Shown here piece after piece: positions 1 through 64,000 of a stretch of 64,000 nt of DNA. Position numbers and translations under genes: made by a program. Each line of letters opens with the position of its first letter. Positions within the stretch are counted from its first letter, which is position 1. The notes beneath the pieces were generated by a model. It did no database searches and was not told the origin of the DNA. It worked only from the letters and a program-made list of their open reading frames with translations. This DNA is from an uncultured Candidatus Binatia bacterium (GTDB taxonomy: Bacteria > Desulfobacterota > Binatia > Bin18), in NCBI GenBank assembly GCA_965214605.1, contig OZ243961.1, forward strand, positions 1,920,001 through 1,984,000, in the 5' to 3' direction.

Positions 1-162
1 GCAGAGGAAGACACGGGAGTGGCTTATCTCTTGGTAGGCGCGGCGTAACCACGCACGGCGCGCATATCCTCTGAGGTCAGACGTGGAGAGACGTTGAGCA
101 GGGCGGCTTGTGTTGCTCCTTCGCGCATTTTTTACACGATGCGTTCGGCATAAATTCGGGTT

Positions 163-489
163 TCACAAATACCCCCAAGTCCCACCCTGGGAGCTATTTC
201 GATACGCTCCATCACGACTAGTGTCTTTCTCTTGATGATCGCTCCCTGCTCCCCCTGCCACCGGCGGAAAAATGCTCAGACTATCCCCGTCGACCAAGAC
301 CCGGTCAAGCGCACGGGTTTGTTCGCCGTTGACGAGCACCATGTGGGCCAGAGCTTCCGGGATATCCAGTTGCTGGATCACCTCGCGTATAGTGGCATCT
401 TGGTCGAGAGCTAGGATGATCTTACCAGCCTTTGAGCCGGGCGGTAGGTGCTTGCGCAGCGTGGCAAACAGTCTGAGCTTGACTTCCAT
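163..489 (-). CDS. MoaD/ThiS-family sulfur carrier (ubiquitin-like) with a 28-aa extension after the GG motif
   Basis: MEVKLRLFATLR...LVNG...DGDSLSIFPPVAGG is a typical beta-grasp MoaD sequence; last gene of AOR operon 1; start overlaps the upstream stop. Confidence 0.85.
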   Translation of the reverse strand: MEVKLRLFATLRKHLPPGSKAGKIILALDQDATIREVIQQLDIPEALAHMVLVNGEQTRALDRVLVDGDSLSIFPPVAGGAGSDHQEKDTSRDGAYRNSSQGGTWGYL

Positions 490-1943
490 TACTCGGCCTT
501 TCCAATCCCTGGTGTGGGCGTCGGATTCAGATCACGGTAATGCGTGGACTGGGTGCTGACCAGCGGCGTGTGGTTGGCGGTCTTATCCCAGACGAGCGGC
601 GTTTTCCCGTCAACCCGATAGGGGCGGTCGCGAGACGGCGAGCCTAACAGCGTCCGCCCAATCAAGGCCTGGGCAACTCCGCTGGCAACATAGGCACGGC
701 GGATATCGGTCGGATGGGTCTTGACATAATCAACCCACTCGCCGAGGGGCTGCTGGGTCTGGATCAAGCCCTTGACCATACCCACATCGTTCAGCATCGT
801 CACGTCATCAATCGGTCCGACGAACAGGGCACCAACGATGCGATCTTCGTGCCACACATACTTGCGGTAGATCGGCCGGCTGGGGTTGAACACTGTCGTG
901 GTGTCATGTCCCTCGTCCCGCCAGAGGCCAAAGCTGGCGCAGTGCAGATGGACCACGTCCAGAACGTTGAGCAGCAGGCTGCCCGGATAATGGGTCTCTT
1001 GGCCGGCCATATTTGCCCCGGCAATCCGGCCGTGGTCAACCGCGGTGGGCTGGACGGCGTGGGCGGTGGCGGCGGTGTCAAGCGCCGTACGGCCAGACAG
1101 AATATCCGGACCAATCGCGACGTCGCCTGCCGCATAAATCCCCGGAATATTGGTCTGCATTCGGTCGTCAACCGGGATACCGCCAGGTTCTATATTGACC
1201 CCCGAATCGTCCAAAAAATCAATATTGGGGCGAATACCAGTCGCCATAATGACAAGATCCGCCTCAATCGTCTGCCCCGAACTGAGCGACAGCAACAGTT
1301 TCCCGTCATCGTTGCGCAGAATCTCTTGGACCTGAGTTGCGATATGAACGGCAATATCGCGAGCCGTCAACCAGTTCTTCACCGCGCTAGCACCGGTCGC
1401 ATCCAGCATCCGTGGCAGGACTTGGCTTTCCGCTTCCACCACCGCCAACGTCCAGTTCAGCTTAGCCATGGCATTCAGAACGATAAAGCCGATAAAACCC
1501 GCACCGATGAGCACCGCGCTCGGCGTGGCCTGGGCTTTAGCAATCACCTTTTGCGCGTCATCCAAGGTCCAGAACGAGTACACTCCCTCAAGATCGCTGC
1601 CCGGAATCGGCGGCTGTTGGGCGGACGAACCGGTTGCGAGCAGCAGGCTGTCAAACGCGCGGATCGTGCCATCGCTGAGCGTCACCGTCTTTTGCGCGCC
1701 ATCGACCCGTATGACTTCGGTACCGAGCAACGCCTCAATATTCCGCTTGGCAAAATAGTCCTCATCGCCGGTCAAGACGTGCTTTTCCGGAATTTCCCCG
1801 GCCAGATAGTACGGCAGCACCATCCGGGAATAAGCCGGTTCGTCAGAAATGAGGCTCACCGACGCATTGGCGTCGTAGGCCCGAATAGTTTCGGCCGCGG
1901 AAACGCCGGCCGGACCCGCACCAATAATGATATGTCGTGCCAT
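489..1943 (-). CDS. FAD/NAD(P)-dependent oxidoreductase (NirB/rubredoxin-reductase-like; probable AOR flavoprotein subunit)
   Basis: IIGAGPAG and LIGAGFIG Rossmann motifs, ATGS, TNIPGIYAAGD; directly downstream of AOR. Confidence 0.88.
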   Translation of the reverse strand: MARHIIIGAGPAGVSAAETIRAYDANASVSLISDEPAYSRMVLPYYLAGEIPEKHVLTGDEDYFAKRNIEALLGTEVIRVDGAQKTVTLSDGTIRAFDSLLLATGSSAQQPPIPGSDLEGVYSFWTLDDAQKVIAKAQATPSAVLIGAGFIGFIVLNAMAKLNWTLAVVEAESQVLPRMLDATGASAVKNWLTARDIAVHIATQVQEILRNDDGKLLLSLSSGQTIEADLVIMATGIRPNIDFLDDSGVNIEPGGIPVDDRMQTNIPGIYAAGDVAIGPDILSGRTALDTAATAHAVQPTAVDHGRIAGANMAGQETHYPGSLLLNVLDVVHLHCASFGLWRDEGHDTTTVFNPSRPIYRKYVWHEDRIVGALFVGPIDDVTMLNDVGMVKGLIQTQQPLGEWVDYVKTHPTDIRRAYVASGVAQALIGRTLLGSPSRDRPYRVDGKTPLVWDKTANHTPLVSTQSTHYRDLNPTPTPGIGKAE

Positions 1944-1953
1944 CGTTGATCCC

Positions 1954-3804
1954 TCAGGCTTCGTCTAAGCCCAACTCTCGCCGCTTCTCCGGCGTCACCT
2001 TGCCGTCTTTATCCCAACCGCGCAGCTGATAGTACTCGGGCAGCATCTCGCCTAGACGGTTGACCTTGCCTTTGGCCGGGCCGGACGGTAAGGGTTCCTC
2101 CAGAATCCGCTTAGGCAGAGTATCTGCGCTTCCACCTACGCCAGCCCGTTCGTTCCAGCACCGCTCCAGATTCCAGATCCGCTCACCAATGGTCAGCAGC
2201 TCTTCCAGACCAAAATCCACCCCGGTTGCCGCCACTAGCTGGGGCAGCATTTCTTCCAAACCTACGCCAAAGGTCAGGAACTGGCACAGTCCGGTTGCGT
2301 CGACCGTCGAGGTCGCGTCCTGAAAGAGTTTGGTAATTTCGGCCTTGCCCTCGGTTTCGTTAGGGTCCATCTGACGCGGCAGACCCAAAATCTCAGCTGC
2401 CACCGTATACGCTTTCAGATGGCACGCGCCCCGGTTCGAGGTGGCGTAGCCCAGGCCCATGCCCTGAATCGCGCGGGCTTCATAGGCGGCAAACTCCTGA
2501 CCGCGCACTCCCATGAAGAACTCTGGACGACCGAACTTCTCGGTCATCCGTTTCGAGCCTTCGGCCAGCTCGGTGCCAAACCCCCGACGATAGGCGATCT
2601 GCTCAGCCATGCTTAGCAGCGCTTCAGAACTCCCAAAATCCAACGGAATCTCGGTCTGTTCGAGCGACACGACTTTCTTTTCGTACAGTTCCATAGCAGC
2701 GGCCACGGTAGCGCCAAAGCTAATCGCGTCCATCCCCAGATCGTTGCATAACCAGTTGGCCTTAATCAGGGCGTCCAAATCGCCGATCCCGCACTCCGAG
2801 CCCATGGCCCAGGCGGCTTCATACTCGGGGCCCTCGCCCGCAATCTTCCAGTTCCGGGGGCTGGTGCTGACCTCATATTTACCCGCTGCCTCGCCCGGCA
2901 GGGTTGAAACCCGTCCACACGCAATCGCGCAGGAAAAACAAGCTTTATTCGCCACCAGCCGCGTCTCTGTCAGCGTCTCTCCACTGATGTCTTCGGCCTC
3001 TTCAAACACCGACTGCTGGTGGTTACGAGTCGGCAGAGCTCCGTGTTCGTTGATCACGTTGACCAAAACCTCGGTGCCGTACATGGGCAGCCCCTGAGAG
3101 GTGACCGGCGACTCGCGGAGCTTTTCCTTCATCTCCCACATACCTTTCATAAAAGCCATGGGGTCGGCCAGCGTGACCCCGCCAGTCCCTCGTACAGCGA
3201 TCGCTTTGAGATTTTTTGAGCCCATGACCGCACCAACCCCGGATCGGCCGGCCGCCCGGTGCAGATCGTTCATAATACAGGCAAAGCGCACCAGGTTCTC
3301 ACCAGCCGGACCGATGCTGGCGATAATCGTGTCAGGCACGCCAAGCTCGGTCCGCAACGCTTCCTCGGTCTCCCAGACCGTTTTTCCCCACAGCTGGCCG
3401 GCCTCTCGGATCTCAACGGCTCCGTCATAGATCCACAGGTAACACGGCGACGACGCCCTCCCTTCGAGAATCAACATATCGTAGCCAGCAAACTTGAGTT
3501 CCGGTCCCCAGGAGCCGCCCGAATTTGAGGTGGTAATCGCGTTGGTCAGCGGCCCTTTGGTGACAACCATATAGCGCGATCCACACGAAGCGCTAGTTCC
3601 GGTCAGGGGGCCGGTCACAAACAGCAGCTTGTTGTCAGGGTTGAGCGCGTCGACCGTTGGGTCCACCTCATCGGTCAGGTATCTAGCTCCGAGTCCACGT
3701 CCGCCAACATACTCTCTGGCCCACTGTTCATTCAGAGGCTCTTTAACGATGGTCCGCTCTGTCAGATTGATCCGCAGAACCGTTCCTGTCCATCCGCTTG
3801 ACAT
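1954..3804 (-). CDS. aor: Tungsten-type aldehyde:ferredoxin oxidoreductase, catalytic subunit
   Basis: GGRGLG, AAGRSGVGAVMGSKNLKAIAV, CFSCAIAC, EGPEYE, DATGLC, EYYQLRGWD motifs; 616 aa. Confidence 0.95.
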   Translation of the reverse strand: MSSGWTGTVLRINLTERTIVKEPLNEQWAREYVGGRGLGARYLTDEVDPTVDALNPDNKLLFVTGPLTGTSASCGSRYMVVTKGPLTNAITTSNSGGSWGPELKFAGYDMLILEGRASSPCYLWIYDGAVEIREAGQLWGKTVWETEEALRTELGVPDTIIASIGPAGENLVRFACIMNDLHRAAGRSGVGAVMGSKNLKAIAVRGTGGVTLADPMAFMKGMWEMKEKLRESPVTSQGLPMYGTEVLVNVINEHGALPTRNHQQSVFEEAEDISGETLTETRLVANKACFSCAIACGRVSTLPGEAAGKYEVSTSPRNWKIAGEGPEYEAAWAMGSECGIGDLDALIKANWLCNDLGMDAISFGATVAAAMELYEKKVVSLEQTEIPLDFGSSEALLSMAEQIAYRRGFGTELAEGSKRMTEKFGRPEFFMGVRGQEFAAYEARAIQGMGLGYATSNRGACHLKAYTVAAEILGLPRQMDPNETEGKAEITKLFQDATSTVDATGLCQFLTFGVGLEEMLPQLVAATGVDFGLEELLTIGERIWNLERCWNERAGVGGSADTLPKRILEEPLPSGPAKGKVNRLGEMLPEYYQLRGWDKDGKVTPEKRRELGLDEA

Positions 3805-3815
3805 ATGCTGCCTCC

Positions 3816-4295
3816 TTATTTGTCAGCCGGTCCGGCACCAAAGCCGTGATTGACCCGGTCCGCCCAGCCGCTCAACCAGTCGGCCTGTTCCATGTCAACA
3901 TATTCGAGGGCTCCGGTCGGGCATGAGTGGACACAGGCCGGCTCGCCGCCACACAAATCACACTTAAACGCTTTATGGGTGTCTGGATGATAAAAAATCG
4001 TCCCATACGGGCAGGCCACCGTACAAACGGCACAGCCAACACACACATCATCCATCACAACCTTAGCTTGTGTGTCGGGATCAATGGCAATTGCGTTGAC
4101 CGGGCAGGCTGTCAGACACCAAGCTTCGTCACACTGAAAACAGGTGTAGGGCGAGTAAACGGCCTGCTCATCAAAGATATGGACTCGGATCACGGAGCGG
4201 GCCGGTTGAAAAGTACCGGTTTGGACAAACGCGCAGGCCAGTTCGCACTGCACGCAGCCCGTACATTTATCGGTGATAACACGGAGCTGTTTCAT
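3816..4295 (-). CDS. 4Fe-4S dicluster protein (AOR electron-transfer subunit)
   Basis: Four Cys clusters (CTGCVQCELAC, CFQCDEAWCLTACP, CVGCAVCTVACP, CDLCGGEPACVHSCP); ATG at 4295 follows a GGAGG RBS. Confidence 0.92.
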   Translation of the reverse strand: MKQLRVITDKCTGCVQCELACAFVQTGTFQPARSVIRVHIFDEQAVYSPYTCFQCDEAWCLTACPVNAIAIDPDTQAKVVMDDVCVGCAVCTVACPYGTIFYHPDTHKAFKCDLCGGEPACVHSCPTGALEYVDMEQADWLSGWADRVNHGFGAGPADK

Positions 4296-4507
4296 GCACC
4301 CTCCTTCCTCTGAAACGGGACCAGCCCCAGAGCACTCAGCTAGGGTCATCTTAAACCCCTGGGCTCAGAGATCAACTGTCAGAAGCAGTCTCGGTCGAGG
4401 AGCGATTCGAGAACCAGTTCCACACGACCGAGCTCGTACATGTGGCCCTCTCCCCCGTTTGCAACGAATGTGGTATACTGGATAGGTTTCCAGCAGGAGG
4501 AATTGTT

Positions 4508-5854
4508 ATGTCTAAAGCTTACCGGCCGACAGCTCGATTGGTGGGATGCCTGTTTGCTACACTCCTTGTGTTCCATCCGCCGACCTGGGCCGCCGACAAT
4601 AGCACTCCACCGCCGGCCGAACGCAGCTGGCGGCTTTTGTCGGAACTGTCCCCTGAAGAACGGCAGCGGCTCGACTTTTCGACCAATACTCCACGCGACG
4701 CCAATGTTCCATATATGCCGGCCGAGCCATATCCTTTTCAGCCGCCCTATACGCCCGAAGAGATCGGCTTTCGCACGATGGAATTCCCCCACATGCCACG
4801 CTGGAACTGCGTTCAGATCGAAGACAGCGGGACCCTTACCCCGACCGGCTACTTGTTTATTAACCAGATTATCGTCCTAGTCCAATATCAGGAGCCGGCC
4901 GGCCTCATGGGCCAGATTTTGGCCAAACCTGGCGACATCTTCTCACGCTGGCTGAGCCAAGATATTGCTCCACCAGAAAACCACGGCAACCAGCTCCTGT
5001 TTAATACCTATCGGACTGACAAAGAAGTCACCAAGAAGGCCGATATGTTCGGCTACTCGCCGACTCTCCGTCGCGTGCGGCGCTTTCCCCAACCGCGCCG
5101 TCAGGATAAGTTTCCCAATCAGCCGGTCGCCTATGACGACTTTTTGGGCCGTGACGCCTGGGAGTTCTCGTGGCGGGTGATTGGCACCGATGTTCTGTAT
5201 GAGACAGCCCGGTTTCCGACCACTCGTCAGTTCATGACCCTCCGCGCAAAAGACGGCTCCTTCATCGATGTCCCAGCGTCAGCCCTCAAGCTAATGGGCG
5301 AAGAATATCCGTACTATACCGAAGACGGGGGCGTCCGTACGTATGTGATGGAGGCGACGGCAAAACAGGACTGGCTGCCCAGCTATTATGCGCCCCGGAT
5401 TCTGTACTGGGTCGATCAGGAATACTTCTATCCCTTGCGCATCGAATCCTACGGATCAGAGGGCGAGGTTGTCTTAATTGAAGAGCGCATCGCCGAGCTG
5501 ATGAACCCCGCGCTCAAGGAGCGGGGCTATCACAACCTGCTCTCCCTGTGGTGGGACCCGCAGCAGGACTTCTATTCCTACGGAGTACACGACGCGATGG
5601 AGCTTCGCGAGTGGAGCCGGCAGGATAAAGACGTGTTTTTTAATCCCGACTTTATGCGTCGCGGCTGGTTTCCGGTACCGCTGAAAACCCAATCCGGGGT
5701 AAGCACCCCCGAAGAGTTTTATCTGCGCCCCCATCTGTACCGAGACAAGTTTCCGAGTGAACGAACGATTGAGCTGCCAGCGACTCTTGAAGCCCGCATT
5801 AAAGCCCAGAACGAAGCCGGGCATATTGTCTTTATCGGCGGCGGGGAGAGTTGA
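4508..5854 (+). CDS. DUF1329-like exported protein (outer-membrane lipoprotein-sorting fold)
   Basis: Signal-peptide-like N-terminus (..PPTWA-A), YSPTLRRVRR motif, RILYWVDQEYFYP; CAGGAGG RBS before ATG 4508. Confidence 0.65.
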   Translation: MSKAYRPTARLVGCLFATLLVFHPPTWAADNSTPPPAERSWRLLSELSPEERQRLDFSTNTPRDANVPYMPAEPYPFQPPYTPEEIGFRTMEFPHMPRWNCVQIEDSGTLTPTGYLFINQIIVLVQYQEPAGLMGQILAKPGDIFSRWLSQDIAPPENHGNQLLFNTYRTDKEVTKKADMFGYSPTLRRVRRFPQPRRQDKFPNQPVAYDDFLGRDAWEFSWRVIGTDVLYETARFPTTRQFMTLRAKDGSFIDVPASALKLMGEEYPYYTEDGGVRTYVMEATAKQDWLPSYYAPRILYWVDQEYFYPLRIESYGSEGEVVLIEERIAELMNPALKERGYHNLLSLWWDPQQDFYSYGVHDAMELREWSRQDKDVFFNPDFMRRGWFPVPLKTQSGVSTPEEFYLRPHLYRDKFPSERTIELPATLEARIKAQNEAGHIVFIGGGES

Positions 5855-5912
5855 TTTTTCAGGACAGCGAACGGTGGAAGGTGAGCAGGGCGGGGAGAGG
5901 GAGGAATCGACC

Positions 5913-6194
5913 TCAGCCACCAGCTATGCCAACCATAAAAACGATCGTCTCGCCGTCTTCCAGGCGATCGTCAATAAAAAGCCGGTTGCCTTTCGAGTCG
6001 AGATACAGGGTTCCCTTGGTGTTCAGGTCATTCGTATCGGGATCGATCAGGAGCGCCTGCATCTCCGCGCCGTATTTGTGAGTAATCAGTTCGGCCAGCT
6101 CAGACACCAGCGGCTGCTCAAGCTGGAAGCTCTCTCCTAACACCTGGGTAATTTCTCGGAAACGAGCTTGATATTCCGTGTGTACCGTAATCAC
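5913..6194 (-). CDS. MoaD/ThiS-family sulfur carrier
   Basis: 93 aa ending ..LEDGETIVFMVGIAGG; downstream of AOR 2. Confidence 0.8.
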   Translation of the reverse strand: MITVHTEYQARFREITQVLGESFQLEQPLVSELAELITHKYGAEMQALLIDPDTNDLNTKGTLYLDSKGNRLFIDDRLEDGETIVFMVGIAGG

Positions 6195-6217
6195 GAGAGG
6201 GTTCCTCCTTAGCCTCA

Positions 6218-6244
6218 GGGTCCTCTTCCCTTTGGAGAGGACCC
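6218..6244. terminator. Stem-loop between AOR2 and its moaD-like gene
   Basis: GGGTCCTCT-TCCCTTTGG-AGAGGACCC inverted repeat; no clear U-tract. Confidence 0.35.
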
Positions 6245-6254
6245 CGCTCAGGCT

Positions 6255-8279
6255 TTAGTCCGGCAGGTTGGGCGCATTGCTTGGTGCTTTGACCACCTGT
6301 ACAGACTTGCGGCCTTGTTCGCCGACCAGGGCTTTCTCCGCGGCCAGCACGTCGGCCACATCTTGCAGACCCAAGTCGTCGAGTTTGGCACGCGTTTGCA
6401 GGCCAGTTGTTTTATCCCAGCCACGCCACTCGTAGTACTCGTCCAGGACCTGATCAAACATATCGGCCGCCACTCGCCCTTCGTACATACCTTCCGGCGT
6501 AGGCTCGTGCATCCAGCGCTCACAGATGGTGTCGTGTTCACGCCGCATCCCTAAACGCGAGTTAAAGGCTTTCTCCAGATTACAGATCCGCTCGCCATCC
6601 CGCATCAGCTCTTCTTTGGTTCGGTCGATTCCAGTCACCTCAGCGTAGGCTTTGCCATAGTAGCTCTCCGGTGCATAGCCCAGAGGATCAAGTAGCCAGT
6701 GAAACATACACACCCCGTAGGAGTTGATCAGCGCCACCTGGTTCTCAATGACGGCAGTGCAGGCGCCTTTAAGATCGGGCACGGTTGGATCACCAGCGAT
6801 CGGTGTCCCAAAATACGCCTTGGACAGATCTTTACGCTGGAATTTTTCGATCAGGCCAATGCCTTTAAGATGGTCGGCCCCGCGCGACGCCACCGCCATG
6901 TTGTTCATCCAGGTCGGAAACGGGCGCATCTCCTCGGTGAAACTGGCTCCGCCCTTGCCGTAGATGGCGTACTTCATAAAGTTTTGGCCCATCTTCTCGG
7001 AGTAGCGCAGCGCACCCCAGTAGGCTCCGTCACGGAACATCCAGCCGAACGGGTTCTCTTGGTGGACCACACTCCGCACCAGGCTCTCAATATCCTCCAT
7101 ATTGCCCCATTCGAGCCGCTGGGATTTGCCGAACAGTTCGGCCACGTCAGTATCGGAGATCAGCTCCCGTTGCCTCAGCTCCATGATGAAGCTGATGGAG
7201 CAGCTCAGGTCCTGATTATCAATGCCGTACTCGTTGGTAATTTTGCCCCAGTGTGCGACTTCAGCCCAGTCTCGGACGTCCATTGCCCCAGCGCTGCTGC
7301 CGGTTGTTAGATATTCGGGATGGCGAAAGGATTCGCCGATATATTTCTCGGCCCGGTCTGACTCATGGCCCTCGATTTTATACCGACCGTCGCAGGCGAT
7401 GTAGCAGTCGGAAGAGCACACCTCGGAGTATTTGTGGTACTTCTTGACCCAGTTGTCGGAGCGGACTTCTTCACCTCGAAACATGCTGCCCTGGTTATTG
7501 CGCCAGAAATTCCCGCCGATCCGCTGGTACATCTCCACCGCTCCCAGCGTGCCCCGCCGTTTGAAGCCGTAGCCCGCCTCATTGGTATCAATCTTACTGC
7601 GAAAATCGTCCGACCAGTCCAGCAGACCCGTCGGGTTTTCTACCTTGATGCCCAGATTACCCTGGACCGCAATGGCTTTGAGGTTCTTGGAGCCCATCAC
7701 CGCTCCACCGCCACAGCGGGCGTGAATCCGCCAGCCGTCCGATATCACGCCGGCAATACCGACCTGGTTCTCGCCTGCCTGACCTATCGACAGCGTATAC
7801 GCCTGTGACGGATAGGGACCCAACTCTTTTTGCAGCGCGGCGTGCGTCTCCGAGCTGTTTTTGCCCCACAGGTGCCGAGCATCGCAGATGGTCACCTCAT
7901 CGTTGGCAATATGCAGATAGACCGGCTTGGGCGCTCTGCCGGTAACGGCAATATAATCATAGCCGCTAAAGCGAATGGCGTAGGGGAACTTGCCACCACC
8001 GGTGGAGTCGCCAAAGATCCCATAACATGGGCTCTTGAAGGTAATGCGCCCCTTGACCCCAATACCGGCACCGGTGCCAGCCAGCGGCCCAACACCAAAC
8101 ACAAAGATGTTATCCGGCCCACGCGGATCACCGTTAATATCGTGGTTCAGGAAGTGTTCCCACATGATCCAGTTGTTAATCCCCGAGCCACCAATCCAGC
8201 GTTCGAATATCGAGTGGGGAAGAATCTCGGTCTTGATCTCGTTAGTGCTTAAATTGATCCGTAGTAGTCGACTTTCCAT
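6255..8279 (-). CDS. aor: Second aldehyde:ferredoxin oxidoreductase (AOR/WOR family), divergent
   Basis: WIGGSGIN, HARCGGGAVMGSKNLKAIAV, CSSDCYIAC, RGADHL, EKAFNSRLG, DEYYEWRGWD; 674 aa. Confidence 0.92.
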   Translation of the reverse strand: MESRLLRINLSTNEIKTEILPHSIFERWIGGSGINNWIMWEHFLNHDINGDPRGPDNIFVFGVGPLAGTGAGIGVKGRITFKSPCYGIFGDSTGGGKFPYAIRFSGYDYIAVTGRAPKPVYLHIANDEVTICDARHLWGKNSSETHAALQKELGPYPSQAYTLSIGQAGENQVGIAGVISDGWRIHARCGGGAVMGSKNLKAIAVQGNLGIKVENPTGLLDWSDDFRSKIDTNEAGYGFKRRGTLGAVEMYQRIGGNFWRNNQGSMFRGEEVRSDNWVKKYHKYSEVCSSDCYIACDGRYKIEGHESDRAEKYIGESFRHPEYLTTGSSAGAMDVRDWAEVAHWGKITNEYGIDNQDLSCSISFIMELRQRELISDTDVAELFGKSQRLEWGNMEDIESLVRSVVHQENPFGWMFRDGAYWGALRYSEKMGQNFMKYAIYGKGGASFTEEMRPFPTWMNNMAVASRGADHLKGIGLIEKFQRKDLSKAYFGTPIAGDPTVPDLKGACTAVIENQVALINSYGVCMFHWLLDPLGYAPESYYGKAYAEVTGIDRTKEELMRDGERICNLEKAFNSRLGMRREHDTICERWMHEPTPEGMYEGRVAADMFDQVLDEYYEWRGWDKTTGLQTRAKLDDLGLQDVADVLAAEKALVGEQGRKSVQVVKAPSNAPNLPD

Positions 8280-8327
8280 GGCTGGGACTCCTTCTTGTTA
8301 TCCGAATCCACTTCGAGCGCCTCGCCG

Positions 8328-8981
8328 TTAGGCAGAGCTGCTAATTTTCCCCTTCGACAGCATGGCTTGCATGATGCCGACTTCATCGCGTTTCTCTGGC
8401 GTTTGGCGCAGTATGTTACTAAACACCGCTTTTTCCTCAAAGAACAGCACGCTTGACCGGTTGTACTGTTTTCCCGCGTTCAGCATTTCGGGCCGAGTCG
8501 AACACGCTTTGACGCACGCTGGGTCACCGCCGCACAGGTCGCATTTGAGCACCTCGCCACTTGGAGCGACAAAGACCGTGTCAAACGGACAGGCGGGCAC
8601 GCACTCCATGCACTGGATGCATTTATCCTGATCAATAATAGCGGCCTGGGTGACGGGATCGTAATAGAATGCGTCCGTCGGGCACACCTTGGCACACGGC
8701 GGAGGGTTGGCACAGTGGTGGCAGATCTCGGCCGTAAAGCCGAACCCGTCCTTACTGACCCGCGTTTCTACGGTTGGGGCGTGTTCAATTTTGATGCGTG
8801 TCCACAGCGGATTGAGTTCTCCGTCGGGTGAGTGGATGAGAGAGCAGGCAACCTCGCAGATTTTGCAATCAGTGCAAAGGTTTTGTAGGGCAAAGAGCTT
8901 TTTATTGACGTTAGGGATTTTTTCGCCCGGTTGATACCAGACCTCCCCGTTAGCTAGCTCCTTTTGGGGCGATACAGGCAT
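8328..8981 (-). CDS. 4Fe-4S dicluster protein (subunit of AOR 2)
   Basis: CTDCKICEVAC, CHHCANPPPCAKVCP, CIQCMECVPACP, CDLCGGDPACVKAC. Confidence 0.9.
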   Translation of the reverse strand: MPVSPQKELANGEVWYQPGEKIPNVNKKLFALQNLCTDCKICEVACSLIHSPDGELNPLWTRIKIEHAPTVETRVSKDGFGFTAEICHHCANPPPCAKVCPTDAFYYDPVTQAAIIDQDKCIQCMECVPACPFDTVFVAPSGEVLKCDLCGGDPACVKACSTRPEMLNAGKQYNRSSVLFFEEKAVFSNILRQTPEKRDEVGIMQAMLSKGKISSSA

Positions 8982-9046
8982 ACGGCCCTCCTTCCGTGCC
9001 CGCTATGTAATCCGGTTCTTGATTGCCTGTCAAGGAAAAAAGACGT

Positions 9047-9370
9047 ATGGAGGAAGAGAAATATCCAACGACGCCGAAGGAGACCAGCCGTATGAGGGAC
9101 ACCAATCCAACGGAGGCACTGTTGCACCCCACTCTGGGCAAACTGCCCGCCCGCAAAGTTCTCGAGTGTATCTTTGCCCTGTCGCCTGAGGGTCCGTATG
9201 TGCACTATCATCTTGAAGAGGTCACCGTGACGGAAGACACCGACGGTATCGTCTACAGCCTCAACGGCCGACCCCCGGCTGCCGGACGTGAGCGGTGCCG
9301 GATTATTCCGCCTCTGGTCAACCAGTTTGATCGCTTCGAGAGTGTGGCCTCAGCGCCTCGAGAGTTGTAA
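9047..9370 (+). CDS. Hypothetical protein
   Basis: ORF divergent from AOR2 operon, 10 bp upstream of the rhodanese gene; no recognisable motif. Confidence 0.5.
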   Translation: MEEEKYPTTPKETSRMRDTNPTEALLHPTLGKLPARKVLECIFALSPEGPYVHYHLEEVTVTEDTDGIVYSLNGRPPAAGRERCRIIPPLVNQFDRFESVASAPREL

Positions 9371-9380
9371 GGAGCCCGCT

Positions 9381-9821
9381 ATGGATCACTCAGTCATGAG
9401 TCCCCAGGAAGTCAAAGCCGCCCTGAGCGGCGACAAGCCCGCGACCTATGTTGATGTGCGGACGGTGGCCGAATTTTCCAGCGGCCACCCCAAGGGCAAG
9501 GTGGTGAACATCCCGCTGGTTTTTTTCCATCCTACATCCAAAGAGGTCTTTCCCAACCAGAGTTTTTTGCAGGTAGTCGAAGACTTATACGTCAGAGATG
9601 CGCGGCTCATCACGGGCTGCGATGACGGAACGCGTGCCGGGCAGGCAGCTCAAAAGCTGGCCGAAGCCGGCTATAGCAATGTGTACGTCATGCCGGACGG
9701 ATTTCCCGGCTGGCGTAAACACCATCTTCCCACCACCCAGGACAATCGGGACGGCATCAGCTATGCCTCGCTGCTGACCCGGGTCAAACGCAAGAAGGGC
9801 AAGAAAAAAGTGGCACATTAA
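9381..9821 (+). CDS. Rhodanese-like domain protein
   Basis: YVDVRTVAEFSSGHP, GCDDGTRA active-site loop, AGYSNVYVMPDGFPGW; AAGGAG RBS. Confidence 0.88.
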   Translation: MDHSVMSPQEVKAALSGDKPATYVDVRTVAEFSSGHPKGKVVNIPLVFFHPTSKEVFPNQSFLQVVEDLYVRDARLITGCDDGTRAGQAAQKLAEAGYSNVYVMPDGFPGWRKHHLPTTQDNRDGISYASLLTRVKRKKGKKKVAH

Positions 9822-9835
9822 GACAGCAGGAGCCT

Positions 9836-10867
9836 TCAAGGAGAGAGAGGCTGGCGGCTCCGATTTCCAGGAACAGCCTTTTGACAGTCGAAGCAATAGA
9901 CTTTGCCGCTGAACCGCGCTTTGTGCTGACGGCAGAACTGCACGACTTTTTTCGAGACACCCTTCCCACATCTGGTGCAGAAGAAAGGGCCGGCTTGCGG
10001 GCTTTGTCGGGGTTCGGTTTTGCGTTTCACCGGGTTTGAAATCGCTCTCCCGCTGACCGTGGGAGGCCGTATGGTCCCGGCGCGAATTCCGAACTTCTTC
10101 CGATAGTCGATACGGGCAGGGCAATGCCGCAAGGCCAAAGAACGGGCAATTCTTTGGAGCGTGTTTTTCCCGACAAGTCCAACGAGACGGTCAAGGTGGG
10201 AAAGGAGCGACAGGCGCTTATCAAGCACCACTTTCAACATATCGGACTTCACCACCACACTCGTATCGAACGTATCCGGGGAAGGCCGTATGATCCGGGA
10301 TGTCGGCGAGACCAGGATGATATTTTCAAAAAGGGGTTCGACGTTGACCCACAGCCGCTTTGGCATGAATGCCTGGTTTTTCAAATACCGTTCCAGAAAA
10401 AAGATGTGCCGCTTATTCTGCTCAATAGGTGAGGGAATCGCTCGGACCTCCTCTTTGAAAAAAAACGAGAATTCTCCCGCCTCAGAGATTGTGAGCCCCT
10501 GGCGAAAATGTTTTGATTCGACAACGATGAACTCCAAGAAACGATTGATGAGCAGATGGTCAATCTGGGCAGTATTGCCAGCATCTTCCAGCCGGAGATC
10601 GTGCAGAATTGCCCAGTTCTTGGAGCTTCCCCAATAAAAATCAATATAATAGGCAGAGTCCTTTTCCCCTTTTTCGCCGGAGCGGAGGAGTTGCAACTCT
10701 CTTTCGATCATCTCCCGTTTGCTGTGTGGTAGGTCTAGCGTAAGGAGCGCCTTCAACTCGTCTACTTGGCCTTTCAACGAATCCTTTTTCTTAATGATCA
10801 TTTCCAGGAGATCCCTCCTTAGGCCAGGAGCTGCCAGTCTGTTATCGTCACTCCTTGTCGGTGTCAA
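9836..10867 (-). CDS. NERD-domain nuclease-like protein with C-terminal Zn ribbon
   Basis: GEKGE..LHDLRLE..AQIDHLLI..VVESKH..SPIEQNKRH NERD motifs; C-terminal CxxC..C..C..C. Confidence 0.85.
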   Translation of the reverse strand: MTPTRSDDNRLAAPGLRRDLLEMIIKKKDSLKGQVDELKALLTLDLPHSKREMIERELQLLRSGEKGEKDSAYYIDFYWGSSKNWAILHDLRLEDAGNTAQIDHLLINRFLEFIVVESKHFRQGLTISEAGEFSFFFKEEVRAIPSPIEQNKRHIFFLERYLKNQAFMPKRLWVNVEPLFENIILVSPTSRIIRPSPDTFDTSVVVKSDMLKVVLDKRLSLLSHLDRLVGLVGKNTLQRIARSLALRHCPARIDYRKKFGIRAGTIRPPTVSGRAISNPVKRKTEPRQSPQAGPFFCTRCGKGVSKKVVQFCRQHKARFSGKVYCFDCQKAVPGNRSRQPLSP

Positions 10868-11057
10868 TGTGGCTCACAGCTCGTCTGAATCCCGGTCAGT
10901 AGCCTTCTTTGCCCCTTGCCGCATAAGGGTCCGACGTGACGTGCGTTTCCCTGCTGCTCAAGTCATTCTCCGGCTAAAGCGTGCCACACCTTCCGGCCTA
11001 GCCAGCCCGGCCACGATCATGCTAAGAAGGCATGAGGCATAGCTGAAGGCCCATACC

Positions 11058-11417
11058 ATGCACCACCTTCCCCAAGGATTTCAGGATCTTGAACCGTTCC
11101 TCGACTGGTCCCTAGCCACAGAAGGGGAACGCAGCGCCAAGCGTCAGGCCAGCAGTATGATCGAACTGCGCGCCTTCTACGCCGCCATGCTAGCCCGCAT
11201 GGAAGCAATGCTTGCCTACCTGGAGCAGTTTTCGCTTGACGCCCTGCCCCCAGACGCCAAGCGCCTCCTGCTCCTAACCCTCTCACTGGCCGAGGTCTCT
11301 CCCGCAGTCGAACTCTTTGGCCAACCCAGCGTCGTCGATGGCTACGATATTGCCCGCTTCACCCCACAGCACGGCCAGGAAAGCCCTGTGGAGGAAATCG
11401 AAAAAAACGAGTATTGA
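11058..11417 (+). CDS. Small conserved hypothetical protein of the type found beside aromatic oxygenases
   Basis: LPQGFQDLEPF.DWSLATE.ER..KR..SSM.ELRAFY pattern; co-oriented with the VOC and hpaB-like genes. Confidence 0.65.
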   Translation: MHHLPQGFQDLEPFLDWSLATEGERSAKRQASSMIELRAFYAAMLARMEAMLAYLEQFSLDALPPDAKRLLLLTLSLAEVSPAVELFGQPSVVDGYDIARFTPQHGQESPVEEIEKNEY

Positions 11418-11469
11418 GGAGTATTAAGGATCAGGATCGCAGTTCCACATTCCACACAGGAGGTTTCTC

Positions 11470-11964
11470 ATGATTCGCCCTGAACGTCTTGGCCACGCCG
11501 TCATTAAAGTCCGCGACCTCGACCGCTCGCGTCAATTCTACACCGAAGTCCTAGGCATGCAAATCATGAAAGATGTGCCCGAGATTCGGGCGGTCTTCCT
11601 AGCCAATCACGGCCGCGACCACCACGAACTCGCTCTGTTTGAGATCGGCTCTGAGGCCGAGGCTCCCAACCACAAAGCGGTCGGGCTCGCGCATATCGCC
11701 TTTCGCCTCACCACTCAGGAAGAACTCGAAGCTGCCTATCACGAGCTCAAGGAAAAAGGCGTACCAGTGCACTTTACCGTCAACCACGGCATTACCAAGA
11801 GTGTCTATTTTGAAGACCCGGACGGCTACGAACTCGAAGTCTATTGCGACAACGACCCGGCAGAATATGTGCGTTACCCCAACGCCTACCTAGGCCTAGA
11901 GAAGCTCGACTACGCCGCACAGGACAAGGGCCTACGCGACATCATCCCAGCCCTGCGGCAATAG
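11470..11964 (+). CDS. VOC/glyoxalase-family protein (extradiol-dioxygenase-like)
   Basis: LGHAVIKVRDL..FYTEVLG, HHELAL, GLAHIAF, SVYFEDPDG. Confidence 0.88.
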   Translation: MIRPERLGHAVIKVRDLDRSRQFYTEVLGMQIMKDVPEIRAVFLANHGRDHHELALFEIGSEAEAPNHKAVGLAHIAFRLTTQEELEAAYHELKEKGVPVHFTVNHGITKSVYFEDPDGYELEVYCDNDPAEYVRYPNAYLGLEKLDYAAQDKGLRDIIPALRQ

Positions 11965-11983
11965 CCGCGGAGGAGGCATTGTC

Positions 11984-13426
11984 ATGGGTATTCGGACCGG
12001 TGTGGAGTATCGGAAAAGCTTGCGCGACAAGCGCAGCGTCTATGTCAACGGCGAACGAGTCACCGACGTGACCACCTATCCACCCTTTCAGGGCGCGATC
12101 GATACCCTCGCCATGCTGTACGACCTCCAACACGACTCCCAGCACCAGCCTCTCCTCACCTACCCGTCCCCGGCCGACGACCAACCTGTCAGCCTGTCCT
12201 TCCTCATTACCGACACCGCCGCAGACGTCGACCGTCGTGTCCGCGCCGAAGAGTTTCGAGCCGAGGCGACTTTCGGGCTCATGGGCAGGTTGCCCGACTT
12301 TATGAACGCCCTAGTCACAGACGCCGCGGTCGTCCATACCTTTATCGGCCAGTATAGCAAACAGTATGGCGACAATATCCTGCGCTACTACCAAGCCTGT
12401 CGGGACCAGGACTTATGCCTCACCCACACTTTGGTTGATCCTCAGATCGACCGCTCAAAAGGACCGGCCGAGCAAGCCGACCCCCAAGCCGCTCTGCACC
12501 GTGTGCGAGAAACAGACCGGGGCCTCATCGTCCGGGGGGCGCGCATGCTGTCCACTCTTGCTCCGTTTGCCAACGAACTATGGGTCGGCCCGTTCTATCC
12601 CCGCAGGCCGGGCGAAGAAGCCTACGCCCTGTGCTTTGCTGTGCCCATGGATACCCCCGGCCTCACATTCGTCTGCCGTGAGTCGTACAGCACCGGCCGC
12701 AGCACCTTTGACCGACCTCTGTCGTCCCGCTTTGACGAAGAAGACGCGCTGGCGATTTTCGACAATGTCGAGGTCCCGTGGGAGCGGGTTTTTATCAACG
12801 GTGATATTGAAGCGTCTAACTACATTCTCGGCCACGCGCCCGGCTATGCTCTACTCCAGGGGGTAATCCGTGGCACGGTCAAGCTGCGCTTCATGGCCGG
12901 CCTGACGTGTTCAGTGGCCGAAGCAGTAGGCCGGGCCTCAGCCCCGCAGGTTCAGGCTCAACTCGGCGAGCTCGTCGCTAACGTCGAAATTGCCAACGGC
13001 TTGCTGCGGGCGGCCGCTCAGGACGTGGCCAAGGGTCGCAAAGAGGGCACCTCGCTCCGTGCCCTGGCGGCTAGCCTGTGGGTGTTCCTACCCCAAGCCC
13101 ACATGCGCGCGGCAGAAGTCCTGCGTCAGGTCAGCGGGAGCGGTTTGATTCTGACCCCGACCGAAAAAGATCTCCAGAATCCCGACATTGCGGCTTATCT
13201 CGAACAATACCTCGTTGGCAAAGACCTGCCGGTTCGAGAGCGCGTTCAGCTGTTTAAGCTCGCCTGGGATATGCTGGGCGAGCAGTTTGGTGGCCGCCAA
13301 CTCCAGTACGAATGGTTTTACGCCGGCGACCCCCATTTCACCCGCGCCCGTTTCTATCGCTCACCCGCGGTCAAGCAGTACAAGGCCATGGTTGAGCGCC
13401 TGTTGAACAAAACCGCCACTGCATGA
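11984..13426 (+). CDS. hpaB: 4-hydroxyphenylacetate 3-monooxygenase oxygenase-component-like flavoprotein
   Basis: RTGVEYRKSLRD, GLMGRLPDFMN, HTLVDPQIDRS, PLSSRFDEEDA, FGGRQLQYEWFYAGD. Confidence 0.85.
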   Translation: MGIRTGVEYRKSLRDKRSVYVNGERVTDVTTYPPFQGAIDTLAMLYDLQHDSQHQPLLTYPSPADDQPVSLSFLITDTAADVDRRVRAEEFRAEATFGLMGRLPDFMNALVTDAAVVHTFIGQYSKQYGDNILRYYQACRDQDLCLTHTLVDPQIDRSKGPAEQADPQAALHRVRETDRGLIVRGARMLSTLAPFANELWVGPFYPRRPGEEAYALCFAVPMDTPGLTFVCRESYSTGRSTFDRPLSSRFDEEDALAIFDNVEVPWERVFINGDIEASNYILGHAPGYALLQGVIRGTVKLRFMAGLTCSVAEAVGRASAPQVQAQLGELVANVEIANGLLRAAAQDVAKGRKEGTSLRALAASLWVFLPQAHMRAAEVLRQVSGSGLILTPTEKDLQNPDIAAYLEQYLVGKDLPVRERVQLFKLAWDMLGEQFGGRQLQYEWFYAGDPHFTRARFYRSPAVKQYKAMVERLLNKTATA

Positions 13427-13434
13427 GGTCGTCC

Positions 13435-13962
13435 TTAGCTGGATTCCTTAAGATCGCTCGTATCTTCGAGTCCCAGTGCCCGGATCGAGGTTTGGAAGCG
13501 ATCTTGCATAACAGCATCGTCGTCAACAAAATCCCGCGTGAGGCAGCAGAACTCCAGCTGAACCCCGTTGGGGTCTTTGAAATAGATCGACTTGGCCCAA
13601 TCGTGGTCAACGACCTCAGAGACGGCGACACCCTTGTCCAATAACTCTTGACGCTTGGCCTCTAAACCGGCCTCAGTCCCCGCCTCAAAGGCAAAGTGAT
13701 AAAACGCGTTTGGCACTCCGAGTCCCCGGTTGATACCGGCGTCGTATTCCTTGGGCACGCCCGGCACGTCGCGCGCTTCCATAAAGGCCAACAGCTGGTC
13801 GCGCCCGGTATCAAAAAAGATGTGCCGGATACGACCGCCCTCTTTAATATTGATCGTATCGCAGCGAACGGGCTTAAAACCCAGAATATCCTCGTAAAAG
13901 TTACGGGTTTTGTCTAGATCTAAAGTGGACATCCCAAGATGCGAAAAACCTTTTTGAGTCAT
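13435..13962 (-). CDS. VOC/glyoxalase-family protein
   Basis: FSHLGMST.DL..T..FY, YHFAF, SIYFKDPNGVQLE. Confidence 0.87.
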   Translation of the reverse strand: MTQKGFSHLGMSTLDLDKTRNFYEDILGFKPVRCDTINIKEGGRIRHIFFDTGRDQLLAFMEARDVPGVPKEYDAGINRGLGVPNAFYHFAFEAGTEAGLEAKRQELLDKGVAVSEVVDHDWAKSIYFKDPNGVQLEFCCLTRDFVDDDAVMQDRFQTSIRALGLEDTSDLKESS

Positions 13963-14747
13963 AGTGACCCCCTCCTTCTAACCACCTACGTAGCGTGCGT
14001 CATTACAGGCAGGGCGGCGATTTCATCTGTGTGTTTAGCATAGCCCGGCCCCTTATGGAAAGCCACGGTCCGTCGCCCTGCGCCTGAACTCTCACGGCAC
14101 GTGAAGAAGCATGCCTCTGCGGTCTGAGCAGCCGCAGTCTCGTAGATCAGATTGGCGCAGCGTAATCCGGCACTCCCCTAACCACTGCCTCTGTACTACC
14201 GCCGCGCCTTCGTCAGCGCTACAGCCGCTGGGCTCTGACGTCGGGCGTTTCGATACATCGCCAAAAACGGCCTTTTCCGGTCAACGCTATGGTCGTCCTC
14301 CCCGACCTAGAAGTGACCCTAATGCCATCGGCATAGGCCGACTATTCAACACGCTCCGCTATATCCGCAAGCCGATGGATTGGCTGTATTCAGCAATCAG
14401 TGGTATCGGAGGACGCCTAGGAGCCAATCCGCCCCTGCCAGCGTTTACCCTTGACAGCTCCGGGCGGTGTGCAGTACTGAGGCATGTAGTTCGCCTGGAG
14501 TTCGACACCGATAAAGCGCTCTAGGCAGCCGGGACGAAGAAATTTTTGGCTGAGACAGTTGGCGACGCCCTCGGTGAGGCCACCGTCACCAAGGCGACCC
14601 TGACTGAAGTCGAGACTGAGAGGGGCGGCTTGGCGGAAGTGGGTGATGGCCGCCAACATTGTCAGCCTGACGGTCAACTTCACCGCCGCCCTGGTCAAGC
14701 GAATATCGTGACCCTGCGCCCCTCCTAGCGGATACGGAGGTGAGAGC

Positions 14748-16319
14748 ATGTTACCACGGCCCAGTATTGAGGATGTTTTGGAATACAGCAGAGCACTCGG
14801 CTTAACCCTCAGCCAGGCGGAAGCCCATAGCATGCAATCCCGCATACTTGAGCACATTGCCAGCTTTGAGTCTTTTCATGAGCTGCGCATTGAGGAGGAG
14901 CAGTTGCCCCTCGACATCACTGATCGCGATCCAGGCTACCGTCCGACACAGGACGAAGATCCGCTCAACGTCTTTATCCGCAAGTGCTGGGTTGAAGGAG
15001 CTGCTGATGGCCCGCTAAAGGGCAAGACTGTCGGTCTTAAGGACCATATCAGCGTGGCCGGGATTCCGCTTACCCTTGGCTCGCATTTCATGGAGGGTTA
15101 CATCCCCGACTTTGACGCCAGCATCGTCACCCGCTTGCTAGCCGCCGGTGCAACAATCGTCGGCAAGATGAACATGGACGACTTTTCGCTCGGCGGACCG
15201 GGCTTGAGCGGGACTGGCGATTTTGGCCGCCCACTAAACCCCCACAATCCCGACCATGTCACCGGAGGGTCGTCATCTGGATCGGCCGCGGCGGTGGCCG
15301 GCGGACTGGTTGATATCGCTTTTGGCGGTGATCAGGGTGGTTCGATCCGCCTCCCCGCAGCGTGGTCTGGCACCCTGGGCCTGATGGCTACCCATGGGCT
15401 TATTCCGCATACTGGAGTGTGTGGCCTTGACCCAAGCATCGACTACGTCGGCCCAATGACGCGCACGGTTGAAGACCTGACTGCGGTACTGGAGTGTGTG
15501 ACTGGCCCTGACGGCTACGATCCCCGCCAAACACAGCTGCCGGCTCTGCCGCCCGGCTATAGCCAAGCGCTGACACGCGGGGTCGACGGCCTCACCATCG
15601 GTATTGTGTCAGAAGGTTTTGGCTTTACCGGCAGTCAGCCAGCAGTCGAGCAGACGGTCCACGAAGCACTGGCCAGCCTAGAGGGTGCGGGCGCCCAACT
15701 CATCTCGGTGTCCGTTCCACTGCACGACAAGGCGCTGATGGCCCTGCTGCCGATCTACTTTGAGGGCGGCAAGCATATGTTCGATACGAATCTAGGTGGA
15801 GCCTTTGCCCGGACGTATTACCCTACCTCCATGGTCTCTAGCTTTGGGCGCTTTAAACACAGCCACGGCCACGCACTTCCGCTCAATTATAAACTCGGCC
15901 TGATGCTCGGCTCCTACCTGAACCGTTTTACCCACGGCCGTTTGTACGCCAAAGCTCACAATGTCCGGCCCACCTTCGTCAAACAGTACAACCAAGCCCT
16001 GTCACAGGCGGATATCTTAGCTCTGCCGACAACACCGATGACCGCGCCCGTCTATCGGCAACCTAAAGACGCCCAGGAAGCGATCGAACACACCCTGTTT
16101 GGCGGTCAGCTAGGCATGGATATAGGCCTGGTCGCCCACAACACTGCCCCGTTTAATCTGACCGGTCACCCAGCACTCAGCATACCGTGCGGGAAAGTCA
16201 AGGGCCTGCCAGTCGGACTGATGTTGGTCGCTCCGTATTTCCGTGAAGATTTGCTGATCCAGGTCGCGGCCGTATATCAGTCACTGATCGCTTGGACTCC
16301 GGCCGCAGCCCAGGAATAG
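14748..16319 (+). CDS. Amidase (amidase signature family)
   Basis: GLKD, GGSSSGSAAAVA, GGDQGGSIRLPA (Ser-cisSer-Lys signature). Confidence 0.93.
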   Translation: MLPRPSIEDVLEYSRALGLTLSQAEAHSMQSRILEHIASFESFHELRIEEEQLPLDITDRDPGYRPTQDEDPLNVFIRKCWVEGAADGPLKGKTVGLKDHISVAGIPLTLGSHFMEGYIPDFDASIVTRLLAAGATIVGKMNMDDFSLGGPGLSGTGDFGRPLNPHNPDHVTGGSSSGSAAAVAGGLVDIAFGGDQGGSIRLPAAWSGTLGLMATHGLIPHTGVCGLDPSIDYVGPMTRTVEDLTAVLECVTGPDGYDPRQTQLPALPPGYSQALTRGVDGLTIGIVSEGFGFTGSQPAVEQTVHEALASLEGAGAQLISVSVPLHDKALMALLPIYFEGGKHMFDTNLGGAFARTYYPTSMVSSFGRFKHSHGHALPLNYKLGLMLGSYLNRFTHGRLYAKAHNVRPTFVKQYNQALSQADILALPTTPMTAPVYRQPKDAQEAIEHTLFGGQLGMDIGLVAHNTAPFNLTGHPALSIPCGKVKGLPVGLMLVAPYFREDLLIQVAAVYQSLIAWTPAAAQE

Positions 16320-16321
16320 CT

Positions 16322-17443
16322 ATGGGACGGATTATTGACGCCGACAGCCATTTTATGGAACCGCTCGATATCTGGCAGCGGTATATTGACCCCCAGTACC
16401 GGTCGCGCTGTCTGCGCTTTGTGCCCAGGCCGGACAGTGACCGGTACACGCTCCTGATTGAGGACAACACGCGGGCCCGTTTCAACGTCGAGGACTTTTT
16501 GGGCGTGCTGATTGGCTATGGCCAAAAAGAGCAGGGCGTAGGACTCGGCTCTTTTGATCTAGCCGCGGTCTCTAGCCATAACCTAGAAGACATGCAGGCC
16601 CGTATTGCATTTCTCGATCAAGAGGGGATAGCCTGCCAGTTTTTGTACCCCTCGTTGGGACTGCTGACAGATGGCCTGGTCGAAGACCCCGAGCTAGCGG
16701 CGGCGCATTGTCGCGCCTATAACACCTGGGCGCTGGACGTGTGTGCCGGATACCGTGACCGCTTATACCCGGTTGGTCATATCTCGCTCCGATATCCGTC
16801 CGAAGCAGTCCGTGAGTTGCAGCGGCTTGCCAAAGCAGGCCTGCAAGCGGTCTTTATCGGAGCAATGCCGGTCGAGGGTAAAAGTTTCGGTCATCCAGAC
16901 TTTGATCCGGTCTGGACAACAGCCCAAGAGCTGGACTTGGCGGTCAGCTTACATCTGGTTGTCCACCCCTTTTATCTGGGCAACGAGTGGCGCAAGGAGC
17001 CCAAACCAGACTTTATGTTTGTCAGCATGAATGTCATTCAAGATCCGCGCATGGCCCTCACTACCATGGTCTACGATGGGGTCTTTGAACGCTTCCCACG
17101 CCTGCGGGTCGCGGTCGTCGAGTCGGCCAGCGGGTGGATTGTTGAGTGGCTTGACCGGTTTGACTATCGCTACAGTTACATGGGTCATACCACGGCCATG
17201 AAGCGCCCAGCCAGCGAATATTTTACCCGCAACATCTGGATCTCGGCCGACCCGGACGAGCGGAGCTTGCCCTATGTGGTCGAGCTAGTTGGCGATGATA
17301 AATTTTTCATCGGCTCGGACTACCCGCACGCCGAGGGCTTTGTTCGACCGATTGACAAGGCTCGCGCAGCCTTGACCCGCCTGCCGGACACTTCGGTTAA
17401 AAAAATCTTGGGCGAGAATGCGGCTCGTTTCTTTGGCGTCTGA
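16322..17443 (+). CDS. Amidohydrolase family 2 metallo-hydrolase/decarboxylase
   Basis: IIDADSH, AYNTW, FERFPRLR, IGSDYPH. Confidence 0.9.
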   Translation: MGRIIDADSHFMEPLDIWQRYIDPQYRSRCLRFVPRPDSDRYTLLIEDNTRARFNVEDFLGVLIGYGQKEQGVGLGSFDLAAVSSHNLEDMQARIAFLDQEGIACQFLYPSLGLLTDGLVEDPELAAAHCRAYNTWALDVCAGYRDRLYPVGHISLRYPSEAVRELQRLAKAGLQAVFIGAMPVEGKSFGHPDFDPVWTTAQELDLAVSLHLVVHPFYLGNEWRKEPKPDFMFVSMNVIQDPRMALTTMVYDGVFERFPRLRVAVVESASGWIVEWLDRFDYRYSYMGHTTAMKRPASEYFTRNIWISADPDERSLPYVVELVGDDKFFIGSDYPHAEGFVRPIDKARAALTRLPDTSVKKILGENAARFFGV

Positions 17444-17455
17444 TCACGAGCACGG

Positions 17456-18670
17456 CTACCAGGCCACACCCTTCTCCTTGAGGGTGACGATTTCCTCCAT
17501 CGAATAGCCACACACCTGCTGGAGAATCTCAGCGGTGTGTTGACTGAAGTCTGGCGCGCCTTTTCGGAGCAGTGGAGTCTTTTCTAGACGAAAAGGCGCC
17601 GAGACCGTCTTGAGCCCATTGTCCAACTCCATCAGGTAGTCGTTCGCCACCACTTGCGGATCATCGGGCAGATCACTAACCTTGTTGACGACCGAGAACC
17701 AGAAACCTTTTTCTCGAAAAACCTTCTCCCAGTAGTCGCGCGGTTGCGTGGCAAATGCCCCTTCAATGCGGGTGATCAACTCCCTGCGATTTTCGGCCCG
17801 TTTTTCATCGCTCCTGAAATGCGGGTCGTGCTCAAGATCGGCCAAGCCCAACACCTGACAAAAATCCGACCAGAAACGCGACGCAACAAACAGCCCACAT
17901 GCAATCCAGCGCCCGTCGGCGCAGCGGTACAGATTCATCAGCGGGTTCGCCACGTCGTGACGATCATACGGAGCAAAATCCTCTCCCACGTTCGTATATT
18001 GGGCTACGTTGTAGTACTGGAGCCACATCATGGTGCTCAGCTGCGAGGCCCAGACTGACTGACTCGTACCGGTTCGCTCCCGGGCCAGTAGGGCAGCTAT
18101 CACCCCGAACCCGAGCATCGTTCCGGACAGGATGTCACTCAGCGCTCCAGTCGGATACACGGGCGCCCCGTCCGCATCCGGTGTGTTGAACATAAACCCG
18201 GAGCGCGCCATGCCAACCGTGTCCTGACACGGGTCTTCGGCGTGCGGACCAAGCGGTCCAAAACCTGTCGCGTGCGAGTAGATCAGTTCGGGATTGATCT
18301 TGAGCAACGTCTCACGGTCAGCGCAAAATTCACGCAGCGCACTAGGGTGGAGGTTGGAGATAAAGACGTCAGACTTTTTAATCAAACGGCGGAACGCCTC
18401 CTGGCCCTCGGCTTGGCGCAGGTCGATACTGATCGCCTTCTTATTACGATTGGTAATCTCGAACATCAGGTTTTTTCCGTCAGGTAAGAACTGGGGCCTC
18501 CCAAACAGGGACCGCACCCCACGAGAAAAATCGCCCTGCCCCGGCTTCTCGACCTTAATGACCTCGGCCCCCAGGTCGGCCAGCATCATGGCACCCAAAG
18601 GCCCTTGGGCCCAGATCGTCAGGTCCACGACTCGAATGCCTTCAAGCGGCATGCGTCCATTGCGCTCCAT
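17456..18670 (-). CDS. Family III CoA transferase (CaiB/BaiF)
   Basis: LEGIRVVDLT..GP..LADLGAEVIKVE, NRNKKAISIDL, GFGPLGP. Confidence 0.93.
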   Translation of the reverse strand: MERNGRMPLEGIRVVDLTIWAQGPLGAMMLADLGAEVIKVEKPGQGDFSRGVRSLFGRPQFLPDGKNLMFEITNRNKKAISIDLRQAEGQEAFRRLIKKSDVFISNLHPSALREFCADRETLLKINPELIYSHATGFGPLGPHAEDPCQDTVGMARSGFMFNTPDADGAPVYPTGALSDILSGTMLGFGVIAALLARERTGTSQSVWASQLSTMMWLQYYNVAQYTNVGEDFAPYDRHDVANPLMNLYRCADGRWIACGLFVASRFWSDFCQVLGLADLEHDPHFRSDEKRAENRRELITRIEGAFATQPRDYWEKVFREKGFWFSVVNKVSDLPDDPQVVANDYLMELDNGLKTVSAPFRLEKTPLLRKGAPDFSQHTAEILQQVCGYSMEEIVTLKEKGVAW

Positions 18671-18685
18671 AGCCTGCCTCCCGGC

Positions 18686-19462
18686 TTATTGGTCTCTCAC
18701 AGCGTTGACGTGTTTGTGTTCGACACGGATTTCTCTAGCCTTAGCTTCCAGCTCAAGCGCCTCAGCCTGGCGATCTGTTCGGCGCAGTAGTGGCGCGTAC
18801 TTCTCGATGAGCAGGGCGACCGCAGGATGCTTTGCACCGAGTTTTTGTTGTCGGATTTCCAAGGCGCGCTGAAAAATCGGAGCCGCCTCTTCGTCCCTGC
18901 CCTGAGCAACCGCAACCTCTGCTTGGCCGCACAGGGTCGTTGCCACCGAGTGATGGTCGGGCCCAAAAAACCGGGTGCGAATACTGAGCGAGCGCGTGAA
19001 CAGAGCGGACGCCTCATCGTAGCGCGTCTGCTCCATATATACCGCGGCCAGATTATTGAGACAGTTGGTCACCCGCCAATGGTCCGGGCCAACAATGGCC
19101 TCGGCAATGGTCAAGACTTTTTGTAAAAACACCTCGGCTTCGTCCAGCTTGCCGAGCTCGCGGTATAGCGAGGCCAGATTATTCAGGCTCTGGGCGACAA
19201 AAGGATGCTCCGAGCCGTATTTTTCCCGCCGGATATCCAGCGCCCGCCGATAGTGCTGTTCGGCCTCTTGGAGTTTGCCCTGGTTATGGCACAGATTGGC
19301 CAAGTTATTGAGCACCATCGCCACCCGCGTGTCTTTCGGACCAAACCTCTCCACTATTTCCAAGGCCTCACGAAAATGCTGTTCGGCCCGGTCATACACC
19401 CCCTGTTGATACAGACGAAACCCGTCCTCATTGATCTTTTGCCACCGCGTCTCTGTACTCAT
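18686..19462 (-). CDS. Tetratricopeptide-repeat protein (kinesin-light-chain-like 42-aa repeats)
   Basis: Repeated GP.H..VA..LNNLA.LY..QG...EA...Y.RAL.I units; GGGGGAA RBS before ATG 19462. Confidence 0.88.
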   Translation of the reverse strand: MSTETRWQKINEDGFRLYQQGVYDRAEQHFREALEIVERFGPKDTRVAMVLNNLANLCHNQGKLQEAEQHYRRALDIRREKYGSEHPFVAQSLNNLASLYRELGKLDEAEVFLQKVLTIAEAIVGPDHWRVTNCLNNLAAVYMEQTRYDEASALFTRSLSIRTRFFGPDHHSVATTLCGQAEVAVAQGRDEEAAPIFQRALEIRQQKLGAKHPAVALLIEKYAPLLRRTDRQAEALELEAKAREIRVEHKHVNAVRDQ

Positions 19463-19518
19463 ATTCCCCCCTACCAGCCCTGTAATCGAGAGTCGAGCAG
19501 GTCGGTTTGAAAGCCCTC

Positions 19519-20388
19519 TCACCTCTCTTGAGGCTGACTTTCCATAAGCCACTTTTCCATGAGATCTTTGAGTTCTTCAACAGAAAAGACGCCAAGCTCT
19601 TGCCAGGCTGAGCGGACGCCAATGAGCCGCAGAATCTTTTTCAAGGTGCTCGTTTTGAAGACCGGATTCTCTGGGTCCGCTATCCGTTCGGACAAGGCCC
19701 ATATCAGGGCAGTACGGACTTCCCCGTCACCCAAAACGGAATTTCTTGAGACAAGGAGGTTGATTAACTCTTCCCAATACTGCTGCGAATATCCCAAAAC
19801 CTTGGCGACGGATGTCAATTCCGCTCCTGTGTTATCACAGACCTCATTCGCCAGATATCGACGCCACCACGCCCGCGCGAACGGGCAATTTACATAAACG
19901 CTTCTGTTGCCTCGGGCCTCGGGCAATCCGCTCATACGCCTCAACGCCGTGCGGACAGTCCCATCTATTTCCTTGTCACTGCCGTCTTGCAAAGCCTGAC
20001 CAATCCGCGCAAGACCGCTCGACGTACTTCCACTGCCGGCGGCAAGAAAACTCGACTGGATTCTGCCCTCCTTGATATGGCGTAGGGTCATACATCCCCA
20101 AAATCCGACGCGACAGGCAATCGCTGGAGGGATGGACTTCCACAACTCAAAAATCTGTCGCTCGGTACTCTTTGGCGGCTCCTTGAATTCGGCCTCGGTC
20201 AGATTCTCCTCAAGGGTTGGCAGGCCGTCACCGGGCACTATCTCGACCTGTTCTCTCATCCACGCCGAATAACGATCACTCGAGCACAGGACATTCAGAA
20301 ACTCTTTTTGCCTGTCGGACCCTTTTGTTCTGAGAAGGTCTTTACGCAGCGCGGTATAGGAGGCGTCATCAAACTGCTCGTAGTTCAA
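19519..20388 (-). CDS. DUF6339-like hypothetical protein, last gene of the 4-gene cassette
   Basis: FW..MTL and N.PFARAWW motifs recalled for DUF6339-type proteins; TTG start 1 nt after the upstream TAG with GGAGG RBS. Confidence 0.55.
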   Translation of the reverse strand: MNYEQFDDASYTALRKDLLRTKGSDRQKEFLNVLCSSDRYSAWMREQVEIVPGDGLPTLEENLTEAEFKEPPKSTERQIFELWKSIPPAIACRVGFWGCMTLRHIKEGRIQSSFLAAGSGSTSSGLARIGQALQDGSDKEIDGTVRTALRRMSGLPEARGNRSVYVNCPFARAWWRRYLANEVCDNTGAELTSVAKVLGYSQQYWEELINLLVSRNSVLGDGEVRTALIWALSERIADPENPVFKTSTLKKILRLIGVRSAWQELGVFSVEELKDLMEKWLMESQPQER

Positions 20389-20389
20389 G

Positions 20390-21223
20390 CTACCCCTCCG
20401 GTTCTGTCTGAGAAGGTTTGTGGGGATAGCGTTTAGTTGCCACCAAATCAGCAGAAAAATTATCGGCGTCCCAAAGGGGCAGATCGTACCCTTCCAAATC
20501 AGCTGCCAGTGCTTTCAGATTACTGTACTGCTCCCATTCTCTACCACCGTCCTCACTCTGGCCGCTGTAGTCCTTTCTGAGAATCTCAAAGCAGCGACTC
20601 ACAATATGGGTCAGAATGCTACCGCGATGATTTTTGTGCTCTCCAGCGTTTTGGAGAAATTGGCATAAATCCGAAGCGGCAGAGACCTTAAAATAAAATC
20701 CATCATCCGTACACGGAGCCACCTCAAAGCTGCCCGCTGGGAGTTGTTCATTTCGATTGATTTGAAGCAATTCGTGGACAGATGAAGACGGTCTCAAATA
20801 GCCCCGTAATGCCAACCGCGCACCTTTGGGAAACGTGATCTCCCGCCCCTGCCAGACTTCCGCCGCCCCACTGTCGCTTCCCAGGGTACGAGAAATTTCA
20901 GCAACGGAAACAATGAGGGGACGCAGCATGGGCGGCTCACCCACTACGGTCATGTCCAACTTAATGTGCTGACGCTCCTCATCGGAGAGGTGCAACTTTC
21001 GGTGTCCGGTAAGAGGGACTGCAATCAGGCATCCATACCTGGCCTGACCTTGGCGGATCAGGCGGTCCAGAAAAGGGACGTTGCGAACCTTGTGACGGAT
21101 CGTCACGGAAGTGTCGTCGGTCTGTAGTACATCAACCGCATACTCTCCCTCTGGATAAGAGAGATTACCATCTACCAAAACCGGATACGGAAGCGCTCTG
21201 AGAACTTCGCCGGCCCGTGCCAC
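20390..21223 (-). CDS. Hypothetical protein with N-terminal LPYPVL motif, third gene of the cassette
   Basis: 277-aa ORF; GTG start with GAGGAGG RBS 12 nt after the ATPase stop. Confidence 0.75.
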   Translation of the reverse strand: MARAGEVLRALPYPVLVDGNLSYPEGEYAVDVLQTDDTSVTIRHKVRNVPFLDRLIRQGQARYGCLIAVPLTGHRKLHLSDEERQHIKLDMTVVGEPPMLRPLIVSVAEISRTLGSDSGAAEVWQGREITFPKGARLALRGYLRPSSSVHELLQINRNEQLPAGSFEVAPCTDDGFYFKVSAASDLCQFLQNAGEHKNHRGSILTHIVSRCFEILRKDYSGQSEDGGREWEQYSNLKALAADLEGYDLPLWDADNFSADLVATKRYPHKPSQTEPEG

Positions 21224-21235
21224 CGCTGAGCCTCC

Positions 21236-23257
21236 TCATTTTGCAGAATCGCCGGCACGACGAATAATCTCCGTCTTCAGCACGATCGGACTATCGGCGG
21301 AAACGTGAACGCTTTCGGGGAGCTCATAATCAATTTCTATGTTCAGGGGATTATCACGATCAAGGGCACCAAGTCGGACTCCGAGCACACGATTTTTCTC
21401 ATCGCGGATCAGATTTTCACCGGACACCGCTTCACCATCGACTTTGACAGTCTTCAGTCTCACAAATTCTTCACCTCCTACGTCATCGCATGTTTCATCC
21501 AGGCCTTCATCTAACACGAATCGGATTTCGCTGCCGACGCAGCGTTCTTCAGACCTGATGTCGAATCGGTAGGACCGTGCGCCGGTAGGGACGGAAAGTC
21601 CGCGTATCCGAAGGGCATTACCCGTCCGGCGAAAGCTGCCACGTCCGCTCCTGCGCCGACGGCTACCCGTGCCATTTCCTTTTCCTTGGTTTTCAAATTC
21701 GTCAGGATCTAAACCCTCTTCTGTTTGACTCTCGCCTTCGGTCGGTGCTCTGCTCCTCCGTCTTGGCACTTCGCGGAACTTGCCCACTAGAGAAGAACGC
21801 TGTCCACCCGGGGCAATGCCATGTTTACTGATCGACAGGACATCGTGGACTTTGAATTGTTCATTACTCGTAGGGGGAATAATCTCGTGGACTTTAGAGG
21901 CTATTGCTTCCAGAGCTTTGTACACCTGTTTACGTTCGTCTGTCCGAAGTTTTTTCAACGACACTTCATTATGCAGTGGCCCCTCAGCTTTACGCACGAG
22001 GCGATGAATGCTTCCAGCATCTTCGGCTTCAGCCTTGAGCAGTACAACACAATGAAATGGCTTTAAACTGGCAAAATTGGCTTCTCGAAGCTTCCCCGGC
22101 AGCTTATTCGTGATCCACATCCCATTTCGGCATAGCTCAATGCTTGTCTTGCCATCATCTAATTTCCGCAGTTTCAAGGCAACATTACCAACCTCTGTTT
22201 CAACGGAAACGTCATCTCCTTTCTCTACCGTATCGAGCGCAGCAGCAGCCCGAGACCCGGATAAAAACTTGCTATAAGCCCGCCTCTGGTCGCGGTATTC
22301 AGCCAATGTAGCCCTAATAGTAGTATGATCGAGGACCTGAGTTTCGCCTTCTTCCTTTATAAACTCAACTCGAAGTTCTTTCTGTGCAAATGCAGCGAAG
22401 AAATTGCACGCTGCAGCCTTCGATATCATATCCCACAGAGACTTCGATTCACGAAAATCGTTGAATCCCGGAACAGCCACAACGGTGCCTGACTGCCACC
22501 GGTCAGCGATCCACTTCAGCTTGCTCATGATATACTCAGGGATCTCGCTGTTCTGTAGAAAAGTATATGGATCGTACAGGTCTTGGTTGAGGCGCTTGAC
22601 AAAATAGCCGTCCTTACTTTTGCTTACACGTCTGCCGTCCTTACTTTTGCTTACACGTCTGCCGTCCTTGCTTTGGTGGGACGCAAGGATAGCGTGGCCT
22701 GCTGCGATCATCTGCTTCTGTTGAGTCAGACCACCATATAAGACATATCGCAGGTCTGAAGCAGGGATAACAACAAAATGGCCGTTCCCGACAGCACCGG
22801 CACTGTTCTCGCTCTTAACGCTCACCCCATCTGCTAAGATTCCTTTCATCCTAGCCTTATCAAGGCCGATACCATTGTCGAGAATGTACAGGGTCCTACA
22901 CGATTCCGACTTCAGACAAGTCTCAATAGCCTCCACAATGTCCTTTGCTTGGTCAGCCAAGGCGCCATTACGCAACCTCTTTTGAGCCTGCTTCGCACAA
23001 TCAAACGCCTCTCGATACTGCTTGATACCTGGTACCTCATCCAGAGCATGCTTTTTCAGTTCAAAGCGAATACAGGCATCCCGCCCAGCTTCACGTGCCG
23101 CGTCCAATGAATTTTGCATGATCTCCCGAACAATGGCCTCCGGATTAAGGTCACCAAAGGCAGCGATGCCGGCTGCGGTAAAACCCGCGATCTCTCCCCC
23201 CACCTCGAAATGGAGATCAGGGCTTCCCGACCGCCGCTGCTTGTTTTTCTTATTCAT
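21236..23257 (-). CDS. GHKL (MORC/MutL/Hsp90-type) ATPase-domain protein
   Basis: Bergerat-fold boxes IVREIMQNSLDAA (N box), LDNGIGL (G1), SAGAVGNGH (G2), SGTVV; charged linker and beta-rich C-terminal domain; GGAG RBS before ATG 23257. Confidence 0.8.
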   Translation of the reverse strand: MNKKNKQRRSGSPDLHFEVGGEIAGFTAAGIAAFGDLNPEAIVREIMQNSLDAAREAGRDACIRFELKKHALDEVPGIKQYREAFDCAKQAQKRLRNGALADQAKDIVEAIETCLKSESCRTLYILDNGIGLDKARMKGILADGVSVKSENSAGAVGNGHFVVIPASDLRYVLYGGLTQQKQMIAAGHAILASHQSKDGRRVSKSKDGRRVSKSKDGYFVKRLNQDLYDPYTFLQNSEIPEYIMSKLKWIADRWQSGTVVAVPGFNDFRESKSLWDMISKAAACNFFAAFAQKELRVEFIKEEGETQVLDHTTIRATLAEYRDQRRAYSKFLSGSRAAAALDTVEKGDDVSVETEVGNVALKLRKLDDGKTSIELCRNGMWITNKLPGKLREANFASLKPFHCVVLLKAEAEDAGSIHRLVRKAEGPLHNEVSLKKLRTDERKQVYKALEAIASKVHEIIPPTSNEQFKVHDVLSISKHGIAPGGQRSSLVGKFREVPRRRSRAPTEGESQTEEGLDPDEFENQGKGNGTGSRRRRSGRGSFRRTGNALRIRGLSVPTGARSYRFDIRSEERCVGSEIRFVLDEGLDETCDDVGGEEFVRLKTVKVDGEAVSGENLIRDEKNRVLGVRLGALDRDNPLNIEIDYELPESVHVSADSPIVLKTEIIRRAGDSAK
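22607..22669. repeat. In-frame 27-bp tandem duplication (2.3 copies) in the GHKL gene
   Basis: GCCGTCCTTACTTTTGCTTACACGTCT at 22607-22633 and 22634-22660 plus a partial copy; encodes SKDGRRVSK-SKDGRRVSK-SKDG. Confidence 0.95.
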
Positions 23258-23603
23258 TGCTCCGTCTCTCTGATAGATAGCCAATCGTAGATGTCATCAA
23301 TCTCCTCCCTGCTGTGACGTAGCGCTCAATCAACGCCTGCAGCACCTCTCCGTGTTGACGTAACGGCTTCCGGCCTTTCCTTGTGGCGGTCAGGCGTATT
23401 CGGCCCCCGCGACCGTGACTCTCGACCCACACGAACAGCAGCCCTCCGGCCCACACAACTATCTGCCCAAGGTCGGCCCCCAAAGCAGCGAGCGTTGGAC
23501 AGCTACAGTGGCCATCTCAAAATCGGTCATGGTTGTGACCTGAACGCGAGTCGCTAGGCGAAATAATTCCCACCCAAGAGCAAGCAACTGAGGTGCTAGG
23601 CGT

Positions 23604-24920
23604 TTAGTCTGTACAATCGCAGGGCAAAACACTGTCTTCGTAGGGAGAGAGCGCTGTGTCATCATCAGGTAACTCCGCCAGCCGTTTATAGGAAAAACCG
23701 CTTTGTGTCCCAAAAAACCCGATGAAATTATTGGCGACAGTAGCACGAATAGCGCGCCCTTCCGCCTCAAGATCACGGCCGTATCGCTGTTCAATCCCGA
23801 CCCACCAAGCGAGATCGCAGGGCGTATTTTTGAGTCCTACTGTCATGTCCTTCAGGGATACACGCGCTTTGCGCAACCCTCGGATACCTTTGAGGAAACA
23901 GTAGGTACAGTTGGACAGCCCGTTTTCAACGTCGAGCGCTAAGTCCCACGCCTGCTTTTTCCAGAACGTCTCCACATCCTCCTGAGTGATACCCATATCG
24001 CTCAGGGGCAGGTAGACGTGTTCCCCTTCATACCCGGCGGCGTGGACCTCACTGGTGTTGCGTTGTCGCACTCGGATCACACGCCGCATTTCATCGCGCC
24101 GGAGTCCCACGAAAGCAAGATATTCGACGCCCTCAGAGCCGAAATACACCTGGTGACTGAGACTTTCTTTCGTAAGGTAAGGATTTGTGATGGGGCACGT
24201 GGCGGCTGAATAGTCCGCAAACCGCTGTGCTGACCGAAACACTGGCCGTGACCGAACAAACCGCTTTTTCTCCAGAAAAATGTCCCGGGGAACCTCCCCC
24301 TTATGGCGTAGGTGATGTTCGTACATTTCGTCGTCGTCAAGACGGCTGTTCTTCCCAAAATGGCCAAGGCGTTCGGTGTGCGGCTTACAGGTCAACCAAT
24401 CCTTCAGAAATGCTCTGGTCGTCTCGAGCTTGAGGCGCGAGGTGCAGGTACGTCTGAATTGGTTCGGCGCATACCCCGTCCAGGACAGTAGTTCCTCAAA
24501 GGCTTCGCCACGCCAACAGTATCCATCTGTATTTGTCTCAGAGCGGGGAACGGGCTGAACGAGGCGGTATGAGGGCAGGCGTACCCACTCCCCGTTTCTC
24601 GCATCCTCATAGGTCTGAAATTCGACGAGAAAAAACGGGAGACCATAGCGATTTTCGACAAGCTCTTTACAACGACTCACAAATTCATAGGTGGCGGGAT
24701 GCTCGGCAGACGTGTTGTTGAACACCACTACATCACCCCGTTCGGGCTGTAAGAGACCGGCTTCGAGCAGGACAAAGAGCATCATGCCGCTCGTCCTGCC
24801 GCCTGAAAACTTGACAACGTGGGGCAGATCTTCATGGCCGGACAGGTCGTACCAGAATAGCTGATCCGCGCCGTGCTTCCTTCTCAGTTTCGGGACCGCT
24901 CTTATCCCTCGCCCAGTCAT
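23604..24920 (-). CDS. PAPS-reductase/DndC-like PP-loop (adenine-nucleotide alpha-hydrolase) protein, phage/defence-island type
   Basis: VVKFSGGRTSG PP-loop, FNNTSAEHPATYEF, CTSRLK, GLRRDE, SNCTYCFLKG, terminal PCDCTD. Confidence 0.82.
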   Translation of the reverse strand: MTGRGIRAVPKLRRKHGADQLFWYDLSGHEDLPHVVKFSGGRTSGMMLFVLLEAGLLQPERGDVVVFNNTSAEHPATYEFVSRCKELVENRYGLPFFLVEFQTYEDARNGEWVRLPSYRLVQPVPRSETNTDGYCWRGEAFEELLSWTGYAPNQFRRTCTSRLKLETTRAFLKDWLTCKPHTERLGHFGKNSRLDDDEMYEHHLRHKGEVPRDIFLEKKRFVRSRPVFRSAQRFADYSAATCPITNPYLTKESLSHQVYFGSEGVEYLAFVGLRRDEMRRVIRVRQRNTSEVHAAGYEGEHVYLPLSDMGITQEDVETFWKKQAWDLALDVENGLSNCTYCFLKGIRGLRKARVSLKDMTVGLKNTPCDLAWWVGIEQRYGRDLEAEGRAIRATVANNFIGFFGTQSGFSYKRLAELPDDDTALSPYEDSVLPCDCTD

Positions 24921-25012
24921 CGTGTCCCCCGGTATGCCGTACTCTGCGCTGTGTTCTTTAGTTGGAAAGAGAGACCGATGGGGCAGACGTGCCCCGCCGG
25001 TGAGAGAGGGCT

Positions 25013-26728
25013 TTAGGCATGGGCTAAGGGACCGCGCAACAACTGGCCGGGCAGCGCCCCGGTATGTTCGTTATTATGCAGCACGACCTGACCGTTGACT
25101 ACAGTGGCTAGGAAACCGGCTGCTTTTTGCTTGAGCCGGCGCGCACCGGCCGGCAGGTCATAGGTCAGCTCCGGCATCATCGGGGCGACCGTGTCAGGAT
25201 TAAAGACCACCACATCGGCCGTCATCCCCTCACGCAATAGGCCACGGCTGCTAAGCCCCCACTGTGAGGCCGGCACAAAGCTCAGCATCCGCACCGCCTC
25301 TTCAAGCGTCACCTGCTGTTTCTCACGGACCCAATAGCTGAGCAGATGGGTCTGCAACGAGGAATCCATGATCTGGGATACATGTGCCCCAGAATCCGAG
25401 AAGGTCACAACCGAACGCGGGTGTTTGATCATCTGGAGAGCGTGGTCCTGATCCTCGTTAGCTAGGGGTTGCAGGTAGAACTGCTTGAGGCCCTTGTCAA
25501 GAGCCAGATCGATGAATACATCAACCGGGTCTTTGCCCTGCTCCGCAGCGATCTCGGCGATCGAGCGGTGGGGCGGATTGGGCCGGTCCATGACGAACAG
25601 CCAGTCATAGTCTGCAGCTCTTGCCTCGGGGCCGGTCCCCCGACCGCCGTCGGGATCCTGATTGTGGGCTTCTTCGACGAGCTTACGGCGAAAGTCAGGA
25701 TGGCGAAGCGCAGCGTCTTTTTCTTCCAGCGAGCCCATTTTTTTCAACCGTCGCCAGGTCGGCAGACGGTCAAATGGCGTATTGGTCTCAAACGACAAGA
25801 CCGCGTTCAGCGACCGACTATGGACCTGAAGAAACATCCGTCCCCCGGCCGCTGCGGTCTCATCGGCCAACTCATAATAGGACTGCCAGCAGTCCGGGGC
25901 TCGCCGCATGGTGAACATGCCGTAGGTCACCGGCACGCCAGTCTCAACGGCCAAGGCTTTAAGACGGCTCTGATAGTCCTGGATGCGTTCAGGATCACGG
26001 CCGGTGTCTTCCCCGGCGATCTCAAAAATGCCGGCCCCCAGCTCGCCCATCACCCCAACTAGTTGGCGGACTTCCTCCCAGTTCGCCAAGCGGCTGGCCA
26101 CCGGCTGGCGCTGAGGAGTCTGATGGTTGCGCGTCCGTGAGGTGGTAAAACCCATTGCGCCGGCCTGAATGGCCTCACGTACTTGCTGCTTCATACGCCC
26201 CAGGTCGTCCTCGGTCGCCTCATCGGTAAACGCCCGCTCGCCCATGATATAGGTCCGCAGTGCCGAATGACCCATATAGGCCCCATAGTTAATCCCCTTG
26301 GGCAAACGCTCAACGCTATCCAGATATTCAGGGAAGGTCTCCCAGGTCCAGTTGATGCCAGCGTTCATAGCCTCGGGGGCGATGTCTTCGGCGCGCTCCA
26401 GATTGCGCATCACCATGTCTTTTTCGCTCTCCTTGCACGGCGCGAGCGAAAAGCCACAGTTGCCCATAATCACGCTGGTAATGCCGTGCCAGCATGAGCA
26501 GGTGCCCAGCGGGTCCCAGGACACCTGGGCGTCCATGTGGGTATGGCCGTCAATAAAGCCGGGAGCGACAATATGGCCCTCGGCGTCAATCCGCCCCTTG
26601 GCGCTCTCTCCCCGAATCCGGCCGATCGAGGCAATTTTGCCGTCAAGGATGCCAACGTCAGCCCGAAAGCGGGGCAGGCCCGAGCCGTCTACCACCGTTC
26701 CATTATGAATAATCAGATCGTACTGCAT
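25013..26728 (-). CDS. N-acyl-D-amino-acid deacylase-like amidohydrolase
   Basis: GTVVDGSG, PGFIDGHTHMD, GNCGFSLAP, SDSGAH. Confidence 0.92.
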   Translation of the reverse strand: MQYDLIIHNGTVVDGSGLPRFRADVGILDGKIASIGRIRGESAKGRIDAEGHIVAPGFIDGHTHMDAQVSWDPLGTCSCWHGITSVIMGNCGFSLAPCKESEKDMVMRNLERAEDIAPEAMNAGINWTWETFPEYLDSVERLPKGINYGAYMGHSALRTYIMGERAFTDEATEDDLGRMKQQVREAIQAGAMGFTTSRTRNHQTPQRQPVASRLANWEEVRQLVGVMGELGAGIFEIAGEDTGRDPERIQDYQSRLKALAVETGVPVTYGMFTMRRAPDCWQSYYELADETAAAGGRMFLQVHSRSLNAVLSFETNTPFDRLPTWRRLKKMGSLEEKDAALRHPDFRRKLVEEAHNQDPDGGRGTGPEARAADYDWLFVMDRPNPPHRSIAEIAAEQGKDPVDVFIDLALDKGLKQFYLQPLANEDQDHALQMIKHPRSVVTFSDSGAHVSQIMDSSLQTHLLSYWVREKQQVTLEEAVRMLSFVPASQWGLSSRGLLREGMTADVVVFNPDTVAPMMPELTYDLPAGARRLKQKAAGFLATVVNGQVVLHNNEHTGALPGQLLRGPLAHA

Positions 26729-26747
26729 GGGACCTCCTTACTGTGCC

Positions 26748-27170
26748 CTACGGGTCAAGCCGCGCTGAGGCGTAGCCGCTGATTACTTCGACGCCGTCCT
26801 GATTCACGGTTGAGACGTCAAGATCGACAATCGGCTGTTCGCCTTCCATCCGAATCTCTTTGACGGTCGCCTTGGCGGTCAGGCTGTCGCCAGGCCAGAC
26901 CTGGCGGGTAAAGCGCACCCCATACTTGGTCAGACGCCCGTCACCAACATAGTTGGTCAACATTTTGCCGGTCATACCCATGCTGAGCATACCGTGGGCG
27001 AACACTGAGGGATAGCCGGCAACCTTGGTGGTAAAAACCTCATCTGTATGAACCGGGTTGTAGTCCCCGGACGCGCCTGCATATTGAACCAGCTGGGTTC
27101 GGGTGAGATTTTCGACAACTTGCTCTTGGTAGCTATCACCGACGTTGAGCTCACGCGCTGATAAGGCCAT
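26748..27170 (-). CDS. MaoC-family (R)-hydratase/dehydratase
   Basis: YAGASGDYNPVH, FAHGML, V.PGDSL. Confidence 0.9.
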   Translation of the reverse strand: MALSARELNVGDSYQEQVVENLTRTQLVQYAGASGDYNPVHTDEVFTTKVAGYPSVFAHGMLSMGMTGKMLTNYVGDGRLTKYGVRFTRQVWPGDSLTAKATVKEIRMEGEQPIVDLDVSTVNQDGVEVISGYASARLDP

Positions 27171-27172
27171 AG

Positions 27173-27673
27173 TTATCCTCCTTGCTGATCAACCGGCCGT
27201 TCGGTCTGCACTCCAACACCGCGGGCGGTGATCACCAACTCACCGTTCTGATCCCGATACTCGATGATGGTCTCTGAAAAGATCAGTTTGCCTGACCGCC
27301 GCCCCTGCTTTTCCCACTTTTTGCCGGGCTTCTGGGTCGCCGTTAACATATCGCCCGGTTTAAGATGGCGATGATACTCGAAGTGCTGCTCGGCGTGCAG
27401 ACCCCCGCCCCCGCCTCCGCTCCCGCCTTCCTTTCTCTGTATGCCGGTGGGTTCCTTCCCCGAACCGATCCAGGGCTGTCCACTTTTAGGCCGCAGAAAA
27501 TAATCGGGATCGAACTGGGCACTGGCCTGGGCAAAGGTTGGCGGAGCGATGATCGTCCCCGGCTCCGTAGTCTGGGCATAGTTTTCATCGTGATAAATCT
27601 TGTTCTCGTCTCCAACCGAACGGGCAAACATCATGATATGGCCGGCCTCGACCGGGAATTTGTCTACTGCCAT
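27173..27673 (-). CDS. MaoC-like/FAS1 N-terminal dehydratase partner (hot-dog fold)
   Basis: VEAGHIMMFARSVGD, IAPPTF, LHAEQHFEYHR.L.PGD. Confidence 0.87.
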   Translation of the reverse strand: MAVDKFPVEAGHIMMFARSVGDENKIYHDENYAQTTEPGTIIAPPTFAQASAQFDPDYFLRPKSGQPWIGSGKEPTGIQRKEGGSGGGGGGLHAEQHFEYHRHLKPGDMLTATQKPGKKWEKQGRRSGKLIFSETIIEYRDQNGELVITARGVGVQTERPVDQQGG

Positions 27674-27725
27674 GGTGCTATCTCCCTCCTGATCGTGGGG
27701 GTGGGCAACGCCCCACTCGACTGGA

Positions 27726-28496
27726 CTATGCGCTCAGATGTGTATCGTAGAACGTTAAGACCCGGTGCCACATATCCTGTGCGGCAACCGGCCGATAGCT
27801 GTCCCGATAGTCGGCGAAGAAGGCATGTCCGGCGTTGGGATACATCCGCATTTCATACGCCTTGCCATGCTTGTCGAGTTCGGCTTTGAGCCGCTCGGCA
27901 TGCTCGGGCGACGGATTAGGATCTTCTTCGCCAAAGAGCCCCAGCAGTGGGCAGTTCAGATCCGCAATCATGTTGATCGGTGGAACTGGACGAGTGCCCT
28001 CATGCTCGTTGGGGCCGTCTTGGGTGATGAAACCACCGGCCGAATCCACCGCGGCATCTAGGTTGTTGCTAGTACAGCCGAACATCAGCGTATAGCGTCC
28101 GCCCGAACAGAAGCCGATCGCGCCAACCTTCCCGTTGGAGTCGGCCTGGCTCTTGATGTACTGCGCGCCAGCGTCTAGGTCGCCCATGGCTTGTGAGTCG
28201 GGGACCGAGAACATAATTTTCATCACATTCTGGAGCATGGTATCCGGGTTGCTTAAATCAGGTGTTCCCTCACGAGTGTACATATCCGGTGCTAGGGCAA
28301 TATAACCTTCTCTGGCAAAGCGGTTGGCCACATCCTTGATATGGTCGTTCAGACCAAAAGCTTCCATAATTACAATCACGCCGGGATGCGGGCCCGACGT
28401 AGTTGGACGGCTCAGATACGCGCTGACGGGAGTGCCGCCATGACCAGAATAGTGCATCATTTCAGACTGGACCTCTGGTGGTCTCATACGCTTCAC
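27726..28496 (-). CDS. Dienelactone hydrolase family protein
   Basis: EAFGLNDHI, GFCSGG nucleophile motif, YPNAGHAF. Confidence 0.92.
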   Translation of the reverse strand: MKRMRPPEVQSEMMHYSGHGGTPVSAYLSRPTTSGPHPGVIVIMEAFGLNDHIKDVANRFAREGYIALAPDMYTREGTPDLSNPDTMLQNVMKIMFSVPDSQAMGDLDAGAQYIKSQADSNGKVGAIGFCSGGRYTLMFGCTSNNLDAAVDSAGGFITQDGPNEHEGTRPVPPINMIADLNCPLLGLFGEEDPNPSPEHAERLKAELDKHGKAYEMRMYPNAGHAFFADYRDSYRPVAAQDMWHRVLTFYDTHLSA

Positions 28497-28637
28497 CTCC
28501 TAATATAGAGAATTGTGTGATGCCGGGAGCATACGTCCGCCGTTCTTTTCTTGCAAGCCTAGGCCACGTGCCAAAGCTTGCCGATAAGATCGGAAGGTGC
28601 TAGGCGTCAGTGACGAACGAGAGCAAGGAGGACTGTC

Positions 28638-29747
28638 ATGGAACGCACCTATAACGTCATTGATTCTGACGGTCACGTGTTAGAGCCGCCCAATTTCTGG
28701 ACCGAGTACATTGACCCTGAGCACCGTGAACGCGCGCCCGAGCTGTTTATTGATACCGATGGCAGAGAGCGCCTGCGCATCGAGGGCAAGGTGTACGGTG
28801 GACCGACTGGTTTGGGTCTCGTCGGGGCCATTGGCGCCCGACAGGGCGACACCTCAATCAAGATCAAATACACCGAGGGCAGAAAGGGAGGTTTTGATCC
28901 CCACGCCCGGATTCCGGACCTGGATCTCGACGGTATTGACGCCGTTTTTCTGTATCCGAGCATCGGTCTGTTCGCCGGAGCAATACAGGATCCGCAGCTC
29001 GCGGCCGCGGCCAGCCGGGCCTATAACCGCTGGTTAGCCGACTACTGCAAACCGTATCCCGATCGCCTGTTCGGCGTGGCTATGCTGCCCATGCAATCCA
29101 TTGACCTGGCGATTGAAGAGATGCGTTACGCCCGTAACGAACTGAACATGAGCAGCGGCTTTCTGCGGCCCAACCCCTACAACAACCGGATGCTCGGCCA
29201 CCCGGACTACGATGTGTTCTGGGCTGAAGCCCAGGAACTCGACTTTTCGATCGGCATCCATGAAGGCACAGGCGGCATGCCCGCGGTTGGCGTCGAACGG
29301 TTTGAGAGCCTGAGCGCCAAGCACATGGTATCCCACACCATGGAGATGATGCTGGCTAGTCTGAGTATCATTTGGGACGGGGTGTGCGAGCGCTTCCCCA
29401 AGGTTCGGATCGGCTTTATGGAATCGGGCGGCGGCTGGATTGCCCCGTGGCTCGACCGCATGGATCGTCACTTTGACGATAAGGGGCTGTTCAACGACTC
29501 CTCACTGACTATGCGCCCCAGCGAATATTTCCAGCGCCAGTGCTGGATTTCCTACGAACCAGTTGAGGGCAGCCTGACCCATCTGGTCGATTATGTAGGT
29601 CCGACCAAGATTCTGTGGGCGACCGATTATCCTCATCCGGACGGTTTTTTCCCCGGAGCCCCAGCCCAGATTGCCGAGAAACTGCCCGAAAAATACCGCC
29701 GCAAAGTCCTGGCTGAAGGGGCCATGCAGTTCTACGGTCTGAGTTGA
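28638..29747 (+). CDS. Amidohydrolase family 2
   Basis: VIDSDGH, AYNRWLADYC, ERFPKVR, WATDYPH. Confidence 0.92.
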   Translation: MERTYNVIDSDGHVLEPPNFWTEYIDPEHRERAPELFIDTDGRERLRIEGKVYGGPTGLGLVGAIGARQGDTSIKIKYTEGRKGGFDPHARIPDLDLDGIDAVFLYPSIGLFAGAIQDPQLAAAASRAYNRWLADYCKPYPDRLFGVAMLPMQSIDLAIEEMRYARNELNMSSGFLRPNPYNNRMLGHPDYDVFWAEAQELDFSIGIHEGTGGMPAVGVERFESLSAKHMVSHTMEMMLASLSIIWDGVCERFPKVRIGFMESGGGWIAPWLDRMDRHFDDKGLFNDSSLTMRPSEYFQRQCWISYEPVEGSLTHLVDYVGPTKILWATDYPHPDGFFPGAPAQIAEKLPEKYRRKVLAEGAMQFYGLS

Positions 29748-29869
29748 GAAACACGCGCTCGCCTTAGGGGTCCCCCCCTCCTCCGTCCGTCAACAGCACG
29801 ACAGAATGAGCGAGGTGATACGCCCTCTTTCCCAGAGAGGGGGCTGAGATAAGGGCCCCTGCCGTGGCC

Positions 29870-30688
29870 TCAGGTTTGGTCTGGCGCAAAAAAGACCAGC
29901 GTCCGGGCTTCGATGCTCTCCCGGGCCCGGGGCATTGGGCGGACTAGTGGGATCAATAAACCCGGTGTGAGCTGTAAACCGCGCGCGGCCGTCTTCCATC
30001 GAATCGTAGCCTTTGATCAACGCGACCTCGTTGCGCTGCATGCGTGGAAAGTAAAACCAGCAGTGACGAGGGGTAAAGCTCACCCGGTAGGTTTCACCGA
30101 CGCGGTGGCGCAGCTCAGCCGCCACAAAGTCCTTTTGGTCCATGCTCTGTGCGTCGCACAGAGCTAGTGGGCTCTCCTCCACCGGCCCCAGGATCGGCCG
30201 CCACACGTTGATCTGGGCAAAGCGGTGCTGGAGGCGCAGCCCAGCCTCCTCGGCCTCCACTAAATCCCGTACGCGTTGGGGACCGGAATGCACGGGGTAG
30301 TCGTTGTGGGCCAAGAGGCCAGGTTTGCGGGCGTCGTTTTCCCCACGCCCGGCCATTGGGGTGCAGCGCACGTTGTGGTCAAACACCAGCACTTCGACCG
30401 CCCCGGCGACGTCCTTGACCAACTGCTCCACCTCTGGATAGTAGACGGCCCGGACCTCCGCGGCGGCGTAAAAATTTACCATCTTGCTACTGTGGTCGGT
30501 CAGGATGAAGCCCTGCTTGTCCAAAGACAGCTGGTCCAGAATGGCCGGGCCGTTCTGGACAGGCATGGTGTGGTGGGTATATTTGCCGGACTGCTGAGGG
30601 ACGCCTGGGGGTGGCGGATAGGCATAGTTGACCGGCTTCTCTCCTGTGTCCCAAAATAATGCAATTCGGCCATACCGGCCTCGCTCAT
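29870..30688 (-). pseudogene. CmcJ/NvfI-family oxidoreductase with two frameshifts
   Basis: Core YYPEVE..FDHNVR..AHND..INVWRP..PLALCD..AHTGF; N-terminal part (DTGEKPVNYAYPPP) and C-terminal RESIEARTLVFF are reached only by frameshifts near 30652 and 29928. Confidence 0.78.
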
Positions 30689-30826
30689 CTTTCGTCAGGT
30701 TCCTGAGTCTGGATCAGCCAGATTGTGGGCCCGCCAGAGCCTGTGTGTCAACACAATCCCAGGGCTGCTGTATCTTGACTTGTTTCGGCTCAGGATTCTA
30801 GAGTGCGACAGGCAAAGGAGGAAGCT

Positions 30827-31774
30827 ATGGCAGTCGAGAAAGTTGATGCAAAAGTCGAAGACGTAATCTCTCTCAACGCCGAGATTGAGTGGTTGGGTAA
30901 GGGCTACGGTGGTTTTGACGAAAACGGCAAGATCCGGGGTGTGGCCGAGGGTCCGGTGTGGTGGAAGGCTGGCGGCTGGTGGGATGAGGGAGGATTTTTG
31001 CTGTTTAGCGATAACGCCACCAACAAGCGCTACAAGTGGCAGGAAGGCCAAGGCGTCAGCCTCTACAAAGAGCCGACCAACGATGCCAACGGCCTGACCC
31101 GTGACCGTCAAGGCCGACTCATCGCTTGTGAACACGCCAGCCGCCAAGTGACCCGAGAAGAGCTCGACGGCAGCATGACCGTTGTGGCGAACAATTACCG
31201 CGGCCAGCGCTTGAATCGTCCCAACGATGTGGTGGTCAAGTCCGATGGGGCGATCTATTTTACCGACCCGGTCACTCTCGGCGTTCAACCCGAACTTGAC
31301 TTTGCCGGCGTGTACCGTGTTTCGCCCGACCTGGGCCTGATCAATCTGCTGGTGCGTGACTTTGTCTTACCCAACGGCCTGGCCTTCTCTGTGGACGAGA
31401 AAACACTATACATCAACGACTCTCTCAGACGCCATATCCGGGCCTTTGATCTGGACGTAATGTGGGACTCAGGCATGTTGAATTTGGCCTCAGATCGGGT
31501 CTTCTGTGACATGAGCGCTGACCCTCGTCCGGGCGCTCCGGACGGTATGAAGGTCGATGTGGAGGGCAACGTCTACTGTACCGGCCCAGGCGGTATCTGG
31601 ATCATGGATTCCTCGGGTAAGCACCTGGGCACGATTCCGAGCGGCGGCAAGCATGTCACAAATGTATGCTTTGGCGGGGACGACTGGAAGACATTGTTCC
31701 TCACGACCTTTGGAGAGATGGGTCGGATTCCGGTTAAAATTCCGGGTATTCCGGTTCCCAGAGGCGAGGCGTAA
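30827..31774 (+). CDS. SMP-30/gluconolactonase family protein
   Basis: EGPVW, LNRPNDVVV, PNGLAFS, PDGMKVD, TNVCFGG. Confidence 0.93.
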   Translation: MAVEKVDAKVEDVISLNAEIEWLGKGYGGFDENGKIRGVAEGPVWWKAGGWWDEGGFLLFSDNATNKRYKWQEGQGVSLYKEPTNDANGLTRDRQGRLIACEHASRQVTREELDGSMTVVANNYRGQRLNRPNDVVVKSDGAIYFTDPVTLGVQPELDFAGVYRVSPDLGLINLLVRDFVLPNGLAFSVDEKTLYINDSLRRHIRAFDLDVMWDSGMLNLASDRVFCDMSADPRPGAPDGMKVDVEGNVYCTGPGGIWIMDSSGKHLGTIPSGGKHVTNVCFGGDDWKTLFLTTFGEMGRIPVKIPGIPVPRGEA

Positions 31775-32029
31775 GTCGGACCACACAAGCCACAGGGCGG
31801 GCAGCTCTCACTCGCCCCGTCACTTGAACCGGCAAAAACCCCGAATTAACGAGTGTCCAGGCGAGACCTAGTCTCGGAAGATGAAGCCAAGAGAGTCATC
31901 CTAAATGGGCGATGGGGAATGAACTATGGGGCCACGCTTCGATCCAGCCGGGGCACCCAGGTTTTAGACTGAGCCCGATCACTTCATTTCCGCTCCGCGG
32001 CCTGGAGACGTCCTCCCCCAATCTGAACG

Positions 32030-32739
32030 GTTTGAAAGACTCCACGAGTACGACACCCCGTTCATTACCACCTTTCTGGCCATCTATCTCGACAACAGAG
32101 ACTATCTGGCTTGATACAACCCATGGGCCGAAAATTGCTATGGACACGTCCATCCGCATGTATACATCCGAAATGAGGCCGCACGGGCGGCTCTGCGGTC
32201 ACTAGTGTCCTTGGTCTGCTGACCCTACCTACTCGCGCATGGCTTTTCTGAACGTGGTTGACGGCTTGGACGCTTCGCCAAAACCGACGGTTCTCATCCT
32301 CCAGCAGAAATTTCCCCTCACTTGGCCAATTAAGGGAGGGCTGGCCCTCAGCATCATGACACCGGCAACGCCGGCGGTCGGCTGTCTCGGTGTTATCTCC
32401 GACGGGCCGCCGCGTGACATTGATGCCATCCGCCCGCTGGAGACTGAGCGAGGTGAACGTCAGAGCCGGAACAATGGCCGTGCAGACGGTCAACGTCCTA
32501 GCCAGCGTCACCGACATGGACATGGCTCCAGCTGAGCCGCTCCAGAGTTAGGGATGAGAACGGGCCGCGCAAGCTTCCGGCCGACCCCCCCCCCGGCCGC
32601 CGTCCTGACCAAGGTCCGTGCGCTACTGGCTGAGGAGGGCCTTCGTATCGCGGCTCTACAGAAAGCCATAAACTCGGCCGAAGGCCGAGCTGCTTTCGTC
32701 AACCAGAGCTATGCCTCGGATAAAAACCCGCGCCCATAG
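32030..32739 (+). pseudogene. Degraded RraA/demethylmenaquinone-methyltransferase-family gene
   Basis: Fragments across frames: EYDTPFITT..YNPWAEN, DPTYSRMAFLNVVDGLDASPKPTVLILQQKFP, AVGCLGVISDGPPRDIDAIRPL, DENGPRKLPAD, with stops and shifts between them. Confidence 0.65.
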
Positions 32740-32808
32740 CGGGGTCTTCCGTGTGCCATTGGTGAACGCTATACAAGGCATACACGCCGGGGAAAGGAGG
32801 GACCCCTT

Positions 32809-34056
32809 ATGCTGAATCCTTACCGGGTTCTTGACCTGACAACTGAGCGGGGCTTGCTGTGCGGCCAGATTCTGGGTGACCTGGGTGCCGATGTGATTAA
32901 AGTCGAGCCCCCGGGCGGCTCACCTGCCCGTCACCTTGGACCGTTTTATCAGGACCGGCCGGATCCAAACACATCCCTGTTGTGGTGGGCCTATAACCGC
33001 AACAAACGCAGTATAACGCTGGATATCACAACGGCCGAAGGCAAGGATATTCTGCGCCGTTTGGTCAAAAGCGCCCACTTTTTTATCGAATCTGACATGC
33101 CCGGCACGTTGGCAGAGCTCGGCCTGGGCTACTCCGAGCTGGCAGCCGACAATGCCCGCCTGATTTATGTTTCGATCACCCCCTTCGGCCAGGACGGCCC
33201 CAAGGCTAGCTATGCCGACAGCGATTTGGTTATCCTGGCGGCCGGCGGTCCGCTGATTCTGACCGGTGACGATGACCGGCCTCCGGTCCGACTCAGCGTG
33301 CCTCAGGCGTATCCTCACGCCAGCGCTGCCGCAGCCGCGGCGGCCATGATTGCTCTGTACGAATCCCTGCACTCCGGTCAGGGACAGCACCTCGATATCT
33401 CAGCCCAACAGGCGGTTGCCCAGGCTACTCAGTCGACTCTGCTGGCAGCTCCCTTAGGTGATGCCGACTCGCGGCGTATGGCGGGCGGGGCGAAGCTCGG
33501 CAACATTCCGATCCGCCTCATTTGGCCTGCCAAGGACGGCCATGTAGCGATTACCTACCTGTTTGGCTCGGCCATCGCCCATTTTACCCAGCGCTTCATG
33601 AACTGGATCTGTGAAGAGGGCTTTTGCGATGAAGCCACCCGCGATAAAGATTGGGTTGGCTACGGTAGCTATCTGTTCAGCGGCAGCCAAGAGGCGATTG
33701 ACGACTATATCGGCCTGACTAAGCTGGTAGAACGATTCACCACCAGCAAAACCAAGGCCGAGTTGTTAGAAGGCGCGCTCGCCCGCGGCCTGTTGATCGC
33801 ACCTATCACCACGACCGAAGAAGTTGTCCACAGCCCGCAACTTGTTGCACGCGAATACTGGCAGACGCTGGATCATCCAGAGCTGGGGCAGAGCTTCAGC
33901 TACCCAGGGCCGTTTGCCAAGTTCAGCGCCTCTCCGATTACCTACCGACGTCGTCCGCCAACGGTGGGCGAACATAACACCGAGATATATCTCGACGAAT
34001 TGGGCTTCAGTCAGCAGCAGCTGGCTGACCTCACCACACGGGGGATTATCACATGA
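32809..34056 (+). CDS. Family III CoA transferase, subunit A of a tandem pair
   Basis: RVLDLT..LGDLGADVIKVEPPGG, NRNKRSITLD, SITPFGQDGP. Confidence 0.92.
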   Translation: MLNPYRVLDLTTERGLLCGQILGDLGADVIKVEPPGGSPARHLGPFYQDRPDPNTSLLWWAYNRNKRSITLDITTAEGKDILRRLVKSAHFFIESDMPGTLAELGLGYSELAADNARLIYVSITPFGQDGPKASYADSDLVILAAGGPLILTGDDDRPPVRLSVPQAYPHASAAAAAAAMIALYESLHSGQGQHLDISAQQAVAQATQSTLLAAPLGDADSRRMAGGAKLGNIPIRLIWPAKDGHVAITYLFGSAIAHFTQRFMNWICEEGFCDEATRDKDWVGYGSYLFSGSQEAIDDYIGLTKLVERFTTSKTKAELLEGALARGLLIAPITTTEEVVHSPQLVAREYWQTLDHPELGQSFSYPGPFAKFSASPITYRRRPPTVGEHNTEIYLDELGFSQQQLADLTTRGIIT

Positions 34057-35270
34057 CACGCACCGATGCACTGGCCGGGGTCAACATCTTAGACTTCATG
34101 TGGGCGATCGCCGGGCCGGCCTCGACGCGCATTTTAGCCGATTACGGCGCGACGGTCGTGCGGGTCGAGAGTACCACCCGCTTTGACGCGGTACGGACTG
34201 TCGGGCCGTTTCAGAGAGGCAAACCGGGCCTTGAAAACGCCGGCCTGTTCTACAACATGAACGCTGGAAAGCTGCCGATTACCCTGGATTTATCCAAGGA
34301 CGCCGCCCGCGAGGTCGTTCTCGACCTTGTCCGTTGGGCCGATGTGGTAACCGAATCCTTCTCTCCCAAGACCATGAAAGCCTGGGGCTTTGACTATGAG
34401 TCTCTGCGTCACATCAAACCCGACATCATTATGCTGAGCACCTGTCTGATGGGACAGACCGGACCCAGGGCCAATTTTGCCGGTTTTGGCAATTTGGCAG
34501 CTGCCATCTCGGGTTTCTTTCATCCCACCGGCTGGCCAGACCGACCGCCAGCCGGCCCATTTGGAGCCTATACCGACTATATTGCGCCGTGGTACAACGC
34601 CACCGCCATCATGGCCGCCCTCACCCATAAACACCACACCGGCGAGGGGCAGCATATTGATCTGTCCCAGGCTGAAGCCGCGCTGCAGTTTCTCGGTCCC
34701 GCCCTCCTGGATTATACCGCCAATGGGCGTATCGAGGGGCCGGCTGGCAACAGCGACCAGAACTTTGCCCCGCACGGCGTCTACCCTGCGCGTGGCCAGG
34801 ATCGTTGGATAGCTATCGGGGTGAAAAACGATCAACAGTGGCAATCGCTGTGTATGGTCATTGGTCGTCCAGAGCTGACCACCGACGTCCGGTTTGCCAC
34901 CCGAACAGCACGGCTGGCCGGGCAGGACGAGTTAGACAGCCTGATTGTCGACTGGACCGCCCAGCACGATATGTTTGAGGCTGAGACCATCCTCCAGAAT
35001 CATAACGTACCGGCCAGTGCGCTGCGCAGCATCCGTGAGCTCTACAACGACCCCCAGCTCCGGCAGCGGCAACACTTCGTCGAGCTATCGCATCCCAAAC
35101 ATGGCACCACTACTGTAGAGGGCTCGCGCTTCAAATTTTCCCGCACCCCGGCCCGCGTGGAGGGCGCTGCACCAACTCTCGGTCGCGAAAACTCGTACGT
35201 ACTAGAAACAATTCTGGGCTACGACCAGAAACGGATTACCGAACTCGTCGCAATCGGTGTGTTGGAGTAG
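34053..35270 (+). CDS. Family III CoA transferase, subunit B of a tandem pair
   Basis: ATGA overlap with the upstream gene; LDFMWAIAGP..LADYGATVVRVE, GAYTD, APHGVYP. Confidence 0.92.
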   Translation: MTRTDALAGVNILDFMWAIAGPASTRILADYGATVVRVESTTRFDAVRTVGPFQRGKPGLENAGLFYNMNAGKLPITLDLSKDAAREVVLDLVRWADVVTESFSPKTMKAWGFDYESLRHIKPDIIMLSTCLMGQTGPRANFAGFGNLAAAISGFFHPTGWPDRPPAGPFGAYTDYIAPWYNATAIMAALTHKHHTGEGQHIDLSQAEAALQFLGPALLDYTANGRIEGPAGNSDQNFAPHGVYPARGQDRWIAIGVKNDQQWQSLCMVIGRPELTTDVRFATRTARLAGQDELDSLIVDWTAQHDMFEAETILQNHNVPASALRSIRELYNDPQLRQRQHFVELSHPKHGTTTVEGSRFKFSRTPARVEGAAPTLGRENSYVLETILGYDQKRITELVAIGVLE

Positions 35271-35330
35271 ACTGAGCATCCGCGTTGCGACACAGGACAA
35301 GACATTTCAGGAAAGACAAGGAGACCACCC

Positions 35331-36701
35331 ATGGGCTATGCCGCTCCACCAACCGACCTGCCCCGCTGCCCAGGCCCCTCGATGCAAGACATTCTCAGAG
35401 CCGACGCCGAACCTGTGCTATCGGTTCTCCAAGAACAGGGCTTTCTTGAGCTGGGAGACGCCGAGTTGCCCGTTGAGCGCTACACCTCGCAAGAATTCCA
35501 CAAGCGTGAAATACACAAGATGTGGCGCAAAGTCTGGCAGATGGCGTGCCGCTTAGAACAGATTCCTCAGACCGGCGACCATTGTGTATATGAAATCGGT
35601 GACGATAGCCTCATCGTCACCCGCGTCAGCCAGACCGAAATCAAAGCCTTCTACAACGCCTGTCTCCATCGCGGCACCCGGCTTCGTGACAAAGGCGGTT
35701 GTGTCCAAGCCTTTCGGTGTCCATTCCACGGGTTTACCTGGGGTCTGGATGGCAGACTCAAAGGCGTGCCGTGCCGCTGGGATTTTCCGACCATCAAAGA
35801 CGACGAATTCCGCTTACCCGAGGCCAAGGTGGCGGTCTGGAACGGCTTTGTCTTTATCAATATGGACCCCGACGCGATCCCGCTCATCGACTACCTCGGA
35901 GACGTGGCCCGACATTTCAGCCACTGGCCCCTGGAGGACCGTTACCTGGAGGCGCATGTCGGCAAAATCGTCAGAGCCAACTGGAAAGTCGCGCAAGAAG
36001 CGTTTATGGAAGCGTTTCACGTTCTTGATACCCATCCCGAGATCGGCTCGAGTCTGGGCGACTGGAACGCCCAGTACGATGTCTACCCCGGCGGCCATAG
36101 CCGTTTGTACAACGCTATGTATGTGCCTAGCCCGAGTGCCCGGCGGCGCGGCGTGTCCGAGCAGGAAGTCGCCGATGAAGGCACGACCATGCTAGGCTTC
36201 GATAGGGTCACCGTATCCGAGGGAGCAAGCGCCCGGGCAGCCATTACTGACCAGTATCGTCATGTCTTAGAGCAAAAGACCGGGGCCGATCTGTCGGGTA
36301 TGACAACAACGGAGATGGTGGACCTGATCCAGTACTTCGTGTTCCCCAACTTTTTTCCATGGGCTGGTCTGGGCGGGCCATTGGTGTACCGCTTCCGGCC
36401 TAACGGGCACGATCCAGACTCGTGCCTGATGGAGGTCATGCTGCTCTACCCCCGCCCGAACAACAGGGCGTGTCCGCCGCCGGCTCAACTGCGGATGCTC
36501 GGTCCGAATGAATCCTGGTCCGACGCACCCGAGCTGGGTACCCTAGGCTCGATCTTCGACCAGGACACGGCCAATATGCCGCGTGTCCAGGCCGGGCTCA
36601 AAACCACCCGTCGCTCAGGCGTTGTCCTGGGCCATTATCAGGAGAGCCGGATTCGGTATATGCACCACGTATTGGATCAATATTTGAACGCGGCAGACTA
36701 A
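35331..36701 (+). CDS. Rieske aromatic-ring-hydroxylating oxygenase alpha subunit
   Basis: CLHRG...CPFHG Rieske motif; NWK..EAFMEAFHV..TH mononuclear Fe site; DQDTANM. Confidence 0.92.
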   Translation: MGYAAPPTDLPRCPGPSMQDILRADAEPVLSVLQEQGFLELGDAELPVERYTSQEFHKREIHKMWRKVWQMACRLEQIPQTGDHCVYEIGDDSLIVTRVSQTEIKAFYNACLHRGTRLRDKGGCVQAFRCPFHGFTWGLDGRLKGVPCRWDFPTIKDDEFRLPEAKVAVWNGFVFINMDPDAIPLIDYLGDVARHFSHWPLEDRYLEAHVGKIVRANWKVAQEAFMEAFHVLDTHPEIGSSLGDWNAQYDVYPGGHSRLYNAMYVPSPSARRRGVSEQEVADEGTTMLGFDRVTVSEGASARAAITDQYRHVLEQKTGADLSGMTTTEMVDLIQYFVFPNFFPWAGLGGPLVYRFRPNGHDPDSCLMEVMLLYPRPNNRACPPPAQLRMLGPNESWSDAPELGTLGSIFDQDTANMPRVQAGLKTTRRSGVVLGHYQESRIRYMHHVLDQYLNAAD

Positions 36702-37106
36702 ATTGGGCAGGCCAGTCTTTCAGGGTCGGTTGTGGAAAACGGTAGCGCTTTCTGTGAGGAGCCAACGCGGTAAGGCCAATGACAATTTTCCGGGGGACCT
36801 ATCTCTCGCCCGGATACCTCTCTACCGTTTTCGAGCCGCTGGAAGATCTGTGTCAATTCGCAGCAGGCGCCGTTGCAGGCGCCGTTACTGTTGATTTTCC
36901 CGCCCAATTCACTCCCCCAAGGGCAGAGTATCTGCAAAGGTGTGAATTGACACGGAGGGCCTGAAGGCCAGCATTGGGAATCGTCAGGCAGGCGAGCGCA
37001 TGACTCTTCTGGTTCCACAACAGACCAAGTCGCCTGCCCAGATTATTGATCCTGAAGTGAAAAGCTGAGGATAGAGTTCAGATCCTCTCCCCCCCAGCTC
37101 ACCGGT

Positions 37107-37400
37107 CTAGCGATACAGATAGGACCGATTCAGGCTAGCGTGGTTCTGTTCGACAATTCTGGTCGCGGCGTCAAAGTCTCGCTCCCGACCAACCTGAAGT
37201 TTCACAGGTCCTCCGGGGCGAAGAACCATAAAGAGAGACCCGGCAAAGGTCTCCTGACAGCGGCGCATCGCGTTGCGATCATCGACATCGCGGAGACGGA
37301 GAAAGTCCACGTGCAGATTTTCCATTCAACAGCGAACCTTCAGACCACGCAGAAGCGGGTTCAGGTCAAGAAACCAAGGCTGAGGCTAGAGGCCTTTTGT
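37107..37400 (-). pseudogene. Possible nucleotidyltransferase-like remnant
   Basis: LNPLLRG..*MENLHVDFLRLRD..KLQVGRERDFDAA resembles the VD..K...GR..D pattern; interrupted. Confidence 0.3.
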
Positions 37401-37725
37401 CCCCAGGCCGATCAAATGGTGAAAAGAGCGCCTCGGATGCTGGTGTTCAAACCGGGTGCGTTCACACAGGGAGCGTGTCCTGCGCAGTCTCAAATTTTGC
37501 GCTGCGGGGCTTCCGGATACCGACGCCGAAACGACTATTCAAACGCCTCGAGCCCTCCGACGATCAGCGTCGTAAGCAACTCGTCCTGTTCCGCGGACCG
37601 AGGTGGAATTTGAGCGTGCCGGGTTTTCTGTGTGAGCGTACTTTGCACCAGAGTGCGGCCCACCCCCTTGCTATCAGCAGATATCAAAAAAACACCTCCA
37701 GAGCAGATCTTTCGTGCGGAGCCGG

Positions 37726-37819
37726 TGAGCGCTGGACCTCATATCACAAGCCGACGTACCGCTCCTGATTCCAGGCATCAACCTGGTGGCGCTCACCTCT
37801 GAGCGCTGGACCTCATATC
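37726..37819. repeat. 20-bp direct repeat pair, 74-bp period
   Basis: TGAGCGCTGGACCTCATATC at 37726-37745 and 37800-37819. Confidence 0.9.
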
Positions 37820-38044
37820 GCGCCGAGATTCTAGCACCTGCTAGGGGGGGCGTGGTTGATGGAGCCAACTTACTGGCAGGTGATGATTGTGGAGGTAATC
37901 ATCCCCGAAGAGATTGAGACCGCGGTGAAGTTGAGATACCCACTTCCTGGAGGGTGCTGCGGCGGGCATAGCATTCGCCAAGAGTGGGTTACACCTGAGT
38001 ACACCAGCAATGAAGTGAAACGTGAGAGGATGATCTGATGCTGC

Positions 38045-38560
38045 ACCGGAACGTTCACGCCATGTGGCTAGGCGGAAGCTTTACTCGTGGCGAGGACGAC
38101 CCGCCGTAGCAGTGTGGATATGCAGGTTGTGGTCACCCTGGACGATCCTGAGGACTGGCAGGAGTCCGACTGACCCAATCTACTCGGGGAAGCCAAGGGT
38201 GGCCGCTGCGCTTCGCCGAGGCACCCTTATCTGTATCATGTGATCCTCAGCGGAGGAACGATTATTGACTTTTTTGTCCAAACATTAGCCCCTCCTCTAT
38301 CCAGCCAGATACGCCCAGTTCATCATCAACAGCTGTGATGATGCGGCACTGGCCAATCGTATCCGAGCGGCAACCTGGCCCGAGCTATCAGACCTGCTGG
38401 AGGCTAACTCAAAGCCGCAATCGAAGAATTCTGGAGCATCTTTCATAAGCACGACAAAGTCCTGTCTCGCAAACCCGACGTGCGGGCATTGGTCGGCGTA
38501 GAGTTCGAGAGAGTGCTGCTGACGCGCCTATGGCAGGCCTGGCTGACCGGCACCCGGGTA
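38045..38560 (+). pseudogene. Degraded Pol-beta-type nucleotidyltransferase
   Basis: HAMWLGGSFTRGEDDP followed by SVDMQVVV matches GS..RG..D..SD.D; stops and frameshifts follow. Confidence 0.5.
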
Positions 38561-38808
38561 AACACAAGGCAACGATTCACCTGTTCGGCCCCGCTGCCCG
38601 CAAGCCCAGAGCGCTCCCAAAGCGGTGTCTGCTTTTAGCGCTTCTCTAGCCCTCCGCCAGAATATTCGTAAGATGGATTCGTCTGGTCCGAGCGGCTTTA
38701 CCTATATCGGGGAATGAGAACGAGCCGTTTGGCAATCCTGGGCGGCGGGTGGGGTCCTGCTGGGCATCGTGGATCAGACGGAGTAGTATGGCCTCAAAGG
38801 AGCAACCC

Positions 38809-39246
38809 ATGGCAAAGATCAGACATATTGCAATTGCGACCCAAAATGCTAAGGAGACGGCCAAGTTTTATGTTGAGGCGTTTGGCCTGACCCAGATCTC
38901 CAAGATCGAGACTCCTGTTGTATCAGGCGCTTTTCTGACCGATGGGACGATAAATCTGGCGATTCTTGATTTCAAGAACGATCAGATCGCCGGCGCTGAG
39001 CGAGGCAAAGACTGGACTGGCATCCACCACATCGGCTTTGAGGTCGAAAACTTGGAAGAGATCGCTCAGAAACTAGCCACAGCCGGGAGTACGCCCCGCG
39101 AGGACATCAATCAGGTGCTGGGGGGGCTAGCGAGTGGCCGCCGCGGCAACGCTGAGGTGAGGTATAGCGGCCCGGACGGGGTGATGTTTGACGTGTCACA
39201 GACCGGCTGGGTTGGCACCGACCGTCGTCACACAAAGCAATCCTAA
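38809..39246 (+). CDS. VOC/glyoxalase-family protein
   Basis: KIRHIAIAT, LTDGTINLAIL, GIHHIGFEV, GPDGVMFDVS; AAGGAG RBS. Confidence 0.88.
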   Translation: MAKIRHIAIATQNAKETAKFYVEAFGLTQISKIETPVVSGAFLTDGTINLAILDFKNDQIAGAERGKDWTGIHHIGFEVENLEEIAQKLATAGSTPREDINQVLGGLASGRRGNAEVRYSGPDGVMFDVSQTGWVGTDRRHTKQS

Positions 39247-39277
39247 GCAGTCTGGTTATATTAAGGGAGAAGTGTAT

Positions 39278-40123
39278 ATGAACAGCTCTCAGATCGGAGT
39301 GGTGAAAGACTTATTTCGCTATCCAGTAAAATCTATGCTGGGGGAGCGGCTTAGCGAGCTTGACATCGGCACCGCGGGAGTGATTGGAGACCGCGCCTAC
39401 GCTTTGCGCGAGGCCAACGGCCGGGTGGTCACGGCCAAGAAATGGGCCCAGATGTTTGAGTTCTCGGCCCGCTATGAGACCCCACCCACAGCGGCAGACT
39501 TGGCTCCGCTCAGCATCCGCCTGCCGGACGGACGCCAAGTACAGGCCCAGGATCCCGACGCATCGGCCGTGCTGTCGGACGCCCTGGGACGCCAGGTCAT
39601 GCTTGAACGAGCGCAGAGCGAGCAACGCAATAAGGCAGAGATCGATCCGGCGACTATCTTTGGCGGCGTGCCACTTGAGCGGGCTGCCCCCGACTTGGGC
39701 ACCACGGAGTTGCCCGACTTTTTTCCCCTCCCACCCGGGACCTTCTTTGACTCGGCCAGCATTCATATCTTGGCCAGCAGCACCCTAGACCATGTGCGCG
39801 CACTAATTGGCGACGATGCACAGCTTGACGCGCGCCGTTTTCGGCCCAATATCGTTGTTGAGTCCGCTCCCGGACAAGAAGGCTTTGTTGAGGACAGCTG
39901 GCTTGAGGGGAGCCTTGAGATCGGCCAGCAGGTCAGGATCGTCCAGCTCCAGCCGGCCCTGCGGTGCGTGATGACGACCCACCAACAGGCTGAGCTTAGG
40001 CGTGACATGCGGATTCTACGCACGGTCGTTCAGCGGCATCGCAATAAGCTTGGCGTGTTTGCCGCCATTGATACTCCCGGTACAGTCCGGGCCGGCGATC
40101 CGGTTTTCCTGGTCAAAGACTAG
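39278..40123 (+). CDS. MOSC-domain protein
   Basis: LFRYPVKSMLGE, GDRAYAL, RRFRPNIVV, RCVMTT, GTVRAGD. Confidence 0.92.
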   Translation: MNSSQIGVVKDLFRYPVKSMLGERLSELDIGTAGVIGDRAYALREANGRVVTAKKWAQMFEFSARYETPPTAADLAPLSIRLPDGRQVQAQDPDASAVLSDALGRQVMLERAQSEQRNKAEIDPATIFGGVPLERAAPDLGTTELPDFFPLPPGTFFDSASIHILASSTLDHVRALIGDDAQLDARRFRPNIVVESAPGQEGFVEDSWLEGSLEIGQQVRIVQLQPALRCVMTTHQQAELRRDMRILRTVVQRHRNKLGVFAAIDTPGTVRAGDPVFLVKD

Positions 40124-40137
40124 TCTGGCGCAATACT

Positions 40138-40893
40138 ATGGCGACCCATGACGAACCAAGCACTCAGGCCGAACAGATTCGACATGCCAAAATTGATCTG
40201 ACTGCAGCCCTACGCTGGGCGGATCGGCTGGGGCTCAGCGAAGGTATCTGCAATCACTTTAGTCTGGCCGTGCCCGGCACCACAAATCGCTTTTTGCTCA
40301 ACCCTCAGGGCGTACACTGGTCTGAGCTCCGGGTCAGCGACCTGCTTACCGTCGATTCGGCTGGCCATATCGTCGAAGGCCGCGGTCAGACCGAACCGAC
40401 CGCGTTTTTTATTCACTCCCGTATCCATCTCAGCCACCCGTCGGCTCAATGCGTGCTGCACACCCACATGCCCTATGCGGCCGCGCTGTGCGCGCTCAAC
40501 CGCGGCCGTGTTGAGTGGGTCAGCCAGCAGTCGCTCCGTTTCTACGGACGGGTGGCGTATGAACACGAGTACAACGGTCTTGCCCTAGACGAGGCCGAGG
40601 GACAACGGATCAGCACCAAGCTTACAAACAACAAAGTAGTCTTTCTGGCCAACCACGGCGTGATCGTTACCGGTCGGGACGTGGCGACCGCGTTTGACGA
40701 TTTGTACTATCTAGAGCGGGCGTGTATGATTCAGGTCCTGGCTCAGTCAACCGGCCTGCCGCTCAAACGCATCCCTCACGAGATCTGCCTACGCACCCGC
40801 CAGCAGTTCGACACCGAACGCAAACAGGCCCACTCGCATCTGGATTCCATCATCCGGATCTTAGCCCGCGAGACACCCGAGTTTTTAGAATAG
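40138..40893 (+). CDS. Class II aldolase/adducin family protein
   Basis: EGICNHFS, FIHSRIH, CVLHTHMPY, LANHGVIV. Confidence 0.92.
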   Translation: MATHDEPSTQAEQIRHAKIDLTAALRWADRLGLSEGICNHFSLAVPGTTNRFLLNPQGVHWSELRVSDLLTVDSAGHIVEGRGQTEPTAFFIHSRIHLSHPSAQCVLHTHMPYAAALCALNRGRVEWVSQQSLRFYGRVAYEHEYNGLALDEAEGQRISTKLTNNKVVFLANHGVIVTGRDVATAFDDLYYLERACMIQVLAQSTGLPLKRIPHEICLRTRQQFDTERKQAHSHLDSIIRILARETPEFLE

Positions 40894-40902
40894 GGTCTCA
40901 CT

Positions 40903-41060
40903 ATGCCTGCCATCACTTTTGGGACGACCCTGGGATCGTTTGGCGTCGGCCTGGTGTGAGGGCGGGGTTAACCTCGCGGCGCAGGGGCGGAGCCCCTGAT
41001 GAGCAGCACCTCATTTACCCACAGATTCTGCGGAAGACCCTGGATTCTTTTCAGTAGCCC
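40903..41060 (+). pseudogene. Possible 5' remnant of an LLM-class flavin oxidoreductase
   Basis: MPAITFGTTLGSFG then, out of frame, AEDPGFFSV (cf. LLM 'AE.LGF.SVW'); ends at the Fic stop. Confidence 0.4.
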
Positions 41061-41069
41061 ATAGTCGCC

Positions 41070-42203
41070 TCAGCCAGTGCTCCTGATCGTTTCGTCTGAT
41101 TGTGGCTCAACAACTCCCGGTATATCCGTGAGGATATCCATCAACGGCCGATTGACGTAATAGTTGTAACGCCCGATCTTGTGTTTCTCGATGAAGCCCT
41201 TTTCCGTCAGCAGCTCCAGGTATTTGCCTGCGGTCAGGCGCGAGACGCGCAGGTCGGTCCGCACTGATTCGATCTTGGTGTAGGGGTGCCGGAACAGATT
41301 GTTGAGCAGGTCCTGGCTGTAGATCTTCGGCAGCTCCGTGCGGATGCAATGCTCGTAGGCCGTCATGGTTTCCTTGATCCGCTGGATGATCCGGATGGTC
41401 TGGCGCGAGGTGAACTCGACACCTTTCAGCATGTAGAGAAGCCAAGGCTCCCAGTCACCGGTGTCCCGCGTGGCCTGCAACAGGCGGTAGTAGTCCGCCT
41501 TGTGACGGATGACATAGCGGCTGAGATAAAGCACCGGGATATCGAGCAGCCCCTTGGCGACCAGGTAGAGGATATTGATGATGCGCCCGGTACGGCCGTT
41601 GCCGTCATAAAAGGGATGGATGCTCTCGAACTGGTGATGGATCACCGCCATCTTGATCAGGGGGTCGACGTCCCATAGTGCGTCGTCGTTGATGAACTGT
41701 TCCAGATTGTTCATCAGGCGCACGATCTCCCCATGATCCTGCGGCGGGGTGTAGACAGTCTCGTCGGTGCGCTCGTTCTTGAGCGCCGTGCCCGGTAGCT
41801 TGCGGATGCCGGCCTCGTTCTGTTCCAGCACCTGATTGATCTCGACGATCCGATTGGCGGTCAGCAGTCGGTCGCGTTTCACCTGCTCGAAGGCGGTCTT
41901 CAGGGCGGCTGCATACCGGCTGACCTCCTTGGCAGTCGGATTCTTTATGTAATCCGCGAACAGGTCGGTCTTGTAGAGATCATCGTGGGTGGTGATAATG
42001 TTCTCGATCTCGGAGCTGTCCTTGGCCTCCTGTAGAGCGAGGGTGTTGATCAGGATGCGCTCGTTGGGGATGGTAGCCGCCATGCCCTTGAGTTCGCCCA
42101 GATAGCGGTGGGCCGGGGCAAGGCTTTTCAGCACCGAACGGGATTCCAGTTTGGCAGTGGGTGGCAGCAGTGAGATGGTACCCTGGGTCGTCACGATATC
42201 CAC
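41070..42203 (-). CDS. Fic-family AMPylase with N-terminal inhibitory motif and C-terminal HTH
   Basis: HPFYDGNGRTGR catalytic motif; SSEIEN = (S/T)xxxE(G/N); C-terminal VSRLTAGKYLELL HTH-like segment. Confidence 0.93.
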   Translation of the reverse strand: MDIVTTQGTISLLPPTAKLESRSVLKSLAPAHRYLGELKGMAATIPNERILINTLALQEAKDSSEIENIITTHDDLYKTDLFADYIKNPTAKEVSRYAAALKTAFEQVKRDRLLTANRIVEINQVLEQNEAGIRKLPGTALKNERTDETVYTPPQDHGEIVRLMNNLEQFINDDALWDVDPLIKMAVIHHQFESIHPFYDGNGRTGRIINILYLVAKGLLDIPVLYLSRYVIRHKADYYRLLQATRDTGDWEPWLLYMLKGVEFTSRQTIRIIQRIKETMTAYEHCIRTELPKIYSQDLLNNLFRHPYTKIESVRTDLRVSRLTAGKYLELLTEKGFIEKHKIGRYNYYVNRPLMDILTDIPGVVEPQSDETIRSTG

Positions 42204-42213
42204 GTCAGCCCTA

Positions 42214-42245
42214 TGTGTATAGAAAATAGCTATTTTCTATACACA
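42214..42245. promoter_or_regulatory. 32-bp perfect palindrome upstream of fic (putative operator)
   Basis: TGTGTATAGAAAATAG|CTATTTTCTATACACA; related half-sites near 42274-42284 and 42298-42308. Confidence 0.7.
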
Positions 42246-42324
42246 ATTCTCCGTCATGTCAACAAATGTTTGTTTTCTATACATGAGTGGGTCCATATGT
42301 ATAGATTTCTACATATGGCGAGAA

Positions 42325-42570
42325 TGTCGGTATTGTACTTCTGTCCGGCAGCGAGCTGTGAACGAGCCAAACAGGAGACCGTTCACTACTTGTCAACAGA
42401 GTACAACCACACCCTTGATCACCTAGTCGACAAGTACCGTGCGCCGGGCCCGGTCTCCGAGTGTCCGGCGGCCATTGAACGCTATGTCGAAGCTGGAGTG
42501 CGGCACCTCAACCTTATTCCGATTTGCCCTCCGCCGGCGGTTGTGGATCACTTACGCCGGTTCCGCCGAC
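42325..42570 (+). pseudogene. 3' remnant of an LLM-class flavin oxidoreductase
   Basis: ERAKQETVHYLSTEYN..LVDKY..PGPVSEC..AIERYVEAGVRHLNLIP is a typical LLM C-terminus; no matching start. Confidence 0.6.
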
Positions 42571-42694
42571 GGCCCGTTTTCGACCGTCCAAAAACTCATC
42601 AATATCCTCAGCGCTCGACCGCTCCGGTCAAGCCTTTTGTTTCAAGCCGAGACAATGCTATACAGATCGTACTTACGAGAAGGAGGGACGACTT

Positions 42695-43696
42695 ATGGCA
42701 AAAGACTTTACCATCTGCGTGGGAACAGTCGGGGCGGGCGTGTGGTACAGTTCGAACGGTGGGGACAACTGGCGTAGGAGCAAAATGAAACTGCCCTTTG
42801 CCGATGAACCTGGTGAAATCCAAATCCGGGCCTTAGCCGTCTCGCCCCACGACCCGAACCAACTCTATGCCGGCTCTGAGGCTGGCCTCTACCGCAGTGA
42901 GGACCGTGGTGCCAGCTGGACCTATATTGAGTCACCGATGTACGGCAAGCAAATCTGGTCGGTGGCTGTGAGCCCGGACGATCCAAACGAGGTGTGGGCC
43001 GGCACCAAACCGCCGGCTGTGTATCACACCAAAGACGGTGGTCAGACCTGGAAACAGGCTCCGGTCGAGACGGCTCAGGAATGCCTAGCCGGTGCCCCCA
43101 AGATTACCGCCATCATGTTTGATCCTCGGGACTCTAAAACGATTTGGATTGGGGTTGAGATTGACGGCGTATATCGTAGCCAGGACGGCGGTGAGACTTG
43201 GGAGCGTCTGCCGGACTTGGGCGACAGCATCCTCAACCAAGATGTCCACGGCCTGACCATCAGCAATGGGCCGGAGCCAAAGGTTTTGGTTGCGACACCG
43301 GACGGTATTTGGTCCAGTCCTAACGAGGGCAAAAACTGGGATCTGCACGGCTTTCCACGTTTTTACGAAAAAGACAAGATCTCCTACTGTCGCGGTGTTG
43401 CCGTCAAACCCGACGACCCGGATACGATCTTTGTTGGGAACGGTGATTTTGTGCCGGGTAAGATCGGGGCTATCCAGCGTTCAACTGATGGGGGGAGAAC
43501 CTGGAAAGCGGCTGAGGTGTCGGCCACACCGAACTCGACGATCTACTGGTTTGGCACGCATTCGGCCGACCCGAACATCATCGTGGCCAATAGTCTGCAC
43601 GGCTATGTGTATACCAGCACAGACGGTGGCGCCTCGTGGGAAAAGGTCGAGCGTGAATTTGGTGAGATTCGGGCCATCGCTTGGACGCCAAACTAA
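42695..43696 (+). CDS. BNR/Asp-box beta-propeller protein (YCF48/WD40-YVTN-like)
   Basis: Repeated S.DGG.TW Asp-box motifs; AAGGAGG RBS. Confidence 0.88.
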   Translation: MAKDFTICVGTVGAGVWYSSNGGDNWRRSKMKLPFADEPGEIQIRALAVSPHDPNQLYAGSEAGLYRSEDRGASWTYIESPMYGKQIWSVAVSPDDPNEVWAGTKPPAVYHTKDGGQTWKQAPVETAQECLAGAPKITAIMFDPRDSKTIWIGVEIDGVYRSQDGGETWERLPDLGDSILNQDVHGLTISNGPEPKVLVATPDGIWSSPNEGKNWDLHGFPRFYEKDKISYCRGVAVKPDDPDTIFVGNGDFVPGKIGAIQRSTDGGRTWKAAEVSATPNSTIYWFGTHSADPNIIVANSLHGYVYTSTDGGASWEKVEREFGEIRAIAWTPN

Positions 43697-43707
43697 AAAT
43701 CACTCCA

Positions 43708-43733
43708 GAGGCCACGGGAAGCCGCGGCCTCTT
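43708..43733. terminator. Stem-loop after the BNR gene
   Basis: AGAGGCCACGG-GAAG-CCGCGGCCTCT imperfect inverted repeat. Confidence 0.35.
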
Positions 43734-43829
43734 AGGCTTGAGGCGGAAATAAATCAGGATCTTTTGGTTCTCCAACGAAGGAAGATAGCAAGGAGCGGTT
43801 CGTGGAGCCGGGGTCAAGAGGAGGAATAC

Positions 43830-44198
43830 ATGCCCGCAGGACACACATACAGTTTTAACCATCGCCATCTGATCGTTGACGATGTGCCAAAGACCGTCGC
43901 ATTCTACCAGGACGCCCTGGGAGCCACGAAAATCCAGGAGCTGGAGTTTCGCGGGATCCCGATTGTCCGCCTGGAGATGGACGGCCTTCCGCTGACGATC
44001 TCAAAGCAAATCCACGCCGGGGTAGGTGATCATATCGGCCTGGCCGTCGATGATTTTGAGGCGGCAATCGCCGGGCTGCGTGACAGAGGTGTAGAGTTCA
44101 TCGTCGAGCCGACAGATATGGGCTTTGCCAAGTTTGCCTTTATTAAAGACGCGGCCGGCACTACGCTGGAAGTTATCCAGTTTATGGACCAAAACTGA
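43830..44198 (+). CDS. VOC/glyoxalase-family protein
   Basis: FNHRHLIVDD..FYQDALGA, DHIGLAVDD, AFIKDAAGTTLEVI; GAGGAGG RBS. Confidence 0.87.
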   Translation: MPAGHTYSFNHRHLIVDDVPKTVAFYQDALGATKIQELEFRGIPIVRLEMDGLPLTISKQIHAGVGDHIGLAVDDFEAAIAGLRDRGVEFIVEPTDMGFAKFAFIKDAAGTTLEVIQFMDQN

Positions 44199-44215
44199 TC
44201 TAGGGAGAACACACT

Positions 44216-45121
44216 ATGGCAAGCATTCCGCTCAGCGAGGTTGAAATCTTCGGCAGAGGCGCTCTGCAGGTCGAGGATGTGGTGATCGACAAGGACGGCT
44301 TTGTATACGGCGGTGGCCGTAACGGTATCATGTACAAGGTCAGTCCTGACGGACGGGTCAGCGAGTTGGTGAAGCTGCCCGAAGGGTCCATTCCAAACGG
44401 GGTGACCATGGACAGAAATGGTGATCTGATCTATTGCGACCTAGGCAAACAAGCCGTGATGCGGGTAACTCAGGCCGGCCAGGTGTCGATGGTTGCCGAC
44501 CGGGTCGGCGACGTGAAACTGACCCTACCGAACTTTGCGACCTACGACGCCGAGGGCAATCTGTTTGTATCGAACACGAGCACGGCCGATATCAATACCG
44601 TGCTACCCGAGCTGTCAAGCCCGGCGCCCAACGGTGCCCTGGTGTGTATCCGACCGAATGGAAAAAACGAAGTCGTGGCAACCGGCATTTATGCCGCCAA
44701 CGGGACGGCGATCGACCCCCAAGAGGAAGCCGTGTACGTCTTGGAGAGCTCGCGGGACGACTGTTTGCGCATCGCCCTGAAAAAGGACGGCACGTTTGGC
44801 CCAGCCGAGATCTACTCACAAAACTTTCCCTCACTGCCGGACGGCCTGGCCTTCGATACGGATGGGGTGATGTACGTTACCTTGCCCGGCCGAGCCCAGG
44901 ACGGTGCGCTAGCCCTCACTAACCAGATTATCCGAGTCGACACCAACGGCGAGTGGACCCTGATGATCGATGACCCGGAAGGCCAAAAGTTGGTTGCCCC
45001 AACGAACTGCGGCTTTGGCGGGCCGGGGCTGCAAGATCTGTACTTTGCCAACCTTGAGAGCGATCACTTCAGCCGGATACACACCAATGTGAATGGCCAC
45101 CCGCTCTACCATCAGCGCTAA
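44216..45121 (+). CDS. SMP-30/gluconolactonase/strictosidine-synthase-like propeller
   Basis: EDVVID, PNGVTMD, ANGTAID, LPDGLAFD, PTNCGFGG. Confidence 0.88.
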   Translation: MASIPLSEVEIFGRGALQVEDVVIDKDGFVYGGGRNGIMYKVSPDGRVSELVKLPEGSIPNGVTMDRNGDLIYCDLGKQAVMRVTQAGQVSMVADRVGDVKLTLPNFATYDAEGNLFVSNTSTADINTVLPELSSPAPNGALVCIRPNGKNEVVATGIYAANGTAIDPQEEAVYVLESSRDDCLRIALKKDGTFGPAEIYSQNFPSLPDGLAFDTDGVMYVTLPGRAQDGALALTNQIIRVDTNGEWTLMIDDPEGQKLVAPTNCGFGGPGLQDLYFANLESDHFSRIHTNVNGHPLYHQR

Positions 45122-46238
45122 GATTCGACTGTATGCCGTATGTTCCCCCCGCGACAGGAGGGAGCTGGTTCCTGCCGCCTCTCCGTCACAAAGCGCGCTT
45201 CAGCGACACTTGGGGATGACCGCGCCCAGGCCCATCAAGGATCTGACTGTGACGTGGTCAATCAGCCCACCCTGTTTGAAACAGCAGATAAACTCGGTGG
45301 TCTGGAACTCTTCCTAGAGTGCCTTGACCGGATCGCTACAGGAGGCTGGAGCGCCACAGTCCCCCAAATTTTCTCAACCCCCTCATCAGACGTCCGCTCA
45401 ATACGTTCCTAGGAGCTGTTTATGCACCTCATCCCATCGCTCTTAATCATTGCCCTGGCTTAAGGACCTCACCTACCCTCAAAAAGTGCATCAGACGCTC
45501 TTCCCCGGCGCGCCTAGACCCGACTATCTGACACATGGACCGGAAAGGCCGGTCCCTTGTTCTGCTTGACCCCGGTCGATAGCGAGCCACGCGGCATGAC
45601 TAGATAGTCGCACAGCTTGTCGGGTGGCTTTATCAGGAGTGAGACAAAAGATCGGCAGACCCTCTTCCCCAGCCAGCAAAGGCATCCAGAGGCAACAGTA
45701 CGAACCGGCGGATGGGGTTTCCGGACCGGCTTGGGAGTCAGGGGCTGATTTTGGACCTGAGAATACTTGCAGGAGGTCAGCTTATCGCTCGGCCAGTCGT
45801 GATAATTGCATCTAGGTATTCTCCCAACTCTTCTCGTGGGACACGCTGTAGCCGGAGAACTATACCGGCACAGCACCCCAACCGTCCTCGAACCCAAAAA
45901 ACGGCCATCGCTGAGTCCATCGGCCGTGGTCGCGCCCTTGGGGCCATTTTGATCGGTCCACGCAGGGACAGGGTCGTCACCGTGGAGCCAAGCCGAATCC
46001 GCTTCGGGCGCTGAGCTGCGGATGACAGCAGCATCCCCGGGGAAGGGAGACACGAAATACCGAGAATGAAACGGAGTTCCTCCAGCCAGACGGGGTGTCT
46101 AGCCCTAACTCGTCGCCCGGTTCAAGCCGGGCCCAGCATACCTTCAAGCACCTTGGTTCTCCCATTGTGGGTCGGTGCATTGATTAAAAAATCCAAAACG
46201 CACTCTTCTCTGCTGTGTGTTTCAGCGAGTGCACCGTC

Positions 46239-47000
46239 CTAGCTCCGTAACCGTGCATACACATCACCCGAGGTCCCATCCAGCGGGAGGCTTTCAAGCT
46301 GAGCCGCCATGTCACCAGGGCTGAGCCACGAGACTGACTGCAGGCGGTAGGATTCGCCTAGGGCCGCCGGTTTCCAGTTAAACTCATACGCTCCCAAACG
46401 GCATAAGCGCTCAATACAGCCCAGCGCGGTGTCCATGGCAGCCGGAATGTACTCAAAGGAGAGGGCAGGCAGTGGCTGTGACAGACCGCGCAGTACTTCC
46501 AGTTCGTATCCCTCGACGTCAATCTTGCAAAACGCCGGCCTCCCGTACTCGGCGATAAGGCAGTCAAGCGTCGTCACCGACACGGCAACGCTGGTATCCC
46601 AGCGCACCCAGGCGAAAGAGTCGACGCGTTGAACGGTGTCGATCCACTCCTGGGACAGAGTTGTCACCGTCGGGGTACGTTGGCTCACAAACAGCTCCTG
46701 CGCACCAGGGATCGAGCCCACCGCCTGTTCGACCAGGGTGATGGACGGATGATGCCGGTAGCAGCGCTTCAAAAAACGCATACAGGCGGGTTGGGGCTCA
46801 ACCCCGATAATTCGCGCGCCCAGGCGAGACCAGACCCGCATCTGGTTGCCAACATGGGCACCAATGTCAAAACACAGATCACCAGCCTGGATAAACTGGG
46901 TGTAGAAGCGGGCTAACTGGCGGCTGCGAAAGGGAATCATGTAATACATGAGCAGCGAGCGCAGCATACCCAGCTGTCCCGCGCCTAGGCCAAAGCGCAT
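46239..47000 (-). CDS. FkbM-family methyltransferase
   Basis: FDIGAHVG, GVEPQP, TTLD, KIDVEGYELEVLRG. Confidence 0.9.
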   Translation of the reverse strand: MRFGLGAGQLGMLRSLLMYYMIPFRSRQLARFYTQFIQAGDLCFDIGAHVGNQMRVWSRLGARIIGVEPQPACMRFLKRCYRHHPSITLVEQAVGSIPGAQELFVSQRTPTVTTLSQEWIDTVQRVDSFAWVRWDTSVAVSVTTLDCLIAEYGRPAFCKIDVEGYELEVLRGLSQPLPALSFEYIPAAMDTALGCIERLCRLGAYEFNWKPAALGESYRLQSVSWLSPGDMAAQLESLPLDGTSGDVYARLRS

Positions 47001-47089
47001 CCCAATTTCCTCCTAGTTTACTCCTGAGGCATGCCCATATCGGGGTCGTCCCCGGGGACGGCGCCCTCCCCTTGCGCGCCCTGTTCCCG

Positions 47090-47620
47090 AATCCGCTCGG
47101 ACGGCTTACTCGGTTCTGGAACAACCCAAAAATAAAACACCAGGGCTGCCACCAAGAGCACCCGGGTAGGGACCAAAAAGGATGTGTCCAATCCCCGAGC
47201 GCGGCGACCAAAAATCCGGGCCTTCTTGGTCCAAAGATCCCCGCGAAATTCCCCATTCCATTCATCGTGGCGACCGGCTACAGCGTCTGTCCCAGGGGTA
47301 CACCGGACAGGCTTATAGTCAGCACCCGCCCGTATTCATGACATGGAAACCAGCGTGAGGCCAGTACCGTGTGGGACGGAAAACTGACCGCTTCGAACAG
47401 GACAACGCTGAAACGGAGGGCCCACATCAGGCCCAAGGCCAACGCGCCGAGCAGCGTCAACGCAGTAAAAACGGAAAAGCCGATACACAACGCCGCCAAC
47501 ACCCGACCCCTATTCCAGCGGTCGGCCAGCCGGGAATCTGCACTAGGGTGCAGCCACTGAGAACGGCCGAAAAGAGAGGGCCAAAGGGGGCCTTATCCCA
47601 ACCTAGAGCGAGCATCACGA
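47090..47620 (-). pseudogene. Degraded MFS (ACS-family) transporter
   Basis: Fragments across frames: GPLFSA..LVQIPG, FEAVSFPS..LASRWFP..E.GR, MNGMGNFAGIFGP..GFLVAALGDW. Confidence 0.65.
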
Positions 47621-47742
47621 CTGGGCGGCGGAGTTGATCATGCTGCCATGGCTCGCAGGCCAACCGGTCGGTAACGAACGAGCCAGGCCATAGTTTCCCT
47701 TCTTATTGGCTCTCCACGATCTGCTAGGCCAACAACTAGAGC

Positions 47743-47852
47743 CTACGCCAACTCGGCAGGTGCGGTCAAAAGAAAACACCTGGCCGGACCGCACCAGTTG
47801 TGCCCAGGTGAGCGGCTACTCCAACTCGGCAGGTGCGGTCAAAAGAAAACAC
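47743..47852. repeat. 37-bp direct repeat pair with a 36-bp spacer partly complementary to the repeat
   Basis: CTAC[G/T]CCAACTCGGCAGGTGCGGTCAAAAGAAAACAC at 47743-47779 and 47816-47852. Confidence 0.92.
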
Positions 47853-48032
47853 GGCTCCCAGACTACGCCTGAATGTATGCATATAAGTTCGTTATTGGAG
47901 TGAGACTTGCCTGGGACCACACTGGAGAGATGGGAGGCTGATGTAATGCTTGATTCTGGCTCACAGACCCAGTAATAACGGGACTAACACGCTTGCGGCC
48001 GTCTGGAGAGGTCCAGGCAAAAGGAGGAAGCT

Positions 48033-49772
48033 ATGGCAGAGTTTGATGTGGTGATTAAAGAGGGCACGATTATCGACGGAACGAAGGTCCCGCGCTACCG
48101 TGCCGATCTGGGGATCAAGAATGGCAAGGTGGCCAAAATCGGCCGACTGCAAACCAGCGACGCGAGTCGCGTCATTGATGCCAGCGGGCTGATTGTCGCC
48201 CCAGGAGCAATTGATCTGCATACTCACTATGATGCCCAGATCCACTGGGACCCCTACTGCACGATCGGCAGCTGGCACGGGATTACATCGGTGACGCTAG
48301 GCAACTGCGGGTTCGGCTTTGCCCCGCTCCGAGCCAAGGATGCTGAGCGGGCGATGCTGGCATTGTCGCGCAATGAGGCGATTCCGCTCGAACCGATGCA
48401 AGTCTCAATCAAGGTAGACTGGGAGACGTTTCCCCAGTATATGGACCGCCTGGAGCGGCTCCCTCTGGGGGTCAACATCTCCCAGCTGTTTCCAGTTTCG
48501 CCGGCCGTGGCGTATGAGATGGGCGGCTTTGACGAGGCAAAAAAACGCCTGCCGAATGTCCAGGATATGGAGCGCATCCTGAAACACTTCCACGGGGCGA
48601 TGCAGGCCGGAGCGGCCGGCTGGTCGACCCAGCGGCTGGTCTCGCGTGGAGCCCTACAGCGCGACTATGACGGCACGCCAATGATCTCGGACATCCTGCC
48701 TGAGGATTTCTATTTGACCATGGCCCGCGAGCTGGGCAAAAGCGGTGGTGACGGCTTTATCCAAATTACGCAGTCCACGGTTGAGGCCGATCAGTCAGCC
48801 TTTGGCACTAATAGTGATATCGATTTTAGTGCCCAGATGGCCTCGGAGAGTGGCTGTTCGGTGTTATTCAACGCCATTGTGGTCAACGACCGCTTCCCCG
48901 AAGTTCACCAGGCCCAGCTGCAGCGCATTGCCGAGCATAACGCTAAGGGACGCCGGGTGCTAGGACAGGGCCTGACCACCCGCATGCCGGCGCGGCTGAC
49001 TCTGGAAGACTGGAACCTGTTTGACGACAGCGAGGCCTGGCGTAACGCGACGGTCGGCACCGTGGAGGAGCGCAAAGCTAAACTGTCTGACCCGCAAACG
49101 CGCAAGGCTCTCCAGCAGGACTTCGACAGCCCCAAATCGAGCGACTTTCTGTTTGGTGAGCTGCCCAAGTTTATAGCCCGCAAGGTGCGTCGGCCCGACC
49201 TCAAAGACACCTACGAGGGCTTGTCAATCACCCAGATTGCTGAGCGGGAGAATAAACACCCGATCGACGCCATGCTCGACCTGTCGGTGGCCGACGACCT
49301 CAGGACCGAATGGGCCGGGCCAGTTACCGCGGCCAATGTAGAAAACTTTAAGGATCTGATGGAATCACCTTACGTGCTGCCCGGCGTGTCGGACGGCGGG
49401 GCGCACGTCAAGTTTATCACGCCGTCCATCTATCCGACTGAGGTGTTGGCCTGGATGTCACGCGACGCCGGGCTGCTGAGCCTGGAGGAGGCGCACTTTC
49501 GACTGAGCGGGTTGATGGCGTGGGCGTCGTGCATCAAAGATCGGGGAACGCTCCGTGAGGGCCAGGCCGCAGATATCATCATCTACGATCTAGACAAGCT
49601 CAACGCCCTGCCCGACGAGATCGTCCACGATCTGCCGGCTGGCGAGTGGCGGCGGGTGCAGCGGGCTGAGGGTTATCGCTACGTCATGGTCAACGGCGAG
49701 CCGATTTTTGAAGATGGCAACTGCACCGGGGCGATGCCGGGCAAACTGCTGCGCAACGGCCAGGCGGGTTAA
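48033..49772 (+). CDS. N-acyl-D-amino-acid deacylase-like amidohydrolase
   Basis: GTIIDGT, PGAIDLHTHYD, GNCGFGFAP, SDGGAH. Confidence 0.92.
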   Translation: MAEFDVVIKEGTIIDGTKVPRYRADLGIKNGKVAKIGRLQTSDASRVIDASGLIVAPGAIDLHTHYDAQIHWDPYCTIGSWHGITSVTLGNCGFGFAPLRAKDAERAMLALSRNEAIPLEPMQVSIKVDWETFPQYMDRLERLPLGVNISQLFPVSPAVAYEMGGFDEAKKRLPNVQDMERILKHFHGAMQAGAAGWSTQRLVSRGALQRDYDGTPMISDILPEDFYLTMARELGKSGGDGFIQITQSTVEADQSAFGTNSDIDFSAQMASESGCSVLFNAIVVNDRFPEVHQAQLQRIAEHNAKGRRVLGQGLTTRMPARLTLEDWNLFDDSEAWRNATVGTVEERKAKLSDPQTRKALQQDFDSPKSSDFLFGELPKFIARKVRRPDLKDTYEGLSITQIAERENKHPIDAMLDLSVADDLRTEWAGPVTAANVENFKDLMESPYVLPGVSDGGAHVKFITPSIYPTEVLAWMSRDAGLLSLEEAHFRLSGLMAWASCIKDRGTLREGQAADIIIYDLDKLNALPDEIVHDLPAGEWRRVQRAEGYRYVMVNGEPIFEDGNCTGAMPGKLLRNGQAG

Positions 49773-49841
49773 CGAGAAGAGTGCTCAGATTCTCTCCCGT
49801 CCATCCCTAGGGAGATTATGCCTCTGGGGAGGAGGAACGAT

Positions 49842-50810
49842 ATGGACATGACAAGTCGGTTAGATCCAGAACTGGCAGATCCACTGGACGCCTGGCTCAA
49901 GGCCACCGGAGGCGGGATAAAACTACACGACATTCCAGCCGCACGGCGGATGATGGACGAACTGGTAGCGGCGCAAATGGCCAAGGCGCCGCCAATCGAG
50001 GGGATCAACTCCGAGGACCATCAGGCGCCTGGTTCTGAAGGTGGACCCGATGTCTTTGTTCGGGTTTACCAGCCTGACGATCGACCAGCCAGCGTGCCTG
50101 CTCTGCTGTGGATCCACGGCGGCGGCTATGTCCTGGGCAGCGTTGAACGGGACGATTTCTTGGCCAAACACCTGTCCAGAGTTGGGCAGTGCCTGGTGGC
50201 CTCTGTCGAGTATCGGCTGGCTCCCGAGCACCCCTTCCCAGCTCCGGTCGAGGACTGTTACGCTGCCCTTAAGTGGCTGGCAACCCACAGTGAAGACTTC
50301 GGGGTCGATCAGTCACGGATCGCCATCGGCGGAGCGAGCGCGGGTGGAGGCCTAGCGGCTGGCCTAGCCTTGCTGACTCGCGACCGAGCCGAGATTAATC
50401 TCTGCTTTCAGCTGCTGATCTATCCTATGATTGACGACCGCAACATTGCCGCCGCCAGCCAGACACGGCCGGATACCTTGGTGTGGAGCCGGGAGAACAA
50501 CCTGATGGGCTGGCGCGCTTATCTTGGTCATGAACCGGGCGGGCCGGAGGTGTCTCCGTATGCCGCTGCGGCCCGGGCAACCGACCTGAGCGGCTTACCG
50601 CCGGCCTATATTCCGGTCGGCGACCTCGACCTTTTCCTGGATGAGAATGTGACCTACGCGCAACGGCTGCTGGCGGCCGAAGTCCCAACCGAACTGCACG
50701 TCTATCCGGGTGCCTTCCACGGCTTTAACGGTTTTGTGCCCAGCGCTCATATCTCACAACGCTTTAACACCGAGCGCGACAATACCCTCAGGCGTATGCT
50801 CCACCACTAA
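49842..50810 (+). CDS. HSL-family alpha/beta hydrolase (esterase)
   Basis: HGGGY, YRLAPEHPFPA, GASAGG, DLFLDE, GAFHG. Confidence 0.93.
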   Translation: MDMTSRLDPELADPLDAWLKATGGGIKLHDIPAARRMMDELVAAQMAKAPPIEGINSEDHQAPGSEGGPDVFVRVYQPDDRPASVPALLWIHGGGYVLGSVERDDFLAKHLSRVGQCLVASVEYRLAPEHPFPAPVEDCYAALKWLATHSEDFGVDQSRIAIGGASAGGGLAAGLALLTRDRAEINLCFQLLIYPMIDDRNIAAASQTRPDTLVWSRENNLMGWRAYLGHEPGGPEVSPYAAAARATDLSGLPPAYIPVGDLDLFLDENVTYAQRLLAAEVPTELHVYPGAFHGFNGFVPSAHISQRFNTERDNTLRRMLHH

Positions 50811-50821
50811 CTGAGATTATC

Positions 50822-50858
50822 GTCACCCCCTGCCGAGTGAGCGCAGTCAGGGGGTGAC
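50822..50858 (+). terminator. Stem-loop downstream of the esterase
   Basis: GTCACCCCCTG...CAGGGGGTGAC inverted repeat. Confidence 0.45.
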
Positions 50859-51628
50859 ACTCTCTGTGCGTACAGATGAAGTGAGGCAAGTGCATTTCGC
50901 CTGTGAATTAATACTTTATCAAATCCTCTCGTCCTTGGACGCTCTTCGAGGGCGTAAAGCGATTCTAGGTAATCGGAGCCGAAACCTGACAGCCGCCCCA
51001 AGCCCAAGGAAGGAAGACAATCAGGCAGGGGTACGAGTGCTAAAGAGGGCCCACATTAGACCAGAATCAGATCAGGATTGTGCTTCTTAATCGAAGGCAT
51101 CCAAGCATTACAGATTCTTACAATTGAGAGGACGTTTAGAACTCGACCAATTGGTAAAATGAATAGTGAGTTGAACGAGTCGGATAGGAGCACCATCAAG
51201 AAAGGCGTCCAAAAATACATGCAGACGGAGTGAGAAGAGAAACAGAGCAAGTCCCCTCCTTCTGAGGCAGGGATACTCAGGAGGACGAAGGAAGGGTCAG
51301 ACACTCGTACGGAGAACGGGCAGGGACTCTTTCCCGTGGTTTGGGACGCTAGCATCCGGGACCACCAAAACGAGAATTAGGGCTCGTCACGTTTGGGTAT
51401 AATTTCCCAATTCTCTGTCTGCAGGAAGCTCCACCCGCTTTTTACAGCCCGTGGGGGATTGCTCACGGGCTAGGGAATACACGAACCGCCCTTTTGCATT
51501 CCCTTCAAAAGGGATTAAGACCTGATTTCTTGCGGTCAAGTACAACTGCGTCCATCACCTCCCCCATTCGGGAGCGTCTCCCACTTAGAAAAACGCCACC
51601 CTATGAACTGAAACGAGAGACCCGGCCA

Positions 51629-52858
51629 TCATATCCGCTCGATAATCGACGCAATCCCCATTCCACCACCAATACACATAGTGACAAGCCCAGTGGTTTT
51701 ATCCTGACGCTCAAGTTCGTCGAGCATGGTTCCTATCAGCATACTCCCCGTTGCACCGAGCGGGTGACCAAGCGCGATCGCACCGCCGTTAACGTTGACC
51801 TTGTCCGGGTCAATGTCACAGTCTTTCATAACCTTCAGCGGCACCGAGGCAAACGCCTCATTGATCTCAACCAGATCAATGTCTTTGATTGTCATACCGG
51901 CTTTCTTGAGCGCCCGTTTGGTAGCCGGGACCGGTGCCGTCAGCATGATAATCGGCTCAGCACCGGCCGTTGCGGTGGCCACAATCCGGGCACGAGGTTT
52001 CATGCTATGGCTGCGCGCATAGGCTGGCGAGGCCAGCAACAGCGCCCCTGCTCCATCGACAATACCGGAAGAGTTTCCAGCGTGGTGGACGTGGTTGATG
52101 TGGTCAAGCTCAGTGTAGCGTGACAGAGCTTTTTGGTCGAAACTCAACGTATCGCCCTTTTGCACGTATTTGCCGAGTTCGGCGAATGAGGGCGGTAGTG
52201 TGGACAGCCCCTCCAGAGTCGTACTTGGGCGTGGATGCTCATCGTGTTCGAGCACGACCTTACCCGTGGCGTCACGAACTGGAATCAGGCTCTTGGTGAG
52301 ACGCCCCTCTTGGTGAGCTCGGGCGTAGCGCTGTTGGCTCGACAGCGCAAACCGGTCGCAGTCTTCACGGCTGAAGCCCTCAATGGTGGCGATCAAATCA
52401 CCCGAGATACCCTGCTGGACAAGCGGGTGGAGCCGACGCAGCTTTCGATTATGCCCGTCGATACCACCCCGGTCGGCGTTCATCGGCACGCGAGACATGG
52501 CTTCTACACCGCCGGCAACGACTAGATCTTGCTCCCCGGACTTAATACCCATGGCCGCAAAGTTGACCGCCTGTTGGCCCGATCCGCAGAAGCGGTTAAT
52601 CGTCACGCCGGTTGAATCGTTCGGCCATTCCGCAGCCAGCACCGACATACGGGCGATACACATAGCTTGTTCGCCGTAAGCGGTGACACACCCGACTAGC
52701 ACGTCTTCGACATCCAGCGGGTTGACCTGATTGCGGTCCTTGATGGCGTTCAGCGTCTGAGCCATCAGTTCCTGGGGGTGAATGGTGGCCAGTGCGCCGT
52801 CTTTTTTGCCCCGTCCACGAGGAGTTCGAACTGCGTCAATAATCCATGCTTCGCCCAT
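51629..52858 (-). CDS. Acetyl-CoA acetyltransferase (thiolase)
   Basis: [44 protein letters not shown]. Confidence 0.95.
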
Positions 52859-52970
52859 GGTTTCCTCCATATATGTCCTGGTGGGAATTTCAGCCAAGCC
52901 GCAAGGTCAGAAGCGGGGATGGCGAGTCATGAAACGATACTCCTGACACGCCACCGCCGTCGTCGTCTGC

Positions 52971-53624
52971 TCAGTGCGGTGTCAGCGCCATCGCCATCAT
53001 GACCGAACGTTCAATTTCGACGATCACGCCGGCGACTTCGCGGCCGATTAGATCCATCTTGCGGATCTGCTGAACACGGGGAGCGGCTCGGTCGATCTCC
53101 CGGGCAGAGAATATGTCAGGGAGGAAGTCGCAGGCATCGACCAGACAGATCATGGCCACATCCCTCGGATCGGGGGTATCGTCGGACAGCAACACGTCTG
53201 CAATCCGCAATCTGACCTCACGTTCGACACGTCCGTCAATCGTCGGATAGCGCCGGGAACGGAAGACCCAGAGAAACTTCTCGTCCTGAGACTCTAGAAT
53301 GCCGCGCTCAATCAAACTGGCCAAGGCCTGCCGCCGGATCTCGGTCGCCCCCAGCCCGGCCAGCGTCTCTATCCAGCCCTTGGTATCCTTTGTTTCGGCG
53401 GAATTCGCGATACGCGTCAGGACTCGGTCGAGCATTGGGTTGCCGGTCGGTGTCGGGTCGAGAATCACGAGTTGTTTGGGATCGGTGTCAATTCGGTTGG
53501 CGAACGCCAGATCCATCAGGACTGCGCCAGCAAGGACATGCTCCACGGAGCTGCCACGAATCGGCAGGAAAACCCCGTCGTCGTCCAGCATCAACAGCAA
53601 TATCTCTTCGGCGAATGTCAGCAT
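52971..53624 (-). CDS. GPP34/GOLPH3 (Vps74)-family protein
   Basis: LTFAEEILLLMLDD, LAGAVLMDLAFANRI, LIERGIL..KFLWVF..RRYP. Confidence 0.82.
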   Translation of the reverse strand: MLTFAEEILLLMLDDDGVFLPIRGSSVEHVLAGAVLMDLAFANRIDTDPKQLVILDPTPTGNPMLDRVLTRIANSAETKDTKGWIETLAGLGATEIRRQALASLIERGILESQDEKFLWVFRSRRYPTIDGRVEREVRLRIADVLLSDDTPDPRDVAMICLVDACDFLPDIFSAREIDRAAPRVQQIRKMDLIGREVAGVIVEIERSVMMAMALTPH

Positions 53625-53633
53625 GACACGTCT

Positions 53634-53969
53634 TCAGGACTGTGCCGCCAAGGCAGCTTCGCGTGTTTCGTAGTACTCGAGCATCGTCAGAAAACCGCTG
53701 ATCTCCATGACCGATTTGCAAGACGACTGGAGCGCGCAGAGCGCCAGCTTGCCGCCGCTCTGTTGGCATTTCTTGGCTCCAACGAGCACGGCGCGGAGGC
53801 CGGCACTGCTGATGTAATTCATCTTGCCGCAATCAAGCAGCACGCGGGTATCGCCGCGGGCGACGATCTCCGAAATGCGCTTCTCCAAGTCCGGCGCACT
53901 AAAGCCGTCGACACGCCCGTTCGGCGCGACGACGACCAGCGAATCTTTGGTTGTCTCTTCGATTTCCAT
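53634..53969 (-). CDS. STAS-domain anti-sigma factor antagonist
   Basis: GRVDGFSAPDL, LLDC..MNYISSAGLRAVL, VMEISGF. Confidence 0.9.
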   Translation of the reverse strand: MEIEETTKDSLVVVAPNGRVDGFSAPDLEKRISEIVARGDTRVLLDCGKMNYISSAGLRAVLVGAKKCQQSGGKLALCALQSSCKSVMEISGFLTMLEYYETREAALAAQS

Positions 53970-54201
53970 CGGGCAGCCTTTCACTTCAATCTCAACTTGG
54001 ACAGCCGCATTGAATCGTCGGTTCCGAGCGGATCTCACTCGCTCTCAGGACGCAGGAATAGCATGAGAGCTTATATACGGCAACCCATCAGCGGCAGCTG
54101 GGCAAGCGTCATCTTGGCGAGACGAGCAATTGCTGGCAGAATAGAGACGAGGGACAGAAAGTCTGGGGAGGGCCTTCGCACTCCAGAAATCAAGCGAGGA
54201 G

Positions 54202-55428
54202 ATGAGTATGCACAATGGGATTCTCTCAGGACTGCGGGTTATCGACTGCGGAACCTATGTCGCTGGACCGGCCTCGACAACCATTATGTCAGATTTTGGG
54301 GCCGAGGTGTTCAAGATTGAGCGGCCCCAAGGCGGAGACTTGTATCGCTCTATGGGGAACCTGCCGGGGTTTGCCAAGGCGGAGCTCAACTGGCCCTGGA
54401 TTCTGACCAGTCGGAACAAGAAGAGCGTTACCCTTGACCTTGATTCAGTCGAGGGCCGAGAAATCCTCATCCGTCTGGTCAAAACCTCGGACGTGTTTGT
54501 CACCAACTATCAACACCCGCTGCTGGCCAAATTCCGGCTGACCTGGGATGACCTGCGGCCCGAGAACGAGCGTCTCATCTACGCTCATCTAACCGGCTAC
54601 GGCGATACGGGTGAGGACGCCAACGCACCGACGTTTGATGCGCTAGCGTATTGGGCACGCTCGGGCCTGATGATGAGCGTGGTCGGCATGGACGGGACGC
54701 CCGGCGGCCCACGGCCAGGGATGGGCGATCACCCGACCTCAGTGTCTCTGTTCAGCGCTATCATGCTCGGCTTGTACCACCGCGAGCGTACCGGACGGGG
54801 TGTCAAGGTCGGGACCTCGTTGCTGGCCAGCGGTGCCTGGGCCAACGCCTGCGACCTGCAGGCCAAATTCTGTAACGCCACCTTTCCGGAACGCCGCAGC
54901 GATGGCACACCCCCCAACCCACTGGCGGCCGGCTATCGGAGTCGCGACGGCAAAGCCTTTCTGGTTGTCTTACTTGATCCGGATAAGGAGTTTCCCAATC
55001 TGTGCGCGGCACTCGACCAAGCAGAGCTGGCGACCAACCCACTGTTCACCACCAATGAAGCCAGAACCGAAAATGCCGCAGCCCTGTTCGCTATTCTGCA
55101 GTCGCAGTTTGAATCGCGCGATCTAGCCGAGTGGCGAGAGCTGTTCAAGCGAGCTGACATTAAATGGGCTCCCCTGCCCCAGCGCGACGAAGTCGTCGAA
55201 GATCCGCAGATGTGGGCGGCGGGGGCGTTTATCGACCTGGAGTATCCTGGCTACGGTCAACTGACAACCATCAACAGCCCTATTTTTACCAGCGCTGGCG
55301 ACAAACGCACGCCAACGGCCGCCCCACCGCTCGGCGCGCATACGCGTGCGGTGTTAGAAGATCTGGGCTATAGCGAGGAGGAAATTACCGCCCTTGTCCG
55401 GAAGGGAACGGCGGGGACAGCCAAATGA
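54202..55428 (+). CDS. Family III CoA transferase
   Basis: LSGLRVID..VAGP..DFGAEVFKIE, RNKKSVTLDL, GMGDH. Confidence 0.92.
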   Translation: MSMHNGILSGLRVIDCGTYVAGPASTTIMSDFGAEVFKIERPQGGDLYRSMGNLPGFAKAELNWPWILTSRNKKSVTLDLDSVEGREILIRLVKTSDVFVTNYQHPLLAKFRLTWDDLRPENERLIYAHLTGYGDTGEDANAPTFDALAYWARSGLMMSVVGMDGTPGGPRPGMGDHPTSVSLFSAIMLGLYHRERTGRGVKVGTSLLASGAWANACDLQAKFCNATFPERRSDGTPPNPLAAGYRSRDGKAFLVVLLDPDKEFPNLCAALDQAELATNPLFTTNEARTENAAALFAILQSQFESRDLAEWRELFKRADIKWAPLPQRDEVVEDPQMWAAGAFIDLEYPGYGQLTTINSPIFTSAGDKRTPTAAPPLGAHTRAVLEDLGYSEEEITALVRKGTAGTAK

Positions 55429-55430
55429 TT

Positions 55431-56075
55431 TTAGGGGGTGTGTTGCGATAGGATGGCTGGCAGGTCACGGATTGATTGCACAACGCGCGTAGCGCACGAA
55501 AAATCCTGGAATTGAGTGAACGCGCGTTCAATCACAATACACGCAAGGCCGGCGGCCACCGCCGAGCGTAGGCCGCGTTCAGAGTCCTCTATCGCAAGCG
55601 CTTCGTGGGGCTGAGCCGCGAAGCGCTCCAGCGCGGTCAGATAAGGATCGGGGGCTGGCTTGCTGCGCGCATAATCGCCGTTGGCGACAACGAAGTCCAT
55701 GTAGGACAGGATAGTCCGGTCTTGGTGAATGAGGGCAAAATCGGACTTCTTGGCCGTGGTTACAATCGCCATTGAAAAGGACTGCGACAGCTCGGCCAGG
55801 ACGCTCAACACCCCCGGAATTTCAATGTCCTCGGTCCGCAGACGTTCCTGGTAAGAGCGATCCCGGTTGCTTCGGTGAACAGCAATGACAGCCTCCGGGA
55901 CGCCCCGCTGTCTGGCCAGCTCCCACATTGTCTGACCTTGGGTCGTCCGCGCCAGATATTCATCTTCGTCAAAATATATTCCAATTTCAGCCAACGCGTG
56001 TTGGGTCGAGAGGAAGTACCAGTGTTCGGTATCGACCAACACGCCGTCATTATCCCACAGAATATATTTCAGCAT
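55431..56075 (-). CDS. HAD-family phosphatase (subfamily IA)
   Basis: WDNDGVLVDTE, SKPAPDPY, IEDSERGL. Confidence 0.92.
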   Translation of the reverse strand: MLKYILWDNDGVLVDTEHWYFLSTQHALAEIGIYFDEDEYLARTTQGQTMWELARQRGVPEAVIAVHRSNRDRSYQERLRTEDIEIPGVLSVLAELSQSFSMAIVTTAKKSDFALIHQDRTILSYMDFVVANGDYARSKPAPDPYLTALERFAAQPHEALAIEDSERGLRSAVAAGLACIVIERAFTQFQDFSCATRVVQSIRDLPAILSQHTP

Positions 56076-56123
56076 TGGGGTGTTCTCGGCTGAACGTCTT
56101 CGCCTAGAGCCACCGTCATCTCC

Positions 56124-56582
56124 TCAGTCTGTATCCGCCCAGCTCTTGTCGTAGTCGGTCGCCATCCGCAGCTGGGCTCGCAGGTGTTGGATCTTCCATT
56201 TGCCGTTAAGCTTGACGTAGTCGTCTTGGTAGCGGGCGGCCTGCCACTTGGCCTGGTTGTTTTGATAAAACGTAAATGGTCCAAAAAAGTACCACGTTGC
56301 GCTCGCCCGGTTGCCGTCGATTTTAATGACCGGGTTGAGCACCTGGTGCTGGGAGAAGCTGATCAGGGTCTGGAATTTTTTGAACAGCTCACGGATAGCT
56401 GTATGCCCCTGAGCGTGTCCAAAGTCACCGCCCTCCCAGATGCCATCCGGAGCAAAAATCGTGGTGATGCGATCCGGGTTATGGTCGTCGTCACAGATGT
56501 CACAGTATTCGGCCTTGAGTTGCTTGATGGCCTCGATGTCTTCCATGCGGGTCAGCCGTTTTTCGAGTTCGGTCATGTCCAT
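56124..56582 (-). CDS. SnoaL/NTF2-like protein (LinA/BaiE-like)
   Basis: EDIEAIKQLKAEYC..D, F.PDGIW, H.V.NPVI, YQDDYVK.NGKWKI. Confidence 0.88.
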   Translation of the reverse strand: MDMTELEKRLTRMEDIEAIKQLKAEYCDICDDDHNPDRITTIFAPDGIWEGGDFGHAQGHTAIRELFKKFQTLISFSQHQVLNPVIKIDGNRASATWYFFGPFTFYQNNQAKWQAARYQDDYVKLNGKWKIQHLRAQLRMATDYDKSWADTD

Positions 56583-56596
56583 TGGGGGGGCTCCTT

Positions 56597-57703
56597 TCAG
56601 CTCATCTCAATGCCATATAGGCACTTCGCGTTGTTAAACACAATGTCACGCGTTACATCGGCCGGAATATCGGCAAAATGCTCCTCAATGATCTTGAGCG
56701 AATGGGGAAACGTCGAGTCGGCGTGCGGAAAATCTGAAGCCCACATATAGTTATGTTGACCAAAGAACTGCCACGCCGCCGGGCCGATGGGATCGTCCTG
56801 AAAGGTGGCCCACACGTTGCGCCGTACATATTCACTCGGTTTGAGCAGCAAGCGTTTGGTGTTGGGGATCTTGGCATGCACGTGGTCGAGCCGATGGATC
56901 CAGTTCGGCATCCAACCCACATCATTCTCGGCCGAGACCACTTTTAGATTGGGAAAGCGATCAAACACACCGCCGTACACCATCCGCGTGAGACACTGCT
57001 CAACAACGTGGATGACATGAATCTGGAGGTCGGCCGGAGTCGGCATGGCCGCCGTGCGTGGCATACCAGATACTAAGGGTTTGTGCAGCGAGATGGGAAG
57101 CCTGATCTCGGAGCAGACCTGCCATAGCGAATCAAAGCGCTCGTCGCTATAGGGGAACTCAACCGTGTCAGAGGCCAGAATCAGGACGCCTTTGATACCT
57201 AACTTTGCGCAGCGTTCAATCTCTGACACATCGGGCAGCGCGCTGAGCGGATACAGACCGATGCCGATCAAGCGCTGCGGGTTGTGGGAGCAGAACTCGG
57301 CGATCCAGTCGTTGTAGACGCGTACGCATGCCTGTTGCAGTTCTCCATCCGGCATATTGAGCAGGACGATCCCTAGGCTGGAATATAAGACCTCGGCCAC
57401 CACGCCGTCCAAGTCTTGATCCTTCAGACGTGCGGCCGGGTCCCATCCGCTGGGTCGGGCGGCTTCGTAGCCAGACTGCATGTGGACGCGTAGATCATCA
57501 CCGCTGCGTCCTGCAGCAAATACACCAGCCACCGTCAGCGGATGAATGCCAGGCCCGACAAACAGATAGGGGGCGGCCTTGGACTGTTCGCTTTTGATGA
57601 CCCGTGGGGCGTCATCACGATATTTGCGGTCGAGCCGTTTGAGCCACAGGTCGCCCGGCTCAACCATATGGGAATCGGCTGAAATTACGCGCTGTATCGA
57701 CAT
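56597..57703 (-). CDS. Amidohydrolase family 2
   Basis: ISADSH, VYNDWIAEFC, FDRFPNLK, WASDFPH. Confidence 0.92.
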   Translation of the reverse strand: MSIQRVISADSHMVEPGDLWLKRLDRKYRDDAPRVIKSEQSKAAPYLFVGPGIHPLTVAGVFAAGRSGDDLRVHMQSGYEAARPSGWDPAARLKDQDLDGVVAEVLYSSLGIVLLNMPDGELQQACVRVYNDWIAEFCSHNPQRLIGIGLYPLSALPDVSEIERCAKLGIKGVLILASDTVEFPYSDERFDSLWQVCSEIRLPISLHKPLVSGMPRTAAMPTPADLQIHVIHVVEQCLTRMVYGGVFDRFPNLKVVSAENDVGWMPNWIHRLDHVHAKIPNTKRLLLKPSEYVRRNVWATFQDDPIGPAAWQFFGQHNYMWASDFPHADSTFPHSLKIIEEHFADIPADVTRDIVFNNAKCLYGIEMS

Positions 57704-57723
57704 GATTCGGGTCTCCCCTCAGC

Positions 57724-59409
57724 CTACTGTCCGCCTCGGATCACTTGGCCAGGAAGGACGCCGGTTTGCCGCTGTCCTTCGTACAAGACTTGGCCATTGA
57801 CAATGGTGTACTGGATGCCCTCTGCCTGGGTGACCAAGCGACGCCCACCGCCCGGCAAATCATGTCGGATTTCCGGACGCTCGGGCGAGTTGATGGTGTT
57901 TAGATCAAAGACGGTGATGTCTGCGGCCAGCCCGACTCGCAGCGCGCCACGGTCGTTGATGCCGAAGAACTGGGCTGGTTCTGAGGTGATGCGCCGGACC
58001 GCGTGTTCTACGCTCAGGGCCTGCTTGTCGCGCACAAAAGTCCCGAGCAGATAGCTGGGGTAGCCGGCGTTACACAGCATATCAACGTGGGCCCCGCCGT
58101 CAGAGATGCCGATCAGGGTGCGTGGATCGCTGAATTTTTTTGCGACCCGTTCCTCGTTGATGTCGAGCAGCGGCAGCATGTAGTCGAGCCCCAGATCATC
58201 CTCAAGCGCGAGATCAAAGAAGGCGTCCAAGGGCGCGACACCGCGCTGCCGGGCAATATCAGCGATCGTCTGCCACTCAACCGCCCTGAGCGCCGGGTTG
58301 GTGACTTCCTTAACCTTGGTCCGTTGCCAGATGTCACGAAAAACGGTGCTGCGCTCCAGATCGGCCTCAAACGCACGACGGAACTCAACGTCAGCATAGG
58401 TGCGTTTCTGCTCTTCGAGCGTGGCTTCCCCAAACACCGGCTTTGTCGAACGCATGCTGGCAAACAGAAACGGGTTGCGCAGATTAAACTCAAGCACCAG
58501 CGGTCGCACCGCCACCTGCGGCCGACTGCCCCGTTCGAGGAGTGGGGTAACGCGTGCCAAGGTGTTGGTCCACGCCTCGGGGTCATCGTCTCTGTCACGC
58601 AGATTGAGCCAGGTCACTGGCCGCCCGCTCTCTGAGACCAGCAGCTCTAGCAGGGCGTATTCTTTGTCAGATACCGCGCTCGGCTTTTTGGTCAGGGCCA
58701 CCTCAATCGTGCCTTGGCCGCGCGCCCGCAGCAAACTGGCGTAGGCGCGCAGTTCGTCGTGACTAGCCAGCCGACAGGCCAAGGGCTGGGCTTTGTAACC
58801 GAGATGCTGGGGGAGAACAGTCAGGGAAAGTCCTAAGGCACCGGCCTCAAGCGCTTCGTTTAACAGGCCGCGGATCTGGGTGGTTTCCAGCGCCGTTGCC
58901 TCACGTTCCATGGCCTCATTGCCCATTACAAACTGTCGAAAGGGTGACAGGGCTGCCAGAAAGCCGACGTTGATGCCCACCCCACGCTTGGCCGCTGCGT
59001 CCATATACTCGGGAAAGCTTTCCCAGTCCCACGGCAGGCCCTTGTTAAGGACCTCATACGGAATGGCCTCAACGTGGACTAGGTTAGCGGTAGCAATATC
59101 ACGCTCGGTAGGCTTGCACGGCGCCAATCCAACACCGCAATTGCCCATGATCACGGTTGTCACCCCATGCCACGATGAACAGGTGACTAGCGGGTCCCAG
59201 CAGATTTGGGCGTCATAGTGGGTATGCGGATCAATAAAGCCAGGTGCGACAATCAGATCAGACGCGTCAATCACCCGAGCGGCGCTGCCCGTGAGCGCAC
59301 CAAGCCCGACAATATATCCCCCACTCACTGCGAGATCGGCCCGAAAGCCGGGCGTGCCACTACCGTCAACAATTGTTCCATTTTTAATCAGTAGCTCATA
59401 CTCGGCCAT
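57724..59409 (-). CDS. N-acyl-D-amino-acid deacylase-like amidohydrolase
   Basis: GTIVDGSG, PGFIDPHTHYD, GNCGVGLAP, SDGGAH; GGAGG RBS before ATG 59409. Confidence 0.92.
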   Translation of the reverse strand: MAEYELLIKNGTIVDGSGTPGFRADLAVSGGYIVGLGALTGSAARVIDASDLIVAPGFIDPHTHYDAQICWDPLVTCSSWHGVTTVIMGNCGVGLAPCKPTERDIATANLVHVEAIPYEVLNKGLPWDWESFPEYMDAAAKRGVGINVGFLAALSPFRQFVMGNEAMEREATALETTQIRGLLNEALEAGALGLSLTVLPQHLGYKAQPLACRLASHDELRAYASLLRARGQGTIEVALTKKPSAVSDKEYALLELLVSESGRPVTWLNLRDRDDDPEAWTNTLARVTPLLERGSRPQVAVRPLVLEFNLRNPFLFASMRSTKPVFGEATLEEQKRTYADVEFRRAFEADLERSTVFRDIWQRTKVKEVTNPALRAVEWQTIADIARQRGVAPLDAFFDLALEDDLGLDYMLPLLDINEERVAKKFSDPRTLIGISDGGAHVDMLCNAGYPSYLLGTFVRDKQALSVEHAVRRITSEPAQFFGINDRGALRVGLAADITVFDLNTINSPERPEIRHDLPGGGRRLVTQAEGIQYTIVNGQVLYEGQRQTGVLPGQVIRGGQ

Positions 59410-59577
59410 AAGCTGCCCCTCCTTAACTTCAAGCGCCACATGCACAATACAGATGGCGGAAATGCGTCCTCTCTCCCTTCTAGGAGATCAGCCCCCGGCC
59501 GTCAACAATTCGGACCTTAATGTCTTGCTTCGTAGGAAACTCCTAGGTTAGGGTTGAGGCGTTTGCCGAGGAGGTCC

Positions 59578-60915
59578 ATGTCTACGCTCAGTCCTGCGCG
59601 AGTAGAAACGCCGACCCGGACCCGTTGGATGATCATCGGCCTGGTCTACTGCACCTACGTGCTGATGTTCATCGACCGGGTGAACATCTCAATTGCGGCC
59701 AAGTACATCATGCCCGAGTACGGCCTCAGCGAAGTACAGATCGGCTGGATTTTCAGCGCTTTTGTGTTTGGGTATGCGGTATTTCAGATCCCCGGTGGCT
59801 GGCTAGGCGACCGCTTTGGATCCAGGGGAGTGATGGCCGGGGCAATCCTGTGGTGGTCGTTTTTCACAGCTGTGACCGCGCTTGCCGGAGAGCTGTTTGT
59901 GGCCTCGCTTATCGGTGTTGTGGGCACGTTTCTGATCGTCCGGGTGTTGATCGGTATTGGTGAGGCCGTCGCCCCTCCGAACGGCAATCGGGTAGTGGCC
60001 AATTGGGCCGCAGCCCAAGAACGTGGCCTAGCGGTCGGCATTACGGTTAGCGGCAGCTCGCTGGGCGGGGCGCTGACGCCACCGCTCATTGTCTGGGTTA
60101 TGGTCACTTGGGGCTGGCGGGCAGCCTTCTATATTGCCGGCGGCATAGGCATCTTCCTGGCCCTGATATGGTACTGGTTGGTCCGGGACCGGCCTGAGCA
60201 GCATCCGTGGGTGAACGCCGCAGAGCGGGAGTATATTGCCCAGGCACCAACAGCTGAGCAGGACGAGCACGGCGAGGCCGGACCGGCGCTCGGACCCATG
60301 CCATGGCGGGCGATTCTCAGCTCCCCGAGCCTGTGGATGCTCACCGCCGCCTACACGATACTTGGCTATATCGGCTACATCTATCTGTCCTGGTTCTACC
60401 TGTACCTGGTCAACGTGCTGCACTTCTCGGTTGAGAGCGGCGGGCTGTACGGAATGGCCCCGTTTATAGCCGGGGCGATAGGGGCACCGTTCGGCGGCTG
60501 GCTGACGGATCGCCTGAGTCAGCGTTTTGGAAAACGCGTTGGACGCTGTGGGACCGGATTCGTCAGCATGCTGCTGACCGCGGGATTTATCGCTATCGGG
60601 GCTGGTGTAGGAAATCCCTACCTAGCGGTGCTCTTCCTAGCTCTAGGCGCGGGGACCTTGTTTTTGGGGGTGGCGGCCTACTTTGCAACAACGATCGACC
60701 TGGCCAAAACCTATGCCGGTACGGTGGGTGGTTTCATGAACATGGGTGGCAATCTGGGCGGAACGCTCTCGCCAACCCTCACCCCGTTTCTGGCTCAGCA
60801 CTACGGCTGGGACAGCGCGCTGTATATGGCTGCTGGGCTGGCAGCCCTAGCGGCTCTCTTTTGGCTAGGAGTCCATCCCGAACAACCCATACGGCTGAAA
60901 GCCGAGATGAGCTAG
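59578..60915 (+). CDS. MFS transporter, anion:cation symporter (ACS) family
   Basis: FIDRVNISIA, QIPGGWLGDRFGSR, GIGEA, ERG; about 12 hydrophobic segments. Confidence 0.92.
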   Translation: MSTLSPARVETPTRTRWMIIGLVYCTYVLMFIDRVNISIAAKYIMPEYGLSEVQIGWIFSAFVFGYAVFQIPGGWLGDRFGSRGVMAGAILWWSFFTAVTALAGELFVASLIGVVGTFLIVRVLIGIGEAVAPPNGNRVVANWAAAQERGLAVGITVSGSSLGGALTPPLIVWVMVTWGWRAAFYIAGGIGIFLALIWYWLVRDRPEQHPWVNAAEREYIAQAPTAEQDEHGEAGPALGPMPWRAILSSPSLWMLTAAYTILGYIGYIYLSWFYLYLVNVLHFSVESGGLYGMAPFIAGAIGAPFGGWLTDRLSQRFGKRVGRCGTGFVSMLLTAGFIAIGAGVGNPYLAVLFLALGAGTLFLGVAAYFATTIDLAKTYAGTVGGFMNMGGNLGGTLSPTLTPFLAQHYGWDSALYMAAGLAALAALFWLGVHPEQPIRLKAEMS

Positions 60916-60999
60916 GGGGCGGACAAGGGCTTGGGCTGTCGGTGGCGTGAGCTTGCAGTCCGTGCCGGTGGCGTAGATCCAAGGGCGGATTAGGCCCCA

Positions 61000-61550
61000 G
61001 GCATCTCGTAGGCGCGCAGGAGAGCGCTCCGGTAAACTTCTGCCACTCATGCCACTTAATCGTAGACGGTCTCCATCACCTGGAGCTTGTCCGGATCACA
61101 CCCCGCGACGTCGGCCGGCATGCCTTCGCGCAGCTACCCATGGTCACGGATACCGAAGGCCCGGCCCAACATGGTTGAAGATGGTAGACCTCTCCCAAGT
61201 CTACAATTTGCCTGCCGCGAATCCACTGGATCAGGAAGTGGGTCGGACAGCCGCTCAGAGTCGGGAACAAGGTACGTGCGCCGTCGTCCGAGCCTCCCAT
61301 CAGGGTTGGGAGATGTTTGCCGACAGTGTCTTCATCACTGTTTAGCGAGTCCTACGTGGCAAATTTGGCATTCAGGTCTTCTTCAACCGCGAAATCGAGC
61401 ATGGCATCGACGGCCGGATGCTTGCTCTGATCCTGAGCGATCCAGCCGATAGTCTTGCCTCGTGGCGACCGGTTTTTTCCCAGTCCATCGTTTTCCACAT
61501 CCTTACGCAAAGCAAGCCGCCGGACCGGGTCGGCCAACGGCGGTTTCATT
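61000..61550 (-). pseudogene. 3' remnant of a D-aminoacylase-like amidohydrolase
   Basis: GKTIGWIAQDQSKHPAVDAMLDFAVEEDL, GGSDDGAR, AFGIRDHG*LREGMPADV align by eye with the C-terminus of the 48033 paralog. Confidence 0.65.
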
Positions 61551-61624
61551 CCGGGCCGGTATCTCTCATCAATTGTCCAGAGAGTCCGACAGGCTCACGC
61601 TTGAGTACGCCTAGCCACGAAAAT

Positions 61625-61952
61625 AGTAGGAAAACCAACCAGCGCTGGGGGAAGCTGCCGCTCAGTCGCGTGTGGCACGAGGATGTACGCGACCTCCACT
61701 ACGCAATGCGGGCGATGGCGAACCGGACGCTGGACCTTCTGTCGCGGATGTTCAACATGGCCGAGTCCTGGGGATTGATGCCGGAGGGAAGCAATCCGGG
61801 CCAGCGAGGTGAAGTACTGGGAGCAGCCGCGCGAGCGGTTCCTCATCGTGATTGAGTTCCGCCGGCTCGGACGCGCCCTCGCTGAGGCGGAGGCGAACGG
61901 CGCCGTCCCGGTGCCTGCCGCGGCGGCAATCCGGCTCCTCATGCTGACCGGA
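61625..61952 (+). pseudogene. Tyrosine recombinase/integrase fragment
   Basis: ANRTLDLLSRMFNMAESWGL.P.GSNP, then EQPRERFL..EFRRLGRAL..AAAAIRLLMLTG (truncated just before the catalytic R). Confidence 0.75.
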
Positions 61953-62045
61953 TACCCGAACACCCTTACGGACAGAAGTCGCTTTTCGGCTTCGACGACA
62001 GGGGCAGCGTCCAGGCCAGACGTGCGACCTGTTGGAGACGAGATC

Positions 62046-62425
62046 ATGACCGAAGACAATCCCCCAACTACCGAATCCGGCGATCATTTGGGCGAGAGGC
62101 AGGCCGAACCGCGCACGTCGCGAACGGTTCGGTTCTTCGATTCCGATTGGGAACGCATTGAGCGCGTGGCCAAGGAGCGTGAAATCTCTGCCGCCGCGCT
62201 GCGGTGGGCTTCGCTACCGGCAAGCTCACGGACAACTCCGAGGCGTTCCCGTCCGAAATCGGAGCCCAGATCGAGCACGTCTATCGCGGCGTTTACCTGC
62301 TTTCGACACTCAAGCGCGACGAGATGCTCCGCGAGGGGCAGCAGGAAGAGGTCGATCGAATCCACAAAGAAGCCCGCAAATCCCAGGAGTCGATCCGCAA
62401 TCAGACCTCCAAGCCGGTCGCATGA
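62046..62425 (+). pseudogene. Frameshifted ribbon-helix-helix (CopG-like) plasmid/ICE protein
   Basis: RTSRTVRFFDSDWERIERVAKEREISAA (RHH-like) continues in another frame as IEHVYRGVYLLSTLKRDEML. Confidence 0.5.
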
Positions 62426-62530
62426 CCGGGTGTCCAGACAGGAAAAACATGGCGATGCGCTTCCTATTCGTTCGGCAACAGGCCGGGGGAATCCGCTGCC
62501 TGGGATTGCGGAGACGCCCAGTGTCTCCAG

Positions 62531-63628
62531 TAATACCAGCGGTGCTTGGTTCAGACTCATGAAGGGGATTCCCTCACGGCCCGGTTTCTGATTCAAGGTT
62601 GGAGGCTTGGATTGGAGGTTGGTGATGGGAGCGGCGATCCCCTTGCGGGGAGATTTCGATACGGCTGGATTGCGTCGTCTTGCGAAGCGGAGCCGGGACG
62701 GGGCACAGAGCCATCGTCTTTTGGCAGTGGTGTTGATCTACGACGGTTATCCCCGTTCGGACGCGGCGCGCTTTGCGGGAGTCGGGCTGCAGATCATTCC
62801 GGACTGGGTTCTGCGCTTCAACGAGAGGAAGGTCCGGAGGGCTTGCTGAACCGCAAGGCGCCGGGTCCACCTTACAAGCTGAGCGAGGAGCAGCGCGCGG
62901 CGCTGGCGGCAGTCGTGGAGAGCGGTCTGGACCCGGCGGTGCGCGGCGTGGTTCGTTGGTGGCGCTGCGACCTGGCGGCATGGCTTCGGGATCGGTTCGG
63001 CGTGTCGTTGGCAGGGACGACGGTCGGACAGGAGTTGCGTCGCATGAGCCACGCCAAGCTTTCTGCACGCCCGCGCCACTATGCCCAGGACGAAGCCGCG
63101 TTGGCGGCGTTCAAAACTTCCCCGCACGTCTGAAAGGAGGTTCGCGCCAGGCTCGGTGACGGCGTCGAGGTCGGAGTCTGGTAGCAGGACGAGGCGCATG
63201 TCGGACAGAAGAACAAAATCACCCGGCGATGGGCGAAACGCGATGCGCGCCCGGCGGCGCCCAAGGACCAGAGAACGACTTCGGCCTATATCTTCGGTGC
63301 CATTTGCCCGATGAAAGGCAGGGCCGCCGGGCTTGTCATACCCCGGGCCGACACACACGCGCTCAACGCCCATCTCGAAGAGATCGCCCGAACTGTGGAA
63401 CCCGGCGCCCATGCCCTCGTCATGCTCGACCGGGCCGGATGGCATATCTCATCGTTCCTCGAAGTCCCCGGCAATATCACCTCAATGCCGCTCCCGCCCT
63501 GATCGCCGGAACTCAACCTGGTCGAGAACGTCTGGCAGTTCCTGCGCGACAACTGGCTCTCGAACCGCGTCTTCCAAAGCTACGACAACATACTCAATCA
63601 CTGCTGCCATGCCTGGAACAAACTCGTC
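62531..63628 (+). mobile_element. IS630-family insertion sequence with a degenerate transposase
   Basis: HTH part MGAAIPLR..RLLA..IYDG..DWVLRFN, WRCDL, LSARPRH; DDE part QDEA, MLDRAGWH, SPELN.VENVWQFL; in-frame stops near 63131, 63182 and 63500; 3' end truncated; ends approximate. Confidence 0.85.
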
Positions 63629-63679
63629 TCACAGCGAACTGCCCGGGTTCCGAGCCACCATGCCTCGATTGCGGCGCCC

Positions 63680-64000
63680 TGCCGGACGATCTGGCGATCA
63701 GCCATCGGACCCGGGTCGAGTTCGCCTCGCTGCTTGCCTGTGAAGTTCGCATGGGCAGTCTGGATGCCGGTACGGCGCGCGACGCGGGCTCACGGTTCGA
63801 GACGTTGATTCAGGAGTCCTTTGTTGCGCTACTGCCGACGCGCGACGACTTCGATCGCGCCAAGGACTGGATCGGCCATTTCGATACCGGTCTGAGAGCT
63901 GGAGATGCCCTGCACCTCACCATCGCGGGGAACCACGGCGCGGACGATTTATAGCCTGGACAAGCTGATGATCGCAGCGGGCAAGACGCTGTGCTTACCG
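63680..64000 (+). pseudogene. PIN-domain (VapC-like) toxin remnant
   Basis: ISHRTRVEFASLL..R, LRAGDALHLTIA, followed out of frame by SLDKLM; 5' end lost at the IS630 junction. Confidence 0.7.

Follow-up and report, generated by a model that had tools for sequence, protein, structure and literature searches.

A Divergent PP-Loop Protein Linked to a GHKL ATPase and Two Partner Proteins in a Candidate DNA-Marking Cassette

The main finding of this study is that a PP-loop protein, probably of the PAPS-reductase fold and here called P, is an integral and conserved partner of a GHKL ATPase (A) and two proteins (B and C) that have no solved structural match. The four genes lie in a stretch of 64,000 nucleotides from an uncultured Candidatus Binatia bacterium (GCA_965214605.1 OZ243961.1:1920001-1984000), which was analyzed as a whole and is called the window. 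We give about an even chance to the reading that the cassette specifies a phosphorothioate-type DNA-marking machine of undescribed architecture, to which sulfur is supplied in trans in this genome. Four writers of DNA phosphorothioate have been described to date (Dnd, Ssp, BREX type 4, and Tdp), of which the first three rely on a P-loop ATPase (PMC12914056, partial text). The neighborhood screen in that source required such an ATPase, so a P-A-B-C architecture would have been missed. An earlier reading made from the window alone (the sequence-only reading) had proposed a restriction-like module marked by a PP-loop protein; to it we add a cysteine desulfurase partner, a Pbe-like module that follows either sspBCD or the cassette, and a fused form.

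ORF calling in the 64-kb window placed P, A, B, and C exactly where the sequence-only reading had put them, as four close-packed, co-oriented genes on the minus strand (Table 1). The frame of A is open from a TTG at 23284 (682 aa); the ATG given in the table is favored as its start by the alignment of relatives and by a GGAG six bases upstream. The tight coupling described for the last three genes was found as well: 12 nt containing GGAGG separate the stop of A from the start of B, and 1 nt separates the stop of B from the start of C, which has GGAGGGG immediately upstream, in keeping with GGAG-type ribosome binding sites. No promoter or terminator signal in the P-A gap exceeded shuffled expectation. 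The AT-rich character of the block was also borne out. Its GC content is 52.8%, compared with 57.5% for the window (SD of 1.5% among windows of the same length); only 4 of 586 sliding windows were as low, each overlapping the cassette, which is the lowest-GC 5.4 kb of the window. The flanking genes are catabolic, as had been noted, and encode an amidase, amidohydrolases, a family III CoA-transferase, MaoC dehydratases, and a dienelactone hydrolase; the flanks also include one TPR protein. No restriction gene adjoins the cassette in the window.

Table 1 Features of the cassette, in window coordinates
Feature	Position	Strand	Description
P	23604-24920	minus	438 aa; PP-loop (probable PAPS-reductase-fold) protein, proposed sulfur-inserting enzyme; from ORF and translation, PADLOC, alignment
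P-A intergenic gap	23257-23603	none	about 320-350 nt
A	21236-23256	minus	GHKL (Bergerat-fold) ATPase, PDC-M33A; likely ATG start at 23256
Tandem repeat within A	22607-22674	minus	27-nt unit, 2.5 copies, in frame; Tandem Repeats Finder
B	20390-21223	minus	277 aa, PDC-M33B
C	19519-20388	minus	289 aa, PDC-M33C, DUF6339 kind

P belongs to a family of 1369 clusters. Its PP-loop reads SGGRTS in the window; SGGR(T/S)S, which lacks the usual aspartate, is invariant in 25 family members, as are six cysteines (84, 159, 338, 341, 434, and 436). P also has an RxCTxxLK motif. Against Pfam PAPS_reduct, P scored 17.6 bits, under the cut-off of 22.5. In PADLOC it matched SspD (7.8e-8), BrxP (2.3e-5), and DndC (7.4e-4); the SspD match covered residues 34-89 only, with 30 bits versus 458 bits for the true SspD of the same genome, and the BrxP match covered residues 35-102 (68 residues). 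Alignment of P with its own genome's SspD by hhalign gave an E-value of 8e-6 over the region from the PP-loop to RxCT. By these comparisons, P appears distantly like SspD, DndC, and BrxP, and homologous to SspD over the PP-loop and RxCTxxLK. Assignment of P to DndC itself was rejected: it scored 15.4 bits with the TIGR03183 equivalog model, for which the cut-off is 290.4, and the match (E of 0.0066) spanned residues 149-178 only.

As judged from alignment, A carries every GHKL ATP-binding motif. Motif I (ExxxNxxD; E54, N58, D61), motif II (DxGxG; D136, N137, G138, G140), and motif III (GxxGxG; G163, G166, G168) are invariant in 21 sequences, together with H169 and the additional motifs RNGMWIT and AEGPxH. 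A profile search of the PDB gave Hsp90, MORC3, MORC4, and MutL as the top matches (E of 4e-4 to 0.07). The GHKL part of the earlier GHKL/MORC-like label thus stands; the MORC3 match spans only about 40 residues, and MORC3 (1.8e-3) scored no better than Hsp90 (4.4e-4). Prokaryotic MORC/MutL-type GHKL ATPases reportedly occur in restriction-modification operons. A resembles these ATPases in its ATP-binding fold and DNA-modification gene context but differs in that the similarity is confined to the N-terminal ATP-binding motifs; its other 450 residues match nothing. The repeat within A is a short insert rich in lysine and arginine, placed in a variable loop and present in the window protein only, its relatives having no insert.

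B begins with LPYPVL, has an invariant P14 in the alignment, and is predicted to fold as a beta-sandwich region followed by helices (model pLDDT 87.6). No domain was recognized in it, none of its conserved residues looks catalytic, and it had neither a Foldseek PDB match at E ≤ 1e-3 nor a PDB profile match. C is predicted to be all-helical (model pLDDT 91.0) and had no Foldseek PDB match. Its score with Pfam DUF6339 was 17.4 bits, under the 23.2 cut-off; C proteins of relatives in the same gene position pass this model (130.3 bits and 8.6e-38 in locus L199; 95.9 bits and 3.2e-27 in L197). Almost no polar residues are invariant in the alignments of B and C, and hhalign found no similarity of either protein to SspB. 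Searches of A, B, and C with Pfam, PADLOC, and NCBIfam, and of B and C with Foldseek, revealed no nuclease or other effector domain; a nuclease could still lie in the 450 C-terminal residues of A. In structure prediction the B-C pair scored 0.60, compared with 0.00 for the best of three controls (contact agreement of at least 89% and partner pLDDT of at least 87 in these runs); 58 of 80 solved complexes passed the mark for interaction, as did 2 of 110 mismatched pairs, but at scores of 0.60 or less only 7 of the 80 solved complexes passed, along with both of those mismatches. These models hint that B and C may interact.

To the sequence-only reading, the cassette fitted no system that could be named. 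That is no longer true of the trio, which matched the three models of the PADLOC candidate PDC-M33 in order, adjacent, and on one strand (A with PDC-M33A at 1.5e-35, B with PDC-M33B at 4.9e-9, and C, weakly, with PDC-M33C at 8.9e-4; PADLOC-DB dated 2023). PDC-M33 is a candidate entry, proposed as a defense system by guilt-by-embedding from BREX, DISARM, or type I R-M loci, and its name is absent from the accessible part of the main text of its source (bioRxiv 10.1101/2024.01.29.577857). It is a prediction of three genes, and the links to a PP-loop protein, a desulfurase, and a Pbe-like module lie outside the matching PADLOC models.

A P-profile search yielded 64 metagenome loci, in 50 of which A, B, or C lay beside P on the same strand, in two basic gene orders, P then A-B-C or A-B-C then P. 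The other 14 loci had flanks too short to argue against linkage. Every locus with at least 3 kb on each side of P (14 of 14) was linked to A, B, or C, with no solitary P. The loci represent few environments, and several nearly duplicate one another (L006/L007, L008/L010, L009/L019, L033/L034, L049/L050, and L056-L058), so these counts overstate their independence. When the survey was centered on A instead, 12 of 401 genomes of another phylum matched the PADLOC PDC-M33A model, at 16 places in all. A separate P was present at 14 of these; at one (L197) C is fused to a PP-loop domain, and at one the slot of P is taken by a C5 cytosine methylase (L199, which matches the PADLOC prototype best). The earlier expectation that the PP-loop gene would be tied to the trio in other genomes was supported from both sides. 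The earlier suggestions that similar trios sit next to cytosine methyltransferases, and that the slot may alternate between Dcm and a PAPS reductase, are borne out by this one methylase instance. The fused DUF6339-PP-loop protein represents a family of at least 984 clusters at E ≤ 1e-5; among the 120 matches listed, lengths are mostly near 543 aa and query coverage is 91-98%. In L032, A and B are fragmentary beside intact C and P, and L201 and L205 each show what looks like a break in the P frame.

Of the 64 loci, 17 carry a gene for a DndA/SspA-like cysteine desulfurase beside P, and many relatives hold it between P and A; of the 13 P-linked cassettes that the A-centered survey added, 6 have it beside P. 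It is the commonest neighbor family (13 of 147 neighboring ORFs), with scores of 1.2e-143 for DndA and 3e-143 for SspA from models that may not separate housekeeping IscS. In the window, no desulfurase gene or remnant was detected in the P-A gap by tblastn, and none across the window. An adjacent desulfurase is likewise missing from 14 metagenome loci in P-A-B-C order; two of the three gene arrangements, the window's included, have no adjacent desulfurase. The closest relatives with known context do have one. In known systems, the desulfurase genes may sit at another genomic site, or iscS may stand in for them (PMC12914056, partial text). The window's genome encodes three strong class-V aminotransferases elsewhere, one of them the sspA of a full canonical sspABCD locus that lies, with Pbe-like genes, beyond the window at a distance of about 120 kb. 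Thus the earlier statement that dndBDE, sspBCE, brxC/pglZ, and a methylase are missing applies to the cassette but, as regards ssp, not to the genome.

These features also bear on the possibility that the cassette is a horizontally acquired remnant, inactive or decaying, that has lost its desulfurase and restriction partner and ceased marking. Its low GC, the missing desulfurase, the tandem duplication within A, and the canonical Ssp locus, which could render it redundant, would all fit such a remnant. However, the four frames are open and full length, the window's copies keep every invariant residue of all four families, the duplication is in frame within a variable loop, and the 14 loci of the same order likewise do without an adjacent desulfurase. 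We consider decay unlikely.

The neighbors of the cassette include recurrent helicase-type, Pbe-like, DUF262, and other defense-type genes. Locus L044 reads A-B-C-P-desulfurase and then continues with four genes, which are collinear homologs of the four after sspD in the window's genome (41, 63, 52, and 52% identity); two genes of this module match PbeA (5.9e-146) and PbeC. Parts of the Pbe-like module likewise come after the cassette in L008, L012, L014, L015, L019, and L205, and DUF262/GmrSD_N genes adjoin it or lie inside it in L006/L007, L016, L060, L200, L201, L203, L204, and L207. DUF262 neighborhoods of dndC and sspD have been named putative phosphorothioate systems (PMC12914056, partial text). 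It is very improbable that the cassette is unconnected with DNA, being instead a sulfur-assimilation or RNA-thiolation module travelling with an ATPase. The PAPS-reductase fold and cysteine desulfurases do serve sulfur metabolism and tRNA thiolation (PMC12914056, partial text), but the neighbors are of the types just given, a DNA cytosine methylase holds the same slot in another lineage, and the nearest solved relatives of A include the DNA-acting MORC and MutL.

From the relatives and neighbors we infer phosphorothioation, together with the following chemistry, complex, and division of labor. P would be the catalytic subunit, a PP-loop ATP pyrophosphatase of the DndC/SspD/BrxP kind, with ATP activating the target and sulfur then being inserted; the invariant cysteines in P might bind an iron-sulfur cluster or serve as persulfide carriers. 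Sulfur would come from the cysteine desulfurase encoded beside P in many relatives, and since the window's cassette has none, one of the three class-V enzymes encoded elsewhere would supply it in trans. A, B, and C would form a conserved core that brings P to DNA, in place of the P-loop ATPase and partners of Dnd (DndD/DndE) and Ssp (SspC/SspB). This core would be modular, with C fused to the PP-loop domain in one lineage and a C5 cytosine methylase in the slot of another. Restriction, where present, would come mainly from neighboring Pbe-like or DUF262 genes; because no restriction gene adjoins the window's cassette, it would be a solitary marking module or a partner of the distant Ssp/Pbe-like locus. 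Counting against this reading are the lack of a desulfurase and of an adjacent restriction gene in the window's cassette, the partial similarity of P to SspD and its low score with the DndC model, the PP-loop without its usual aspartate, and the origin of PDC-M33 as a defense candidate.

The nature of the mark could differ from phosphorothioate, in that P might install a thiolated base or, where there is no desulfurase, a non-sulfur adduct through an adenylated intermediate. P is remote from DndC, SspD, and BrxP and does not pass their models, and ThiI, MnmA, Ncs6, and TtcA use the same recipe of PP-loop enzyme plus desulfurase (PMC12914056, partial text). The gene arrangements without an adjacent desulfurase fit this proposal too. 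On the other hand, the recurrent Pbe-like and DUF262 neighbors are known beside phosphorothioate writers, and the desulfurase scores with DndA/SspA at 1e-143, though by models that may include IscS. We regard a mark of another kind as improbable.

The main alternative follows the sequence-only reading in making P with its desulfurase a self-sufficient writer and A-B-C a restriction or reader-effector complex directed against unmarked DNA, the methylase-linked lineage working likewise with a different mark. We regard this as possible, though not as the probable case. A C5 cytosine methylase needs no ATPase core, so its presence in the slot of P in L199 fits A-B-C as a restriction or reader complex at least as well as it fits a marking core. 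A modifier of some kind was found at all 16 A-centered places, as expected if A-B-C is harmful alone. PDC-M33 was found embedded in BREX, DISARM, or type I R-M loci (bioRxiv 10.1101/2024.01.29.577857, partial text), and tdpC alone is said to suffice for phosphorothioate synthesis by Tdp (PMC12914056, partial text). Against this alternative, A, B, and C gave no effector domain in the searches described above, and invariant polar residues are nearly absent from B and C. There was no solitary P among the 14 well-flanked loci, whereas 83.9% of sspBCD modules are without sspE or sspFGH (PMC8092258, partial text). A large family fuses C to the PP-loop domain, and the cassette stands where sspBCD would, ahead of a Pbe-like module. 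The additional Pbe-like genes are not decisive, because two restriction modules, SspE and SspFGH, are able to share one mark (PMC8092258, partial text). Of the earlier proposal, the partnership with a PP-loop protein and the slot shared with a C5 methylase have held. As for the role of the trio, the separate restriction-type neighbors, the C-PP-loop fusion, and the lack of a nuclease in B and C fit marking at least as well. A combination of the two roles, in which P-A-B-C is a self-contained immune system whose A-B-C both guides sulfur marking by P, perhaps with a mark unlike the known phosphorothioates such as a thiolated base, and destroys or silences unmarked DNA, is doubtful. If true, it would add a fifth sulfur-based DNA-marking system, the most divergent in mechanism, with a core that swaps between sulfur chemistry and cytosine methylation.

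As a phosphorothioate-type machine, the cassette most resembles parts of several known systems. It shares with SspABCD an SspD-homologous PP-loop enzyme, a DndA/SspA-like desulfurase that is adjacent or elsewhere, an ATPase partner (essential in Ssp, putative here), and the same four-gene Pbe-like module, which follows sspBCD in the window's genome and the cassette in L044. It differs in having neither SspB (DUF4007) nor SspC (P-loop, DUF6079), in using a GHKL ATPase, and in the additional cysteine-rich C-terminal half of P, the SspD model covering only about 55 residues. Classification as SspABCD was rejected, since the SspD match is partial and SspB and SspC are unmatched among A, B, and C in PADLOC. 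With Dnd it shares the logic of its components (desulfurase, PP-loop enzyme, ATPase, and small partners) and Pbe-type restriction partners, but PADLOC found no DndD (an ABC ATPase), DndE, or DndB in the cassette. The DndD/DndE core also occurs with cytosine methylases that replace the phosphorothioate genes (Rakesh et al., PMC10853773, partial text), so that in both cases, as L199 illustrates, either sulfur genes or a C5 methylase can fill the modification slot. In BREX type 4, too, a PP-loop domain is fused to an accessory part of the marking apparatus, BrxP being an SspD-SspB fusion (PMC12914056, partial text) and the L197 protein joining DUF6339 to a PP-loop. The cassette was rejected as BREX type 4: the BrxP match is weak, A, B, and C had no Brx match in PADLOC, and Pfam found no brxC, pglZ, or brxL in ten flanking ORFs. 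Of the Tdp proteins, TdpA acts as a hexameric translocase and TdpB as a nuclease, and neither is known to be of the GHKL type; PDB profile searches with P, A, B, and C matched no such chains in the copy searched. TdpABC resembles the cassette in being compact, with a single PP-loop-type gene reported as its phosphorothioate writer (PMC12914056, partial text).

The divergent PP-loop enzyme family is large in environmental bacteria, to judge from the sizes of its separate and fused forms, and its tie to a GHKL ATPase gives PDC-M33 a concrete, testable candidate function. That tie would also provide a second example, independent of DndD/DndE, of a proposed DNA-scanning core in which cytosine methylation can replace sulfur chemistry. 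The presence of the cassette and a canonical Ssp/Pbe-like system in one genome raises the possibility of crosstalk, with two writers perhaps feeding one reader. Many proteins labelled merely "DUF6339 family protein" contain an unannotated PP-loop domain.

Open reading frames, GC windows and flanking genes confirmed what the sequence-only reading had described, four minus-strand genes in a low-GC block among catabolic genes. They encode a probable PP-loop (PAPS-reductase-fold) protein, a GHKL (Bergerat-fold) ATPase, a YPVL protein and a DUF6339-like protein, designated P, A, B and C; A-B-C is referred to as the trio.

Positions of the four cassette genes in the window
Gene	Product	Position	Strand	Basis	Length (aa)
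P	PP-loop protein	23604-24920	minus	ORF, translation	438
A	GHKL ATPase	21236-23284	minus	ORF, translation	
B	YPVL protein	20390-21223	minus	ORF, translation	277
C	DUF6339-like protein	19519-20388	minus	ORF, translation	289

A probably starts at the ATG at 23256, six bases downstream of a GGAG. The tight coupling claimed for A, B and C was borne out: the 12-nt gap between A and B contains GGAGG, and the 1-nt gap between B and C is preceded by GGAGGGG. P and A are approximately 320–350 nt apart, and promoter and terminator signals in this gap were not above shuffled expectation. The GC-content was 52.8% for the cassette and 57.5% for the window; the cassette is the lowest-GC stretch of its length, and the four of 586 sliding windows that were equally low all overlapped it. 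The flanking catabolic genes encode an amidase, amidohydrolases, a CoA-transferase, MaoC dehydratases and a dienelactone hydrolase. Synteny with G110, a genome of the same family, did not define the island borders, an amidohydrolase being the sole conserved gene; this lineage is rich in paralogs of both family III CoA-transferase and amidohydrolase genes, with 32 and at least 10 matches, respectively, in G110. Directly after C lies a minus-strand gene (18686-19552) for a 288-aa protein with TPR repeats alone (TPR_12, TPR_10). Because its in-frame GTG at 19522 overlaps the C stop codon (GTGA), it may be translationally coupled to the cassette; as a cassette component it was rejected, with a homologue in 0 of 198 loci.

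A profile of the P family retrieved 64 metagenome loci, several of them near-duplicates, in which genes were called by ORF-level HMM searches. In 50 of these, A, B or C was a same-strand neighbor of P. The gene order was P-X-A-B-C in 14 loci (two truncated), X being a gene for a DndA/SspA-like cysteine desulfurase; P-A-B-C in 14 (one cut); and A-B-C-P in 22 (X following P in two, one truncated). In locus L032, A and B were present only as fragments. The trio was present in every one of the 14 loci where P had 3 kb or more of sequence on both sides. The 14 loci without it fell into three groups: those too short or cut on the trio's side (L017, L022, L031, L046, L051, L054, L059, L062, L063 and L069), those belonging to a distant short family (L065 and L068), and those with no ORF-level match (L066 and L067). 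Two relatives of A in a genome collection (29% identity) both had P directly upstream. A survey of the organism's own phylum was uninformative, with matches in 4 of 401 genomes, of which only the window's own genome and a 2.2-kb contig of G233 were real. The persistence of the linkage despite changed gene order argues for joint function.

The search was also performed from A, using an independent model, PDC-M33A of PADLOC (E <= 1e-20) on 401 genomes of the phylum of locus L002 and fetching the flanks. It identified 16 places in 12 of the 401 genomes; in 14 of the 16 a separate P was upstream of A-B-C, its frame apparently interrupted in L201 and L205. Linkage of the PP-loop gene to the trio in other genomes, on which the sequence-only reading depended, was thus found from both directions. 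In L197, DUF6339 (3.2e-27) and an SspD-like PP-loop domain (5e-17) that shares the RxCT and CxxC features of P are fused in one 559-aa ORF. This fused family comprises at least 984 clusters; the 120 listed were mostly approximately 543 aa, with source labels of just DUF6339 or hypothetical. The next gene downstream of the fusion, read in the same direction (L197 5546-6727, minus), encodes an S-adenosylmethionine synthetase and may be either an incidental housekeeping gene or functionally linked. L199, the best match to the PADLOC prototype (2.7e-99), has no PP-loop gene; immediately upstream of A, co-oriented with and overlapping it, is a C-5 cytosine DNA methylase gene (PF00145, 3.5e-51). The slot upstream of A does therefore alternate between Dcm and PAPS-reductase, as had been suspected, with this one methylase case. 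Some copies were expanded: L202 and L208 have two or three tandem C genes, L209 has one ORF with two C domains, L200 has an additional C on the opposite strand, and L202 has two complete P-A-B-C cassettes side by side.

P carries a variant PP-loop, SGGRTS. Its matches to PAPS_reduct (17.6 bits; cut-off 22.5) and to the PADLOC models SspD (7.8e-8), BrxP (2.3e-5) and DndC (7.4e-4) were weak, and it scored 15.4 bits against TIGR03183 DndC, for which the cut-off is 290.4. A PDB profile search gave no meaningful match, and plasmids gave one weak match. Profile alignment with the SspD encoded in this genome covered the region from the PP-loop through an RxCTxxLK-like stretch (E 8e-6). This stretch is invariant in the P family, as are six cysteines (positions 84, 159, 338, 341, 434 and 436). 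The family is large (1369 clusters) and well conserved, lacks an informative name, and shows identities of 52–78% among the clusters listed, with the window's own protein left aside. That P makes a sulfur mark other than a phosphorothioate seems improbable.

The three Bergerat ATP-binding motifs of A were invariant in 21 relatives, and the conserved motifs RNGMWIT and AEGPxH lie further along. A single-sequence PDB search gave no match; the family profile matched Hsp90 (4.4e-4), MORC3, MORC4 and MutL. Neither plasmids nor the 135 candidate stretches on viral contigs contained a relative of A. Within A, an in-frame 27-nt tandem repeat (22607-22674; 2.5 copies, 97% match) duplicates a nine-residue lysine/arginine-rich unit; this insert lies in a variable loop and is absent from the relatives. 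B and C are poorly conserved, with a mean column identity of approximately 30% and almost no invariant polar residues. Their AlphaFold models were confident (pLDDT 87.6 for B and 91.0 for C) and predicted a beta-sandwich followed by helices for B and an all-helical fold for C. Foldseek searches of the PDB with these models returned nothing at E <= 1e-3, the B matches being weak fibronectin-like beta-sandwiches and the C matches chance-level helical ones; PDB profile searches gave nothing meaningful for B and chance-level matches for C. In the ESM Atlas, B fell near unnamed hypothetical clusters and C had no usable match. The predicted B-C complex scored 0.60, and the best of three controls scored 0.00. 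In the benchmark, 58 of 80 solved complexes and 2 of 110 mismatched pairs reached the mark; scores of 0.60 or less that did so came from only 7 of the 80 solved complexes and from both passing mismatches. Contacts agreed by at least 89% between runs, with a partner pLDDT of at least 87. The prediction gives weak support to an interaction of B and C.

PADLOC assigned A, B and C to PDC-M33A (1.5e-35), PDC-M33B (4.9e-9) and PDC-M33C (8.9e-4), making the trio a member of the candidate system PDC-M33. According to the part of the preprint available, the PDC systems are 145 candidates picked for embedding in BREX, DISARM or type I R-M loci (bioRxiv 10.1101/2024.01.29.577857). The cassette does not belong to Dnd, Ssp or BREX type 4; it matched none of their curated or full-length models, and their partner genes are absent. 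The claim that it fits no named system holds for these three and fails for the trio. In the freely accessible literature searched, PDC-M33 and DUF6339 were nowhere mentioned and PAPS reductase was nowhere linked to a GHKL ATPase. No relevant paper paired GHKL with phosphorothioate or cysteine desulfurase, and none of the papers naming both phosphorothioation and MORC looked relevant; PMC10853773 does not mention GHKL, MORC or Hsp90. The neighborhood screen described in the accessible part of PMC12914056 required a P-loop NTPase and so would have missed this architecture.

P had X as a neighbor in 17 of the 64 loci; in the A-centered survey, the same was true of 6 of the 13 newly retrieved P-linked cassettes. 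X is a class-V aminotransferase (1e-75 to 1e-88), scoring 1.2e-143 with DndA and 3e-143 with SspA. Among 147 ORFs within three genes of the cassette, counted after removal of near-duplicate loci, X was the commonest family (13), and helicase (5), Sigma70_r4 (5), GmrSD_N (4) and Fic (4) also recurred. A Fic/DOC-domain gene (PADLOC PDC-S04, 1.5e-41; L026 5860-6546) directly follows P in L026, L028, L029 and L030, one A-B-C-P clade. The helicase and Sigma70_r4 proteins are part of a four-gene module, two members of which match PbeA (5.9e-146) and PbeC (2.6e-42).

The window's own genome has such a module in a complete canonical ssp locus approximately 120 kb away, outside the window (G000:C1 ~2063400-2077300; L087 7468-19998, L088 77-1252). 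There, sspA is on the opposite strand, and sspB (5e-107), sspC (E = 0) and sspD (3e-138) are followed by genes for a 716-aa Sigma70_r4-containing protein, a PbeA-like helicase, a PbeC-like ABC ATPase and a 161-aa protein; this Ssp writer is thus paired with Pbe-type genes, not with SspE or SspFGH. L044 has A-B-C-P-X followed by the four-gene module, whose members are 41, 63, 52 and 52% identical to the genome's own copies. Comparison of the two orders indicates that the cassette with X stands in place of sspBCD with sspA. Other loci in which the cassette is followed by parts of the Pbe-like module are L008, L012, L014, L015, L019 and L205. In several loci DUF262/GmrSD_N genes adjoin or interrupt the cassette; DUF262 neighborhoods of dndC/sspD are put forward in the literature as phosphorothioate systems (PMC12914056, in part). 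Alongside such neighbors, a function unrelated to DNA is very hard to credit. Near the cassettes of L054/L063 (3906-7736) and L056/L058 are genes for a 1276-aa DpdF-like helicase with a DUF559 endonuclease-like region and for a type II N6/N4 DNA methyltransferase, which suggests a defense island.

From these sequence comparisons we propose, as a reading with an even chance of being correct, that the four proteins make up a single ATP-dependent machine for marking DNA. The desulfurase would deliver sulfur and P would insert it, while the GHKL ATPase with B and C would fill the role that a P-loop ATPase and its partners have in Dnd and Ssp. This core would be modular, as for the DndD/DndE pair, which also occurs with cytosine methylases (PMC10853773, in part). 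We adopt this reading because no solitary P was seen among the loci with long flanks, because the C-PP-loop fusion recalls BrxP, an SspD-SspB fusion (PMC12914056, in part), because the cassette and sspBCD swap positions, and because a nuclease was not detectable in B or C. The main alternative is the model of the sequence-only reading, in which A-B-C is a restriction complex and P or a methylase its self-marking enzyme. In its favor, a modifier was present at every A-centered place, a C5 methylase works without a helper, and tdpC alone is said, in the part of PMC12914056 available, to write phosphorothioates; we regard a restriction complex as possible but doubtful.

For a sulfur-inserting machine, the window cassette would need its sulfur from elsewhere: neither a desulfurase gene nor a remnant in the P-A gap was found there, and the flanking genes include no adjacent restriction-type gene. 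Three strong class-V aminotransferases, sspA among them, are encoded elsewhere in the genome, and known systems often rely on IscS or on a desulfurase gene at another site (PMC12914056, in part). The window P, A, B and C hold every invariant residue of their four families, and the cassette is taken to be intact; that it is decaying in this genome is unlikely.

Viral contigs yielded 385 stretches (the best 80 kept as loci) of a P-like family that is shorter, distant and not accompanied by the trio; it was set aside as a different family. So was a short P-like PP-loop gene in the organism's own genome (G000:C1:2265217-2265851; L004, L086 7158-8080), which resembles the viral-contig family. It consists of two overlapping frames of 225 and 150 aa and may be frameshifted; it may also be of prophage origin.

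Follow-up and report, generated by a model that had tools for sequence, protein, structure and literature searches.

In the TdpABC system, which was reportedly described by An et al. in Nat Chem Biol in 2025, TdpA is a hexameric translocase and TdpB is a nuclease. In assimilatory CysH, the C-terminal catalytic tail is ECG[LI]H. The accessible part of a recent description counts four established phosphorothioate systems, namely Dnd, Ssp, Tdp, and BREX type 4; in the same part, Dnd, Ssp, and BREX type 4 are all stated to require a P-loop NTPase partner, the single PP-loop gene tdpC is stated to suffice for phosphorothioate synthesis in Tdp, and IscS is reported to serve both Dnd and Ssp in trans (PMC12914056). 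A further defence-type gene set, PDC-M33, stands in PADLOC as a candidate system only, and our literature search found no paper naming PDC-M33 or DUF6339.

The window, by which we mean the whole stretch of 64,000 nucleotides that was analysed (C1:1920001-1984000), contains a PP-loop gene followed by three genes on the same strand:

23604..24920, minus strand: PP-loop ATP pyrophosphatase of the SspD/DndC kind, new family, 438 aa, ATG start
23285..23603, minus strand: spacer between the PP-loop and GHKL genes, 319 bp (about 346 bp by the database start of M33A)
21236..23284, minus strand: PDC-M33A homologue, GHKL (Bergerat-fold) ATPase, 682 aa, PADLOC E 1.5e-35
20390..21223, minus strand: PDC-M33B homologue without recognised domain, 277 aa, PADLOC E 4.9e-9
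19519..20388, minus strand: PDC-M33C homologue, DUF6339-related, all-alpha, 289 aa, PADLOC E 8.9e-4 (weak)
19519-24920, minus strand: the whole four-gene cassette, PP-loop gene first, then M33A, B, and C

The reading frame at 23604..24920 is a real gene of a hitherto unnamed family. All motifs listed in the initial annotation were recovered in its 438-aa translation: FSGGRTSG at residues 38-45 (SGGRTS at 39-44), CTSRLK at 159-164, RAFLKDWL at 169-176, YLAFVGLR at 267-274, CTYC at 338-341, and the terminal CDC at 434-436, where the chain ends in LPCDCTD with Cys434 and Cys436. We found 1369 relatives at E<=1e-3. A profile search retrieved 1679 cluster representatives at E<=1e-3, 942 at E<=1e-10, and 176 at E<=1e-30, and by the record titles of its members the family is distributed over many phyla. 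Among 19 sequences reaching down to 37% identity, S39, G41, R42, S44, D63, C159, T160, K164, R274, D276, E277, C338, C341, C434, and C436 were kept throughout and G40 in 18. The five cysteines (C159, C338, C341, C434, and C436) were invariant in a set of 57 sequences as well; as had been proposed, they are sufficient in number for an Fe-S cluster, and their spacing suggests that the protein may carry one. The ECGLH tail is absent, as stated earlier, but an invariant Cys-bearing tail, CxCT[DE], forms the final five residues in 19/19 sequences. The SGGRTS loop is likewise present but, against the earlier reading, is not odd for the group, since the canonical SspD of the same genome (284 aa) has SGGRDS.

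The protein contains two family-specific inserts, at about residues 96-125 and about 177-266. The upstream one, of about 30 residues, forms a beta-hairpin (96-125) in the predicted model. The large one bears out the suspected insertion between RAFLKDWL and YLAFVGLR: pairwise alignment gave a gap of about 90 residues here versus about 10 in the canonical SspD of the genome, and the segment is conserved in the family, with G186, H203, G208, P211, K218, R229, and Q232 invariant across 57 sequences. It is just mildly basic (median net charge +4 over the 57 members) and therefore gives no argument for DNA binding.

The Pfam model PAPS_reduct (PF01507) reached 17.6 bits (E 0.004) on residues 34-88 only, below its gathering cut-off of 22.5; of the 120 relatives listed, 5 have a precomputed match to it. 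The only PADLOC matches of the protein were SspD (E 7.8e-8), BrxP (2.3e-5), and DndC (7.4e-4). The best of these, the SspD profile, gave 30.4 bits over profile positions 2-54 of 277 with no full-length match, versus 458 bits over positions 1-277 for the genome's own SspD, and the DndC model TIGR03183 gave 15.4 bits versus a cut-off of 290.4. By hhalign, the family aligned with the genome's SspD over 100 columns (85% probability, E 6e-6), and the two share SGGR[TD]S, RxCTxxLKL, RxDE, SxCT[YF]CF, and a C-terminal Cys pair in the same order. The motif set of the family, SGGR[ST]S, CTxxLK, CxxC, and a C-terminal CxC, corresponds to that of SspD/DndC. Overall, the protein resembles SspD and DndC only weakly, in its N-terminal half and in short motifs; the DndC match of PADLOC, at residues 149-176, covers the CTxxLK region. 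In a phylogenetic tree, the family formed its own clade, apart from the CysH-/CysD-like proteins of the genome and from 4 DndC sequences, on a tree with very long stems that does not settle the branching order of the three clades. Placement as a non-canonical member of the PAPS-reductase/DndC/SspD group, and not as an assimilatory reductase, thus held, given the score below the Pfam cut-off, the separate clade, and the defence-cassette context.

The AlphaFold model (pLDDT 89.6, pTM 0.91) has a PAPS-reductase-type PP-loop fold. By VIA-align it came closest to the PAPS reductase of yeast (2oq2_A), at Z 11.7 and rmsd 3.3 with 194 residues aligned over the model range 10-438 and with a Cys-bearing C-terminal tail aligned to the chain end, and further matches were CysD (1zun_A, Z 10.9), 7rge (Z 10.6), APS reductase (2goy_A, Z 10.1), FAD synthase, the [4Fe-4S] thiolases NcsA (Z 9.6-9.7) and TtuA (Z 8.4-9.1), and the QueC-like Cap9 (9nto_B, Z 8.4). 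When the same model was searched against the PDB with Foldseek, the matches spanned just some 70 residues (E>=0.011), and the family profile found only chance matches among PDB sequences (14-3-3 protein, E 8e-4).

The initial annotation had noted that no sulfate-assimilation genes are nearby, and indeed neither cysH nor cysD occurs within the window. The gene does have a context that the initial annotation missed: it stands first in an operon, ahead of three conserved partners. These match the PDC-M33 models A, B, and C of PADLOC in order. None of the four genes is truncated, and none has lost a residue that is invariant in its family; in M33A these residues are E54/N58/D61, D136-N-G-x-G140, and G163/G166/G168. 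HATPase_c was recognised, weakly, in 14 of 30 M33A members, and DUF6339 matched the M33C of the window at E 0.004, below its cut-off. The M33C model (pLDDT 86.7) found no structural counterpart (best Foldseek E 0.58, best VIA Z 5.9), the ESM Atlas returned only unnamed or weak look-alikes of M33B and M33C, and PDB sequence searches with M33A and the profiles of M33B and M33C gave nothing of note. Scans of the window for promoters and terminators stayed at chance level, and no tRNA genes were found in it; a pattern scan of viral contigs found no phage copy of the PP-loop gene.

We also considered the identity of M33ABC with SspFGH and rejected it, because in the accessible part of PMC8092258 SspF is said to carry a Walker A motif and SspH to resemble FtsK. 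Among the papers listed by our literature search, none links phosphorothioate or phosphorothioation in its main text with any of the terms GHKL, MORC, HATPase, and Bergerat, and the main text of Rakesh et al. 2024 contains none of these words.

Comparison of 37 related genome loci showed that M33A, B, and C follow the PP-loop gene in the same order in 30; of the other 7, 3 are truncated by the sequence end and 4 are without these genes. A DndA/SspA cysteine desulfurase is encoded in 33 of the 37. In 32 of these its gene separates the PP-loop gene from M33A, the exception (L002) having no M33A; in L007 it matches SspA of PADLOC at E 1.4e-139. A DUF262 gene additionally occupies this interval in 3 loci. 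The two loci nearest to the window, L001 (62%) and L012 (59%), carry both DndA and a DUF262 gene there. Cassettes without DndA occur in 12/24 metagenome loci and in a Nitrospinae MAG, where the locus tags are adjacent. The gene order is permuted, with M33ABC first, in L083 and L085-L089. Within the phylum of the window, 4/401 genomes have PDC-M33A matches, and tblastn found no orthologous cassette at either of the two loci examined (G110 and G076).

The genome itself encodes a full SspABCD locus, including SspA, about 119 kb away, as well as two strong PAPS_reduct genes elsewhere (C1:1184477 and C1:2884515). The family resembles SspD, the PAPS-reductase-like ATP pyrophosphatase of the Ssp system, in the shared motif order and in its partnership with an SspA/DndA desulfurase; it differs in its greater length (438 versus 284 aa), the two inserts, the 30-bit score, the separate clade, and the neighbourhood, since tblastn with the genome's SspB and SspC (E<=1e-3) found relatives beside 0/66 family loci, and a true SspABCD exists in the same genome. 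To DndC, the Fe-S PAPS-reductase-like enzyme of DndABCDE, it is linked by the CTxxLK region, the DndA-type desulfurase, and another phosphorothioate-linked unit, the CxC-ABC/PbeA module (a DndD-like CxC-ABC ATPase and a DndE-like gene), near the cassette in 7/37 loci, in L003 inside it; the same module adjoins the canonical SspABCD locus of the genome. However, the protein falls below the TIGR03183 cut-off, and the family forms a separate clade and has DndD and DndE outside its conserved core. As far as the accessible part of PMC12914056 describes TdpC, the likeness is that one PP-loop gene is said to suffice for phosphorothioate beside a small restriction module, which makes Tdp a precedent, whereas the restriction module here would consist of three genes with a GHKL ATPase.

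To PDC-M33 the relationship is one of exchange. The canonical PDC-M33 branch was represented by 31 loci: 29 carry a C5-cytosine methylase, which in 27 stands immediately upstream, 14 carry a Vsr-like gene, and none carries the PP-loop gene. In 29 metagenome loci of the M33A branch to which the window belongs, 24 have an adjacent PP-loop gene, with or without the desulfurase, and 0 have a C5-cytosine methylase, so that the two genes are mutually exclusive over the 60 loci. A canonical example (L130) matches the PADLOC models A, B, and C at 4.6e-144, 6.5e-63, and 3.5e-58, respectively, and canonical M33C is DUF6339 (E 1.4e-50); by phmmer, the M33 proteins of the window branch score 16-55 bits against the methylase-linked ones. 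P0282 (823 aa) combines in one chain a full C5-methylase (PF00145 E 3.9e-70; FSGIGG, SPCQ, ENV) and an intact PP-loop domain (363 bits; SGGRSS, CTVNLK, CVFC, CSCTD), and the C-terminal part of a methylase is present in P0278 and P0277. Because the PP-loop gene takes the methylase slot of a related system, its most likely role is to mark the DNA of the cell itself, and the nucleic-acid target proposed in the initial annotation gains support from this replacement and from the fusion. Both observations fit base modification as well as backbone modification. Nothing we found speaks for the new chemistry that had been envisaged: the protein shares its motif set with SspD, so that phosphorothioation is the ordinary expectation.

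From these results, and above all from the exchange with the methylase, we propose with moderate confidence that the PP-loop protein is a self-marking DNA sulfurtransferase, probably phosphorothioate-making, of a restriction-modification-like system. The enzyme would bind ATP at SGGRTS and adenylate a target oxygen, in our preferred reading one of the non-bridging phosphate oxygens of the DNA backbone, and sulfur would then take the place of that oxygen to give a phosphorothioate. The sulfur would come from a PLP cysteine desulfurase, which most relatives encode in the cassette and which the genome's SspA or IscS-type paralogues may supply in trans to the cassette of the window, and it could be handed on through the invariant cysteines. 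Cys159, Cys338, and Cys341 appear to match in position the residues that hold the cluster in Fe-S PP-loop enzymes, and the Cys434-x-Cys436 tail may act as a swinging persulfide carrier, comparable to the C-terminal Cys tail of PAPS reductase. M33ABC, a GHKL ATPase with two proteins of unassigned fold, would serve as the restriction part against unmarked DNA. Several points speak against this reading: the resemblance to SspD and DndC is weak, the exchange with the methylase and the fusion suit a base mark equally well, the desulfurase gene is missing from the window cassette, PDC-M33 is itself a candidate only, and Dnd, Ssp, and BREX type 4 depend on a P-loop NTPase partner, whereas no SspB or SspC relative adjoins the gene in the 66 loci.

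The position of the PP-loop gene in the slot of a C5-cytosine methylase, together with the fusion in P0282, is also what one would see if the sulfur were placed on a DNA base, for example by thiolation of the cytosine carbonyl in the manner of tRNA thiolation by PP-loop Fe-S enzymes, with the modified base again labelling self DNA for M33ABC. NcsA and TtuA, which thiolate tRNA, come close to the PAPS reductases as structural matches (Z 9.6 and 9.1 versus 11.7), and the distance of the window-branch M33 proteins from the methylase-linked ones is as expected if a different mark is read. We nevertheless regard base thiolation as unlikely, since the top family-level matches (SspD, BrxP, and DndC) are phosphorothioation enzymes rather than base thiolases, the motif order is that of SspD, and we know of no natural thiolated DNA base. 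We give similarly little weight to the wider idea that the enzyme writes a non-phosphorothioate mark, either sulfur or an adenylyl-derived modification of the cytosine base, to be read by a GHKL-driven restriction complex; targeting the cytosine base as a C5-methylase does would explain both the replacement of and the fusion to a cytosine methylase.

In a role without DNA marking, the protein would work on the sensing or effector side and might, for instance, adenylate or thiolate a protein or a nucleotide, much like the QueC-like PP-loop enzymes of some defence systems. This reading could draw on the structural match to Cap9, on partners M33B and M33C that have no assigned function, and on the permuted loci that begin with M33ABC. 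We consider such a role distinctly unlikely, because the methylase and the PP-loop gene exclude each other over the 60 loci, a fusion to a DNA methylase exists, and a dedicated DndA/SspA-type desulfurase accompanies the gene.

The closest relatives raise a different doubt, namely that the copy in the window is decaying, having lost the cassette desulfurase and the DUF262 gene that L001 and L012 retain; tblastn found no DndA or DUF262 remnant in the bare spacer of about 320 bp at 23285..23603 (best E 0.75). Decay is very unlikely in our judgement, as the four genes are intact with all family-invariant residues kept, DndA-less cassettes recur in the metagenome loci and the Nitrospinae MAG, the genome encodes SspA and two further full-length cysteine desulfurases, and Dnd and Ssp reportedly use IscS in trans in the accessible part of PMC12914056.

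It is scarcely credible that the protein reduces PAPS or APS for assimilation or acts elsewhere in sulfur or cofactor metabolism. The PAPS/APS reductases, CysD, and FAD synthase are its best structural matches (Z 10-11.7 for the reductase-like fold), but it scores below the Pfam cut-off, lacks ECGLH, carries large inserts, has no sulfate-assimilation context, stands in a clade apart from the CysH-/CysD-like genes, which lie elsewhere in the genome, and belongs to a defence-type operon spread over many phyla.

If the PP-loop protein indeed makes a self-marking phosphorothioate, the cassette would represent a further phosphorothioate system beside Dnd, Ssp, Tdp, and BREX type 4, set apart by its own PP-loop family, by doing without a P-loop NTPase partner, and by a restriction module based on a GHKL ATPase. 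The sister systems, methylase with M33ABC and PP-loop gene with M33ABC, form a natural experiment in which, on the phosphorothioate reading, one restriction machine would have switched from a mark on the base to one made of sulfur, and the PDC-M33 candidate gains a testable logic from this pair. The compact PP-loop enzyme, with or without a desulfurase, could also offer a simple means of introducing sulfur into DNA.

The PP-loop gene is the head of four same-strand genes, the other three being homologues of genes A, B and C (M33A, M33B and M33C, together M33ABC) of the PADLOC candidate defence system PDC-M33. This cassette lies in a stretch whose G+C content is 0.52–0.53, compared with 0.55–0.59 around it. 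The genes and the next one downstream are:

23604..24920, minus strand, PP-loop gene (ORF, 438 aa)
21236-23284, minus strand, M33A homologue (PADLOC PDC-M33 A, E 1.5e-35)
20390-21223, minus strand, M33B homologue (PADLOC PDC-M33 B, E 4.9e-9)
19519-20388, minus strand, M33C homologue (PADLOC PDC-M33 C, E 8.9e-4)
18686-19552, minus strand, TPR-repeat protein (TPR_12 E 2e-63)

M33A is a GHKL ATPase by its motifs: E54, N58, D61, D136-N-G-x-G140 and G163/G166/G168 were invariant in 30 sequences, 14 of which gave weak HATPase_c matches. No known domains were found in M33B or M33C, and the predicted model of M33C, confident (pLDDT 86.7) and all-alpha, had no structural matches. The TPR-repeat gene, on the same strand, shares 34 nt with the 3' end of M33C; no such gene adjoins the cassette in any of 37 related loci.

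The PP-loop gene is real. Its translation contains FSGGRTSG at residues 38–45, CTSRLK at 159–164, RAFLKDWL at 169–176, YLAFVGLR at 267–274 and CTYC at 338–341, ends in LPCDCTD (with Cys434 and Cys436) and lacks ECGLH, so that the whole motif list of the initial annotation (SGGRTS, CTSRLK, CTYC, a terminal CDC, no ECGLH) was recovered. The database version of the protein, P0001 (393 aa, 90% coverage), apparently starts at Met46, leaving out window positions 24786-24920. A start there would remove the PP-loop, so the ATG at 24920 was used instead, and the longer ORF is the better gene model because residues 22–45 are conserved among relatives. Of 6428 candidates scored, 1369 were relatives at E<=1e-3, named 'hypothetical protein' wherever a source name was given, and in an exhaustive profile search of the family the cluster representatives numbered 1679 at E<=1e-3, 942 at 1e-10 and 176 at 1e-30. 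Down to 37% identity, S39, G41, R42, S44, D63, C159, T160, K164, R274, D276, E277, C338, C341 and the final CxCT[DE] were kept in 19 of 19 sequences and G40 in 18; C84 and C368 were not conserved in this comparison. A second, weak relative in the same genome (G000:C1:2265217-2265851; L049 7157-8079) matches at 36% over residues 30–174 and 33% over 306–349; it spans two overlapping reading frames and may therefore be a frameshifted pseudogene.

None of the curated family models run accepted the PP-loop protein. Pfam PAPS_reduct (17.6 bits, cut-off 22.5) and NCBIfam DndC (TIGR03183; 15.4 bits, cut-off 290.4) remained below threshold, and the PADLOC models gave E 7.8e-8 for SspD (only the first 54 of 277 profile positions), 2.3e-5 for BrxP and 7.4e-4 for DndC. 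The AlphaFold model, for which 57 sequences were used, was confident (pLDDT 89.6, pTM 0.91). Foldseek matched only its N-terminal 70 residues; by VIA-align, the whole core of this predicted structure falls in the PAPS-reductase branch of PP-loop enzymes. The best match was yeast PAPS reductase 2oq2_A (Z 11.7, rmsd 3.3, 194 aligned, model 10–438), followed by CysD 1zun_A (Z 10.9), APS reductase 2goy_A (Z 10.1) and the [4Fe-4S] tRNA thiolases NcsA (Z 9.6–9.7) and TtuA (Z 8.4–9.1). The 2oq2_A alignment reaches model residue 438 at the end of the yeast enzyme, whose catalytic cysteine is located in a flexible C-terminal tail. We then examined a maximum-likelihood tree, built quickly from 35 rows: 20 of 57 family rows (the window's protein, then every third row), 9 SspD and 4 DndC proteins from genomes of the same phylum, and, serving as outgroup, the two strong PAPS_reduct proteins of the genome. 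The PP-loop family, SspD and DndC formed one clade each (SH-aLRT 99), on very long stems that carry a warning of long-branch joins and with the branching order among the three not settled. In this phylogeny, a check suggested by the initial annotation, the protein did not group with assimilatory reductases; its own clade and its score below the PAPS_reduct cut-off bear out the view that it is non-canonical and apart from them.

The same genome encodes a canonical SspD (284 aa, PADLOC E 3.3e-138), which the profile of the PP-loop family matched with 85% probability (E 6e-6). In a pairwise alignment the motif order is identical: HV..SGGRTS of the PP-loop protein corresponds to HV..SGGRDS of SspD, R.CTSRLKL to R.CTRQLKL, S.CTYCF to S.CTFCF and the C-terminal CDC to CLAC, and R.DE is common to both. 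Because SspD shares this motif set including SGGR, the PP-loop first regarded as unusual is an ordinary one in the SspD-like group. The long segment taken for an insertion is indeed an insert, of about 85 residues and absent from SspD; upstream of it is a further insert, a hairpin of 30 residues.

Among the 37 related loci, whose genomes represent many phyla, the PP-loop gene is followed by M33A, B and C in the same order in 30; three others end before the cassette does and four are without M33ABC (L002, L029, L033 and the fragment L037). A cysteine desulfurase directly follows the PP-loop gene in 33 of the 37, that of L007 matching SspA (E 1.4e-139) and DndA (E 9.8e-139). In three loci close to the window, a DUF262/GmrSD_N gene also lies between desulfurase and M33A:

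L001 10506-12188, DUF262/GmrSD_N gene
L008 10488-12341, DUF262/GmrSD_N gene
L012 10419-12134, DUF262/GmrSD_N gene

The encoded proteins (560–617 aa; PADLOC HEC-05, PDC-M55C and NsnA matches) may be extra modification-sensing effectors. Across these loci (L001-L037), at 49–62% protein identity, the MAGs carrying the cassette are labelled Gammaproteobacteria, Alphaproteobacteria, Deltaproteobacteria, Binatia, Bryobacterales, Vicinamibacterales, Spirochaetia, Latescibacterota, Dehalococcoidia and Longimicrobiales, which fits horizontal spread.

Scanning metagenome contigs with the M33A alignment gave 66 loci, whose ORFs were searched with profiles of the five cassette proteins, a methylase profile and the canonical M33 proteins of locus L130 (PADLOC A 4.6e-144, B 6.5e-63, C 3.5e-58; M33C is DUF6339, E 1.4e-50). 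The window's branch comprises 29 loci (L075-L103; M33A profile score 227–868 bits) and the canonical branch 31 (L104-L133 and L140; phmmer >110 bits against the M33A of L130); six loci with matches too weak to assign (L134-L139) are in neither count. The results showed that the PP-loop gene was adjacent in 24/29 loci of the window's branch versus 0/31 of the canonical one, with a desulfurase in 12 of those 24 versus 0/31, whereas a C5-cytosine methylase was present in 0/29 versus 29/31 and a Vsr-like gene in 0/29 versus 14/31. No PP-loop gene was seen in five window-branch loci (L092, L093, L098, L101, L103), each on a contig with too little sequence on one side to rule it out, and in the two canonical loci without methylase the contig begins at M33A or 320 nt before. 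These counts indicate that, in the 60 loci, M33ABC pairs with a cytosine methylase or with the PP-loop enzyme, never with both as separate genes. Gene order in the window's branch varies, PP-loop-(DndA)-A-B-C being commonest and A-B-C-PP-loop-(DndA) also present. In 27 canonical loci the methylase (PF00145 E 1e-66 to 1e-71 in five loci scanned) is directly upstream on the same strand. PDC-M33, three genes in PADLOC, is nearly always a five-gene unit in canonical loci: C5-cytosine methylase, M33A, M33B, M33C (DUF6339) and often Vsr. With these neighbours, canonical PDC-M33 looks like a restriction-modification system based on methylation. Among the 150 best family representatives, three are fusions with a methylase: P0282 (823 aa, on a 1.5-Mb contig) holds a complete C5-methylase (PF00145 E 3.9e-70, with FSGIGG, SPCQ and ENV) and a PP-loop domain that is likewise complete and has every motif, and P0278 and P0277 hold only the C-terminal portion of the methylase. 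Each is a single-member cluster, so any one may be a gene-calling artefact.

A complete canonical SspA-SspB-SspC-SspD locus (C1:2063468-2069922, SspA on the minus strand) lies about 119 kb from the PP-loop gene, so the genome has two separate sulfur-modification-type systems. Downstream of it are genes for a 716-aa sigma-70 region-4 HTH protein, PbeA (HKD-helicase), a PbeC-like CxC-ABC ATPase and a 161-aa protein:

G000:C1:2063468-2077252 (L048 3468-17252), Ssp locus and Pbe-type module

The same PbeA/CxC-ABC module adjoins the cassette in 7 of the 37 loci, in L003 between the PP-loop gene and M33A. This PbeA/CxC-ABC ATPase/DndE-like module, first reported from the neighbourhood of dnd genes, has been re-annotated by Rakesh, Aravind and Krishnan (PMC10853773), who stress that it also stands alone, so its presence is only supporting evidence for a link to phosphorothioate systems. 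Passages of another paper state that Dnd, Ssp and BREX type 4 require both a PAPS-reductase-like enzyme and a P-loop NTPase, and that in the Tdp system tdpC is sufficient by itself (PMC12914056). The cassette's conserved core has the GHKL protein as its sole ATPase, and a tblastn search of 66 loci of the PP-loop family with the genome's SspB and SspC found no relatives of these two beside the PP-loop gene at E<=1e-3.

The PAPS-reductase-type PP-loop fold, the SspD-like motifs, five invariant cysteines, the operon conserved with M33ABC and a desulfurase, and the DNA methylase that stands in for the enzyme in the canonical branch and is fused to it in some proteins make it somewhat probable that the PP-loop enzyme marks DNA with phosphorothioate. 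The enzyme would spend ATP on adenylating a DNA backbone phosphate, an intermediate reportedly described by An et al. 2025, and sulfur delivered by the desulfurase as persulfide would replace oxygen there. C159, C338 and C341 may hold a [4Fe-4S] cluster, DndC being an Fe-S protein as reported by You et al. 2007, and the terminal CxC tail would bring sulfur into the active site. Marked DNA would be spared and unmarked DNA attacked by M33ABC. A base-directed sulfur mark is unlikely, and a role other than marking DNA slightly more so. Decay of the window's copy is improbable. At the place of the desulfurase and DUF262 genes the window has neither and a spacer of about 320 bp instead, in which no remnant of either was detected; all four cassette genes retain every invariant residue of their alignments. 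Cassettes without desulfurase occur elsewhere too: of the 24 metagenome loci, 12 are desulfurase-free (two, L085 and L087, end too early to tell), and in a Nitrospinae MAG the locus tags of the PP-loop gene and M33A are adjacent, with no desulfurase between. Three full-length cysteine desulfurases are encoded in the genome, SspA of the SspABCD locus among them. A metabolic enzyme, for all the likeness in fold to PAPS reductase, is hardly credible in a clade apart from the assimilatory proteins. Among open-access papers and bioRxiv main texts, we found none naming PDC-M33 or DUF6339 and none joining phosphorothioate or phosphorothioation with GHKL-type terms. Judged from its sequences, the cassette would be a sulfur-based restriction-modification-like system with an enzyme family of its own and a GHKL restriction module.
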